NCBI GenBank assembly: GCA_002104905.1
Contig: MCFE01000361.1
Location: forward strand, 1 to 64,000
Direction: 5' to 3'
DNA: 64,000 bases
DNA from: Basidiobolus meristosporus CBS 931.73
Taxonomy: Eukaryota > Fungi > Basidiobolomycota
Made by a program: the position numbers and the translations under genes. Every line of letters begins with the position of its first letter. The first letter of the stretch is position 1. Positions 1 to 64,000 of this stretch are shown here, piece by piece. The notes under the pieces were generated by a model. That model saw nothing but the letters and a program-made list of their open reading frames with translations, made no database searches and was not told the origin of the DNA.

Positions 1-290
1 GGAGCGATGAAGTCATTCCACTAAAGAGTAATTCAATATGACCTGACAATATGTCTATTTGGCGCAGAGTTGTGTTTCTAGGCTAGATCATAGTCCTTGC
101 ATTCAATGACATCAATCGAGCAGTAAGTGTGTGTTAAATGAGATAACAATTTAAGCAAGAATCGGGTTGTTCGAATAGATCAGGTCCGATGTAATCTTAA
201 TCACCAGATGTTGGGTTCACATCATCATCCTGCAATATTGTATTTAAAGCACTCGAGCGGTTCTGCTACTGTGTGGGCTCAGTTCTCAAT

Positions 291-1527
291 ATGGCTTCTG
301 CATTAAAACAGCTTTCACAAAACTTTTGCCACAATGGCACTGTCACCAAATATTCTCATGCATCAGAGGTGCTTGGTTGCGAGATGAAATTCAATGTCTT
401 TTTACCAAAATCCGCCACTGCAGAAAGTAGAGTTCCCGTACGGAATCATTCCTGGCGAAACTTGCGAATCCAGAATCCGGGCTAACGTTTCGTGCTGCAT
501 TTACTAGTGTCTCTACTTCCTCTCTGGACTAACGTGCAACGAAGACAACTTCATCACCAAGGCTGGCGCCATTCCACACGCAGCCAAGCACAATATCGCT
601 CTTGTGTGCCCTGACACAAGTCCGAGTAAGTTGCCTCTTACAAGAAACCGTATTCATGTATACTAATGTCTTTGACTCCAGGAGGAGTTAACATCGAGGG
701 AGAAGACGACTCCTGGGATTTTGGAAGCGGTACGAGCGTTTGCTATTTCTGCCTCCACCGACATTATATCTTATATCCTATTTAGGTGCTGGGTTTTATG
801 TTGATGCTGTGGAGCCGAAATGGAGCAAGCATTATCGTATGTATAGTTATATCACCGAAGAGCTCCCTGCTCTAGTTAATCAGAGTTTACCCATTGATGG
901 GCAACGTGTCTCAATCTTTGGTCATTCAATGGTACACATTCTTGAGAATAGTTGTTATTCTTTCTGGGTGCTCAATTATTAATATCTTGGGCAGGGTGGA
1001 CATGGTGCTCTGATCTGTGCTTTGAAGAATCCAGGAAAGTATAAGGTGCAAAGGATTTTTGTTCTACCCGTTCCAATTGAGCAATTCACTAATGTAAACC
1101 AAACGCCACTCGATTAGAGCGTTTCTGCTTTTTCCCCTATCGCCAATCCTATCAACTGTCCATGGGGCAAAAAAGCATTCTCGGGCTATCTTGGTCAAGA
1201 TCAAGAAGCTTGGAAAGCATACGACGCCTCCGAGTTGGCCAAGAAGTACAATGGTCCTGTCCTGAATGTTTTAGTTGACCAGGTTTTCGCTTGTCCCCTA
1301 GACTGTAGTTGCTTACGGACATCTAATGACTTGCATTCTAGGGAACTGAGGATCAATTCTACAAGGATCAACAACTACTGGTAGAAAACTTCGGCTCAGC
1401 ATGCCAACAGAACAATATTGAGAATGTAAACATCCGCATGCAACCAAACTATGATCACAGCTATTGGTTTATTCAAACTTTTATCGAGGATCATTTGAAT
1501 CACCATGCCAAGCATCTGGGTGCTTAA
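291..1527 (+). CDS. ESD: S-formylglutathione hydrolase (esterase D), multi-exon
   Basis: Exons read [78 protein letters not shown] (GxSxG nucleophile, split by an intron) and [16 protein letters not shown]. Introns are GT-AG and about 50-70 nt. Confidence 0.93.
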
Positions 1528-1711
1528 CTTTAACCTGAATCGATGTGTCACCATCGGTGGTCGCAGCTCATCAAATAAAGATCGCGCTCACGTGAGACAT
1601 ATCGTCATATTTACCTTTTGCACTTGGACTGCTATTTTACCGCTCTCATTGTTACTTGCTTAGCTCTATTTCCTCTAATATTATCCCTTATCGTTTTACT
1701 TGGTTATCGCA

Positions 1712-4211
1712 ATGAACAGGCTGTTCAGTTCAGCCCTACTTATCTACTCTACTTTTTCACTAATAACTGTTGAATCAACAACAACAGTAATTGACGTGAT
1801 TTCAGCTGATGCGCAATTCACGGAGCTGATCCGAAACCTTCAAAAAACAAGGCTAATCCCCTTAATTAACAGCCTTCCAAATTGCATGTTACTCGCCCCT
1901 ACAAATGAAGCATTTGCCAAACGTGGGTCGCTAGCTGAGCCGTGGGAGCTCATGTACCATATCGTTAATGGCACTACTTTTCTTGCCAAAGACTTTTATC
2001 CTGGGCAAATTATAGAAAGCGTTTTGAGTTTTAATGACACTTTGGGTGAGGGTGAAGGCCAACGTTTCAAGGTGAGCTCTGCCACGGAAACAGAGTCAGT
2101 ATCTTTTGGAGAGGTGAAAATCACTGTCCCCGACTTGATGGCCACAAGAGGTACTTCCATTCTATGTAGACAACTCCCAAGCCCAGAGTAATAAGCTATA
2201 CTGATTTGTAGGGGTTGTTCATGCTGTTGACGGTTTTATGACTCCGCCCAAGAACTTGGGTAATAGATACGAAAATCTTTCGTTCGGTCGCATTCACAAG
2301 AGCTTACACTTTTCTGTCAATCTATAGAATCTGTGATTGATCCTATGGCAGAGTATACGAAATTCAAGGAGCTATTAGGGATCGCCTCGATGTATGACAA
2401 GCTGAAGGAGGCACATCCACTCACCATGTTCTTGCCAGATAACAAGGAATTCGAAAGATTCAATGAGCTTGAGATGAAGTATTTAACTGGCAGCGCTGGA
2501 AGAGACGATCTGTCATCCATCTTATCTCGACATATTCATCCTGGACTGGTTTATACCTCAGACATCCCTCTGGGGGAAACTGAACGTGGGTTGATTTTCC
2601 ATTACGATTGATTGTACGTCAGCATTTACAGTTCTATATGTTTTAGTTGCGACGCTGGATGGCCAAAACCTGACCGTGACATTTACTTCGGACAACACAC
2701 TAAAGATTGACGGATCCACAGTCATCAAGCGAGATACCTTAGCATCGAACGGTGTCATCCATCACCTGGAGAATATGATGACGCCACCAGAATTCGAGTT
2801 TAATGCCAAGAAATACCTTCTCGCACTTAACTACACGAACTTTGTGGCGATGCTCACTGACGAAGGTTTTGAGGAGCTTATTACCGACAACAAAACGCCT
2901 CGTACTATTCTAGCGCCTCCGGATCATGTCCTTAATTTTGATGCTTTCAACTTGCCGCCAAAGGGATCACAAAGGCTGAAGGATATGCTCAAGTATCATG
3001 TCACGCAGGGAAAATACGCGATCAAGGACCTATACAATGGCCAGTTGCTCGCAACAGAAATGACCTCGGATCTACTTCGAGGAGCGAGCCAGCAGATTCA
3101 GGTAAAGAAGGAGGGTGAGGATGCCAGCTTCAACGACATCAGAATTTCTGGCGAGCCTGTTGAAATCGGAAACAGCATCATATATCCGATCTCTTTCATC
3201 CTACCAATGCCAAAGGATATTCTCGAATTAGCGGACAGCAACAAAGAACTCTCGGCATATCTATCTGCTGTTCACTCGAGCAAGCTCGACTCACTAGTGA
3301 AGGGCAGCAAGGCAGTCACACTATTTGTACCGAGTGACGCGGCGTTTGCTCATATGGGGATTGTGTCGGAATTCCTTATGCTTTCAGAGTCTACATCTGC
3401 TCTTCAGACAGTTCTACGGTATCATATGATCAAAGATATCGTGTATTCTAGAGATATAAGTGAAGGGGTTACTCAGTTCGATACTTTTTCTTCGAAGCCG
3501 CTGAACGTTTCCCGCACTGGAGAGAAGATATCTGTCGTAGGCGAGGTACTACTGGGCAGTCAAGATAGGGCTGAGGCGTCGGTTGTCGCCAAAGACGTTT
3601 TAACAACGACAGGTGTAGTGCATGTTGTTGACAGAATTCAGATCCCGTCAACCCTAGATATCTCTTTGCAATCGCTGATTTTGGGCAGCAAAGCTTCAGT
3701 ATTCTTGCGAGCCCTTGAACATGTCGGATTCAAAGATATACTCACCGGAAGCCAGTCTTACACGATCCTGATTCCTACTGACCAAGCGTTCTCCAACATA
3801 AACATGACTGAGTTGTACCGATCACCAGAGGCACTGAAGCAATTGGTGCAACTGCACATCATCCCCGATCAAGTGGAACATCTCAAGGACTCCGTCTCGT
3901 ATGAAACATTACTAGAAAATACGCACGTGGTCATTCACAAAGTCAACGGCGATCGGTTTGCAGTGCTGGTGGAAGGCGCACGCTACTACGATGACCAAGC
4001 ACAGATCATCAACACCGGAACCGGACGAAATGGCAGAGCATTCGTGATTGACCGAGTTCTTCTTCCCAGCGATAAAAATTCGGGTGCCACTGGATGGAAA
4101 TGGCTTGCTGCGGGAATCACCATTCTTTCGCTAGTTTTGCTGTGTGGGGTTGGATACCTCGGCTTCAGATGGTACAAGAGACGACAGAGCGGTTATGAGC
4201 CTATCAATTAG
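1712..4211 (+). CDS. Multi-fasciclin (FAS1) domain type I membrane protein
   Basis: N-terminal signal peptide, repeated FAS1 motifs (LLAPTNEAF, MFLPDNKEF, TLFVPSDAAF, TILIPTDQAF; NGVIHHL, TGVVHVVD), C-terminal TM helix WLAAGITILSLVLLCGVGYLGF and a short tail. Confidence 0.87.
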
Positions 4212-4437
4212 AACTGCTCAAACACCCAACGCTAGAATTACAACATTCGTTTATTTTCTATTGATAGTCAATAAATATGACGTTCGTTAAACCGTGCATC
4301 TCAGTGATGCTGAGAGGTGGACTGAAGGGGGATTATCGGATGTAGAAAGGGAGGTAAAGTAATATTACACAGTAAAGGCGGCCGTAACTATTTCACAAAC
4401 ATTTGACTGGGTCTGAGTGTGTGTAGCGAAGTGAAGG

Positions 4438-7400
4438 TTATTCAGCGTTGGCATCAGCGTCTTGGATGATTCGCAGGAAAACCTCCTCCAGGCTGGTTTG
4501 ACTAAGTCCCCAGTCGATGATACCATATTGGTGCTTGTTCGTCTCGATCTTCTCAAATAATACAGGGATGTATCCAGGCACTGGCATGAATTCGAACGAT
4601 GTGCTGGTGACAAAGCTGTCGATCTTCTTCCAACCTTCGGGTAGGAGACCCTCGATGAAACTGGAGGCCTGGGCCGACATGTTGGGGACACAATTGTACG
4701 TCAGTTTGAAGCCGTTGCCGTACACTTCTTTCAGTCGGAGTTGGGGACCAATGCATCGAAGTGTGCCATGAGCCATGATACCAATCCGATTGCATAACAC
4801 CTCCGCCTCCTCCATAGAATGAGTGGTCAGCACGACAGTTCGCCCTTGTTTCGCCTCACTGATGATGTCCCAAATCAAGCGTTTTACCTCTGGATCCAGG
4901 CCAGTGGTGGGCTCGTCCAAAAATACAACTTTGGGGGACCCGATCAGGGCGATGGCAATCGATAAACGACGCTTCTCGCCACCGCTAAGCCCTTTCGAGA
5001 GCCTGTCGCGGAATTTCTGAAGTGAAACGCTGGCTAGTGCTTTTTCAACTCGGGCCTTTTCTTCGGACGGTTTCACGCCCTTGAGTCGAGCATAGTAGAG
5101 CAAGTGTTCCTCGACCGTGAGATCTTCCCACAGAATATCATGCTGAGGACAGACGCCAGTACTCATGTACACCTGCTTCATTTCCGTCTCGACATCGAAC
5201 CCACCAAGGCAGGCCTGGCCTGAGGTGAGCTCGTATAGGCCAGTTAAGATACTGATCAGCGTGGTTTTACCCGCACCGTTTGGACCCAACAAACCAAACA
5301 CGATATTTGGCTCGACGGAGAAGGTGACATTCTTGACTGCCACTTTGTTGCCAGAATAGACCTTTCTTATGTTCTTCATTACCAGTGGAGATTGCTGGTC
5401 GTAGTTCCCATTCAATACTCGCTCCCTTTCTGCGCGAACGTCGTCATCCTCAAACATAAGCTCCTTGTCTTCTCTGCCAGAGGTGAATGGCAAATACTCT
5501 GCGGGCTTGCGCTTCTTGAAGCATCCTTTGAACATCCATGCGAAGATGAAATACCATGGCTTCCTGACCCCGTAGGCGCTAGGCAGGACTGCGATTAGAT
5601 AGAATGCAATCATCATGTATATGATCGTGCCTACGCCAAGAGCTATGAGAGACTTGGCTAAATCATCCGGATAGAGCATGTTTATGTAGGAGTAGGGCCT
5701 GGCCATAGTATCCAAGCTTGCCATGTTTATCACATGTAGTCCATGGTAGAATGCAAATGGAAGCCAGATATAATAGGCCGCAGGAGTATCGCCGTTGAAT
5801 ATCACTTCGAAGCCAAGGTTACAGATGACTCCACACAATACGATTAAGAAGGTGGTGACCAGTGCGGTTCGAGTCTTTCCAAAGAAGGCGCTAAGTAGAA
5901 ATGCGAGGGCGATCTGAGCGTGGCCCCACATAAACAGCAAAAATATGTAGACGAACGGCTGGGTTTGCGTGAAGATAGACATTCTAAAGCCAACTCCGGT
6001 GACAACGAAAATGATGCATGAGATGGTGTGGAGTGAGTAGAAATGCGCATAATGCGCGGTGTAATAGGCACGTGGACTGAGACCGTTCATTCTCATCATG
6101 ACCAGTATCCTATCCTCTTTCTCCTTCACTAAAATAATGACAAAGATCGGAAGCAGAAACGAGATACCGAAGGGGTACAAAATCCCTCCGATGAGACTAC
6201 CAACGGGAATGTCGATCTGCGAATTGAGAAGCTGGGGCATCACTCTGAATCCGTGGCTGATCCTTGCGTTTGCACCACTCGCAGTGCTTTGCAGAAAAGC
6301 AGTGCTGAGCTTGGTTTGCAGGGCCATATTTCTCAGCCCGCGCTTAGGATAGGTCTTCACCGCTTTGTTGATGCGAGAATTTTTCCCTATCTGCAGTGTG
6401 TAGTCCCAGTTCAAGTTATCGGGGCTAATCTCGTCGAACAGAATCGATCCCCACGGAAGTTCTCGATAAACATCCGTTATCCTTTTGTAATACGCCGGCA
6501 ATCTCTTTGGATTTCCTGGGATGTTGCCAATATTCCCTATCATAGTTGTCGCGTTGCGGATGCGACTTGTAAGCTCATTATTCACGTCGTCCTCAGTTCC
6601 AACCACCTTGTCGAAGTAGGGGGTGACCTGCAGTTGAGGCAGACTACCATTCTCGTACATTTGTAGGATATCTGCGGCGTTTTGAGGAATGGTTTTGGGC
6701 ATTTCTTTGATTGTGCCAAAGTCCACGAAAAAATTGGACTCCATCGAACCGAGAAGCCCACTGTTGTTCTGAGAGATCGAGCTCAGATCGCCAATGTTCG
6801 TGACCGGAAGCTGCATCACCTTTTGCCCTGAATTGGCTCCAGATTTATCGAGCACCAACGCCCATGGTAAGGTTTGCATCGAGGCAAGCATCGTCGGGTC
6901 CGCAATCATCGAATCCCCGAACCACCCACCATAAGGATCTGGCTTGAAAGTTGTGTCTTTACGGAGGGCAGCACTTACACCAGGGTTAGGCTCGTACGGC
7001 AATCTATATGGGTAATTGTGCTCGAACCAAAAGACACACGACTGCAGGTTGTCGGGGGACAAAGCGCTGAGTGCATTAAACCCAAGCCCAGTGACAAAAT
7101 AATTCAAATCATAGACTGGCCGCGGAAACTTGGAGTTTGGCACCTGGTCAGCTGGTGTGGTGGATGAATTGGATATTGCGTTGGGGAACCCAAATCTATC
7201 AGAGGCCATCACCGAGGAACACATCAAGTATTCTATCCACATAATGAATTAATACGCATAGCCTGTGCGAAGTGCGAAGTGCGAATTAACACATGCTTGC
7301 TTACCAGAAGGAAGAGGTGCATTTTTTCGTATAAGACTAGTGGCCACTATTCCAAGAATCCCGCCAATAGCCACCATCATGAACGGACACAGACTTATAA

Positions 7401-7825
7401 CGACAGATCGGTTAAAGACCTCGGAGAATCAGTCGAACCTTCTCTCTACTTACCTTAAACAACAGATGTTCACGAACCATTGTCTTTTCTGATAGGAGAC
7501 GGTTTTTCTTCCCTGGTTACATTGGAGTTAGGCCAAGGAGAAGATGAGGACAGCTTTACAAAAATCACTGTATACCAAGGCACGCAACTGATAACTCTTC
7601 CGTCCGGTATCATGATTGATGTATCTCTGCTCAGAGTTTATGCCTATTGAAGTAGAGGAACTAGTGCCACTGGAGGATATGTTCGAATCAGATTCTTTCT
7701 CTTTAGAAAGAATGGCCAGGACAAAATTAGCTCAGCTGCCCATCACACTGCGAGTACCATCAAATTGCTCTACCTTTTGAACCCGAGAGGAACTGTTGAT
7801 TGGAAGGGCTAGGGCTTGCAGTCAT
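4438..7825 (-). CDS. ABCA-subfamily half-size ABC transporter
   Basis: One TMD and one NBD: LVKEKEDRILVMMRMNGL, Walker A GPNGAGKTT, GVCPQHDILW, signature LSGGEKRRLSIA, Walker B FLDEPTTGLD, and an ABCA-type C-terminus SLEEVFLRI. The 5' exons were inferred by eye (ATG at 7825). Confidence 0.9.
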
Positions 7826-8391
7826 CCAGAAAATACGTGTTCACTTTACTGGCTGTGTTGAATAAAAATGCAAGCTGGTGATATTATGAAGGATTTACAG
7901 TCTATGATGGAAAATGCCAGTAAAAAGTATGGCCGAATTCAAGGCTTAAGTACTGAGATAGAACAAGGAAGTTTTATGATCATTAGAGTTGGGTTGTGTG
8001 ACTATTGCCGGAGTACGTAAAGAATAATCTACAGGGATCAGATATTAGCAGTTGTATGTGATGAAACCAAGGCGCCAGGCAGGAAAAATAGAATTCCATA
8101 CTCACACTTCTAAAAAGGTAGTGGCCGTTACCAGAACCGCAATTATGATGAAATAACTGTATGACTAGTATTACTCATTCGGGTGTCAATCCCACTGGTA
8201 TTACTCATTCAGGTCTATATCCAGATAGTAATAGTGAATAGCGTAGCATAAACAGGAAGCTGAACCGGAAGCGCAACAGGAATCCAATGGGTAAAAACAT
8301 CTGCCAAGAAGATGCGAGATCTAACTAAATAAGGCCCCACGAGGCAATACTTCATGCACACGCTAATTGGTCAGAAGATTGACTGCTCCTT

Positions 8392-8464
8392 CAGCGTACC
8401 TCCTATACCCAAAGAAACATCGAATAGCAGCGTGCTTCCTATACCCAAAGAAACATTGGAATAG
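8392..8464. repeat. Tandem dimer of a ~36-bp unit in the divergent intergenic region
   Basis: cagcgtacctcctatacccaaagaaacatcgaatag is followed directly by cagcgtgcttcctatacccaaagaaacattggaatag. Confidence 0.7.
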
Positions 8465-8761
8465 ACTTCTATGCCTAGGGAAATATTATAACATGCCATG
8501 CAAAATTCTGAGTGAGCTGGTTGCTAAATCGAGCATACAACGGTATATCTCTCGACCAGTTTGAATCTTCAGAAAATTCCAAGATACTTCAGAACTGAAT
8601 TCATCCATTACTTTAAAAATAGCTTACCAATTTATTATTAGGACCCGGTAAATAAGGCAATTTTCTTGGAATTCCGACCTCGCTTCTTTTTTTCTTTACT
8701 TCTCATGCTTATATAGCGTTTCCATCTTGACCTCGCGCACCCCTCCGCCCCTTGTTCCGGT

Positions 8762-9693
8762 ATGTTGAGTCGTACCATCTACCTTTTCTTTGCAATCCTC
8801 CTTCTGGGTAGACATCTGTTAGCATACCCTCAAGGTCTCTCCGATCTGGACTTGAAGGGAGTAAATAACACATCTGGCAACGCTAATATAGTATCGAGTC
8901 ATGATGATCCAAGCAAAAGTGTGGCAAGTGCAGATCCGATCGACCCTTCAGCAAACAATCACTTGAAGCCAACATCCGCTTCAGATAAGCCTGCCAACAC
9001 TCGAACAAGTGAAACACCCTCTCCTACAACCCCAACCCACACCACTCCCTCTAATAAGCCAACCTCAACTCCAACCCACGAGGCAACACCCACTCACGAG
9101 CCAATCCCTACTCATGAATCAACTCCAACCCGCCCAGATAACAACACGCAGTCAAAGGTCAACTCAGAAACCACGCCAAGTCATGAAGTCAACCCACCTG
9201 TACCCCATGATACTCGCAAGACCCCGACGTCACCTCCAACAACTATGCCTACCAAGGCTTCCGATAGTACATCTTCAGGCAAAAAAATCGTGCATTATTC
9301 GACAAGTATTGTAGTGATTACGGCCTCAGATAGTGGTATGCTTACCACTAAGCATGTCCTTACTACCATCACAAGTGACACAGAATCGTCCCTCAAGAGC
9401 CAATCATCATCGAACAAAGGTCGAACAACTGGTATAGCTGTTGGAGTGTCTGTTGGTGTTGCTGCAGTGCTGAGTGCGATTGGGATCTGGATATTCCGCA
9501 AATGGAAGCTATCGGTGAGGACTCTTCACATTACATAATCTTCGTTGTACAAAAGCATTCTAACCCACATCATCTCTAGCCGTCAAGGAATTTCAGGGCT
9601 AGACTGCGCAACAACGATCATTTCAAGCCCCCAACGCACTCCATTTTGGAGCGGGAATCGAATACCGTGTTCTTGCGTGAGCTCAACGAATAG
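8762..9693 (+). CDS. Mid2/Wsc-like Ser/Thr/Pro-rich single-pass cell-surface protein
   Basis: Signal peptide, long S/T/P-rich ectodomain with TPTH/TPSH repeats, TM helix GIAVGVSVGVAAVLSAIGIWIF followed by RKWK. After an intron (gtgagg..ctctag) the tail ends VFLRELNE*. Confidence 0.72.
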
Positions 9694-9974
9694 AGCACCC
9701 ATTTGATAATACTATAGATATTTCAGTTTTTCTCCTTGTGAATACACTCGATTTGGCTTGGCCCAAACTACATTTCTACTTTCCAATAAATGCCATGATG
9801 GTGACACCAACTATCAATGATCACCTGACAGCCTTTAATCTAAACTTGAATAGAAGTTACACTGTCACGAACATACATTCTGAATTTTCCCCCTTTGAAG
9901 CAAGTTGGTATCTAGTCCCCTAAAACGAGATACAATCGTATTAAACGCTTCGCTTGAATTCTGCTTCTGAAAAG

Positions 9975-11283
9975 ATGATTCAGCTTCTGAACACCCCATC
10001 CCAAGTCGCCAAAATGAAGAAAGAGGCCAGTTACGATCCTTACTTGGCTTCCGCAATGAATGAGCTTCGAGAAATACTGAATGTGGAAATGTATGTTGAT
10101 GTGGACAAGTTGAGACGTGCAGCACGCCACGGTATTCCGTCAGAAATACGAGGGGTCAGTTAGTACACACTGGTCACTAAGCGTACACATTAAATAAGCT
10201 TCATTTTCTCAGGAGGTATGGAAATTTCTGTTAGGTGTTGAACCAGCGGACCGTTGTATGTATAGTACCAGTTGGCGTTCCAAATCCATTTCACTAAAAC
10301 CAGCTTTTTTACAGCCCACGAGCTCTCTAACAGCAAGGCAAAGGCGGACGAATATGCGCAACTTGATAAAGAAAACTCAGAAAGTACAAAAAGAATACGG
10401 GGCGAAGTTACAAGATACTTGAAAAGACTCGGCAACCATGAGGAAACGGCCAGCCAGTTTTCCGTTTTCGAAAATGTGATCGGGGCATACTTGAATGGCA
10501 ACAAGAGTGTTGAATATTCCCCTGTTTTAGTGCACATGTGCGGACCGTTCGTTGAGTGCTTATCAGAGGAATGGGAGATATATTACTGCTTTGAGCAACT
10601 AATGTGCCTTATAAGTAAGTGGTTATCTGCTGGTTGATTTGGAATCCAAAGTTAATGCTAGCGATATCATTGCAGACGAATATTATGAGGAGAATGAAAT
10701 CAACGAGTGTGTCGCCAAATTTATAACATTGTTTCGAACGCTCTTGCCTGACCTGTATCCTTTCCGATTCAGGGACATGTTTGAGATACGCCCATCAAGG
10801 GCACAGCAGCCTTAACCATACTGTAAGATACAATTATTTCCAGGATGAAGAAGTGGATTTCAATGAGTGGGTCGCCTCGTGGAATTTAAATTTACTAGCC
10901 AAGGAGTTGCCGCTGGACTCTCTCTCGCGCCTGTGGGATACGTATTTCTGCGAAGCAAACTTTCTAGAACTGCACGTTTACGTCTGTCTGGGTGAGTCAT
11001 GTTCATGCTCATGTTACCTTCGTCTATGAACTGACACTCCATACGCCAGCTATCTTAACTTATTGCAAAGAGAATCTCGAGGACTTGGAGCAATCCGAGA
11101 TACGCACTATGCTGCTGAGGTTACCCGAGCTAGACATGGATCAGGTAATAATGCCATGCTATAGTTTGAGGTTGCGAGACTGACAACTAATGCATCCAAT
11201 GCTAGATTCTCCAGCAAGGCTTCAATTTGATGCACGAAATACAGGAGCGGGAGATATCCGACGGAGTAAACGGGTCCATGTAG
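9975..11283 (+). CDS. Rab-GAP TBC-domain protein (atypical)
   Basis: LRRAARHGIPSEIRG/EVWKFLLGV, IRGEVTRY, LAKELPLDSLSRLWDTYF, LELHVYVCL. Multi-exon; the start codon is uncertain. Confidence 0.82.
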
Positions 11284-11454
11284 TTCAGGTCATTCATTCG
11301 TGGTTGGCGTCACTGGATGCTCACAATATCAGTTGAACATTTGCATTAAAAGATTTATTCCATTTTTAACATCGCGGATCTACTCAAATACTCGGCGATT
11401 CGCTTTGTAGAGCTATTTACATTCTTGTTCATACATCCAACCAATCTATTCCAT

Positions 11455-12238
11455 TCAATAGCGGATCCCTAATACTGCTATCGAGAAAAGGACGAATGCA
11501 AACATGACTGACCGAACCAGCCAATATTGGTATTTCTACCGGATCGGATTAGGAAATCGGTACTTGTTTAAATGGAAACAGAGGTGAAGGTTTACCTTTT
11601 CTGGTAGAGCACGAGGAAGCTTCGGCTCCGTGGATAACTTGCCGAGCTCGTTGAATTCCTTTTGTAGTTGCTTCAGTTGCAGACGCTTCTGGTGAATCCG
11701 GTTATCTCTTTCCTCAATCTCGTACACCACTATGAATAGATAACCAGCTGTCAAGGGAATGTCTTCAGCTATTGTGACACGAGGTAGGGCATACCTTGGG
11801 TGCGAACCACCGAAAATTCCAGTAGCTTGAGTTTAATGGCGAGGATTTGATATTCTAGACATAGTACTTCATTACCCCGCTCAACGAGTTGCTACATTTA
11901 CACGGCAGAAGCAAAAATCAGCCAGGTCGATGAGATGTTAGGTAGAGTGGAGGCGCACACAACTAACGTGGCTCTTTGCACGAAAGAGCAACCTGAATAA
12001 ATACCTGATCTTCAACCATCAGCTGATTGATCATATCAAAGTAGCAGCATTTTTCCTGTTGCAGCCGTTTGAATTCCTGAGCTATGTTGTTGAACTCGAC
12101 CTGAGGGTCGATCCGGGAAACCTTTTCTTTGGATAGGGAAAGGGCCATCGGAGGCTTTAGTAAAAAAGAGGCGGTGTATCGTGTGGGTTTAGGTAAACTA
12201 GGGGGGCGAGAGGTTTCTAACAGAGTGGCTACTTTCAT
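11455..12238 (-). CDS. Tail-anchored coiled-coil protein of unknown family
   Basis: Four exons joined by GT-AG introns. Coiled coil (EERDNRIHQKRLQLKQLQKEFNELGK), then a last exon KYQYWLVRSVMFAFVLFSIAVLGIRY* forming a C-terminal TM helix. Confidence 0.6.
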
Positions 12239-12620
12239 TGTGTCTCTTTAAGAACCTAAAGTTCAGATAGGCGATCGCTCTAAAGATACCTGGTGTGTTG
12301 CATGTACGCGATATCACGAGAAGTACGAGGTACGACTTTGTGCTTGGTTGAAAAAAGGGAGAATTTTCTGGGCAAAAATGTGGGGGACACCATTATCAGA
12401 GACTGGATATATTCTTGAAATCACAATCACAACTGACTCCTCGATAATTCATCATCACAATTGACCCATCATATTACTCCCCCCCCCTTGATTCCTTCCT
12501 TCTGTCACGGATTAGCATACAATGCTCTGATAATTTATTATCCAGCTGAATCATGGGATGATGTTTGTAAAAATGCTCCTAAAAAATCTACATCGAAGAG
12601 CGTTCATATCACAACTCCAT

Positions 12621-13915
12621 CTATTCCTCCTCTTCCTCCTCCTCCTCCTCCTCCGCCTCCTCATCCGAGTTCTCCTCTTCTGCTTCTGAGCCTTCCTCTT
12701 CGTCGTTGCTCTGGTTCAACTCCTCTTTCTTAGAAATAGGCTTGTACTTGTAGCCCAGCACAGCATCAACGCATGTGAGACGCACTTGAGCGTTGTATTC
12801 ACCGATCGAAGAAAATACGTCGATCTTTTCCTGAACTCCCTTCAGTATTTCACTCAAATTCCACACCTTCATCATGCCATCGGAAGAGATGGAAATGATC
12901 AAAGGAATGGAGGCTGCGTCAGATTGCGATTTCAAACTCTCGATGATAGTGAGGTCCTTGATACGGCTGGAATGTCCCTTGAGACTGGCTAGGAGCTCTC
13001 CACTGGAGACTGAGTAAATGCGTATCACTCGATCCTCGCTACCTGCAATGATATAATCTTCTCCAGCATGTTGGTAGTATTTCATGGATGTGAATCGGGA
13101 TCGGTTCTCGAACTTTTGGACTGCTTCGGCATCCGCTGCGTTGTAGACTTCTATTTCCCTAGCATAAAGAATTGCATATTGCTGACCATCCTTGTTCCAT
13201 TCAATAACCTCTCCCTCTACAAAGCAAAGCATCAGTAAATATCTCTTCTCGATAGTAACTCTATATTCCTCAAGTACCTCGGCCAAGTTTTGTAGCTGTG
13301 CCTTTGTGGCCATTGAGAAGATTCCACATTCTCAATGTTCTGTCGTTTGAAACAGAGAGGGCCAGTTTACCGGAAGGATGGACTGAGATACTGTTCACGC
13401 GGCCTCTGTAGCAGAATTAGCTATTAGTATTCAGGTTCTCCAAAATAACAATATGCTTGACAACTAACTTGTGTCCCTTCATGGTCTTCAGGCATTCCCA
13501 GTCTTTTGTTCTCCAGATACACACAGTACCGTCTTCACTGCCACTAAGCATGTGTGATTTTCCATAAAATCTAAGGGAAGTAATGGTGCCTTGTTGTTGA
13601 TTCAAGTGACCTAGCTCTTTTCTTCTTTTTAAATCGTACAATCTATTGGTGAGCGTGGTAAGCTTGTGTTAGAAGCAATGGTCAGGGTTCCCAATGAACA
13701 AAGAATAAGGTTTACTTGATAAATTCGTCAGTACTTCCAGAGGCCAAAAATTGGCCGCCAACCCCGACACATTTGATGCAACCAATGTGAGCAGGGAATA
13801 TAAATACAGGTTGCAAGGTGATCGAATCTCCGGACCAGTAACCATCGATGCCGTAAAGAATACGTTCGTATGAACCGGCCACTATACGAAAATCTTCGGT
13901 GGTCTTTTGAGCCAT
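12621..13915 (-). CDS. MAK11: WD40 60S ribosome biogenesis factor Mak11/PAK1IP1
   Basis: FRIVAGSYERILYG, PVFIFPAHIGCIK..GGQFLASGSTDEFIK, YDLKRRKELGHL, SGSEDGTVCIWRTKDWECLKTMKGH, and an acidic C-terminal tail. Confidence 0.92.
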
Positions 13916-14185
13916 TTCTATTAGGTAATAACGGGATATAGAGAGAAACACGTCTTTCCGCTGCCCAAGTAATCTTTTGGTAAACCTTTTTTTTCTTTTT
14001 TTCTTATGGAGTAATTTAGTCATGTTGCTTAAATTTAACCCGTTGTTGTGCTGGTCAAAATCTCAAGATTTTCTGGTGGGAGACTGATTTAGAGTTGAGT
14101 TGATGGTTGTTTAATGGTTGTTCTGTTGTAACCATCCCTCCAGGACTGTGCTTGTATTTTTAAGATAGAGTGGTTTATATAAACC

Positions 14186-16136
14186 ATGGATGACAAAAAT
14201 CCGTCTTTCAACTATCTGAAAGACTTTCAGGTACAAGGCCTCCGGCTTGATTGTCTCCGCATAACTATTAAATTTGCTTCTCCATTTGTTGAAACGTGCT
14301 TATCTCTAGAGTGCGACAAACACTGATACGAGTGGACAGATTCCAAGTGCTATAGCGCAATTACTGTCGATACCACTCAGCACAACGCCATCAGTATGTG
14401 CTTGTAGAACCATGATTTTTCCTCCTCTCTCTATAGCTTAATTCTTTTCTAGACCTCGCAAGCAGCTTCTTCTAATCCTAACCTGAATGTGTCGGCATTT
14501 GCGAGTCTCGATTTGACGACAATATCACCTGATCTTATTCAGCAAGTGCGAAGTGATTATCAACGGCAGGCAGGTGCTACCAACGAAAATGGCGGAGCTA
14601 AAGAAGTGACGACCACCCAGTTACCTAAGCCCGTGCACTCGGGATTCATAGATACGTCTGACCCGACACCCACACCATCAACTTCGCAGATCCCCGATGG
14701 CCTTGCCAACCTACCCAACGATTACGAAGGGATTCTAGCTGCGCTGAAAAGATTTCAAAACCCACCACAAGATCCCAGAATCAGACAGGCTCCTGGTGCG
14801 TCGCCGACAAACGATCCTCGACCTCAGGGGGTGTCGGGTATTACACCAGGACTCCAAGACCCACGAATTAGATCAACAGGCGGCTTACAACCAGTGCCAT
14901 CAAATGATTCCTTGGAGAAACTCAAGAGTGCCACCTCACATTCACACACCCTTCAAGATCCAAGGATCAGACCAAAGTCTAGCATCTATCAACCACAAGC
15001 TTCTCGGGCCCAGAGAAACCCAAGGCCACCGCCGGATCCGCGTACAAAGCCCAATATTTTTCGACAGCGTAAAGCTAGAGAAGATGCTCATAAATACCCC
15101 GATTCGCGAGGAAAGGGCTATGTCGACCGCGATGCGGTGAGCACTAACGAGATAGCACTGGATCCCCGTAGTGTTATCCAGTATGATGATTATCTAGAGG
15201 ACAGCACAAAGATAATTGGGGATGGCTCTGTACAGAATAGCAACGGGAGACGTAGAAAAGCAAACCCGCCCACAGAAATGACCTATCCTCATAAGATGCC
15301 GCGCACGAATGAGCGTAAGGATAGCCATGCTGGTGGTGCGAAAGCGCGCAACTTGCTTCCCGTGTTTGAATTCTCCGATCCGAGTAACGATCCTTCCATA
15401 CCGAAAGGCCCCCGAGCGGACTACATTTCTGCAGAAAAGCCATACCCGATAGACAAGTACAAGTGGAACAGCCAAAACGATGTTTCCGACCAGATCGAGC
15501 CAACCAAATCGGCCCCTGCACCTCCAATCCCCCAGAAAACCACCGCCATATCTCCAGCCGTTTTGATCGAGTTGAGTAAGATCGCCGAAGATGGCACTAT
15601 ATTCACGATACTAGAGCAAATTCGCAGGATGCAGGTACATTTCCTTTACTGGTTCTCTGCAAGTTCCACGCTGTTGTATAACAACAAACTCTAAGGTCGA
15701 CCGTGAGGAGGAGCTATTTGACCAGCGAAAAAAGCTACTAGAAGAGCATGATAAGGAAAGAAACAAGCTGCATGCCAAAGAGATCCTAGGCGCATTAGAC
15801 CCACGAGAAGTTGAGGTGGAGACGTACATGAAAATGTATTCGTGAGTCGAGACTAATGCTCCTTAATTCATCCGCCAGGCGTTAGAGCGAAAGCTATTTA
15901 CCGAACTTCGAACCTTGGACAAAAGTATCGTCGCTGAGATGGACAAGATTGTTCAGAAGCAACAGCAAGCGCTGCAAGATGTAACCTCTCCCCAATGCAT
16001 GTGATTTCGCCACACTTGAACCCACTAACGCTCGGCATTCTAGGCCAACGTTCCACTCTTTTTCACGACCACAGACAAAGACGCCATTGCCAAGCAACAC
16101 AAAATCCTGGGGCTGCTATCCGAAATGGCCCCATGA
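14186..16136 (+). CDS. DGCR6/gonadal-domain protein with a long DPR-repeat disordered N-terminus
   Basis: The spliced C-terminus ISPAVLIELSKIAEDGTIFTILEQIRRMQVDREEELFDQRKKLLEEH...[51 protein letters not shown] aligns by eye with recalled human DGCR6 ([47 protein letters not shown]...[34 protein letters not shown]). There are six DPR motifs upstream. Confidence 0.78.
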
Positions 16137-16790
16137 TACGAATCTTTACCCATCAAATGTAATATTTCCAAGTCATCAGTTTTCCAGGATAATAAACGCT
16201 AGATTCAACTGGTTCCAAAGAGGTACAAGGTTACCACCATCCCCACTCACGAGATTTGTGGGTTGGGCGCAATGAGATCTCTAGACAAGCCAGCTTTCGG
16301 CTTTGTAACCAACGCAACCCAAATATATATATACATATATGGGTATAGCTCCGAAGTTGAAGCAAGTACGAAGTGAGTTACTCATTTTTCGCATTGGTTC
16401 TTTGGAACGAAATCGGGACATCTTCTCATGTACAATGTATAGCAAATCTCGGTAGTTTACTGCAAATGAGGCATGTCTCCTTTTGAATTAATTAAAATTC
16501 AGGAGCCTGTTTCTTTCTTGTCCAAGTCTATCTCAAATCCGAGTAGATCCTTGGACAATCAGGATACAACAAACCAACCCAACCCAATCCAATCCCTCAT
16601 CATCCTCTCTGGTGGCACGGCCGAATGTTTCGGCTCCTCCGCGAGTGATCACCACCCTCGCGAATGCAGGCAATGCTTTTTAATACAGAAATACAGCAAC
16701 AGTCACCGTGGAAGCTGAAACACCGTACAACTTAATATTCCTAATCTCGTCGGGAGGGAAGCCTTGTTGAAAGGGGAAAGACTTTGCGGA

Positions 16791-16880
16791 GGCAGGCCAA
16801 TCCGTAAAACACAGGCCGTCACACACCCGCCACCAGGCAGGCCAATCCGTAAAACACAGCCCGTTACACACCCGCCACCA
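16791..16880. repeat. 45-bp tandem dimer, each unit containing CCAAT
   Basis: ggcaggccaatccgtaaaacacaggccgtcacacacccgccacca occurs twice (16791-16835, 16836-16880) with 2 mismatches. Confidence 0.85.
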
Positions 16881-17274
16881 GATAAGTACTGATGAAACAA
16901 AGGTGACAGAAATCACAAGTCATATTTGTACGGACGAGATGACAAAATATATTGGTGGCACCACATACCAGCTCTGCAAACCCTATAGATCAGCCTGCCT
17001 GCATTGGCGAAATTCCATTCCCAACTGGTGACAAATTGGACGCACCTTCATTCCGCACCGCTGAAACCACTACTGCTCCAAAACATGCCTGATCTGGGGG
17101 GATTACCCGTTATGGAGAAAAAGGGCGTGAAGGTGGAGTTTCTATTTTCGACTGCACCTACTCTCACTCCTCGGTCCAATCAATCCATCAATCCATTTGG
17201 GTGCTCGCGAGGTGAAAAACTGGTGGAGATAAATATGGCCAAGGGTCCGATTTTCTTGTGCGTAGTATGGTCTA

Positions 17275-19592
17275 ATGAGGTCTCTCTTTCTTCCCTTCGT
17301 TGCTATCGGCATTTTTCTGTTATGTTTCCCCGTCAGTTCCACCGCCAAGTTCGTTTATGAAAACGTCACCTACTCCTCCCACGACTTCTACGGGAACTTC
17401 CAAAAGAACGCCTCCATTGTTTCCTCCAATTTTTACCAATTCTCTGGAGTGTTTATCAAAGCCCAGTTCGAAGCGAATACGAGGTGCAGACTCTCCCAAA
17501 CGCTACCCGCCCTGACCTGGCCCAACGGCGTGAAGGGCCAGGTGGAGGGGTCGGTTGTTTTTGTTGATACCGAGGAGTTGCTAGAGAACAGCTGTTACGG
17601 GTTTTCAGCTGTATGTCTTTATCCGGATCCATTGCACATCAACTCCCTATTAACTCGTTGACTTTCGCTGCAGGTTGTCCAGCAACTGGACGATTACGCC
17701 ACTGTCTTGGAGGGCAGCCAATTCCCGAAGCTGAAGGTGGCTCTGTTCTCTTCCATTGGCCCTCAGGAAGTTGAGTTCGGTGGCCCATACGAGCCGTACA
17801 GTGGAAGAATTCATACTCCAGACAATATTCAGTTGGCCATGGTCAGTAAGTCGGTCGGCGAGATGCTGGTGCAAAAAACGGTTGGACCTAGTCCATTTGT
17901 AGCTACGATCACACAAGGTTAATTATTTGTGCCACTACTTGCCATTTTTAATCAATGCTGATGATGGGCACCAACCTTAATCACAGAGCCTGGCGCTTGG
18001 AATATAGTGGATACGTCTTATCGACTTGCCCTTCATCGGTGGTCTCTCTTTGTTCTGGTAACGTTAGCGCTTGCTTGTTTTCGCCACCATCGTCGTGCCT
18101 AATTGCTTTCCTGCTGATACGTAGACATTTTTCGCTTTGATATACGCGTTTTACCAACTTATCAACCTGTTCTATCAAGAGGGTTGGCAGTTCGACACTC
18201 GAATCATTCTTTACATCGCAGCCTTGATCGTCCTCATATGTACGTACAGTTTTTCTGAGCGGCAGAGCATGGATCTGTGACTAATTCAACAACAGCATCG
18301 CTTATATCCCTTGGTATTCGTGGACAGTCCAAAGGGATCCAGATCCTCACTTACGTTTCATGGCTGATAGGCTTCAGTGCCTACAGTACAGTCCAGTTCA
18401 AATGGTATTCTTCGTCGCTATGCACTATGCTGTTATGGTTGTTAACCGTGCTGTTGCATCCTCAAGGGGCCAAATCATTTCCAAGCTATTTCCCAACATT
18501 CTCTTCAAGTCCTCGTTCTTCTTTATTATCTTCGTTATGATCAACTACGTCGTCGTCACTGTTCTCAATATCGTCTGTACCATGGTGAAGTTCGAGAAGC
18601 TAGAGGTCGCGCGTGAGTACATCAACGCGGTCTATCTGCCGTTGCTGATCACTTTGCAAGCGATGCTATTCTTCTACTACGGTAAGTTCGCGCGCGTATA
18701 TTCGTTGCCTGGGATTTACTAACATTCATACAGCCCTGATGTATAAGCGTGGTATGAAGGCATTCCCAATGACCTCGCGTACAAGAGTCAGTTTGGAAAA
18801 GGTGATTTTCAATTGCTATTGTGATGGCCGGTCCACTTGTTAACACTCTCGACGCAGTTGGCGTTGCTCCTTATCTTCGCGGTGATAGGATTTACATTTG
18901 AGGCGATTTCGCAGTTCCTTAGTAATGGGAAATTGGTGTCCAGCGTTGTCGGGAACGTGCTTATACTGACGTTCAATACGATGTCACAACTCGCCTTGTT
19001 CAGTCCAGTGTTTGCTATCCTCTCAATTCGAGGAACCGAGGACACTGCCACCTACGCAGCCATTCTTCAGCGAAACCGTAATGGCTCGTTGTCCTCTACC
19101 CCACGCAACATCAGCACCAGCCAGTCCAACAAATCCGAGCATATGAATCATTCTCAGTCCCTGGCGCATATGCACACCTCTTCCCATACACATTCGTTCT
19201 CGTTGAACAAGCCTGTGACAATGAACAAATACGACCTGGGAGTTTTCAAACAACCCGCGGACGCCCTCACCTCCAGCAAATCCGTATCGATTTCGCTAGA
19301 ACATCTTAACTCCCCGCGGTTTTCAAGAATCGACGACATCTCGACCATCATTACCCCTCTCAACCCACCCCCACCACGACGACGAGAGAAGTCCAGATCC
19401 CAAACGTCGATCAGCGAGCTATTGACGGAGAGTGGCTTGGATTCTCCCAATGATGGGCCTGAGGTAAGTTGGCCAAGAACCGTCGTCATTTCTATTCCAA
19501 ATGAGATTAATCGGTTGCCCGGATTCTCTGTTTCCCAACAGCCCAACGATATGGTGAGTACGGCAACGGCAAAATTCCATCTTGATACCTGA
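17275..19592 (+). CDS. Orphan GPCR-like protein: signal peptide, ~200-aa ectodomain (possibly PA-like), 7 TM helices, S/T-rich cytoplasmic tail
   Basis: Signal peptide MRSLFLPFVAIGIFLLCFPVSSTA. The ectodomain ends ATITQ/EPGAWN. Seven hydrophobic segments appear after removing GT-AG introns, followed by a ~180-aa polar tail. Confidence 0.7.
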
Positions 19593-19916
19593 ACTAATCC
19601 AGTTTTCACGAAAGGAATTCCGACGAGTCTCGTTCCTCGAGAATGACTCCGATTCTCCGAGCGACTATAACAATCCCAAGAGCTCGAAACGCTAGCCTGT
19701 TTCTATTCCCATTCCCATTCCATTCCCATGGCCATTCCGTTCCCAATCTTCCCATTGCCATTCTCACTCCCACCTCACCCCATCCCCAGCTCCCCTAATA
19801 ACATTTAATGTCCAATACACTATTGCGTCATTCATGTAAATACATCGCATCTCTAATTTAATTCCGTAGCACCAACCACTATGTGATACAAACAAATTAG
19901 ATAAAATACAGGTGCT

Positions 19917-21892
19917 TTACTGACAAGGACCACATGTGGCCAGCCAGTACCACGAATTGGTGGCGGTGTTCCCATCGTCGAACTCGGTCACCTCTAACAT
20001 CCGACCACTTGCCTTATCCTTGTCCACGATCCCCAAAGCCATCAGGATATATGCCACCCATTTGGGCTCGACGATCGGATCCTTTCGCGCCAATACTCTC
20101 TCGAGGATTCCTGTCTGCTCGTGAATCCATGAAGGGGTCAGCAGCAGGGGGGTGATCGGGGTGAAGGGGAGATATTGAATGCAGTGCATATACTCCGGAA
20201 GATCCCCGAACCATGTAACATAGTCCACCTTGCACCCCCACACGATCCCTACGCACTTGTTGGCCTTGAACCTAGGGTCGTAGATTTCGGACGATTCGCC
20301 CATTTGCCAGTAAACTCGGGAGGATCGGAGCTCAGTAGAAAGAAGAAACTGTCCGGCCTCTTGGAGGTCCCGGTCTTCCCAGGCCAGGCCCAGCAGATAC
20401 ACAGCGTAGTATGCGTTCACCGCCTCCGAGGTGGACTCTTGGTTTCTTGCGTCCGCGAATTCGAATAGCCCCGACGCCCAGGAGTGGCCGTCGTATACAT
20501 CTTTGTGGCGAAATCGAGGGAACATCGGGTCTTCATGGAAGGGATTTGCGTAATCCTTGAGTATGGCAAGGATGGGCACACGATACGCATCCAACCAGCC
20601 TCGGTCATATCGGCCAACCACCGCGATAGCGTAGATGAAGTACCCGTAATGATAATGATGATCGTTATACCACCCATTCCCGAAATCCGCCCCACGGTCT
20701 CCCAGGCCTTGCATCGAAACAATCCCCTTCCAGGTGAGATCGTAGACCAAAGGATTTCTATTTCCCCCGGTGAGCCATGGCTCGAGGGCCCGCTTCAGAT
20801 TGCCAACGACCTCGGCGATGAGCTCGGATCGGCCAATCTGTTCGGCGATCAGGGCTAGCCTGGCCATCTTGGCCACTCCTTTGCCAAAGAAGTATGGATC
20901 GGGGGCTGGTGAATGGTGATGGGTTTTCACATCTTTCTCCAGGTTGGCCTCGATCCTGTCCAGGAACTTTCGATCGATCGGCTGCCCCGAAAACCAACCA
21001 GTCTTGACCAGCGGTTCTCTCGCGAACCAGGTATTACCCTCGATGGCGCCCATTACTCCCTTGATGCAACTGAGCCCAGGCAGATGTATATATCGAGGGT
21101 TCTCCAGCACTTCTCGATGATGCGGTAAGGTCAGCATCAATAATCTACCTTCCCCGTAGGTCATGAAGTTGTACTGAATCCTGAGGTATTCCAGGTCCAT
21201 CTCATAGATTACTCTCCCGCCTACAGGCACGCAAGTGGAGTACTGAGTGAGAGTATGAAAGTTTTGTTGGACGTCGTCGGGGACGTATGCCAGCCGGAGG
21301 TACCCACTGAACACACCAGTCGTATGGAGTTGGTTGCCCGACTGCTCCCAGAAAACCGGCACCTCGGTGAATATGCTCCAGTGCTGACCGTTATTCAGTC
21401 GAACCAGAAGTCTCCGGTTATCCGGGAACCGGACCACTTCCAGAATGGCGTGGATGGTGCTGAGAATCGGGCAGCCTTGGGTCACATAAAAGCTTTGATA
21501 GGGGGTTCCCTTGACGAACCAGGCTCTCAGGCTCGCCCCTTGTCTACCCGCGTAGTCAATGGATGCCGAGAACTCATCGTGGTAGATGAGCCCACTCTTC
21601 ACCATCCCCTCAACACGCAGAAGCCACGTGTTATGAAAGGGACTGATGATGAATTTCTCGTGCGCCTCTCGCGAGGGATAGCAGACCGCCACCTCGGCCA
21701 AGCTGCTCTTACGTGGTACGGGTATGGGGTGATGGTTTCTTGGGTACTGTTGAGTACCAGGTTCTCCCACCAGGTGTTCGTGGGATAAGGGCCCGTTTTG
21801 AAGTTATTCCATTGGGCGGAGAGGGCCTCGGGGTGCTCCCGTTTCTCAAGGGGCAACGAAGACGGCTCGAACCACTCTCTGATACGTGACAT
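19917..21892 (-). CDS. GH81 endo-1,3(4)-beta-glucanase, intronless, with a one-base frameshift near 21697
   Basis: PYPTNTWWENLVL, DPYFFGKGVAKMARLALIA, DFGNGWYNDHHYHYGY, HSWASGLF, and catalytic NQESTSEAVNAYY. The N-terminal ORF (21892 start) and main ORF (ending 19917) are offset by one base. Confidence 0.88.
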
Positions 21893-22088
21893 GGGTGTCA
21901 GAGGGAACTTGGCGGATGATTGATATGGGCCCAGAAATCATTGACGTCACGGAATTCGGGTCATGATTCTGGGATTTATTAGTGTATACAGTCGGGGAGG
22001 GGATACGTTTAACCTACGTTGCTATACAAATAGGAAACCTGGCAGATCGAAGGAATTAGGTGGAGAGATGGGGGAGGGGTGTATCGTA

Positions 22089-24230
22089 TTAAGAAAAGAG
22101 TTCAGTAGCGTCGAAGACCTCGAAGCTCATCTGGGTGTGACGTTTGGACTTGTCTTTCTTGGTGGTTGGTTGGAAGATGCTGAGAATACTCTGCCCGATT
22201 GGGAACTTGCTTCCGCTCAATCGGTTCTTCTCCTTCTCCTCCTCCTCCTTGCCGAAGTACTCGGTTAACTTCGAGTCCGACAGGGACATGGTTAGTGTGG
22301 GGACTTGCAGTTCCACGGATTGTCTGGCGGAGGCGATGGTGGTGGGTTGTTGGGGTTCGGTGTCAATTAAGATATCTGCAGCCTAAGGAGGATTTCTGGT
22401 GAATAGTACGTTCCCATGGTGTATGTGATGATGCCTCTAACCTGAACTGAGATAAGCTCCTGTATGGAAGGAGCATCTAACGGAGCCGCCTTCTTTTTCT
22501 GTGAATTCGATAGGTTAGAGATCAGAGAAAAGCACCATGATCAATGGTTGGTGCGTACCTTCTTCTTCTTGAGGTTTAACGAGGTGAGATGTCTCTCTTC
22601 GTTCACTGAATCTGCCCACTGGAATCTGGGGTTCTCTTCCAAGGATCTCAACAGCAAAGGCTTGGAGCGGAGATGCTCATTACTGGCAATCGATCAGCTA
22701 TGTGGTGGCATGGGCACGTATGGAACAATAAAGCATACCTTGGGCTATTCTGTACCAGGCCTTCGAGGGACGCAGGTGTTTGAGGTGTGGCGAATATGGT
22801 TGGAATCGTGGAGTTCCATTTCTTACAGATCAGGTCAGGTTCGAATTGAGGTTCCTGCGCGGGACCGCTGAGTTAGCATGCAGCAGAGCACTCGATGCAC
22901 AGAAGATCACTTACCTCCTCGATTTCCGAGAAAGTGCCATCCAATGGTTCAGGAAATTGAAGGATCTCGTCCATCTCCACCGGTGCTTCGTTATTGTCCG
23001 AGGGAGCTGCGATCCTACGAGTAGACGAAGTCTCATTCTCATCGGCAGGTGATCCATCCTCAGCAAAAAACGATCCAAAAGACTCTTTGTTATTCAGCGT
23101 ATGGCTAGTGAAGCCTCCAAACTCCGGTTCACTAGCTTTCTTGGCGAGGCTTATCACGCTTGCAAGAGGTGCTGGCAACAAGGAGGGGCTCTTCACGCCG
23201 TCGTGCTCAGAGCTGGACGAGTGAGGAGTTGCGGTGGTCCAGTCGATAAGATTCAGCAAGCTGTTTTCATCACCGCCATTGTTGGATGAGTCCGCTTTCT
23301 GAGAAGCGATCTCTTCAACGGCCGAGGACTTGCCGAGATCCAAAAGCTCTTGGCCGTACTGGGCGAAAGACAATGGGATTGCCGGGAGCTCTGGAATAGT
23401 CACTTCAGCACTCAAGTCCAATAAACTCGGGAGACCCGCCTTTCCACCGTCCCTGGACAAATGGTGTCCGACAAAATCCTCGAACCCATGTAGCTCGGCC
23501 GAGGTTCGGTGTGAAGTGAAATCTCCGAAATCTCCCACATCTTGTTCCTCGCTCGTTCCACCTAACATCCCCGCCAGGGAGGCCGAGTTTGACCATGGAT
23601 TCATGTCTTTTGCCTCCGGGTCCTCCTGAGAATGAGTATGAATTGGCAGCATATTCATTGTCGGGAGCTTCGGGGAAATCTTGCCGAGGATTTGAGTCGG
23701 TTGGGTAAAGGAGTCTACTAGCTTACTGTTATTTCCTATGTAAGAAGCTGGCTTAGTATAGGTGGAAAGTGAAAACGGGTTGTTAAGGGCCTGACTATAC
23801 GCCCGAAGTCCCCGCTTGGCGCTAGCCCTTGAGAAACTATGAATCGAAGCCAAGTACCTTGGTTGCCAAGCAAATCAAACGACCAGTCATCATCAAGCAG
23901 ACTAAGCTTCTTCAAGCCTGTACTCAAGTTTGCTTGAGACGGAAGGGCAGATTTTGGGCTTTCCGCTGGTTTCTCGGAAGCCGGGATAGAGAAATCCAAC
24001 AAGGAATCGCTCTGGTTTCCAGCAGTATGGGCCGGTGTAGATAAAGAGAATCCACCTGTGCTTCCCCAGATATCATCGCCGTCCACTTGGAGCGGCGTCT
24101 GCATGCCCCCACTGGGCTTCTCCCCACTCAAGAAATCCTCGAATTCATCGGTCTCTTCAAACTTCGTGCAATACTCTCCAAAGTCTAGGTCAACCAAGTC
24201 ATGCGTAGGGTTGGTTGACGAGGGATTCAT
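22089..24230 (-). CDS. Aftiphilin/Laa2-like AP-1 and clathrin accessory protein
   Basis: Acidic disordered protein with gamma-ear-type motifs (DFGEY, DFGDF, EFGGF, SFGSF), clathrin-box-like LVDLD, LLDLS and LLNLID, and a C-terminal FQWADSVNEERHLTSLNL resembling the aftiphilin conserved motif. Confidence 0.62.
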
Positions 24231-24455
24231 AGTCTCCAAACTCCTAATGTCGCACCTCAAACTTGGTTCATTCTTCGGTGTCGAAGCTTGAGTTTAGTTC
24301 ACCAAATTGTGGACCCTTATTCAAGCCCCCTCCCCTACTCATCATCATCCCTTTCCCTTTCCTCTCCGGTAACCGGATAATATAAATGCAATCAGATCCA
24401 GTAAAAAACTCTCCAACAGAGCCAGTTTATTCCAGAATGCCATGCAACAAAAAAT

Positions 24456-26028
24456 TCACTTGGATTTCTGCACCTCGATCTCCTTCAGAACAGCATCCAA
24501 CTCTTGCTGGGTCGATTGGATATGGGACTCTAGGGATTGCTTCTGGTTCTTGAGGTTGCGGAGGTTCATCTTCAGCTCGTCGATGGCTCTTCGATCCAAT
24601 TGCATCTGGCGGGTGGTTTGGCTCGAGTTGCCGTCCATGTTCTCTACTAGCTCTTTCTTGTTGGTAAGCTCGAGCTGCTTAAACTTGTATAGTGCGTCCA
24701 GCTGCTCTTTGATTCTAGCGTTGGTGGAGTTGGAGGTGGCCTTGGTGTTTCGGCTGATCTCCCCCTTCTTCTCCTCGATCGATCGCTCCAACTCGGCGAG
24801 CTCCTTTTGAAGCTTCTCCTCTTCGTCCGATACTTTGGACTTGGCTCCGTTGGCAAATGTGGCTAGTGCAACAAGGTCAGCAAGCCTCCGTGAGTAGGAG
24901 TATGTCCAGATATCTAAAGGGAACTTACGCGATCGCCCGGTAGCGGAGTTAGCTCCTACCCTACCCTGGTAATTGTCCGCCAACGCCGTATTCTTATTTA
25001 GCGTGGTGCCACTGTGTGTGGACTGTGGACTGTCGAGCTTGAAATTGCTGATGATGTTTGGAGGGCATTGCCGAGGAAGTGAGGCCCCGTTCTCCACACT
25101 GTCGACAATGTGCAGAAAAGTGATCAACTGGTCCTTGTTTAGCTTTTGTTCACTTCGGACATCCACAAGCTGCCTATTTCAAGCGAGTTAGCACCGCTGA
25201 AGTGAGATTTTCGAGCAGATACGTACCAGGCGGCGTAGATTTGGTCACTGGAAAGGCTGAACGACTGGAATAATTCATCAAGCTGGCTACCTAAAGGTCA
25301 ATCACTTAACTCCACGCCGTTCGAAAGGAAGCTCGGCAGAAACAAAAGCATGCGCCAGACTACCACCTACCAACCACGTATCTTCCGTCTTCGGTATACT
25401 TTGTGAAGATGTGCTCGTAAGTAAATCTATCCGACAGGGGTATGTCCCAATTAAAGACGTCAGCCCCTTGAGCCCTCTGTAGTTGGAAAACTGTAAGTGA
25501 CGGTTGGTACAGTAAACGCGCAAGTTGGCCCATTACCAAGCCTGTGGTTTGCTGGGTAGGGTTCGGGGAGCTTTGATACCCCGAGAAGACGCCAGTTGTG
25601 CCGTTGAAATTTCCACTGCGTGGAAGTAAACCCGCAGGAACCGAGTTGGGAATTGGGTGTCCATTGATTGACTCGTATATCAACTTCATGGCAATCGAAA
25701 ACTCCTCGAAGGTCATCGAACCATCTTTGTCCATATCAGCAAGGTCCCTTTGGAGTGGGTGAGTTAGCGAGGAAAGCAAACAGGCAGCGGACGAATCGCC
25801 TCTTACCAGATCTTTTCCAGGACCGACACATCCAAGCCCGACTCTAGAAATATGTTACGTGCTTGCTCACCTGTTGGAGAAAGGAATTGGTGGTCAATCT
25901 AAGTAGCGCTAGGTCAAGTAGGCTCGCTGCCTATGAATACTGTTCTAACCCGAAAGGTAGCCATTGTTAGGGTTCAGGGAATTGAAGATTCCCCTGAATC
26001 TGTCTAGTTCACCTGGTAGGAAATCCAT
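24456..26028 (-). CDS. END3: EH-domain endocytic protein End3
   Basis: Two EH domains (GEQARNIFLESGL..KIWDLADMDKDGSMTFEEFSIAMKLI; SSDQIYAAWQLVDVRSEQKLNKDQLITFLH) followed by End3-type coiled coils (EEEKLQKELAELE; KEQLDALYKFKQLEL). Confidence 0.8.
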
Positions 26029-26421
26029 TCCGTGGTTTGTTGAAGCTGAAGGTTGCAGATGGTGGTGGGTCTGGAGAACTAATCCCGGTCACGGACAAAT
26101 CGTATGGTGTTGATCGAACAAACCATACTTTTCCATCGCATCCAGACGTTTATCCCAGATCCAGGAAGACGGATTAGTGCTCGCTAGGAGGATAAACAAC
26201 ATGCGTAAATCTCGCATCAATCAAAAAAGATCCCCGACAGCAGTCTCCGCACCGGATATGACCAATCGAACCAATATCATCCGCTCCTACGAAAAACTGA
26301 AGCTCGATGGTAGAAAATGAGTTGGAAAAAAAAATGAAGTCAATCAAAACGGATCCCATGGGCCCTTCGAAAAGCTCGACTTCTCTACTGGCTCCTTTCG
26401 GCGTTGCCTTGAACATTTTAG

Positions 26422-28879
26422 ATGGACCTTTTTAGAGCTTTGGGTGCTGGTGCTAGATTCAACAAAAAACGCTTCAGCGAGGATGTGGCGTTGTTCGAGG
26501 TTTGGGTGGCGACTACGTGGATGTTAGTGCAGCGTATTAACCAACACCGTATCTAGAAACCGTCCTCCACCTCCGAGAGCGGCGTCACGGCAGACAAAGT
26601 TGACGAGCTGCCTCACGAGCTGGACTTCTTCAACAATTACTCCAACAAAAGCAAAAAAGTCGAGAAAAAGGGGGCTGGCGAACCAAGTGATCGGAGCAAC
26701 GAAATAGACGACGAAGGTATGTATGAGCTGGTCGTCTTGGTGCAGGGTCGCTCGTTGGCTGACGTGTCGGTTTTTGCCTTTCTTTCTCGCGAGTAGAGCT
26801 TGGCCCATTCGAGAGTTTAGAGGAGGTATATGGTTTAGCTTCCAGCACTGAGCCTTCGCGCACAGAGACTAATCCCCAAACCGTAGGCCGCGCAATTCAG
26901 AAAGACCCATAGAATCAAAGTGTACGGCGACGATATCCCCAATCCCTTCCGTTCCTTCCCCGACCTATTTAATCAGTATCCTTTTTATGCTCTTCTTGAA
27001 GCCGGTATTCGTAGGTCAAACATCGGTCCTTGACTAGATGCTTAGATACGGTGTCCGCCCTTTCCTCAAGAAGAATCTCGAGCAGGCGGGATTCAAGAAA
27101 CCTACAGCAATTCAGATGCAGTCGATTCCCATCATGCTCCATGTAAATATGTTTCGCTCCGTCCTAATCACGAGTCGACCCGACCCGCTAACCTTGGAAT
27201 CGTGCAGAATCGTGAGGTGATGGCTTGTGCCCCGACCGGTTCCGGTAAGACGCTGGCATACGTGCTCCCCATCCTTCATGACCTCAAAAGCCCCGAGAAG
27301 ATCGGCTATCGTGCCTTGGTAATCGCTCCCACCCGTGAGTTGGCCCAACAGATCTACAATGTCTTCAAATTAATGAGCGCCGGAAAGAAATTCAAGATCT
27401 GCATGCTCACCAAGGCATCTCTTGCCACCCAAGCACACGATGTCCAGCTGAAGCAGAAATTTGGTGAGTTCCCGCCACTTGGTGTTGTGCATGCAAGCGC
27501 TGACCATTCTTCCCAGATATCCTAATCTCCACGCCACTCAGACTGGTCCACGCCATCCAACAGGATCAAATCAAGCTGAACAAGTAAGATGGTTGTATGC
27601 GGGTGATATGTGGAGGAACGGCTTCTGAACCATGGTTTTTCTTAGCGTTCGCCATTTGGTCCTCGATGAGGCTGATAAGCTGCTTGAGCTTGGTTTCTTA
27701 GAACAGATGGACGAGATTTTTGCTTCATGTACATATACCAAATTGCAGAAATCCCTTTTCAGTGCCACCATCCCCTCCGGCGTGGAAGCCCTGGCCAAGA
27801 CGGTGATGAACGACCCCATTAGAATAGTGATCGGTGCCAAGTAAGATCCTCGTAGATGTGTTCCTCCTTACTCTCATACTAACCGGATCCTTGGTTTGGA
27901 CCTGAAGAAACGCCGCTACTGACACGATCAAGCAAGAGCTGGTGTATGTTGGCGAGGAAGAAGGAAAGCTTATTGGCATTCGTCAACTGATCCAGAAGGG
28001 GATCAAGCCACCGGTGTTGATATTCGTGCAGTCTATAGAGCGTGCGAAAGAGCTGTTCCACGAGTTGGTATACGATGGAATCAACGTGGATGTTATCCAC
28101 TCGGAGAGAACCAAGGCACAGGTAAGCACCTGCCTTGCTGACCGACTTCAAACCAGGTGAACTGACCTTGCATTTAGAGAGACAACATCATCGACAGCTT
28201 CAAAGCTGGCCGTATCTGGGTCTTGATCGCCACAGAGCTGATGGCCCGTGGTATCGATATCAAGGGAGTTAATTTGGTAATCAACTACGATTTCCCACAA
28301 TCTGTACAAAGCTACATCCATCGTATTGGTAAGTGTGCTTTACGTGCGATCTCTTGACACTACAAGGTGCCTGATGTAGCTTCTCCCCTTCAAAGGTCGT
28401 ACCGGTCGTGCTGGCCGTGCTGGTGAGGCGGTCACCTATTTCACCAAGGATGATGCCCCATATTTGAAGAGGTATCGACGCGTCAAATGCTCATCGCCAT
28501 TATCACGCCACGACTAACCATCGTCTCTGTAGCATTGTCAACGTGATGAGAGAATCCGGATGTGAGGTGCCCGATTGGATGCTAACGGTGAAGAATCCAA
28601 GGTAGGCTCGACGCTGAATGATTTCTAGGGCTAGTTCTCACTCCCACCCCTTCAGCAAAAACGAGAAGAAGAACCTTAAACAACGACCCATCAAACGTAA
28701 AACCATCAACACGATGTCCGGCTACGACAAAAAGAAGATCCATCACAAAAGGTAAATGATTTCTGCCATCATATCTTGGCATTAGTATTCAACTTATTTT
28801 GCTCCTTATCAGACAGGTCATCGAGCACTCGAAAAAGCGCAAGACAAACGACACCTCGGAGACAGCGACCAAGGAATGA
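26422..28879 (+). CDS. ROK1: DEAD-box RNA helicase Rok1/DDX52
   Basis: [18 protein letters not shown] start, [75 protein letters not shown]. Confidence 0.95.
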
Positions 28880-28942
28880 ATGGATGTGTGGGGGGAGGGT
28901 TTTGTTGATTGAAATAAATGCTCATTACAGTGGTATTGCGGA

Positions 28943-31900
28943 TCATGAGAAATTCTTTTGAAGGGTGGCTCTACATCTCCAGAATGTGATGGGGTTATCT
29001 AGCTTGGCCTTGAGCATTTGTTTCACAGGTCTGCATGTGCACAACGAGCAGAGCTCGGAATTCACCCTGATGGCGTCCATGCCTCCGGCGAGGACGCATA
29101 CTCTTGGGAATCCATTGTTCACAAGCATTTCACCAACCTTGTGATTCGGGGGGGGGGGAGTTAGTGCTGGGCAACGTTTACGGTGGAGAGGATGAAGTTA
29201 CCTGCGGCCCACTATCGCCCCTGTCCGACAGCACGATGTGGTATTCTCGCTTGAGTTTCTTGAGATAGAACAGTGTCACCTCCAGGTACGATTGTTGCAT
29301 ATTAATGGAGTATGGAATGTGTCCATGAAGAAACCTACCGCACAGTGTCAATCAACCAATACCAACAGGAACATTCCAGGCCAACTTACTCTTCATCATC
29401 TCGGGTATCCACAACAATGGCGTGCTCACCGATCTTCACCAAATCCGAGATGTTGATCCGCGGGGCTAGCTCGGATTTCCGGACGCTGACGGGGATGGGC
29501 TGCTCCCACCAGCACTGTCGCATACATATATGACCAGGTTAGTTTTGGGCTTCGCGCCGGCCGAGTGAGATTCCTTACCTGCACAGCATCCGTGTGACTT
29601 TCTCCGGACTTGTGGATAGGCGTGATGATGGAGTACGGGGTATTCTCGTACATCGACTGGGCGAAGTGGAGGCATTTCTCGATCTCAACGTCGGGAAATG
29701 CTTCGGAGAATAGGCCGATACAGTCGTTGAACTCGCACGCGAGAAGAAGCTCCCGGATCTGACGGAGGATAGAAACCCCCATGAAGAGTGGCAGTGAGCC
29801 GTTTCCAACCAAAAGCTTGTCCCAGAGATGGTATATTTTGTGCAAAGGAAACACATCTATCGCGAATGGAAATCTCTAAATCGTCAGCATTACACATGCG
29901 ATATAGGAACTGGGCTTACGGGTGAAAAGAGTCAGGAACCACGGGATTGCGTACAGCTCGGGTTGGAAGCCGATGGATTTCAGATGGCTGGAAAGCTCGG
30001 GGTCGTGGTACGAGAGGATATGCTGGAACACTGCCAGATGCTCCTGGATCGTGTCGGAGTTGTCGGCGATAAAGAAATTCTTCAGGAAACGGGGGATGAA
30101 CGCCTGGAGACAACAGAAAGCCAGCGGCTCGTCGCTAAAATTCAACGTCAAGAACGGGGCACACAGCGAATCCAGACCTACACATATGGGGGTGAGTCAT
30201 TTGTCAACTGCCACGAGTTTCGACGAATGTGCTACCTTGCCAGTAAACCAGTTTCCCATTCGCAATGGTCCAGCATTTAAGGATTCTCTTCAGCTTCTCG
30301 TGCCCAGCAGACGAGGCTAGTAAAGGGTTGTATTGATGACATCTGGGGACGTCTATTCAGCGCCCAAGTTAGCATTGGATCTTACTGGTGATGCCAAAGA
30401 GAAAGTTACCTAGATCAATCTAAGGAGCTATCATTAGAGATGGGACACTCGACTCAACACTTGAACATACCTGTCGATCAGTGTCGGTTTCCGACTCTTT
30501 GTCGTATGAATTATAAGTGGCCTCGGGGTTTCCGACAATCCCTAGAATGCATGCCCAAATAGGCCCACGAAGAATGGGTGGGATATCAAGCTTGGCGTGG
30601 TACATCATCTCTTCCCGAGAAGCCGGATACTGCCGAAGAAGTTCCACGAACAGGGCGATTCGGTGGAACTGGTACACGGGGTCCCTCTCTCGAATAGCCA
30701 GCGGGATCTTGTCCAAGCCAAACTTCGAGTTCGTGTGGCGACTTTCAAAATCGTACATAATGTCGGGCTTGATGTGTTCGTTCGCGTCGATGGCCGTATG
30801 GAATTTGATTTCCTGGTTCTCCAACGCTCTGATATGCTCGTCATTCAGATCTACGTTCCCCGAGATTACCCCCGGGGTGTTCCGAATCCTCTCCTCCAAT
30901 TCTTCAAGGTTGATCCTGCAGAAGACGTCGGTGAAGTATCTCGCTTCGTTTCGCTGCACCCCGATCTCCTCCCCCTCGTTCACTCGTATGATTCTAGGAA
31001 TCCGTTGAACCGGGGGCGTGCTCAATAGCACTCCGTGTCGTATCATCTCATGCTCCAGATTCCCCCCGGAGATCCTCCAGAGATGATAGATGTGGAAGAG
31101 GCTCAGGTCGTTTAGCGCTTTGGGATACGTGTCAATGGATAGGATCTCCTCGTCTGTGCACTTGGCGAATCGATCCGAGAAGAGAAGAGGCTTTTGGTGC
31201 CAGAGCTGGTGAATTTTTTTCTCGTGTAAGCTGTCGAAGTATGGGTGAGTGAGTAGCTGGGATGCGGTGGCTCGTGCATCTGCATTGACCACCAGGCAAG
31301 AGGAGATGAAGCTCCAGAAGGCTTCTCTGCATCATTCGAGTGACTCTTCAGCTTCGAAAAAACCTCCCCGTTGATCCCGTGAACCTCTTTCAGAGCGTTG
31401 CTCCAGAAGTCTTCATTTAAAATGGTCGGGTCCTCTTTGCTTTTGTCCACCAAGGTCTGAATGGTTCCCAATACACTTCGCACTCCCCCTTCTTTGCTTG
31501 TCCAAAACGATTGGCCAGTGCACGCTTCAACGAGAACAACCCCCAGAGACCAGATGGATTCCTGAAAAGGAAAGTTCGTTAGCACTCGGCCATTTGATGC
31601 ACCACTCTAACGATTGGCCGTACATTGAATGAGACATGGTCGCAAGCGAGCGCTTCAGGGGCTAGGTAATACGGAGACCTTTTCAGATGATCAGTTTACG
31701 AGCTTCTCTCATACACAAGCACTAGACTTACCCAACAGGAAAATCTATATCACGTCCTTCATCGGTTATGTAATACAACCCGTAACCCGCGAGCCTGACA
31801 TTGCCCTTGTGATGTGAATGCGTCAATACGTGAGTATATCATCCGTAATGACTTGAGCCCCTTACTTTGGCGTCGAGCAAGATATTGCTTGGGCAGAGGT

Positions 31901-32476
31901 TTCTGTGGATAACTCCGTTATCCTGTAGATACTTTAACGCGTGTAATATCTGAAAAGCCCAAAGCCGCAACTGAGATAGGTCCGGAGGAGAGCTAAAAGG
32001 CCGAATTGGGAGGTGAATGTGACTCCTTCCACAGTTTACTGAAGTTCTGAGTGGGAAGGAGGCCCCGTACCTGACTTGGTTCTGTGCGGTCGCCAAAGAG
32101 TTCTCGAACATTTCGGTTACCAAGAACAACCTTTCTAATACCACGGGTTAGTGGGCGAGCACCAAGACGATGGAAACCAAGCACATACCATGCTTTCCCT
32201 TGAGAAGATCCACATATTCGCAGAGATTGGGGTGTGCCAGCGTCTACGCAACTGGAGTCAGCCTGAGGGTAACGAGAAACCATACTATCACCGGTACCCT
32301 ACCTGCAACTTCTGGAAGCGACCAAGGATTTCTGTAGTGGAAGGGGTGAGAGGCAGCCCGTGATGGTTGACCTTGTCTTGGGAATTGGCGGAAGCAAGGA
32401 AGCTGGAAATGCACAGATGCCCTTTTTCTTGAGCACCAAAAGCCCCGGCAGCAATATTCTTCGAAGTAGCGTACAT
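28943..32476 (-). CDS. TBCK: TBC domain-containing kinase-like protein (pseudokinase + TBC + rhodanese)
   Basis: [37 protein letters not shown]-like [63 protein letters not shown], and a rhodanese end [13 protein letters not shown]. Confidence 0.93.
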
Positions 32477-32640
32477 GCTGCCTGTGTTCAATGACGGTCG
32501 GGACCAAAACCTCCCTTGATATATCAGTTGCATTAATTAGCCAGATTCCCAACCAACATTTCCGTCCGTAAACCGGAATTGAAGATTTGCCAATCACCCA
32601 TCAAACTGGATCCGTATTTTATTCAGGAGACCAAGTAAAT

Positions 32641-33594
32641 TTACATGTCTTCTTGCGAGTAGGGGTCGAAATAGTAATCAGGGCTAAGCTGGAAATGCTC
32701 CCAGAACTCGTCAGGGTTCAGTCTTCTGGGGAGATCAATCTTCTCGGCGCCAACAACGATGTCCTCGAAGGGCTGTGTCCCGATGACCGAAGCGACCGCC
32801 GGATCTTCTCTTAGGCTCTCGATAATCTCCACTTGCTCCTTGTTGTTCCATGATCTCACGAGCTCCAGGCGATCATACACTTTCCCGTCCGACAGAAGCC
32901 ATCTCTCTCCGGGCGTAAAGTGTCGGTGCAATCCGTTCACGATGGCCTTCGCTACATCCGCGCCATGGATCAAATGAAGCTGGCGGGCTATGATGGCGTT
33001 CTTGAGCTTCTCCGGTGTCATGAAGAATCGAAGCCAGTTCCGAGGCTGTCTGAAATGCGGTTGAGTGGCTGTCGGAGAAGATGGTTCACTTGTGATAGGT
33101 TACCTTGAGCCGCCCCATAAGCCAGATAGGCTGGGAATTTCAAAGGACGTTGATCAGAAATCGTATCTTTTGCGATGCCAAGGAAATACTTACTGTAGAA
33201 CGCTTCCATTGCAAGGGGCTTCGAAGACAGCGTTCTCGGTATCGAATCGAGTGTGCTTGGAGTCTACAGGGGAGTGTCTAGTGGAGTTCAGCTTATCAAA
33301 GGGACGTGTGGAGGATAGGAAGATATACTGAGGCTGAATGGAATGTAGCTTGTTATAGTCCTCTACTAAGCTACGGAGTTCAGCCCCTGTGCGTACAGGG
33401 AAAGTAATCACTACTGTTCTGGCCGTTGGAAGTGATTCGGTGCTTGATTCCAAGGACCAAGCATAGGTTCCATCACGGCCATCTCTAGTTGTTGCTGCCA
33501 CGGCTATATCCTGGCGCTTGCACAAATCATAGGTGTATTGTCCAACAAAACCCTTGCCAAGAATGAGGATTTCAACCGAAACGTTATGGTCCAT
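32641..33594 (-). CDS. NAD(P)-binding Rossmann-fold (epimerase/dehydratase-like) protein
   Basis: ILILGKGFVG dinucleotide-binding motif. The spliced product reads VLHLSGLWGGSRQPRNW, then LHLIHGADVAKAI. Confidence 0.78.
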
Positions 33595-33833
33595 TGGAAG
33601 AAAGGGTGGTAAACGGTACCCGAGAAGTGACGATTCCTCGATTCGTTCAACAGTCGATTGGTTTTATGCAAACCGATTTGGATGGTGCGGAATTTTTCGA
33701 GATGGATTACGAGAATTTGATTCCGTCGATGTTCCCCAATCTAGGTAATTGGTAATTATCTAGGAGGAGGCTGAAAACCCGGACTATTTTGGATCGCATG
33801 CAATTTCGATTGCTGTTCGTTTAGGCACGTACA

Positions 33834-34795
33834 ATGGTCAGTAACGTCAAAGTCCTTAAAACCGAAGTGCGGAAACAGTTGAGGAAAAGTCTCGGCCTAT
33901 TATCCGAGGAGGTGGTGGTCCGTGAGAGTGGGTATCCTCGTCACCTTGAACCCATAGCCATATTGCTCAAACCACTTTAGGCCAGCAGGTGGTTGCTCAA
34001 CTCTTGGACCTGAACGCTTTCAAAGACAGTAAACGTGTGAGCGTTTACATTAATATGTCAGGTGAAATAAAGACCCAGGAGATTATCCGTCAATTATTCC
34101 TGCAAGGTTTGCTTTCTCGCAGGCTCCTGGTGACGGAAGTCATGTTAAGCGGTCTGTCTTAGGCAAAGAATGCTTTGTACCTAGGTGCGATGGGACCAGG
34201 ATGGAAATGCTTCGTCTAAACTCTTACGAAGACTATCTTTCACTTCCCTTGAACAAATGGAAGATTCCAGAGCCAAAGTTGGACGAAGTCAGAGAAGATG
34301 GTTTGTTGAGTTGAGTCGAGCCTACGCCAATTCTCCAATATTCACTTTTGTTGTAGCGTTCGAAACCGGTGGACTGGACCTTATTATTATGCCTGGTAAA
34401 ATGAGGTTTGCTACGGGCTGGTGACTCCGAGCGCAGTCACTAATCCACACTATAGGTTTGGGTTTTGATCTTTCTGGTTCCAGAATAGGTCATGGCAAAG
34501 GGTTTGAAATGGGTTGTCATTTCGTTGTTAATGCTCCCGATTGACTTGGGCTTTTTAGGTACTACGACCGTTATCTTGAGAGTTGTGCCAATAGCGGGAA
34601 GATACCATCCACAGGTAGAGCATATCAGCATCCATCGGACCTGACTGGCAACCCATTGATTACCTTCCGTTCATACCAACAGTGGCACTGGCGCTTTCCG
34701 CCCAAATTGTTGAAGATAACCTGCCTGTAGACCATTTCGACAGAAAGCCCGACTTGATCATCACCCCGCAGAGAATCATATATCCAAAGCATTGA
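33834..34795 (+). CDS. FAU1: 5-formyltetrahydrofolate cyclo-ligase
   Basis: KTEVRKQLRKSL, VSVYINMSGEIKT, GLDLIIMPG, RIGHGKG/YYDRYL, LPVDHFDRKPDLIITP. Confidence 0.92.
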
Positions 34796-34896
34796 GGGCT
34801 TGATGTGATTTATTAAGAATAGATCTCTATGGAAAGACTACAAGAATAAAGATTTGAGTAAATGTTACAGGTGCGTTGCTTTTCGCTCGCATGAGA

Positions 34897-37800
34897 TCAT
34901 GGGCCTTGAACGAGATGCAAGATTGCTTGCTGCCTCGCAAGAATAATCCGAAGTGGTCCCAGAGCACCGAGTTGATCTGGCTGAGCACTGAGGCGATTTA
35001 TCTTGTCGGATGAGCTTCGACAGTCTCTGTTCAACTCATTTTTGATCTTGGCACGCAGGGTCGATACATCGGCCTCCAAAGAGAGCAGCTGCACAATAAA
35101 TGATCGTGCCTTCTCGGCCACAAGATCGTCAGAGTCGGCTAGAAGGGAGACCAGGGTCCTAAGGTCTTGCCCTTCCCACATCTTTATCCAGTGGTTAACC
35201 AAAACCGGGTCTTGCTCAGCGATAGTGGTAAGCGAGACAAGTATCGATACGGTGTGTGCTCTGATTTGGGGCAGCGGAGACAGAGATAAAAGTTTGCTCA
35301 AAGAGATGCCAGCACTGGAAGCAAGGATGCGCTCGCCAAGTGCTCTAGCAGCAGCTATTGTGCGGTGTGAAGATAAATAGTGGTTCAGCAACCCTGCAAA
35401 CTCCGCTACGGTCTGGGAGACGGTATAGGCGGAGCTGCTCCATTTCGGTTTCTTTTTCTTCGACTTCTTGCCATGGAGCTTTGATTTATTCACCACCTCG
35501 GCGACAAACGACTCCGATAGCTTGGCCAGGCATTCTTCGAATCGTGTGTAAGCTTGTTCTCGGGTTTGGGGGTTGTCGTAGAGCATGTTGAATGTAGCCT
35601 CGAACAAAGGTGACAGCCCAGGGATCTTATTCATGGTAAACATATCCAGCATGTCGTACCATACTGGATGGTCCGAATTCCCAATGTCAACCTCATGATC
35701 CAACGTGCATTGCACAAGCTGGACAACCATCTCCTGCAGCGCCTTCGGGGACTGGGGATAAAGGGAGATCAGGGCCAGAATCCAAAGGCGATCTATCTTC
35801 TTTCTCTTCCACTGGTGTAACCACATATCCGATATCCTTGATTGGATATTGTATTGCTCCAACTGCGTGATGGCTTGTACCAGCAGGAGCAACCCACGAC
35901 TGGCGTCAGGCTGAATAAGTGCCTCCAGCGAGCCCAGCTCCTGACTCTTGACCTCGATATCCTTCGAATTGAAAAACAGAAACGAGAACCATGCCTCATC
36001 GATGACCAACGTCTCAAAAAGATGCGCAGCCAAAGACTGATCCTTCTCGACTATCACGTCTATCATCACCGGAAGGATAAGATTATAAAACCACTTGATG
36101 GAGCCCGGCTCGGAATGCTCTTTCAGCGCGGTAAGGAGCTCAAGAATGATGGCAAATCTAGAGTCTTCAGGCTCGTCAGCGAGCAGGATATACAGCTGGT
36201 TCTGGGCAGCGATGCTACCAGGGTTGTTGAAATAGTTCACCAGCGTAGGGCGTAGTTCCTGCGACTTGAACAACGCCTCTCGGTTCTTCCAGGAGGTGAA
36301 GAATACGGACACAAGAGCAGCAGACATCGTGGATTTGTTCTTGTCGTCTTTGAGTAGAGACAGAAGCTGATGCATGTAATTGGTAGTGTTCTCGGTGCCA
36401 ACGTTAGAGGTGTCGTCCCAATCTATCTTCTCGATCAGCCATTTGAAGTACCTCTTCTGCACTAAAGGGGAGGTGATGGAAAGACAGTCGATAATCCATG
36501 TGACCAGATGGTCATTGGTGTTTTCTTCGGTCAGGTACTGCAGCAGATTTTGGCAAAGGTCGGGGCATTTGACATCGATGCTGTAATCGGCTTGGAGTTC
36601 CGCGGTGGGGTCAAAGATTAAACTGACCCTTTCGGTGGTGGGATTGAACAGCTGGACAAGTGCATAGAAAGGGCTTGCTCGTTTGTTGTATATACGCTTC
36701 CTTTTCTTGACCATGGCGGAGAGTGGCTCAAGAATAAGCTGAAATTTCTCTGGCTCCCAGGTCAGCCAGACCGCGATAACGTGCTCCAACAGAAATTTCC
36801 TATCGCTGGGATACTGGCTTCCAATCAAATCTTTCAACTGCTCGCTGAACGTTGTGACCGATTCTTCTCCCGCATAGCGGATCCATAACTCAACTCCCTT
36901 GGTGACCAGTTTGTCGCGGTCATACATCGCATGAGGCGGCGGTGCAACTATGAAGTCTGGTCCAAGCACGTTATCGATCTTCGGTTTATCGACAGCTACC
37001 CCAATAATAGATGTTGCTCTGGGTTCTGCACCTATGCTAGGGACTTTGTCAGAAGGTTGGGGTGTGCTTGCGTTTCCGCCCGGACCCGCTGTGGAAGAGA
37101 TAGAAAGGTCACGGATGCCTGAGCTTGACGGTCGTATGACCGGGGGTATGGGTTTTGGAAGAGTTTCCTGCTTAGGGACAGGGGACAACGGCGGCCTGGT
37201 ATTCTGGCTACTTGATGATGTAGAAGTGGATGTTGGCATGCCGATATTGTGGTGGCCTGACTTTGACGGGTTGATGATTGGAACGTCAAGACTCTTCGGG
37301 CGTTTGATCTCGGGCGGGTGCGGATTTTCCACAGTGTTGGTCAAGAACATCCAATTGGAATTGGCATTTTCCTCGCTTAGATTGTAAACACCTTGACCAG
37401 AGGCCTGTTTCAAAAATGAAGCCATTCCCTGGACTGATTCGGTGGTCAAGGGCTGCTCACTTTGTCTGCTGGGCTGAAGATGATCAGATAAGTTGGTGAT
37501 GGGGGTGCCGGACTCCGGAGTGAAAGCACCTTGTCCCGTAAACGGGGCTATCTTGGGTTGTGTGTCTGAACCGCTAGGCTTGGTTGGAATTGGCGGGTTA
37601 AGGAGAAGCGACTGTAATGAGCCCCCATTCCTTTTTGGCGATGCTTCAGTAAAAGTATTCGCTTGAGGGTTTCTCGCGGGAGAAGTATACCGATTTCCTT
37701 CCGAGTTCGTGGGATTGCTCAACAATATATTTTGGAAACCGTGTGGTGTGGAGGATGACGGGGCTGAAGGCATCACATGCCTAGCAGTAAGGTTAGAGAT

Positions 37801-38922
37801 GACCATTCCGTCGTTTATGTTCGGATTTCTGTTTGATGGTTGATGTGTAATAATGGGACTCGGTTGGTTCTCGACTGCTGGAGGGTAGGTGCTATTCATA
37901 TGCTGTGGTAGCTCTCTCTTGTAAGCAGTAAGGCTCTGTGGAGTGAAAGAGGTAGGCGTATTTGACATATGGGGCATTTCAGCGGTTGGCGTTGAAGTCT
38001 GCTTCCTTCGAAAGATTTCATCTAAATAGGAATTACTTGGACCACTAGTTGGAGCGGAGGTTTGTCTGAATACTGAAGATTCTTTTCGATAAGCGTCATT
38101 CATAGAAGTTGTAGCATCCGGAATCAGATTGCTATGTGGATAATTTTCCTGCTTAACAGCTGAACCAAAAGGAGACACGTATTGATACTGATTTAGGTTT
38201 TCCATCCGACTACTAGGCATTTTTTCCGTTGAGGTTCCGGTGTGATATTCATGGGGGTTGCTGCTAGCATACCGCTGGTCGGCAGCCATTGGCGCGATTG
38301 GGGTTTGCCGAGGATCAGCCATTCCGCTCCTCTCATCCGTAACGTTGTTGAATACATAGGAGCCAGATCTAGGTGCCACATTCGAGGCCTTGGCACTATA
38401 TACATTCCTATTGTAGTGTTCAGGATTTGAAAAGATGCTAGCGCCTGCATTGTCTGTCCAACGGGGTGTTCCTTGTGGAGGATTATTGTTGTTGGATTGA
38501 ATATCAAACATACCGTAGGATTGCGGGGGTATGGAGGTGGAATTGGTGGGCTCCTTCTGAAACCCGTAGGTTGCCCGCTCTCTCTCAAACATGGTTCCAG
38601 AATTCAACGGATTGGGATATGAGGGCAAAGAGGTTGAGGTTTTGTGATACGGCGCAAAATTTGATATGGTAGGATTGGCCGATGCCTGTGGCAATGAAGG
38701 AATGTTTGTAATTGCTGGTAAGGTGGGGTTCGAATGCATTTGTGGATCCAAGCCAGGAAATCTGTTTGTGTCTTGACCATATTCAGGTCTCATTTGTTCT
38801 CGAGGGATTTCTTGGTTGTATTCGTTTCGAGAGAATTTCTGGTTCCTCGGATCTACTTGGTATGAACCTCGAGGTCTCTTTGGGGGTTGTGAGCCTTGAT
38901 ACTCATAGTAATACTTGTCCAT
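34897..38922 (-). CDS. 1341-aa intronless protein: ~670-aa disordered N-terminus plus helical-repeat C-terminus, candidate Integrator subunit 5-like
   Basis: Uninterrupted ORF. RKFLLEHVIAVW and KCPDLCQNLLQYLTEENTNDHLVTWIIDCLSITSP resemble recalled INTS5 N-terminal blocks ([45 protein letters not shown]). The CDS is secure; the family call is tentative. Confidence 0.5.
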   Translation of the reverse strand: MDKYYYEYQGSQPPKRPRGSYQVDPRNQKFSRNEYNQEIPREQMRPEYGQDTNRFPGLDPQMHSNPTLPAITNIPSLPQASANPTISNFAPYHKTSTSLPSYPNPLNSGTMFERERATYGFQKEPTNSTSIPPQSYGMFDIQSNNNNPPQGTPRWTDNAGASIFSNPEHYNRNVYSAKASNVAPRSGSYVFNNVTDERSGMADPRQTPIAPMAADQRYASSNPHEYHTGTSTEKMPSSRMENLNQYQYVSPFGSAVKQENYPHSNLIPDATTSMNDAYRKESSVFRQTSAPTSGPSNSYLDEIFRRKQTSTPTAEMPHMSNTPTSFTPQSLTAYKRELPQHMNSTYPPAVENQPSPIITHQPSNRNPNINDGMVISNLTARHVMPSAPSSSTPHGFQNILLSNPTNSEGNRYTSPARNPQANTFTEASPKRNGGSLQSLLLNPPIPTKPSGSDTQPKIAPFTGQGAFTPESGTPITNLSDHLQPSRQSEQPLTTESVQGMASFLKQASGQGVYNLSEENANSNWMFLTNTVENPHPPEIKRPKSLDVPIINPSKSGHHNIGMPTSTSTSSSSQNTRPPLSPVPKQETLPKPIPPVIRPSSSGIRDLSISSTAGPGGNASTPQPSDKVPSIGAEPRATSIIGVAVDKPKIDNVLGPDFIVAPPPHAMYDRDKLVTKGVELWIRYAGEESVTTFSEQLKDLIGSQYPSDRKFLLEHVIAVWLTWEPEKFQLILEPLSAMVKKRKRIYNKRASPFYALVQLFNPTTERVSLIFDPTAELQADYSIDVKCPDLCQNLLQYLTEENTNDHLVTWIIDCLSITSPLVQKRYFKWLIEKIDWDDTSNVGTENTTNYMHQLLSLLKDDKNKSTMSAALVSVFFTSWKNREALFKSQELRPTLVNYFNNPGSIAAQNQLYILLADEPEDSRFAIILELLTALKEHSEPGSIKWFYNLILPVMIDVIVEKDQSLAAHLFETLVIDEAWFSFLFFNSKDIEVKSQELGSLEALIQPDASRGLLLLVQAITQLEQYNIQSRISDMWLHQWKRKKIDRLWILALISLYPQSPKALQEMVVQLVQCTLDHEVDIGNSDHPVWYDMLDMFTMNKIPGLSPLFEATFNMLYDNPQTREQAYTRFEECLAKLSESFVAEVVNKSKLHGKKSKKKKPKWSSSAYTVSQTVAEFAGLLNHYLSSHRTIAAARALGERILASSAGISLSKLLSLSPLPQIRAHTVSILVSLTTIAEQDPVLVNHWIKMWEGQDLRTLVSLLADSDDLVAEKARSFIVQLLSLEADVSTLRAKIKNELNRDCRSSSDKINRLSAQPDQLGALGPLRIILARQQAILHLVQGP

Positions 38923-39426
38923 CGTTCCTAAGACCTTCCTGGTCCTTCGATATGAAAGTGCAAATCGATTCTTGGTTGCTTTTGTTGAGGAAAAGGCGAA
39001 TTGGGCATTTTATAGAGGCATAGATCAATTTCCTGATCGGTTGTTCCCAAAAATTATTTCATCACAGTGGTATTAATGCATGTATAGTAAACATGGTTCC
39101 CGCTCCCTCCTCAATCGATGGGCTGGAGGTTAGGTCTTGTGCTGTCTCCTCTTTCTCGGAGAATTGCGATGTTATTCTGCTTTCAAATCACCTTATTTTA
39201 CCAGTGGCATGTCACTAGAATGACAGCTCCAAGGAAGGTTTCAAGGTTGGATTTGCATGGATATCCGTTCCATTTAATGTTGATCTGAGCTCATACATAA
39301 CCACGAGATTAATCATTTTGTAAAGATTTATCCCAACATTTCAATCATCCTGGCTTTTCTGTAAGAGCCCTAGAGTGCATGTACCAATTCATTTCGTAAT
39401 TCTACCATCTTAAAGAGTCGTCAATC

Positions 39427-41187
39427 ATGGTAATCTTGAAGTCCTCCCTTCATGCTTTCCTTTGGCTATCGTTTCATTCCACTTACACAGGCTTAGCTGA
39501 CATTGCTCCGTGAATTTTTAGGGTCAAGAGCATTCGAAGGTGTCTTTGGAACAACGCAAAAATACCACCACACAGGTGCCTACGCTATCCACACTACGCC
39601 ACACAATCGCCTCCAACTCCAACTCAAACTCCACCTCCTCATCTTTGTCAACCCACACTCCTGAATCCAGACCGACTTACCAAAGCTATACGACCCAGCC
39701 ACTTAATATAGCGTCAGCAAGCAGTATCGATACTTCAATCCTCTCAACATCTGCCCCTACAACTCAACAATATTCGATTATGGCAACACTGTACCCAGAT
39801 ACAAGATCGGAGCATAAGGGGATCCCTTCCGCCTATTTCAAAAGACGAACCTATTCAGTTGAGAGTAAGAGAAGTGCCTACAAACCTAGAACGCTATCTG
39901 ATTACCCAAAGGTAAGCCTACGTCGTGTCCCGACCACTTCGTTACCTGTGCTTATCTCCCCGAATGATCACAGGGTCTCGTCACAGTAAACTTAATCGAT
40001 CATACTTCGGATAATGAAGAACCGGAGCTCCAGTTACTTGCCCAGAGCCAAAGGGTATTTACTGACTCAGCGATTTAAAGATGGGCTCACTTTCATTTAT
40101 CAAGCCGCTTCTTAGTTTCAGCCACTTGTAAAATCCTCCGGTTATACCTCCTTTGGCTTCGGTAACCTCTGGGGCTCTACCTCCCCATCTCCTGATATAT
40201 CGGGGTTGAGTAAGTCATTGAAGCCTGGTCGCGGAGACATTTCTCAACAGCACATTAACAACCATCCAGCACTAGATTCCGACCCGCTCGCTAACATTTG
40301 CACAGACTTGCAAGGCCACGTGAGAAGAAATGCCTACCAGGTGTCGGAAGACCAAGTTAGATGTGTCTTTATTGATGTTTGGCAGACTCATCTCTAACAA
40401 AGACTCCTACTTTCGTAGCGTTCTCTCGCAGACAATCTGAAAGCAATGGACGAGTTCTCCTCGGAGCTTTGGAATGGCGTGAGTGCCAACTTACAAGACA
40501 TGAAAACATGCGCCGATCAGCTCAGCAATGGTCCGTATCTTCCTAAAACTGATTTCCTGTTGATAGTCATCTCACTTGATGTACCCTGTAGTCACCGCGC
40601 TTCAACAACAAATCGAGAACACCCATCAGCTATTGTTCAACGTCTTTCAGACTTTGGGGAAGTTGAACTCTTTGTTGCCAGAGGCGCAGAGAGTCGAGTC
40701 GCTTTCAGAAGACCAATACCCTGCTCTTCAGCGAGCCTACCAGACTTCGCTACGTAAGCGTTCAGGATCTGTCAGCGTTGAGAGAAATCGGTTGTCTTTA
40801 CCTAGCCGACGTGGTAAAGAAACCACCACCCTCACGCTGAACAATGTTTTCTCCGGCGCTGACTCTTACGGTGATGTGAGCAGCTATCGTGCCCCATCCC
40901 CGGCACCATCGATTCATAATGCCGAAAGCTCAGCTTCAAGAACGTTGAAAGAGCTGGCCTCGCGGTCGGATAAAGAGCGCTCCACCTCTTGGTCCACCGT
41001 TTTTAACACGCCCTCTCGCCGGGCCCTCCCTATGAGGCAACAAATATCGCGTGCGGAGCGATATAGTGGCGCTGACACCGCCTCCCCCGATATTGACCGC
41101 CTGTTGCATCTTTCCTCTTTACAACTACCAGATTCCCCTCAAGAAACTGTACACCACGTTCCTAACCTAAACAACCATAATCCATAA
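39427..41187 (+). CDS. BORCS5: BORC subunit 5 (myrlysin/LOH12CR1) homolog
   Basis: ATG-only first exon (39427-39429) and intron 39430-39521 give MGQEHSK. FQPLVKS, LDSDPLANICTDLQGHV and LGKLNSLLPEAQRVESLS match recalled BORCS5 FQPLLKG, LDSQQVLQLCLRYQDHL and LDRLNSMLPEGERLEPFS. Confidence 0.82.
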
Positions 41188-41532
41188 TCCTGGGAGTCCC
41201 GTCCACCTTGTAGTATACACTTCTTCATGTATCATAGACTTGAAACTGCCGATGCTCACTTCTCTGCAGTCTCGCCAGTAAGAGCCAGTTGGTTGGTGGT
41301 GAATCAGGTGCCACACCAGTTTGTAGTGTGACTTGCTGAGCTTGAATAAACTCCATGGAGCTTGGTCCATTTCATCAATTGCAAGAGGCTAAAATATGGA
41401 CTCTAGTGCTCTGAAGCATGAGCGTGAACAGACTGCCCGGGATTTATTGGATTCCGGAAACTCGCCTTTGCAGTTTGATTGCAAGTTACGGAGTAATGCT
41501 AAGGATTGTGCACTCACTGAAGAAACTGTTTC

Positions 41533-41665
41533 TGTTGTAAATTTCGTAATTACTCCTAAATATTCATCCAACTTAGTCACATAGATCATTGTCTCCAAAC
41601 CTTCAAGAATTCTGGCCAAACTCCTTGCCAGGATTTACTTTGAATCTTCTCATCAAAATATTCCC
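41533..41665 (+). mobile_element. Degenerate 5' fragment of the copia LTR family (LTR-A)
   Basis: tgttgtaaatttcgtaattactcctaaatattcatccaacttagtcac matches the LTR-A start seen at 42237, 42494 and 45833. Confidence 0.7.
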
Positions 41666-41721
41666 TATGAAAAATCTCAAACTTGGATTTCATCTGATAA
41701 TATGATGGTATTCTAACAGTA

Positions 41722-42236
41722 TTTTGCCGGTATTCAGCTGGTGTTTTTCCTTTGAATTTTTAGTTGCAATTTTTGGTGGAAGTAGTGTGTAGCTGATTGC
41801 CAAATTTAGCATGAATGCTACCCTAAGAAAAGAAAATCAAGAACAGTCCTGGAGAATACAGCATAGTATCAACTGAGTTCCACATTTCTCCAAATTTACA
41901 ACTCTCAACATTTTAGGTACTAGCTATTTGGTAGACCGGCATATTTTCCAGGAGGAGGCTAGGGTACCTAGCACTCATGCCCAATTTAGTAATCATCTAC
42001 TCACTACCTCCCCCAAAAATTGCAACTAAAAATCTGAAGGAAAAACACTGGCTGAACACCAGCATAATGCTGCCTGAATACCAGCAGATCATCAGCTGAA
42101 TTCCTGGTTTGAGATCTCAGATTGGGCTAGTTTACCTAGTCTTCTCCCTGAAAATATGTTGGCTTGTCTGCCAAATAGCTAGCACCTGAGATACTCAGAA
42201 TATTAAGTTTAGAGAAACTTGGAATTAGCTGATATC
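41722..42236. repeat. Interleaved inverted repeats (X..Y X'..Y')
   Basis: 41722-41827 is the reverse complement of ~41958-42065 (gtgtttttcc..tttttagttgcaatttttgg). ~41868-41975 is the reverse complement of ~42124-42236 (ctagctatttgg..catattttc). Confidence 0.6.
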
Positions 42237-42938
42237 TGTTGTAAAATTTGTAATTCCACCTAGATATTCACCTAACTTAGTCACTTAGATCATTACCTTC
42301 AAATCCTAGAGAATACTGACACAATTCCTTGTTGGGATTTATTTAGAATATTCTCACCAAAACATCATGTGCCTAGAACATGGAATATCTCAGAGCTTCC
42401 AAACAGCCCCCAACTTTGTGCACCTACTTTTGAGACCTTTGAAAACATATTCTATGTGCTTGTTATGCCAAGACCATGTAATACTGTAAATACTGTTGTA
42501 AAAATTTGTAATTCCCCCTAAATATGCACCTAACTTAGTCACTTAAATCATTACCTCTAAATGCTAGAGAATACTGACCAAAATACTTGTTGGGACTTAC
42601 TCAGAATATTTTCACCAAAATATCAGGTACCCAGAGCATGAATATTCTCAAAGTTGTTCAAGCAGCCCCAAAATTTTGCACACATGCTCTTGAGACCTTC
42701 CTAAGCCTATTCTACATGCTTGGTATGCCAAGTGCATGTAAAAGTATAAATACTACTCTTGCATCCAATAAATATACATGTGAAAACTACTTAATCTACT
42801 TGTCCTCCCAATCACTTCCAATATCTCCAAGACTTTTACAACAAATACTACCTTTACATTTAATAAAACCTCAAGTGCAAACTACTTGATCTACTAGTTC
42901 TCCTAACTACTTACAATATCTTGAATACTCTTACAACA
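42237..42938 (+). mobile_element. Tandem full and partial LTR-A copies (~350 bp, TGTTGT...ACAACA)
   Basis: A partial copy at 42237-42493, a full copy at 42494-42843, and a 3' partial copy ending acaaca at 42938, followed by a PBS. Confidence 0.8.
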
Positions 42939-43675
42939 GCTTATGAGCCCCAAGCTATCACTCTCTACAATGTCACTACAGCTATTATTAGAACTGTTCC
43001 CTCTGCTGATCAGTTGGATGGATCTAACATCCTGGTCTGGAAGGTGAGAATAAAGATGCTGTAACAGGAAAGAAGCCTTTGGGATATTGCTATGGGAGAG
43101 GAGTGCTCTCCTAAAAATGCAGGAGCACAAGCCTTAAAGTTCCAGAAGAAAGAACAAAGTGCCTTTCACTGCATTTGCTATAATGTTGAAGACAAATTGC
43201 TAATTCCATGTTCACAAGTAAAGACAGCAATTGATGCCTGGAAGGCATTAGAAGACACCTACCAGTCATGTTCAGCTGCTAAGAAAATTTATTCTAGATA
43301 AAATTCCTTATTACAAGTATGCCACCAGGAGGAGAAACAAAAAATTTGACTAACAGAATTTCCCTGTTGGCTGATGACATAAAATCAGTGGGCCTACCAG
43401 CTACTGATGACAATGTGCTGGTTATCATCCCAAATAGCTTGACAGATAAGTTTCAGGGCCTTGCACAGCCATAGAGTCCAGAACTGAAGATTTGACCTTG
43501 AAATGTATATAAAGAAGGCTCCTGAATGAACAATTAGAAAAATCAAGCACCAAAAAGAAGGAAGAAGAAAATGCCTTAATAAGCAATGCTAATCCACAAA
43601 GAAGGTACTCAGGCCCCTTCAAGGGCAACAGCAACCTGTTTTAAGCCTACTGCAAAAGAAAAGAACACACAATTG

Positions 43676-46600
43676 AATTGCAAGAGTCTTGGAGATATTG
43701 GAAGTGATTTGGAGAACAAGGAGATTATGTGGTTTTTGCTTAATGATATATTGAATGTAAAAGTAGTATTAATACTCTTACATGGTCTTGGCATAACAAT
43801 CACCTAGAATAGACTAAGGAAGGTCCCAAGAACATATGTGCAAAGTTTGAGGCTGTTTGGACAACTTTGAGAATTTTCATGTTCTGGGTACCTGGTATTT
43901 TGGTGAAAATATTCCAAGTAAATCCCAACAAGGAATTTGGCCAGTATTCCATAGGATTTGAAGGTAATGATCTACGTGACTAAGTTAGGTGAATATTTAG
44001 GTGGAATTACAAACTTTTACATCACTTGCACTCAGCTAATTGTTCATACTGACTAGTCCTAATTTTGACCTAAGATATTCAAACTTGTCTCTAGCTAATG
44101 GTTTGGTAAATATGTCTGCAATCATTTCATCTGTAGGACAGTAAACTAAGCTAACTAAGTTATTCTCTATAGCTTTATGTATGAAGTGATGTCTAGTATC
44201 TATGTGCTTGGTTCTAGCGTGAAAAGTTGGATTTCTACCTAATTGTATACATCCTTGATTATCTTGAAATAAAGTAATAGGCATTGTTTGACATAGGCCT
44301 AAATCTGTAAAAGCCTTTCTTAGTCACATTACTACTTTGGTAGCTTTACAGGCTGCCATGTACTCTGCCTCTGAGGTAGAAAGTGTTATAGTTGGTTGCT
44401 TTCTGGAGTTCCATGAAATTGCTCCTTCACAGTAAAGAAAGGTGTATCCTGTGGTGGATTTTCTGGCATCCAAATTTTGTCCCCAATCAGCATCAGAGTA
44501 TCCCACAAGATCCTGTTCTGAATCCTTATAAGTGTGTCTTAAGCAGATATCAGCAGTTCCTTTTAGGTATCTAAATATCTGCTTAACTGCTGCAATACAA
44601 TCAGATCCATAGTACTGATTATGTTGGCTGACAACTCCCACTGAATATGAGATATCAGGACATGTTCCAAGCATGATATACATCAGACTGCCAACCATAG
44701 ATTGATAAGGAAAGTCAGGGCTTTCAGATGGCACCAAGCTTTCTTGATTTGGTTGAGTTTTGACCAAGTTAAGGTTTGTTTCCATTGGGGTAGCTGCCGG
44801 TTTACAATCTTCCAATTGATACTTCTTTAGTATATCTTGAATATACTTGGATTGGCTTAGGGTGATAGCCTGGGCACTTCTGTCTATGAGGAACTTAATC
44901 CCTAAGTAGTAACTGAGTTCTCCTAGATTGGACATCTTGAACTCCTTAGATAGGCTGGATATAGTCTCTTCCAATGTTTCTAGGTTATTGGTGGCTATAA
45001 TAAGATCATACACATATAGAGCTAATAGAACTGGATTTGCTCTATCTGGCTTGTAGTATATACTATAGTCAGCATTATTTCTTTTGAAACTCAAAGATTC
45101 CAAATAAGAATCTGTCTTGCGATTCCATGCTCTTGGCAATTGTTTGAGACCATATAGAGACTTTTTAAGCTTACAGACCAAATCAGGGTTATCTTGATCA
45201 ACAAACTCATCAGGCTGGTCCATATACACATCCTCATCAAGTTCTCTATTCAAATATGCAGCTTTTACAACCATTTGATGTATAGAATTTATATTTGGCT
45301 GCAATAGCCAATATTAATCTGATGGAATTAAACTTGGCTACCAGTGCAAAGGTCTCAGTATAGTCAAGTCCTTTTGTTTGAGAGTATTCTTTGGCAATAA
45401 GTCTTGCTTTGTATCCTGCAATTGTACCATCAGCCTTGTATTTTGTCTTGAAGACCCATCTGCATCCAATTGATTTTTGGTTGATTGGTAATTTGACTAA
45501 GTCCCAAGTTTGATTTTCCATCAGGGCCTGATATTCCTCAATCATTGCAGATCTCTAAAGCTTTGTCTGAGGGCTATTTAGGGCCTCTTTACAGTCTGGG
45601 GTTCATCAATATGGACTGAATAGGCATAGGCCAAGTTTGTACCCTCACTGATATAGTAATTTTGGTTATTTCTTGTCTGATTGGATCTCCAGGCATTTGA
45701 TACTGAGATGATCACTTCTGGGATATTCCTGAGCACTGATTCTGGCTGAATTATGGTTGTAGAGTCCTCTGGAGTGAAAAATTCTTTGTTGTTTTGCTCT
45801 GAATCAATCCTGACAATTGGTGGACTTGTGATTGTTGTAACAATTTGTATTTCCACCTGAGTACTCACCTAACTTAGTCACTTGGATCATTACCTTCAGA
45901 TCCTAGAGAATACTGACCAAATCCTTGTTGGGATTTACTCAGAATATTTTCAACAAAACACCAGGTACCCAGAACATGAAAATTCTCAAAGTTGTCCAAA
46001 CAGCCTCAAACTTTGCACACATGTTCTTGGGACCTTCCTTAACCTATTATAGATGTTTGTTATGCCAAGACTATGTAAAAGTATAAATACTACTTTTACA
46101 TTCAATAAATCATTAAGTGAAAACCACATAATCTACTTGTTCTCCAAATCACTTCCAATATCTTCAAGACTCTTACAACAGAGATCAGATGTTTGTCATC
46201 ATCTGGTATCTTTTTTTGTGGAAATTATGAATTTTCATCAAACAACATATCCCTAGACTTGATTAGCTTCTTTTCTTTGGTATTGTAGAGTCTGTATGCT
46301 GTACTTTCATTGGAGTAGCCCAAAAATATGCATTTTACACTTTTTGGCTCCAATTTTGACTGATTTTTGGGAAGTTTCTTGGCATATGCTGTACAACCAA
46401 TTATTCTTAGATGTTCTGCACTTGGTCTGTATCCATAACATGCTTTGGATGGAGTAAAACCACCAAGTATTCTGTTATAACTCCTATTTCTAATATATAC
46501 AGCAGTGGCAACTGATTCCGCCCAAAAATCATAGGATAATTTTTGATCATGGATCATAGATTTTGCCATATCAATTATTGATCTGTTATCACGTTCTGCT

Positions 46601-48705
46601 ACTCCATTTTGCTGTGGGGAGTATGGTACAGTAGTCTATTGCTTTATCCCATATACTTTGCAGAAGTGGTTGAAGTGTTTTGAGGTATATTCTCCACCAT
46701 TGTCAGAGCATATTTTCTTGATTTTTTCACCAGTTTCTCTCTCCACCATGGCTTTAAGCTCCCTGAGCTTAGACAGGGCTTCTTCCTTTCTCTCCACAAA
46801 GTAGACCCATGTGTATCTTGTATAGTTATCAATAATGGTGTTTAAATACTTCATCCCACCTAAGCATAAATTTTGCACAGGGCCCTACAGATCTGAGTGA
46901 ATTAGATCTAGTTTTTTCTTGGTTTTGATCAGCCCAGAGCTCTTTAACAGTTGTCTGGCTTGTTTCCCATATATGCAGGCTTTACAGTGCTCCAAATTAG
47001 CTGGGGGATCAACTTTTACTCCAGAAATTAGCTGATCTTTGATCATTTTGCGCAAATAATCAAAATTGATGTGCCTAAATCTCCTGTGCCAAAGCATTGG
47101 TGTTTCTTCATTCAAGTTACTTATATCAGCTTCCAAATATGATCAAATATAAGTCAACTTGTATAGATTCTGAACTCTGATACCCAAAGCAATATGGGCA
47201 CCATTTTGATCAGTGATCCTGCATCCAGAATTGTCAAAGCTGAAGCTGAGTCCTTCTGCAGTGGCCTTGCTTACAGAGAGTAGGTTCTTGGCTATTTCTG
47301 GTACATAGAGTACTTCTTTAAAGGCCAGTGTATGGCTTCCTTCACAGCTTCCTAGGTTTACTTGGATAGTTCCTTCTCCCACTGCATTAAGTGTTCTATT
47401 GTCACACATGAAAGCCTTCTTAATTGGAATTTCTTGATATAGGGTAAAAAGTTCTTTTTGGTGTGTAAAGTGTTGAGATGCTCCAGAGTCAATATACCAC
47501 ATCTGATAATCATTGTTTGTGGTCATATTTAGTGCAGATATGAATAGTGTATCTTCAGTTGTTGCAGCATTTCCATATTCAGGCTTTTTCTGCTAACTAT
47601 CTTTCTTTCTGAGGCACTGGTCTGATGTGTGTCCTTTCCTTTTGCAATAGTTGCAAAGCAGGTTGCTGTTGCCTTTGTAGGGTCTTGAGTACCTCCTTTG
47701 TTAGTTATGATTGCTTATTAAAGCATTTTCTTCTTCCTTCTTATTGGCACTTGATTTTCTTAATTCATCATCCAGGAGCCTTCAATATATATGATTCAAG
47801 GTCAAATCTTCAGTTCTGGACTCTAGGGCTGATACAAGGCACTGAGACTTGTCTGTCAGGCTATTCAGGATGGTAACTATCTCATCCTCATCAGTAGTTA
47901 GTACACCCACAGATTCCATTTCATCTACCTGGAGGGAAATTCTGCTAATTAGATTTACATTTCTTCTCCTGGCAGCATCTTTGTAGTAAAGAGTTTTTGT
48001 CTCAGATACATTTTCTTGGCAGCTGAACATGACTGGTAGGTGTCTTCTAATGCCTTCCAGGCATTTTTTGCCATTTTTGCTCTTGAGCATTGAATTAGCA
48101 ATTTATCCTTAACATAAAGGCAAATGCAGTTAAATGCACTTTGTTCTTTCTTCTGGTACCCTAAGGCTTCCTCTCCCATGTTTTTAGGAGGGCATTCTTC
48201 TCCCATGACAATATCCCTAAGGCCTCTTTTTGTTGCAGCATCTTCAACTTCACCTTCCACACTTGGTAGTTAGATCCATCCAACTTTTCAGCAGAGAGAA
48301 AAATTCCAGTAATATCAGTAGTAGACATTGCAGAGAGTGACAGCTTGGGGCTCATAACCTGTTGTAAGAGTCTTGGAGATATTGGAAGTGATTGGGAGAA
48401 CAAGTAGATTATGTGGTTTTCACTTAATGATTTATTGAATGTAAAAGTAGTATTAATACTTTTACACGGTCTTGGCATACAATCATGTAGAATAGATTAA
48501 GGAAGATTCCAAGAACATGTGTGCAAAGTTTGGGGCTGTTTGGACAACTTCAAGAATTTTCATGTTCTGGGCACCGGATATTTTGTGAAAATATTCTGAG
48601 TAAATCCCAACAAGGATTTTGGCCAGTATTCTCCAGGATCTGAAGATAGCAATCTAAGTTACTAAGTTAGGTGAATATTTGGGTGGAATTATAAATTTTA
48701 CACCA
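43676..48705 (-). mobile_element. Full-length degenerate Ty1/copia retrotransposon
   Basis: LTRs at 48360-48705 and 43676-44024, PBS ggttatgagcccc, gag KLDGSNYQVWK, protease WYIDSGASQH, GAG-pre-integrase LWHRRFRHIN, integrase SDNGGEY, RT (WVFKTK..YKARLIAK; LYGLKQ; YVYD) and RNase H (GYSDADW; RTKHID; ADIFTKPL). Flanks are AATTG/AATAG. Many stops and frameshifts. Confidence 0.92.
45833..46180 (+). mobile_element. Solo LTR-A inserted antisense into the copia pol
   Basis: TGTTGT...ACAACA with 5-bp flanks GTGAT/GAGAT. Confidence 0.88.
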
Positions 48706-49635
48706 AATAGACAGGTGCCTCAAAAAGAGAGATAATCAGCAAAAAAAGCATCATAATGGAAATTTTGCAACAACCAAAATTAGATTAATCATATCTGCAA
48801 TGGATATAACCACTAACAAGGGCTCTCAGAGATGATGTGATGACTTTGGAGTATTTGAGCACTTCAGACACCAACAAGAGCTTTATCCCCAATATCAATA
48901 AATTAAAAAGCTTTTGATGGGGACTATAGGACACTTGATGCAGTTGGAGAGGGAATTATTCAAGTTAATATCAAAAGTGGAGAAAGAAATCATACACTTA
49001 CCGTCAACAAAGTACTTTATGTACCAGAAAAGTCAAGAACCTACTATATGTAAGCAAGGCCACAGCAGAAGAAATCAGTTTTGGTTTTGGCAATTCTAGA
49101 TTCAGGATTGCAGATCAATATGTTGCCTAAATTTGTTTGGGTATAAAATAGCAGATTACACATAAGCTATCAAATATCCCATCATATCTGGGAGCCAATG
49201 TAAGTCACTGAAATTAATAAACACCAATGCTTTGGCACAGGGGATTTTGACTCATCAATTTTGATCATATGCACAATATGATCAAAGATCAGCTAATATC
49301 TATAGTAAAATAAGATCTTCAGGCAAGTTTGGAGCATTAAGAAGCCTGAAAATATGGGAAACAAGCCAGATAAGCACCAAAGAGTGCTGGGCATGTTAAA
49401 ACTAAGAAGATACTAGATCAAACTCACTCAGATGTGTAGGGGCCTATGCAAAATTTATCCTCAGTCAGGATAAAGTATTTAAGCACTTTTATCAATGATT
49501 ATACAAGATACATATGGGTATACATCATGAAAAGAGAGGAAGAAGCTCATTCTAAGTTCAGGGAGCTTAAAGCCATGGTGGAGAGAGAAACTGGTAAAAG
49601 AATCAAGAAACTACACTCTGACAATGGTGGCCAAC

Positions 49636-52602
49636 TGTTCTGCATCAACATTTAAAACTTAGCCTATTTTACTACATTAGAAAATCTGGCACCCTAACTG
49701 ATCTTCCCTAATCCAAACATAACTAATCTCAGTTATGATTTATTTTATCACTTCTCAGAATCTATTTTTAGCTGTCACACCTGATCAATTTTCATGTGGT
49801 CATTACATCCTCAACTGATCTGCTAAGCCTTTCCAAGTAATTAATCATCTGAAATCTATCCAACCACTTAGCAGTTGCCAAGACATTAGCTGATTAATGA
49901 TTCAATTTCTCATTTACCTTATGCACCCATGAGCACCCCAACAGATTTCAATTAGTCCAGTCTCTTGGCACTTAATTATTCAACTTGATCAGAAAAATTT
50001 ATATAAAGTTTACTGAACCTTTTGCTTTAGTGTGTGTCTCAACATAAGGATTGTGCCTCAGCAAAATTAAGAATTCAACGATTCTGTTCTAGTTTCTGCC
50101 CAAGCCTAGCATATCTAGCACTTTCAAGTGCACAAGCCTAGCTTGCATAGCAAACCAACTATGTGACCTTTATAGCCCAACTCAGCTATATACAAGACCA
50201 GTATTAGACCAGAACCACTCTGCTAATATTTCTGTCACTCTTGACAATTCTAAGATTCTGCACTTAGTTGTCACATAGGTTCAGTTAACTCATTCAAGAG
50301 TTCTATTACACTTTTCTCTTGGATGCATCATTTTTTTGTTGAATTCCATTACATCCAACTGCTTTACAATATGACCTCATCAGCAAGCAATCCAAATCTT
50401 TCCATGTTGGAAGAAGCCTGCAGAAATCAGGAAGTACTAACTGAACAGTTTGAAAACATCATGCATGAAAGAATCCCTTTGATGCTTGAGCACTCCAAGC
50501 TTGCCAAGACAAGAGATGACAATCATTGTAGAGATGAACTTCATGAAGTTATTTCTGGTCACCAAGATGAAATTGGAATTATCAAAGAAGCCTTTGAGAG
50601 TGTTGCCATTGTAATTGACAGCATTGAAAATCCACCAAACTTGCTCTGCATCAGCCACTAAGAAGTCATGCCTCTGGATCCTCCAGATCTACACCTCCCT
50701 CTAGGCCTGCCCTGGTGGTTGTTCCAAGATCCTTGCCTCTTTATGCTGAAGGAGCCAATGTCATAAAGAATCCTACTGAGTTTCTTTAAAGTTCAGTAAT
50801 GTCTTAGCTGCACACCTGCTAGACCCTGACACCAATTGGGCTAGACTTCATATCCATCCATGCAAGCCTTCCTATGGATCATATTGCACTTGACCTGGAT
50901 CTTTCACCACTAGTGATGATTGTAATCACTACCTCTTTATAATTGTGGATGTCTGCACATGTTTAGTCTCCCACCAAGCTATCCCAGACAAGCATGCTGA
51001 TACTATTGCACAAGCACTTTTCAAGCTTTTCTTCCCATTTGGATTCCCTGAGGTCATCCTATTGGATAATAGAACAGAGTTTGTGAATCATGTGATCAAA
51101 GCCCTTTGTCAGAATAGCACTGTTGATCACCATCTGATCACTCCCTATCATCCCAAACCTGATGGACTTGCTGAAAGACATGTTCAGACCTCAGTGAACA
51201 TCATCAGGAAATCTATGAAATGTATCAAGAAGAACTGGGACAAGTACATTCCAACTATACAGTATGCTATCAACACCAAAACTGCAGCTCTACATGGATC
51301 AATGCCATTTTCTTTGATGTTTAGAAGAAAATTCAACCACTTTGGAGACTACCAGAATACAGAGTTAGCAAAGTTGAATACAGACAAGCTAAAGAACCAA
51401 CTTGAGTACCTTACCAAAACTGTCTACCCTGCTATTAGTGCCAGAAGTACAACCTCACAGCAAAAGTGACTTCAACATACACCTCAAGACACAGGAACAG
51501 CAGCTTCCCAGATGGGTCATATGATATGACACTAGATCCAATCTAGCAATCTAAACATAACCCCAAATATGAAGGCCCACTCACACTTGTCAGACAGACC
51601 ACTGGAGGATCATATGCACTTCAGGACAATACTGGAGCACTGCTCCCCAAGAGCTTGCCACCTTCTTCACTGAAGCTTATATCTTAAGACCCAGTTACTT
51701 CAGAATCCTATGAATTTGAAGCTATTGTTGATTATGATGGAGAAGAACCAAATTGCCTTTATTTAGTGAAGTGACAAGGTTATGATGCCAAACACAAAAC
51801 CTTTGAACCTTACACCAACTTTGATGATGTTGCCCTCATCCATCAGTAGTGGAGCCGCAGGGGAACCCAGAAGATATCAGAAAACTCCTCTCCTGGGAGG
51901 AAGTGATGTTGTTCATCAACATTGAAAACTTAGCTTATTTTACTACATTAGAAAATCTAGCACCCTAACTGAACTTCCCTAACCCAAACATAACTAATCT
52001 TAGTCAAGGTCTATTTTATCACTTCTCAGAATCTATTTTTAGCTGTCACACCTGATCAATTTTGATGTGGTCATTATATCCTCAACTGATCTGCTAAGCC
52101 TTCCAAGTGATTAGCCATTTGAAATCTATCCAATCACTTAGCACTTGCAAAGACATCAGCTGATTGATGATGCAATTTTTCATACCTTATACACCTATGA
52201 ACACCCCTACAGATTTCAATTAGTGCAGTCTCTTGGCACTAGGTATTTCACCTTGATCAGAAAAATATATACAAAGTTTATTGAACCTTTTGCTTTAGTT
52301 TCTGTCTCAACAAAATTAAGATTGTGTGTCAGCAAAACTAAGAACCCAACAATTCTGTTCTAGTTTCTGCCCAAGCCTAGCATATTGCGCTCTCCCAAGA
52401 GCACCAAGCCTAGCTTGCATAGCAAACCAACTCTGTTGCCTTTATAGCCCAACTCAGCTACATACAAGACCAATATTAGGCCAGAACCACCCTGCTAATA
52501 TTTCTGTCACTCTTGACAATTCCAAGATTGTGCACTTAGTTGTCATTTAGGTTCAGTTAACTCATTCAAGAGTTCTGTAACACTTGTCTCTTGGATGCAA
52601 CA
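49636..52602 (+). mobile_element. Internally deleted Ty3/gypsy chromovirus-like element (no RT or RNase H)
   Basis: ~695-bp LTRs at 49636-50330 and 51907-52602 (TGT...CA), integrase core (PMDHIALDL; FGFPEVILLDNRTEF; TPYHPKPDGLAER), chromodomain relic at ~51700-51860 (YEFEAIVD..YLVK*QGY..TFEP), and PPT ctgggaggaagtga. Flanks are CCAAC/CTGAC. Confidence 0.88.
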
Positions 52603-52879
52603 CTGACATTGTAGTAAGAGTCTAGGAGATATTAGATGTGACTAGGAGGAGAAGTAGATTATAGGGCTTTCACTTTATGATTCATTGAAAGTAAAAAGAC
52701 TTGTTCTGTTGGATAGTGCCACATAGTGCCAGCCTGTTCATAGTGCCGGATTGATCTGGCACTCTACGGCACTATCTGGCACTATAATTTCTACCATGAT
52801 GCCAGTGGTATGATACAGTTACTGGTAATTTTACTCAATCTTACTTATGTTGCTCAGAATAGTGCTTTCCTTGCTTTAT

Positions 52880-54501
52880 TTACTCTTCATAATGCTCCAG
52901 ACACATTTCTCTCAGTGGATGTCTTCTTGTATGAACATACTGTGCATTAATAAGTATCTTAACTATTTTACCTATCCTGCTGTTTTCACCTATATATGAC
53001 TTTCCTCTGTATTTACCTGCCAATATGCTGAATCTCTTCAGATATCCAAATATGTGCTTTACCCTCACTCTGAAATGATTAAATATCTCATTGTAGAGCT
53101 TCTGCTTCCTGCTAAGCACACCATTCCTTGGCTTCCTATAAGCTGTAATACATCCTAATCTCTGACAATCCTCTCCTATATAGGCTAAGTCTGCCATACA
53201 TTTCTCCCCTCTACTGAATTCAGGATGATTTTCTACCCAGAGTGCTTTGTCATGCCTACTTCCAGCAAATGGCCCACTAAACCAGATGATGTTACCCTCA
53301 ATGTCAGACAGTGCTTGAAACTTCACACAGTGTGCCTTGTACTTGCCAGAATAAAAGTGCCTCTGCCCTCTAGAAGGTCTGTTAATCCTCACTGGGAAGG
53401 TATCCAAAATACTCCTGATATGGAACCTGTTGCTGAACACTCTGGGATATGGAAGTCTATTGGAGCTTCTGAACCTAGTATTCCAAGCTTGCTCTAAGTC
53501 ATTAGACTTGTTCTGTTGGATAGTGCCACATTGAGCCATGAGTGCCAAATGATGCCATAGTGTGCCAGAGAGGCCAAGTAAGTCTATACTTGGCCACAGA
53601 GTGTGAAACATAGATCTGCATCTTCATGCAAAGCATCCCCTGTGTTTTACCTATGATGCAGGAGAAAATCCATTTTTTGACGTTTTTTTGTGGATCAATA
53701 TTATGCAGGATGTGCAAGAGCACTAAAGGATTGAAGATATACATCTGGTACTCAATACCCATGGCACTCTGAATCTAGCTCCTGTGGCTTGTAACATGTC
53801 ACAAAAATGTATGGCACTATCTTGGTCCACTGGTACTATCTGGCACTATATTTAAATATTAGCCCTAAAGTAAGATCAATACAAAGCACTTATAGTGCCT
53901 GATAGTACCAGTGGACCAAGATAGTGCCATACATTTTTGTGACATGTTACAAGCCACAGGAGCTAGATTCAGAGTGCCATGGGTATTGAGTACCAGATGT
54001 ATGTCTTCAATCCTTTAGTGCTCTTGCACATCCTGTACAACAGTGACCTAAAAAAAAAGGTAAAAAAATGGATTTTCTCCAACACAATGAGTGAAACACA
54101 GGGGCTGCTTTGCATGAAGATGCAGATCTATGTTTCACACTCTGTGGCCAAGTATAGGCTTACTTGGCCTCTCTGGCACACTATGGCATCATTTGGCACT
54201 CATGGCTCAATGTGGCACTATCCAACGGGACAAGTCTATTCATACCCTCTGCAAGGTGGTTCTCCATTGCTGTCAGCTGGGAATGAAAGCTTCTAGGACT
54301 TTTGTTGCCATGGATGGTGGGATGAAACCTTGTAGGGCAATAGTTCTTGTAATAGCAGAGAAGCTTAACAAGGGATCTCCTTGAGTAGATTGGGGTTGAT
54401 GGTCCACAGTACTTGGTATAGATCTCCTCCAGTGTGTCAAAAGGAAATCCAGTGGTAGTGATGGGATTGATGAGAAAAGACCATTCAGATGAGTAAGTCA
54501 T
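52880..54501 (-). pseudogene. IS5/Harbinger-type DDE transposase interrupted by a foldback element
   Basis: Removing 53504-54237 and one ATT restores ...NHLAEGMN-DLEQAW... and a stop-free ORF of about 295 aa: LDTFPVRINRP, FYSGKYKAHCVKFQ, SGPFAGSRHD, ADLAYIG, RVRVKHIFG. The catalytic E is replaced by K; the copy at 62.8 kb has RIEHTFG. Confidence 0.88.
53504..54237. mobile_element. 734-bp non-autonomous foldback element (347-bp inverted arms, 40-bp spacer)
   Basis: Arms at 53504-53850 and 53891-54237 are near-perfect reverse complements, with TSD ATT at 53501-53503 and 54238-54240. The first 27 bp are identical to the left end of the host element at 52697. Confidence 0.93.
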
Positions 54502-54953
54502 ATTAAAATTGATGGATGATTGTATGAAGGTGGTTTGAATTGATTCGGCGCAATCTGCGTTATTTATCTGATTTTTAACACATTATGGTTCAATCTCCAT
54601 CAATTGCCATGTATCCCATCATTATGTTGCAAATATCATCCGCAAACAATGCCTTGGTACTTTTATTGATGCTTTAATCATAGGTCTATAATCAAATAGG
54701 AAATCTGCAATTGATGTGATCTGATCCGTGTCAATGCAATCCAAGATGCATCATGCATAATATATGGAAAATTCAACAATCACTTTAGTTTTCATATATA
54801 TTTCATATAAGACCAGGTTGATGCCAATATACTGCTGTATAAGTATCCAAATCCGTTGCTATGGTCCCCATACCAAGCCTCAACTCATCTTTAGTACAAC
54901 CCAGACAAAACCCATCCCCCAGCTCACAAGCGCGGTCTGGACCGTGAAAGTCA

Positions 54954-56108
54954 ATGTTGGATCCGTTTCAGTTCTTGCCAAATGATTTTAGTATGGCCCA
55001 AGTGTCTATGATGAGCCTTCATACAGATATTTGGGCACTACTGATTAATCTAGCAGAACTAGATACCTCAGAGAGTCAACAAAGATGGAAGAATTTGAGT
55101 AGAAAGCTGTGGCATGAGTTCTACATCAAGATGCCAGCCAATGTATGTAAAAAGATATATAACAAGACAAGTATTGAAATCAAGAATGAGCTGAGAGTGA
55201 GGGGATTTGACAAAGAAGCCACGCGGGAACAATTTTGCGCGCAATTTGCACAGTACGGGCCGGACGCGTCTGTTTGTGCCTCAACTTTGGGAACCAAAGA
55301 GATTTTGAATGAGTTTTTGCCTCAAATGACTAATGTGCTACATGATATATTAGTAGAGCTAAGTGGCTTCCGAGAGCAATATACACAGGACTCATCCAGG
55401 CAACAGCTCCAAAGTATCAGACAGAGGGTAAGTGAATGCCTTGAGGAATCAGATGGTGAGCTTCAGGAGGAAGAATACAGACCGCAAGCAACATTGTCCA
55501 GATTGCGCCAGCACACCTTGCTGGATTCCCTACCATCTCTTGCAACCACAGCACACCGGCGCACGTCAGTCCAGACCGCGCCAACACCCTTTACCAGAAC
55601 GCCCCGCGTCAAGTCAACGCGCGTCGGGTCAACATGCGCGCTTCAGAGCAAAACTACAAGAACTTGCCAAATTGCTCATTTAGACACGAGTCCATTGGAG
55701 CGGACCAAGTCACGTCAACATGCAGCATCACATCAAACTCAGCCAAGGGCCATCTCAACGCGTCAAGGCGCACCTGTGTGTGCCATTTTGCCCAACCATC
55801 AGCAAGTTACTTCTGGTGAACTGACTGATGATGACCAACATGAAGTGCCTCAACCACCAGAGCCCTTGGCAAGTAAAAGAACGCATCAGCGCGTGGCACT
55901 ACAGGCCGGTTCAGTTGGTTCAGTCGGAGCAATTCAGCGTGGCCAAGCTGCAGCATTGCACTCATCAACTAGGAGGCAAAATACTGACTACAAATACACA
56001 AGTAGCCAAGATGATAGTCAGCCAGGAAGTAGTATAGGTGCGCAAAGTGAGTCACTACCAAATGCTTCAGTAGTAGTCCCTGTGAGAAAAAAACCCAGGA
56101 GAAGATGA
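54954..56108 (+). CDS. Accessory ORF2 of the PHIS element (possible Myb/SANT/trihelix-like N-terminus, low-complexity C-terminus)
   Basis: 384-codon open frame (first ATG at 54993) divergent from the transposase. RWKNLSRKLWHEFYIKMPANVCKKIYNK loosely fits a trihelix pattern. Confidence 0.6.
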   Translation: MLDPFQFLPNDFSMAQVSMMSLHTDIWALLINLAELDTSESQQRWKNLSRKLWHEFYIKMPANVCKKIYNKTSIEIKNELRVRGFDKEATREQFCAQFAQYGPDASVCASTLGTKEILNEFLPQMTNVLHDILVELSGFREQYTQDSSRQQLQSIRQRVSECLEESDGELQEEEYRPQATLSRLRQHTLLDSLPSLATTAHRRTSVQTAPTPFTRTPRVKSTRVGSTCALQSKTTRTCQIAHLDTSPLERTKSRQHAASHQTQPRAISTRQGAPVCAILPNHQQVTSGELTDDDQHEVPQPPEPLASKRTHQRVALQAGSVGSVGAIQRGQAAALHSSTRRQNTDYKYTSSQDDSQPGSSIGAQSESLPNASVVVPVRKKPRRR

Positions 56109-57479
56109 TGCGATTGCTTTGAATCGCTCACATTTGTAATGATCCCAACAACCCTTTTTTTTTGCAATCCAAATCGAGCCATCGCAAATCAGTGATCATC
56201 AAATTTTTGATATAAGTAATATCAAGGTCGTCTCACATTTGAGACAGAACCCCTTTAAATAAACACCCTGCATATATATACGTCATCTGTAATACCAGTG
56301 CAGCAATTGGATCTGTTTTGCACCTACACAATCGCTTGCGTGCTAGCTATGACACCTAGCCCAATCACTAGGATCAGGGATTTACTTGCTCAATGGGCAA
56401 AATGGGATATTTGATGGCAAATCAGGTAGCTTTTTCAGTAGTCAATGAGCCAATTGGGGGCTGCCAGCTTCAGGATACTTTTGGACCAATTAACCACTGA
56501 GATACTGTCCAATTGGAGTGAGGGTAACCAAAATGGTAAGTATCAGTGTAGTTTATAGTGTGATACACATTTATTTCCATTTACATTAAAGAAGCATATC
56601 CAAATACCGGATTTTACCTGCCATTATAGCGGTATCCAATCGCGCACGTGATGCAAACATTACAAGTTGGCGCGATCATCCGTGCCAACCTCATTGTGTC
56701 AGATTGTGCCATAGTGTGCAAGATTGTCCCGCATAGTGCAAAATTGTCCAAGAACAATCCTGCCTTCTGGTAGCTATGATATTGCACCCAATTGTTCTTT
56801 GCAACCGTGGATTGTGCCGCGCACCCTGGCACGGTACGATGGAACAAGTCTAAAGTAATGTTGGTACATTTACATGGTCTTGGCATTGCAAGCATGTAAA
56901 TATGCTCAAAAAGGTCCCAAGAACATGCATGCCAAGCTTAGGGCTGTTTGAGCAACTTCAAAAATTTCATGGTCAGGTTTCCTGGTATTTTGGTGGAAAT
57001 ATTCTAAGTAAATCCCAATAAGGAATAGCGTCAGTATTCCATATTATTTGAAGGTACTGTTCTAAGTGCCTAGGATAGGTGAACATAAAGGTAGAATTAC
57101 ATACTTTACAACTCTCCCTCCAAACTAAATAATGAATACTTATTTGGTCCCACAGGTGGATCTGCTCTGTGTCAACCTTCAGGATCCCATTTGTAGACCA
57201 TCCCAAAACTAGCAGCTTGGAATTAGTGACCCTCTTAACAATTGTTGGGCAGGACTGCAATGGCATTTAACTAGTCTTACTGCCAAATAAAGCTATAAAA
57301 CTTGGCAGGGTTTGATTGTTGCTGTAGCAATGATTGCATGGCATTATTGTGGTCTTAATGTGCTCTACAACTACATAAAATAGATCTAACTAGCAAGTAC
57401 ATCCAATGCCTTGTAGGGCAAAAAATTGACTGTGTTTTGACGGCCTCATTGCAAGTCTCTGGAAGTGTTATCATGGCAG

Positions 57480-59060
57480 TATGGAAGCCTACAGCTAGTT
57501 CTTTATAATGCTTCCATATCATTTACCAAATGGTATTTACTTTTTCTACCTTGCCTTGTGCAGTTCATATTTTCCACTTTAGAACCACCCCTCTTAATTT
57601 GCTTACCCACTACTACCTTGGGTATACCACATATAGTTCAAATCAAAAAAACCTATGGTCTCCTGCTGACTAACCTCTACAAATGCGCACACCTGCCGCA
57701 TTTGACATACTTCAATCACCTCAACTTTACAGCTTTTAGTGTGATACTTGCAAAGTTGCCATATACCTTGTACTGCTGGTAGCATATATATCTGGCAAAC
57801 ATATGCTTGGTTGCTGTCACTTCTGCCATGAATACCTCCTGAGTATCTGCCAAGAGCTTCTGGGTATTTAGCCAATATATTCCTTCTCCCTGCTGGAGTC
57901 TAGTCTCCCTTATGGGTGTGCTCTGGCACTTGTTTATGTGAATTCTGTATTGAATGGTGTAGAAGTCAGCTTGTGATCAAGAGAAATCTGGCATACCTTG
58001 ATAGAGTTTTGCTAATAAAAATTAGTTGCTTGTTGCACCCAACCCAACTTTGCATTACTTAACAGATTACCCACACATTGGTGCAGCTTAGCTTCTTAAT
58101 GCCACAGGCATAGGTGTCTCCATGTGCACATCTGTCTTCAGTTTATTTCAACTCTTCCTGGCTGTCTTCCATATGCCAACTCATCACAATCATACAGGCG
58201 TGAAGGTAATATTCTTGATGAATTTGGGATATAGTGGTACCTGCAACATGACTTGTCTTCCCATCTCCCCACACAACTGCTCCATAGGAAACTCCCAAAA
58301 GGTGAAGCAAGGCCCAATATTCTCCACACACCAAGCAACATGGAGCGGGAATGGATACAGTAGCAGCACAGATATATGCTTTCAGCTTTATATTTGAGCT
58401 ATAGCCACTCAAATCCTGTCAAAAACTCCTTGCACAACAGCTGTAGATGTGTCAAGTTGATATTGGTGATCTGCTTCTGGATAAATATTCCTACAATGTT
58501 CCCATATGACTCCCAATGCCTCCAATATACAGTTAGTAGGAATAACTTCCAAACACCACATGAATAAATACATATCTTACTCATCCAGTCTTTACATTTG
58601 TATTGTTGCATATGCATATGAATACTGATTGGAGCCTTTGAGGAGTACTTAGGGTAGCAAATACTCTGTAGTATCTTGCCAACTCTTTCAAATTTCTCTG
58701 GTATCTCAATGGGCTCATTTAGCTTGTAATACCCCATGTACAACTTGGTCATCAGTATAGGGATATTGTTGAAAAGCAAATGCATTGCTTCCAGTGGAAA
58801 GCTTTTGCTCCAACAGATACCCTCTATCCCAAGTATCTCAGGTCTCCAATTGATTCCATATCTGGCCAATGGCCTATAGCTTGCCAACTTTGCTGCAATC
58901 CCTTTGAAAAATCATTGAGATGATCCTGTCAAAGGGCCATCACAAAGTTAAAGTCCCATGACTAATATTATATTGTATTAGCCCACTCTTCATTATTGCA
59001 CTCTATGGCTTCACAGATCTTCAATGTCTTTTGATTTTTAAGCTTTGGTATATACACCAC
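57480..59060 (-). pseudogene. CACTA/EnSpm-like transposase relic
   Basis: SKSFPLEAMHLLFNNIP, QQYKCKDW, YWRHWESY..KQITNINLTHLQLLCKEFLTGFEWL resemble fungal CACTA-type transposase blocks. Multiple stops; the 5' part is cut at 59063. Confidence 0.6.
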
Positions 59061-59063
59061 ATT

Positions 59064-62000
59064 AGACTTGTTCCATTGTGCCATTGATCATAGTGCCAGA
59101 AAGTGCTGTATATTTTATTATTAATTTGATATTTTAGGGTCAGAAGTATGTCAATTTTGATCCCAAATTGGCACTGTATGGCACCATCTGGCACTCTGTG
59201 ACATGATCAGGCACCATCTGGCATGCTAAGGCACTGTTGGGCAGTATGATCAGCTGGAATGATGGCTCAAGTCCATTATCTCCCTCCCACACTGTGATAG
59301 GCTTCTGTGTGGGCTTTATATTTGGGCACTGTTGTTGTGCTTCAAAGACTGTACAGTGTTCCTCTGCTGTTACATTGAGAAATGGCTCAATTCTTGGCTC
59401 TGACATTGAGCTACTTGAGGTCCTTCTTTATAGCAAAGATACTGCTTTCTCTACCTGGGATATTGATTGCTCTACATCTATTTGTTACAAGTCTTAGTAT
59501 GAGAGTTGTAGAGGAATAGGGAGTTTAGCTAGTATTGTATTCACTAAAACTTGAACTGTTTTTTATTGAGGTTAAATACTTGCTAATATGGGTGGTGGTG
59601 ATGTTATCATGGCCACTTGCTGATCTGCAACTGAGGGTACTGCGTTTGCTACATTCTCATCTGCCTGAGCATGATGGTCAGCTTGTGGCTCCACAGAGGT
59701 TCTCAGTTGCCTACTTGACTAAGAGCCTGAGGAGTTTGCATTATTACCTTCAATGGGCACACTGTCCACAGGGCCTTTTTTGGATGTAGCCCTGCTTGTT
59801 GCACTGAGTGTCAAAGCAAGCTGTTGTCCAACTTTTCTTCTGTTGCTGTCAGCAGTGGGGTTTGGTTGAGTACCAGACTACTGTACTTTATTTTTTGGTG
59901 GCATTTATATGGAAGTGAGTCAAACCAATGGGGAAATAGTGTTAAATATACGCGTGCATGTGGTGCCACAACTTTACTTATAATGCTTACCTTGGTGTGT
60001 CATCATTGAATCTTACATTCATGTAGGTGCAATGTTTCAAATACAAGATTGTCTTAAGTTCACATGGGTATTGATCAAAAAGTGATATAATAGCATTACA
60101 TTGTTGAAGGTTAAGCTGCTTGCCCCATGAACAAGACTACTTTGACCCAATGACTTAAGAGAAGAGAAAAAAGACCATGTGGCTATTGTAACAAGCCTCT
60201 TAGCCATGAAGCATGCAGACAGCATAGGAAGTATCACAAGGATCACAGCCAGTGTTTTCCCACACAAGTAATATTTGACCATTCATTGGTCACTACAGTA
60301 CCAACATTATCTTGCAGCCAGTTGATACTTCTATAATGGCACCTGGCTGTCTTTGTGACCTTGCACAAACTGAGTCAGGTGAGTTTGTGACACCTTTAGG
60401 CTCACCTCAGCCTTCTGAATATGGAATTCAGAGTGCTAGCTCTGACAAAGAAGGTTCACTGATGGATTTTGAGCCTATTGCCCCTAACAATGGTACCATG
60501 TATGAGCCCGGTCAAATCCCTATATGCAATGAGAAAACACCCATTGAAACCAATGCCAAGGATACTTTATGGAGCAAAGTGAGCCCAGTAATCCATTTAT
60601 GGGTGAATGATGTAATGTTGGGGCTATAAAAGTGGCATGTTTCCACTAATATCAGTAATGCAGGCATTGAGGATATATTACTATTTCTTGCCAAAATCAT
60701 ATTAGGATGCAACTTACCATGTATATGGTACAAGTGGATTATTAGTGTTAATTGCATCATCAGGAGACTGGCCAATGGTTTCTATGGCTTTGATTTCAAT
60801 GGCTCTCTGATCTGAGTACTCCTCATTAACCATGTCCTTGCACTTCATCAGCTTCTGGGTTTTGCCATCATACACTGTATACCCTTTGGTATCCTCACAA
60901 TCCTCAAAAAAAATCCCTCTTCTACTCTTTGATTCCAACTTTGAGCTGTTTTTGTCAGGGATTTGATAAGAGACACTACTACCAGAGATCCTGAGGTACT
61001 GGAAGCCTAATTTTTCTGCATGTATATGCTTCAAACAGTGTAAATAACATAGAACTACAGTTGGGCATCTATTCTTGATATATGGTGGTAGCAACAGATT
61101 CAGACCATAAAATGAAGTCCATTCCGTTATCCTGAAGAATAGATCTTGCCTTCTCTACTATTACTCTATTTGCACATTCTGCTACTTCAATTTGCTGTTG
61201 AGTCTGTCAAACAGTGGTCTGCTGAAATATGCCAGTAGATGAGCAGTATTTTGCAAACTTTCTTGAGAGGTATTCTCCTCCATTCTCAATATTTGATATC
61301 TTCAATTTACACACAGTGAGTGCTTCTGCCATATTGCTGAAGTGCTAAACATTTTAAAGATTCATCCTTTGTTTTCAGGAAGTACACCCATGTAAATTTT
61401 GTCTTGTAATTGATAAACTTAATAAAATATCCCTTAGCTCAAAGAGCAGTATTCTTATGGACCCACATATATCTGTGTGCATAATAGCCTACATTTTGGT
61501 AGTGTTAATGCCTCCTGAGCTCCTGAAGTGCTGCCTAGCCTGTTTGCCATATAAATATCCCTTACAAACACTCAATTTAATTGGAATTGCATAACTGAGG
61601 CCCAAAACAAGCTGATATTGCACCAATTTGCTCATTCTCTGTTTCCTAATGTGTCCTAGCCTCCAATGCAGTCTTCCCAGTTGGTCTCATCAGTTTCAAC
61701 AAAGTTGACATACTTGGGAGCAATGAATCTATATAGTGACTGGTATATATTGTGATCTCTGATTCTCAAAGCTGATTTTTGTTTGTTTTCACTCAAAAAT
61801 GCGCAGCTTGGCCTAGTAAAGACAACTTTAGTCCCTGAGTAGTTGCTTTACTACCTGAGAGTAGTTTCTTAGCTATTTCAGGGACATAGAGTCTGTTAGC
61901 TAGTTCTGCTGTTGTTGCCCCTGTGATATCACTCATTTTTAGCTGTTTAGATGCACTGGTGGGGGCACAAGTGCAGAGTTATCTCCCAAATAGCCATTTC

Positions 62001-63130
62001 TTACAAGAATAGTCTAAGTTTCTAATCCACTCCCTTATGACAATAGGGGAATAATCATAGGACCTCAGATCTGAAGAAAGTGGCAAGATCTGGGTTGTAA
62101 GTTAGTCCTACAGTGACCAGGGCTAGTACAGAATTGCTAAGTAAGTTTTTGGTTGCTCAATGATATCAAATTGTCCAATATTTCAACAGATCTCTGGTTA
62201 AGCTTCTGTGATATTGCCGGAACTCTTGCCCTAAAGGTACCATCCCACCATCTATAGCAACAGATGTCCTAGAAGATCTCATTCTGAGCTGATAGCAACA
62301 GAGAACCACCTTGCAGAGGGTATGTATGACTTACAACAAGCTTGGGCTAATAGGTTCAGAAGCTTCAATAGGCTTCAATACCTCAGGATGTTCAGCAATA
62401 GATTCCATGCTCTAAGTATTTTGGATACCTTCCCATCAATAATTCAAAGACCTTCCAGAGTGCACAGACACTTTTATGTTGGTAAATACAAGGCATGTTT
62501 TGTGTAGTTTCAAGCACTTTCTGACATTGAGGGTAACATCATTTGGCTTAGTGAGCCATTTGCTATGAGTAGGCATGCTAAAGCATTTTGGGTTGCACAT
62601 CATCCAGGATTAAGTAGAGGGAAGAAATATATAGCAAATTTAGATTATATCAGTGAGGAATGTCAGTGATTAGGGTGTAATGCAGCTAATGGGATGCCTA
62701 GGGGTGGGGTGCATAGCAGGAAGCAGAAGCTATACAATGCAATTCTTAAACATTGCAAAATGAGAATAGAGCATACATTTGGATATCCAACAAAACACAG
62801 CATATTGGCAGATAAATACAGAAGATGTTGTGTATAAGAGAAAGCAGCAGAACAGGTCAAATTGTCAGAATACTGGTTAAGGTGCAATATATTTGTACAA
62901 GAAGTCATCCATTGAGATAAATATGCTTGGGGCACTATGAAGAGTAAACAAAGCAAGAAAAGCACCATTCTGAGCAGTATAAGTAAGATTGCATGAGATC
63001 ACATGTAAGTGTATCAAATTGATGGCATCAAGGTGGATATTATAGTTCCCAATAGTACTGAAGAGTGTCAGATCAATGCAGCATTATAAACTGACTGGTA
63101 CTGTGAGAGACTATCCAACCGTATGAGTCT
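59064..63130. mobile_element. Second, older PHIS/Pangu-like element in inverted orientation
   Basis: Left end AGACTTGTTCCATTGTGCC matches the 56851 end, and 62960-63130 is the reverse complement homolog of 52697-52870. A transposase relic lies at ~62200-62830 on + (HLAEGMYDLQQAW; LDTFPSIIQRP; RIEHTFG) and an ORF2-like low-complexity relic at ~59550-59900 on -. Confidence 0.7.
60300..62100 (-). mobile_element. Ty1/copia pol relic of a second family (GAG-pre-integrase, integrase)
   Basis: HWRLGHIRKQ, MHTDICGS, SKLESKSRRGIFF..KGYTVYDGKTQKL. Heavily degenerate; boundaries are approximate. Confidence 0.65.
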
Positions 63131-64000
63131 TTTTACATGGTTTTGGCATTGCACACATGTAGAATAGGTTTAGCAAGGTTCCAACTGTATGGACAAATTT
63201 GAAATAATCATGCTCTAAGTACCTTATGTTTTGGTGAAAGTACTCTAAGTAAATCCAAACAAGGTATTTAGCAGTGTTGACAAAGTAATTCAACAAAACA
63301 TCACGTGCCCAGAATGTGAAAATTTTTAGGATATCCAAGCAGTCTCAAACTTAGCACACATGAGCTTTAATCCTTCCTGCACATATTCTACATATTTGCA
63401 ATGCCAAACATTGTAAAACTATAACACAACTGCTACATTGCATGAATCATCAAGTTAAAACCACAAAATATACTTGTTCTCCCAATCATTGCCAATATCT
63501 CCAAAACTCTGACAACAGCTTATGTGCCCCAAACTGTCACTCTCTGTAGTGACTATGGCTATTACCAAAATTTCTCCCTTTAATTAAAGATGGATTGGCC
63601 TGACTACCAAGTGAAGAAGGTGAAGATGAAGATACTAATGCCAGAAAGAGGCCAAAGGGATATCATCCTGAGGAGATAACTACCACCTAATGCTGTGGGA
63701 AAGGAGGCTTTCAAGTCCCAGAAGAAAGATCAAAGCTCCCTTAACTGCATTTGCCTTGACTTCAAGGTCATATTACTAATTCTTTACTTAATGGCAATAA
63801 TAGCCAAGAATGCCTTGTACTAGCAGTCTTTTTATACAAGTTGTAGAGTAATATAGAGCTTAGCTAGTATTGTATCAATAAAATTTGAAGTAAAGTAATT
63901 GATTTGACTAATAACTGATCTAACTTGGACATTTCAGCATCAGATCATAACAATAGAAGACATTAGAAGACACCAATCATTAGTGTGCAGCCAACAATAC
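63131..64000. mobile_element. LTR-A relics (minus, then plus) followed by a PBS and gag relic
   Basis: 63131-~63290 is LTR-A on the minus strand, and ~63300-63517 is LTR-A on the plus strand ending acaaca. PBS-like gcttatgtgcccc at 63518, then degenerate gag. Confidence 0.7.

Follow-up and report, generated by a model that had tools for sequence, protein, structure and literature searches.

A DGCR6/gonadal-family protein of Basidiobolus meristosporus with repeated DPR motifs in an expanded disordered linker

DGCR6 maps to the 22q11.2 deletion interval. It has no accepted molecular function, and any conserved partner of its product would be valuable. The molecular function of DGCR6/gonadal proteins is unsettled (PMC6554986), as a sequence-only reading of the locus described here had also held, and membership of the family therefore gives no mechanism. 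A gene on the forward strand of Basidiobolus meristosporus CBS 931.73 (positions 14186-16136 of the window, i.e., of the whole 64,000-nucleotide stretch that was analyzed) encodes a DGCR6/gonadal domain together with six Asp-Pro-Arg (DPR) motifs, a tripeptide used for WDR82 docking. The locus raises the question of whether these motifs connect this protein, or the DGCR6 family at large, to WDR82/Swd2 and the RNA polymerase II machinery.

Gene structure and coding frame

The gene model read from the B. meristosporus sequence has six exons encoding ~541 aa and five introns of 59-79 nt, every one of them GT...AG (Table 1). The last three junctions are identical to those in the deposited protein K493DRAFT_356427 (P0002, 391 aa), which matches part of the region at 100% identity, and the exon 2/3 junction agrees with that of the independently annotated B. 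ranarum orthologue K7432_003777 (P0001, 548 aa). Exon 3 aligned with P0001 over its full length of 394 aa at 59-61% identity. Between the two species, exon 3 had a pN of 0.23 and a pS of 0.74 (synonymous sites saturated), with dN/dS of 0.06-0.22 where computable. The match to P0001 and a pN far below pS together indicate that the exon 3 frame is coding and under constraint. Gene order was conserved in both Basidiobolus species, comprising a RabGAP-TBC gene, a small gene, a WD40 gene, and the DGCR6-family gene. All searches and folds described below used single exons or the database proteins P0001 and P0002 rather than a joined six-exon product.

The splicing of K493DRAFT_356427 takes exon 1 into another frame across the DPR stretch, at the cost of exon 2, the family's N-terminal motif, and all but one of the six DPR motifs. 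Judged by comparison with its orthologue, the deposited model is wrong in its middle because it runs out of frame there and loses these elements. The alternative, that the DPR frame is untranslated and the deposited 391-aa protein is the real product, has the public annotation in its favor and is highly improbable, as the frame is open for 401 codons, aligns end to end with the independently annotated B. ranarum protein, has a pN far below pS, and restores a family-wide N-terminal motif that the deposited model lacks.

Table 1. Features of the DGCR6-family gene of B. meristosporus, in positions of the window
Feature	Position	Strand	Remarks
Exon 1	14186..14230	+	15 aa, start codon; GTACAA donor; same first exon in P0002
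Exon 2	14310..14393	+	28 aa; IPSAIAQLLSIPLSTTPS corresponds to LPSAIAQLLAIPLSSIPS of B. ranarum P0001
Exon 3	14453..15634	+	394 aa; holds the family's N-terminal motif, the six-DPR disordered linker, and the start of the DGCR6 domain
N-terminal family motif	14507..14572	+	LDLTTISPDLIQQVRSDYQRQA; predicted helix; second phmmer stretch common to many fungal relatives
Lineage-specific disordered linker	14573..15547	+	~325 aa; low pLDDT in P0001; homologues only in Basidiobolus
DPR motif 1, PPQDPRIRQ	14771..14779	+	B. ranarum PPQDPRINP, kept
DPR motif 2, PTNDPRPQG	14813..14821	+	B. ranarum PSQDPRVPP, kept; D and P codons synonymously changed
DPR motif 3, GLQDPRIRS	14858..14866	+	B. ranarum RLQDPRIKP, kept
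DPR motif 4, TLQDPRIRP	14957..14965	+	B. ranarum PPQDPRTRP, kept
DPR motif 5, PPPDPRTKP	15035..15043	+	Not conserved: B. ranarum SEQRTKP (GAT/GAA, CCG/CAG)
DPR motif 6, IALDPRSVI	15161..15169	+	B. ranarum MPSDPRSVI, kept
Basic patch RRRK	15248..15259	+	Read from sequence; aligned B. ranarum residues RRKR
DGCR6/gonadal domain	15548..16133	+	Spans introns 3-5; a helix, then a long helical hairpin and a terminal helix; PF07324
Exon 4	15696..15815	+	40 aa; junctions as in P0002; carries in-domain DPR
In-domain (seventh) DPR, ALDPREVE	15798..15806	+	Exon 4, tip of helical hairpin
Exon 5	15879..15980	+	34 aa; matches PF07324 profile positions 124-156
Exon 6	16044..16136	+	30 aa and stop; family signature; GVPxFxxT consensus in alignments

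The C-terminal domain and its family

The spliced C-terminal domain proposed from the sequence alone was borne out by profile search, with PF07324 matching P0002 at 56.3 bits (profile positions 41-182 of 194) and P0001 at 52.3 bits, above the Pfam gathering cut-off of 29.6; in an exon-by-exon Pfam scan, exon 5 alone gave a weak DGCR6 match (E = 0.0012). Like vertebrate DGCR6/DGCR6L and Drosophila gonadal, the protein thus passes the family threshold with its C-terminal ~145 aa. BLASTP aligned it with a protein carrying the vertebrate DGCR6 string DGTVFEIV (P0069) at 31% identity over 129 aa (E = 2e-16), an alignment that takes in the signatures DGT[IV]F and QQxxLxxxGVPxF..TT. A phmmer search with P0001 returned 92 matches at E <= 0.001 among 1.84 billion representatives, all to residues ~400-548, and included proteins with vertebrate DGCR6 strings (E = 1e-7 to 1e-4). 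On these profile and alignment results, the B. meristosporus protein is a genuine member of the DGCR6/gonadal family and the Basidiobolus orthologue of its fungal branch.

The closest relatives were uncharacterized proteins of Mucoromycota (Jimgerdemannia, Calcarisporiella, Podila, Umbelopsis, Syncephalastrum, and others) and Chytridiomycota (E = 1e-20 to 1e-13), such as Jimgerdemannia RUS23789.1, Syncephalastrum ORY91980.1, and Quaeritorhiza KAJ3087335.1. Most DGCR6 proteins of early-diverging fungi match both PF07324 and PF10454 (DUF2458), and the two families are related, with 65 of 89 relatives matching DUF2458 at E <= 0.001. The comparison with DUF2458 suggested by the sequence-only reading placed Basidiobolus below the gathering cut-off of 33.1 bits (P0002, 26.9 bits; P0001, 23.9 bits). 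DUF2458 was nowhere mentioned in the full text of the literature searched.

The AlphaFold2 model of P0002 residues 245-391 (pLDDT 93.3, pTM 0.76) comprised helices at domain residues 17-29, 31-73, 79-117, and 129-145, of which the 43- and 39-residue helices form a hairpin. The same helical-hairpin fold was found in models of chordate DGCR6, with a TM score of 0.65/0.66 against the chordate DGCR6 cluster of the ESM Atlas. Among solved structures, no match for the DGCR6 domain was obtained by sequence, and Foldseek against the PDB gave none at E <= 0.001. The best VIA-align Z score, 8.9, was to generic helical hairpins and bundles and lies below a meaningful level for helical folds; only generic hairpins match, and therefore the fold yields no function. 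Modeled as a homodimer, P0002 residues 250-391 reached a score of 0.16, where the mark is 0.32, a result that speaks neither for nor against dimerization.

The linker and its DPR motifs

Early-diverging fungal relatives share one plan, in which a variable linker connects an N-terminal motif to the DGCR6 domain. Many of them gave a second, weak phmmer match to P0001 residues ~43-108, and aligning their N-termini yielded the consensus LDLSxIxPxVIxQVRxEY, in which I, V, and R are invariant. In the AlphaFold2 model of P0001 this motif forms a helix at residues 71-93 (pLDDT ~75), followed by ~320 unstructured residues (94-410, pLDDT ~50 or lower) that cover every linker DPR, a setting typical of short linear motifs. 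The ~400-aa disordered region originally described corresponds in length to the whole pre-domain part (~408 aa, exons 1-2 and exon 3 residues 1-365), which includes the conserved N-terminal helix, so that the unstructured part is shorter than claimed. We consider it nearly certain that the protein has a three-part anatomy, namely an N-terminal helix and motif, an expanded disordered linker with six (Q)DPR motifs, and a DGCR6 helical-hairpin domain.

The median pre-domain length in relatives was 78 aa, as against the ~325-aa linker in Basidiobolus, and the early-diverging fungal proteins, while sharing the same plan, have a short pre-domain part and no DPR array. The matches with vertebrate DGCR6 strings are ~145-250 aa long and, unlike the Basidiobolus protein, are without a long disordered region and without a DPR. 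When 1.84 billion proteins were searched exhaustively with phmmer, the DPR region had no homologue outside Basidiobolus; word-based searches with exon 3 and with the P0001 domain region recovered the two Basidiobolus proteins and nothing else, and a feature search of the ESM Atlas with the linker gave no usable match. As far as these comparisons go, Basidiobolus is the lineage that lengthened its own linker to ~325 disordered residues. The earlier proposal of a Rosetta-stone fusion is ruled out, since the DPR stretch is the family linker grown longer and has no homologue elsewhere, and Rosetta-stone logic is inapplicable because it needs two modules that exist separately in other proteins.

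All six linker motifs, with the contexts quoted in the sequence-only reading, were present exactly as listed, at exon 3 residues 107, 121, 136, 169, 195, and 237, and three of them read QDPRIR. The composition of exon 3 predicts 0.27 DPR, and none of 200,000 composition-preserving shuffles reached six. The remaining open stretches of the window held 3 DPR in ~12,100 aa, making the excess in exon 3 ~58-fold. No DNA-level tandem repeat was found beneath the motifs; only the 19 nt that encode QDPRIR occur repeatedly, their copies being 74-89% identical with synonymous differences. From the missing DNA repeat and the synonymous differences it follows that the repetition is maintained at the peptide level.

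B. ranarum retains 5 of the 6 linker motifs despite a pS of 0.74, and the motif conservation exceeded the linker background both for the whole linker (P = 0.013) and for its variable cluster (P = 0.007) in a test comprising a single pair of congeneric species, B. meristosporus and B. ranarum. Motif 6 sits within a longer conserved block, DPRSVIxYDDYL, and the context common to the linker motifs is Q-D-P-R-[IVT]. At the level of this codon and residue comparison, the linker (Q)DPR sequences are shown to be short linear motifs under purifying selection, and their shared context points to a specific reader.

Conservation within the genus does not extend to the family, where linker DPR was absent in 86 of 89 other representatives. 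The three proteins that carry it are from the chytrids Powellomyces hirtus, Phlyctochytrium arcticum, and P. planicorne, with one or two per protein and a sum of four where 1.0 is expected (P = 0.018, two of the three proteins being congeneric); we regard this as a faint echo that is not decisive. No DPR occurred anywhere in the matches with vertebrate DGCR6 strings. By its distribution in these proteins, linker DPR is not a feature of the family, and because it is absent from 86 of 89 relatives and from the vertebrate-type matches, nothing connects WDR82 with the DGCR6 domain as such, contrary to the connection first drawn.

The in-domain DPR at the tip of the hairpin, which recalls the loop-tip DPR of Symplekin, was present in 3 of 65 aligned family members and is ruled out as a family feature.

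Candidate readers of the DPR motifs

We propose that the protein may work as a nuclear adaptor, in which the helical DGCR6 domain would engage the family's putative partner, with the exposed DPR motifs offering a WD40 propeller several places to dock. As a reader, the conserved DPR pocket of WDR82/Swd2 would be the best candidate, and docking there would link the DGCR6 module with Set1/COMPASS or with the PP1-PNUTS/cleavage-polyadenylation machinery on RNA polymerase II. We assign the complete explanation, with anatomy, adaptor, and WDR82 step taken together, a probability of roughly one in three. To our knowledge, WDR82/Swd2 is the only DPR reader established experimentally. The motif context in SET1A/B, [QE]-D-P-R-[CV], presumably resembles the Basidiobolus Q-D-P-R-[IV].

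The claim that DPR is a WDR82-docking motif, made for ZC3H4, SETD1A, and PNUTS in the sequence-only reading, holds by mutation for SET1A (PMC9911701), SET1B (bioRxiv 10.1101/2025.05.13.653699), and S. pombe Symplekin (PMC13710762), in each of which changing DPR to AAA abolishes WDR82 binding, whereas for ZC3H4 the DPR is an attribution (PMC13710762). In the crystal structure with S. pombe Symplekin, D and R stack on two Phe of a conserved pocket, which is described as highly conserved across eukaryotes (PMC13710762). As in SET1A/SET1B, ZC3H4, and S. pombe Symplekin/Pta1, the Basidiobolus Asp-Pro-Arg lies in a loop or disordered segment; unlike in those proteins, it occurs without homology to them and without a SET, RRM, CCCH, or HEAT domain. 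Six or seven DPR are present in Basidiobolus, as against one per partner as described for SET1A/B, ZC3H4, and Symplekin (PMC9911701, PMC13710762, bioRxiv 10.1101/2025.05.13.653699). Companion motifs of the WPL/I or LI-like type are found in PNUTS and ZC3H4 and are not required in Symplekin (PMC13710762); WP[LI] was absent from exon 3 and P0001, as was any LI-like companion motif.

The DPR tripeptide is a weak predictor of binding. Docking of the linker DPR motifs to WDR82/Swd2 is, in our analysis, a plausible and lineage-restricted hypothesis that we hold tentatively, and although WDR82/Swd2 is the best candidate, a different reader and the lack of any specific role are nearly as likely.

Under a different reader, the (Q)DPR[IV] sequences would be functional short linear motifs bound by an importin, by a WD40 propeller other than WDR82, or by some further peptide-binding domain, and the protein would be an adaptor in a pathway that has nothing to do with Pol II termination. 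There is a precedent in CstF-50, a WD40 propeller that reads a DPK motif in CstF77, and DPR-like motifs may serve other WD40 proteins (PMC13710762). The Basidiobolus motif is longer than DPR, with the preceding Q and the following I/V/T conserved, and it is multivalent and unaccompanied by WPL/I or LI-like motifs, in a linker that has several further conserved blocks. Against this stand the high conservation described for the WDR82 pocket across eukaryotes and the fact that no alternative DPR reader has been demonstrated by experiment, and we consider such a reader possible, with odds well short of even.

About as doubtful is a reading in which the DPR motifs are not specific binding sites but by-products of a P/R/D/Q-rich disordered expansion through old internal duplication of a short unit, their apparent conservation reflecting species kinship and moderate constraint across the linker. 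The array is confined to one genus, 1 of its 6 motifs is already lost in B. ranarum, 86 of 89 family representatives work without such motifs, and the linker is in any case 57% identical between the two species, with 31% of its tripeptide windows fully conserved. Yet with synonymous sites saturated, the motifs are still there and their codons differ synonymously, they are conserved above that background (P = 0.007-0.013), no DNA repeat is left, and their number lies beyond every shuffle.

A wider proposition, that DGCR6/gonadal proteins in general assist WDR82/Swd2-containing Pol II machinery (COMPASS, PP1-PNUTS, or cleavage-polyadenylation) as accessory factors, is improbable, and a general partnership of this kind is not supported by conservation. 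Were it true, the docking motif would have become part of the DGCR6-family protein in Basidiobolus and, more faintly, in the three chytrids, other lineages, humans included, would achieve the partnership via a separate bridging subunit, and DGCR6 would gain its first molecular pathway as a 22q11.2 gene. The further suggestion of an undescribed Restrictor-like module found no counterpart in the protein, in which Pfam gave DGCR6 and DUF2458 only, with neither a CCCH zinc finger nor another feature of Restrictor, and the exhaustive phmmer search returned no ZC3H4-like match.

In the full-text literature searched, no evidence linked DGCR6 with WDR82, PNUTS, ZC3H4, SETD1A, SET1, or CXXC1. DGCR6 shares a paper with WDR82 three times and with SETD1A/CXXC1 once; judged by titles and numbers of mentions, these co-occurrences were incidental, and none was in a title or abstract.

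The selected array of a WDR82-docking motif on a DGCR6-family protein offers a cheap and concrete hypothesis. As matters stand, the clue is limited to a single genus of fungi and does not transfer to the family by conservation, and its present value is that of a lead and a corrected gene model, not of a mechanism.

The WD40 gene immediately upstream encodes a protein with generic WD40 matches only and an acidic tail, and its adjacency alone is no evidence for a DPR reader. The linker contains one Trp, and it is not conserved in B. ranarum. Other conserved linker blocks, with no role assigned, are PVFEFSDPSNDPxIPKGPRADYISA and DSRGKGYVDRDAVST, and the basic patch RRRK may be a nuclear localization signal.

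Reading frame of the DGCR6-family gene

The public model of this gene, K493DRAFT_356427 (P0002, the deposited 391-aa B. meristosporus protein), is mis-framed. Its path leads from exon 1 into an ORF in another frame (IPESDRLLVRRRQ...) and returns to frame at GYVDRD; neither exon 2 nor the N-terminal motif conserved in the family is included, nor are five of the six DPR motifs. At the sequence level, the reading frame of our six-exon model is supported over that of P0002 by the B. ranarum model and by pN far below pS.

Coordinates of the gene, its neighbors, and internal features, with B. ranarum counterparts (L001, the locus carrying the orthologue)
Feature	Window position	Strand	B. ranarum counterpart
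Split ORFs, apparent RabGAP-TBC gene	about 10270-11180	+	L001 1227-2637
WD40-repeat gene, acidic C-terminal tail	about 12621-13917	minus	L001 4571-5849 (356 aa)
DGCR6-family gene, public model	14186-16136	+	
N-terminal motif TISPDLIQQV, exon 3	14519-14548	+	
Other-frame ORF used by P0002	14796-15140	+	
First DGCR6-domain helix AISPAVLIEL, exon 3	15548-15577	+	
ORFs with doubled peptide	about 16680-16920	minus	

Fold, internal resemblance, and a chytrid relative

The AF2 model of the DGCR6 domain (m77decd70daf4; P0002 residues 245-391) matched an unnamed Basidiomycota cluster at a TM of 0.71 and the ESM Atlas cluster "C12orf4 homolog" (PF10154 Fy-3) at a TM of 0.69 by query, with 129 residues superposed; judged from the predicted fold, DGCR6 and C12orf4 may be distant structural relatives. 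Within exon 3, the N-terminal motif TISPDLIQQV is similar to the first DGCR6-domain helix, AISPAVLIEL, a likeness suggesting that an ISPxxLI helix may be repeated within the protein. The chytrid relative P0041 (Phlyctochytrium planicorne KAJ3101212.1, 689 aa) carries only one KRPDPRLKP in its linker and extends about 200 residues beyond the DGCR6 domain, extra length that may reflect 2 adjacent genes merged in annotation.

Neighboring genes and the downstream intergenic region

The WD40-repeat gene lies about 270 bp upstream of the DGCR6-family gene and is transcribed divergently from it, and a WD40 gene occupies the equivalent position in B. ranarum. Database matches were to generic WD40 only, and we presume that the gene resembles MAK11/PAK1IP1 rather than WDR82. 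Farther upstream, the split ORFs look like a RabGAP-TBC gene on the evidence of the conserved B. ranarum neighbor. Just 3' of the DGCR6-family gene, minus-strand ORFs contain WWRVC[ND]GLCFTDWPA twice as a direct repeat, and this doubled peptide indicates, from its sequence, that a short stretch of the intergenic DNA has been duplicated in tandem.
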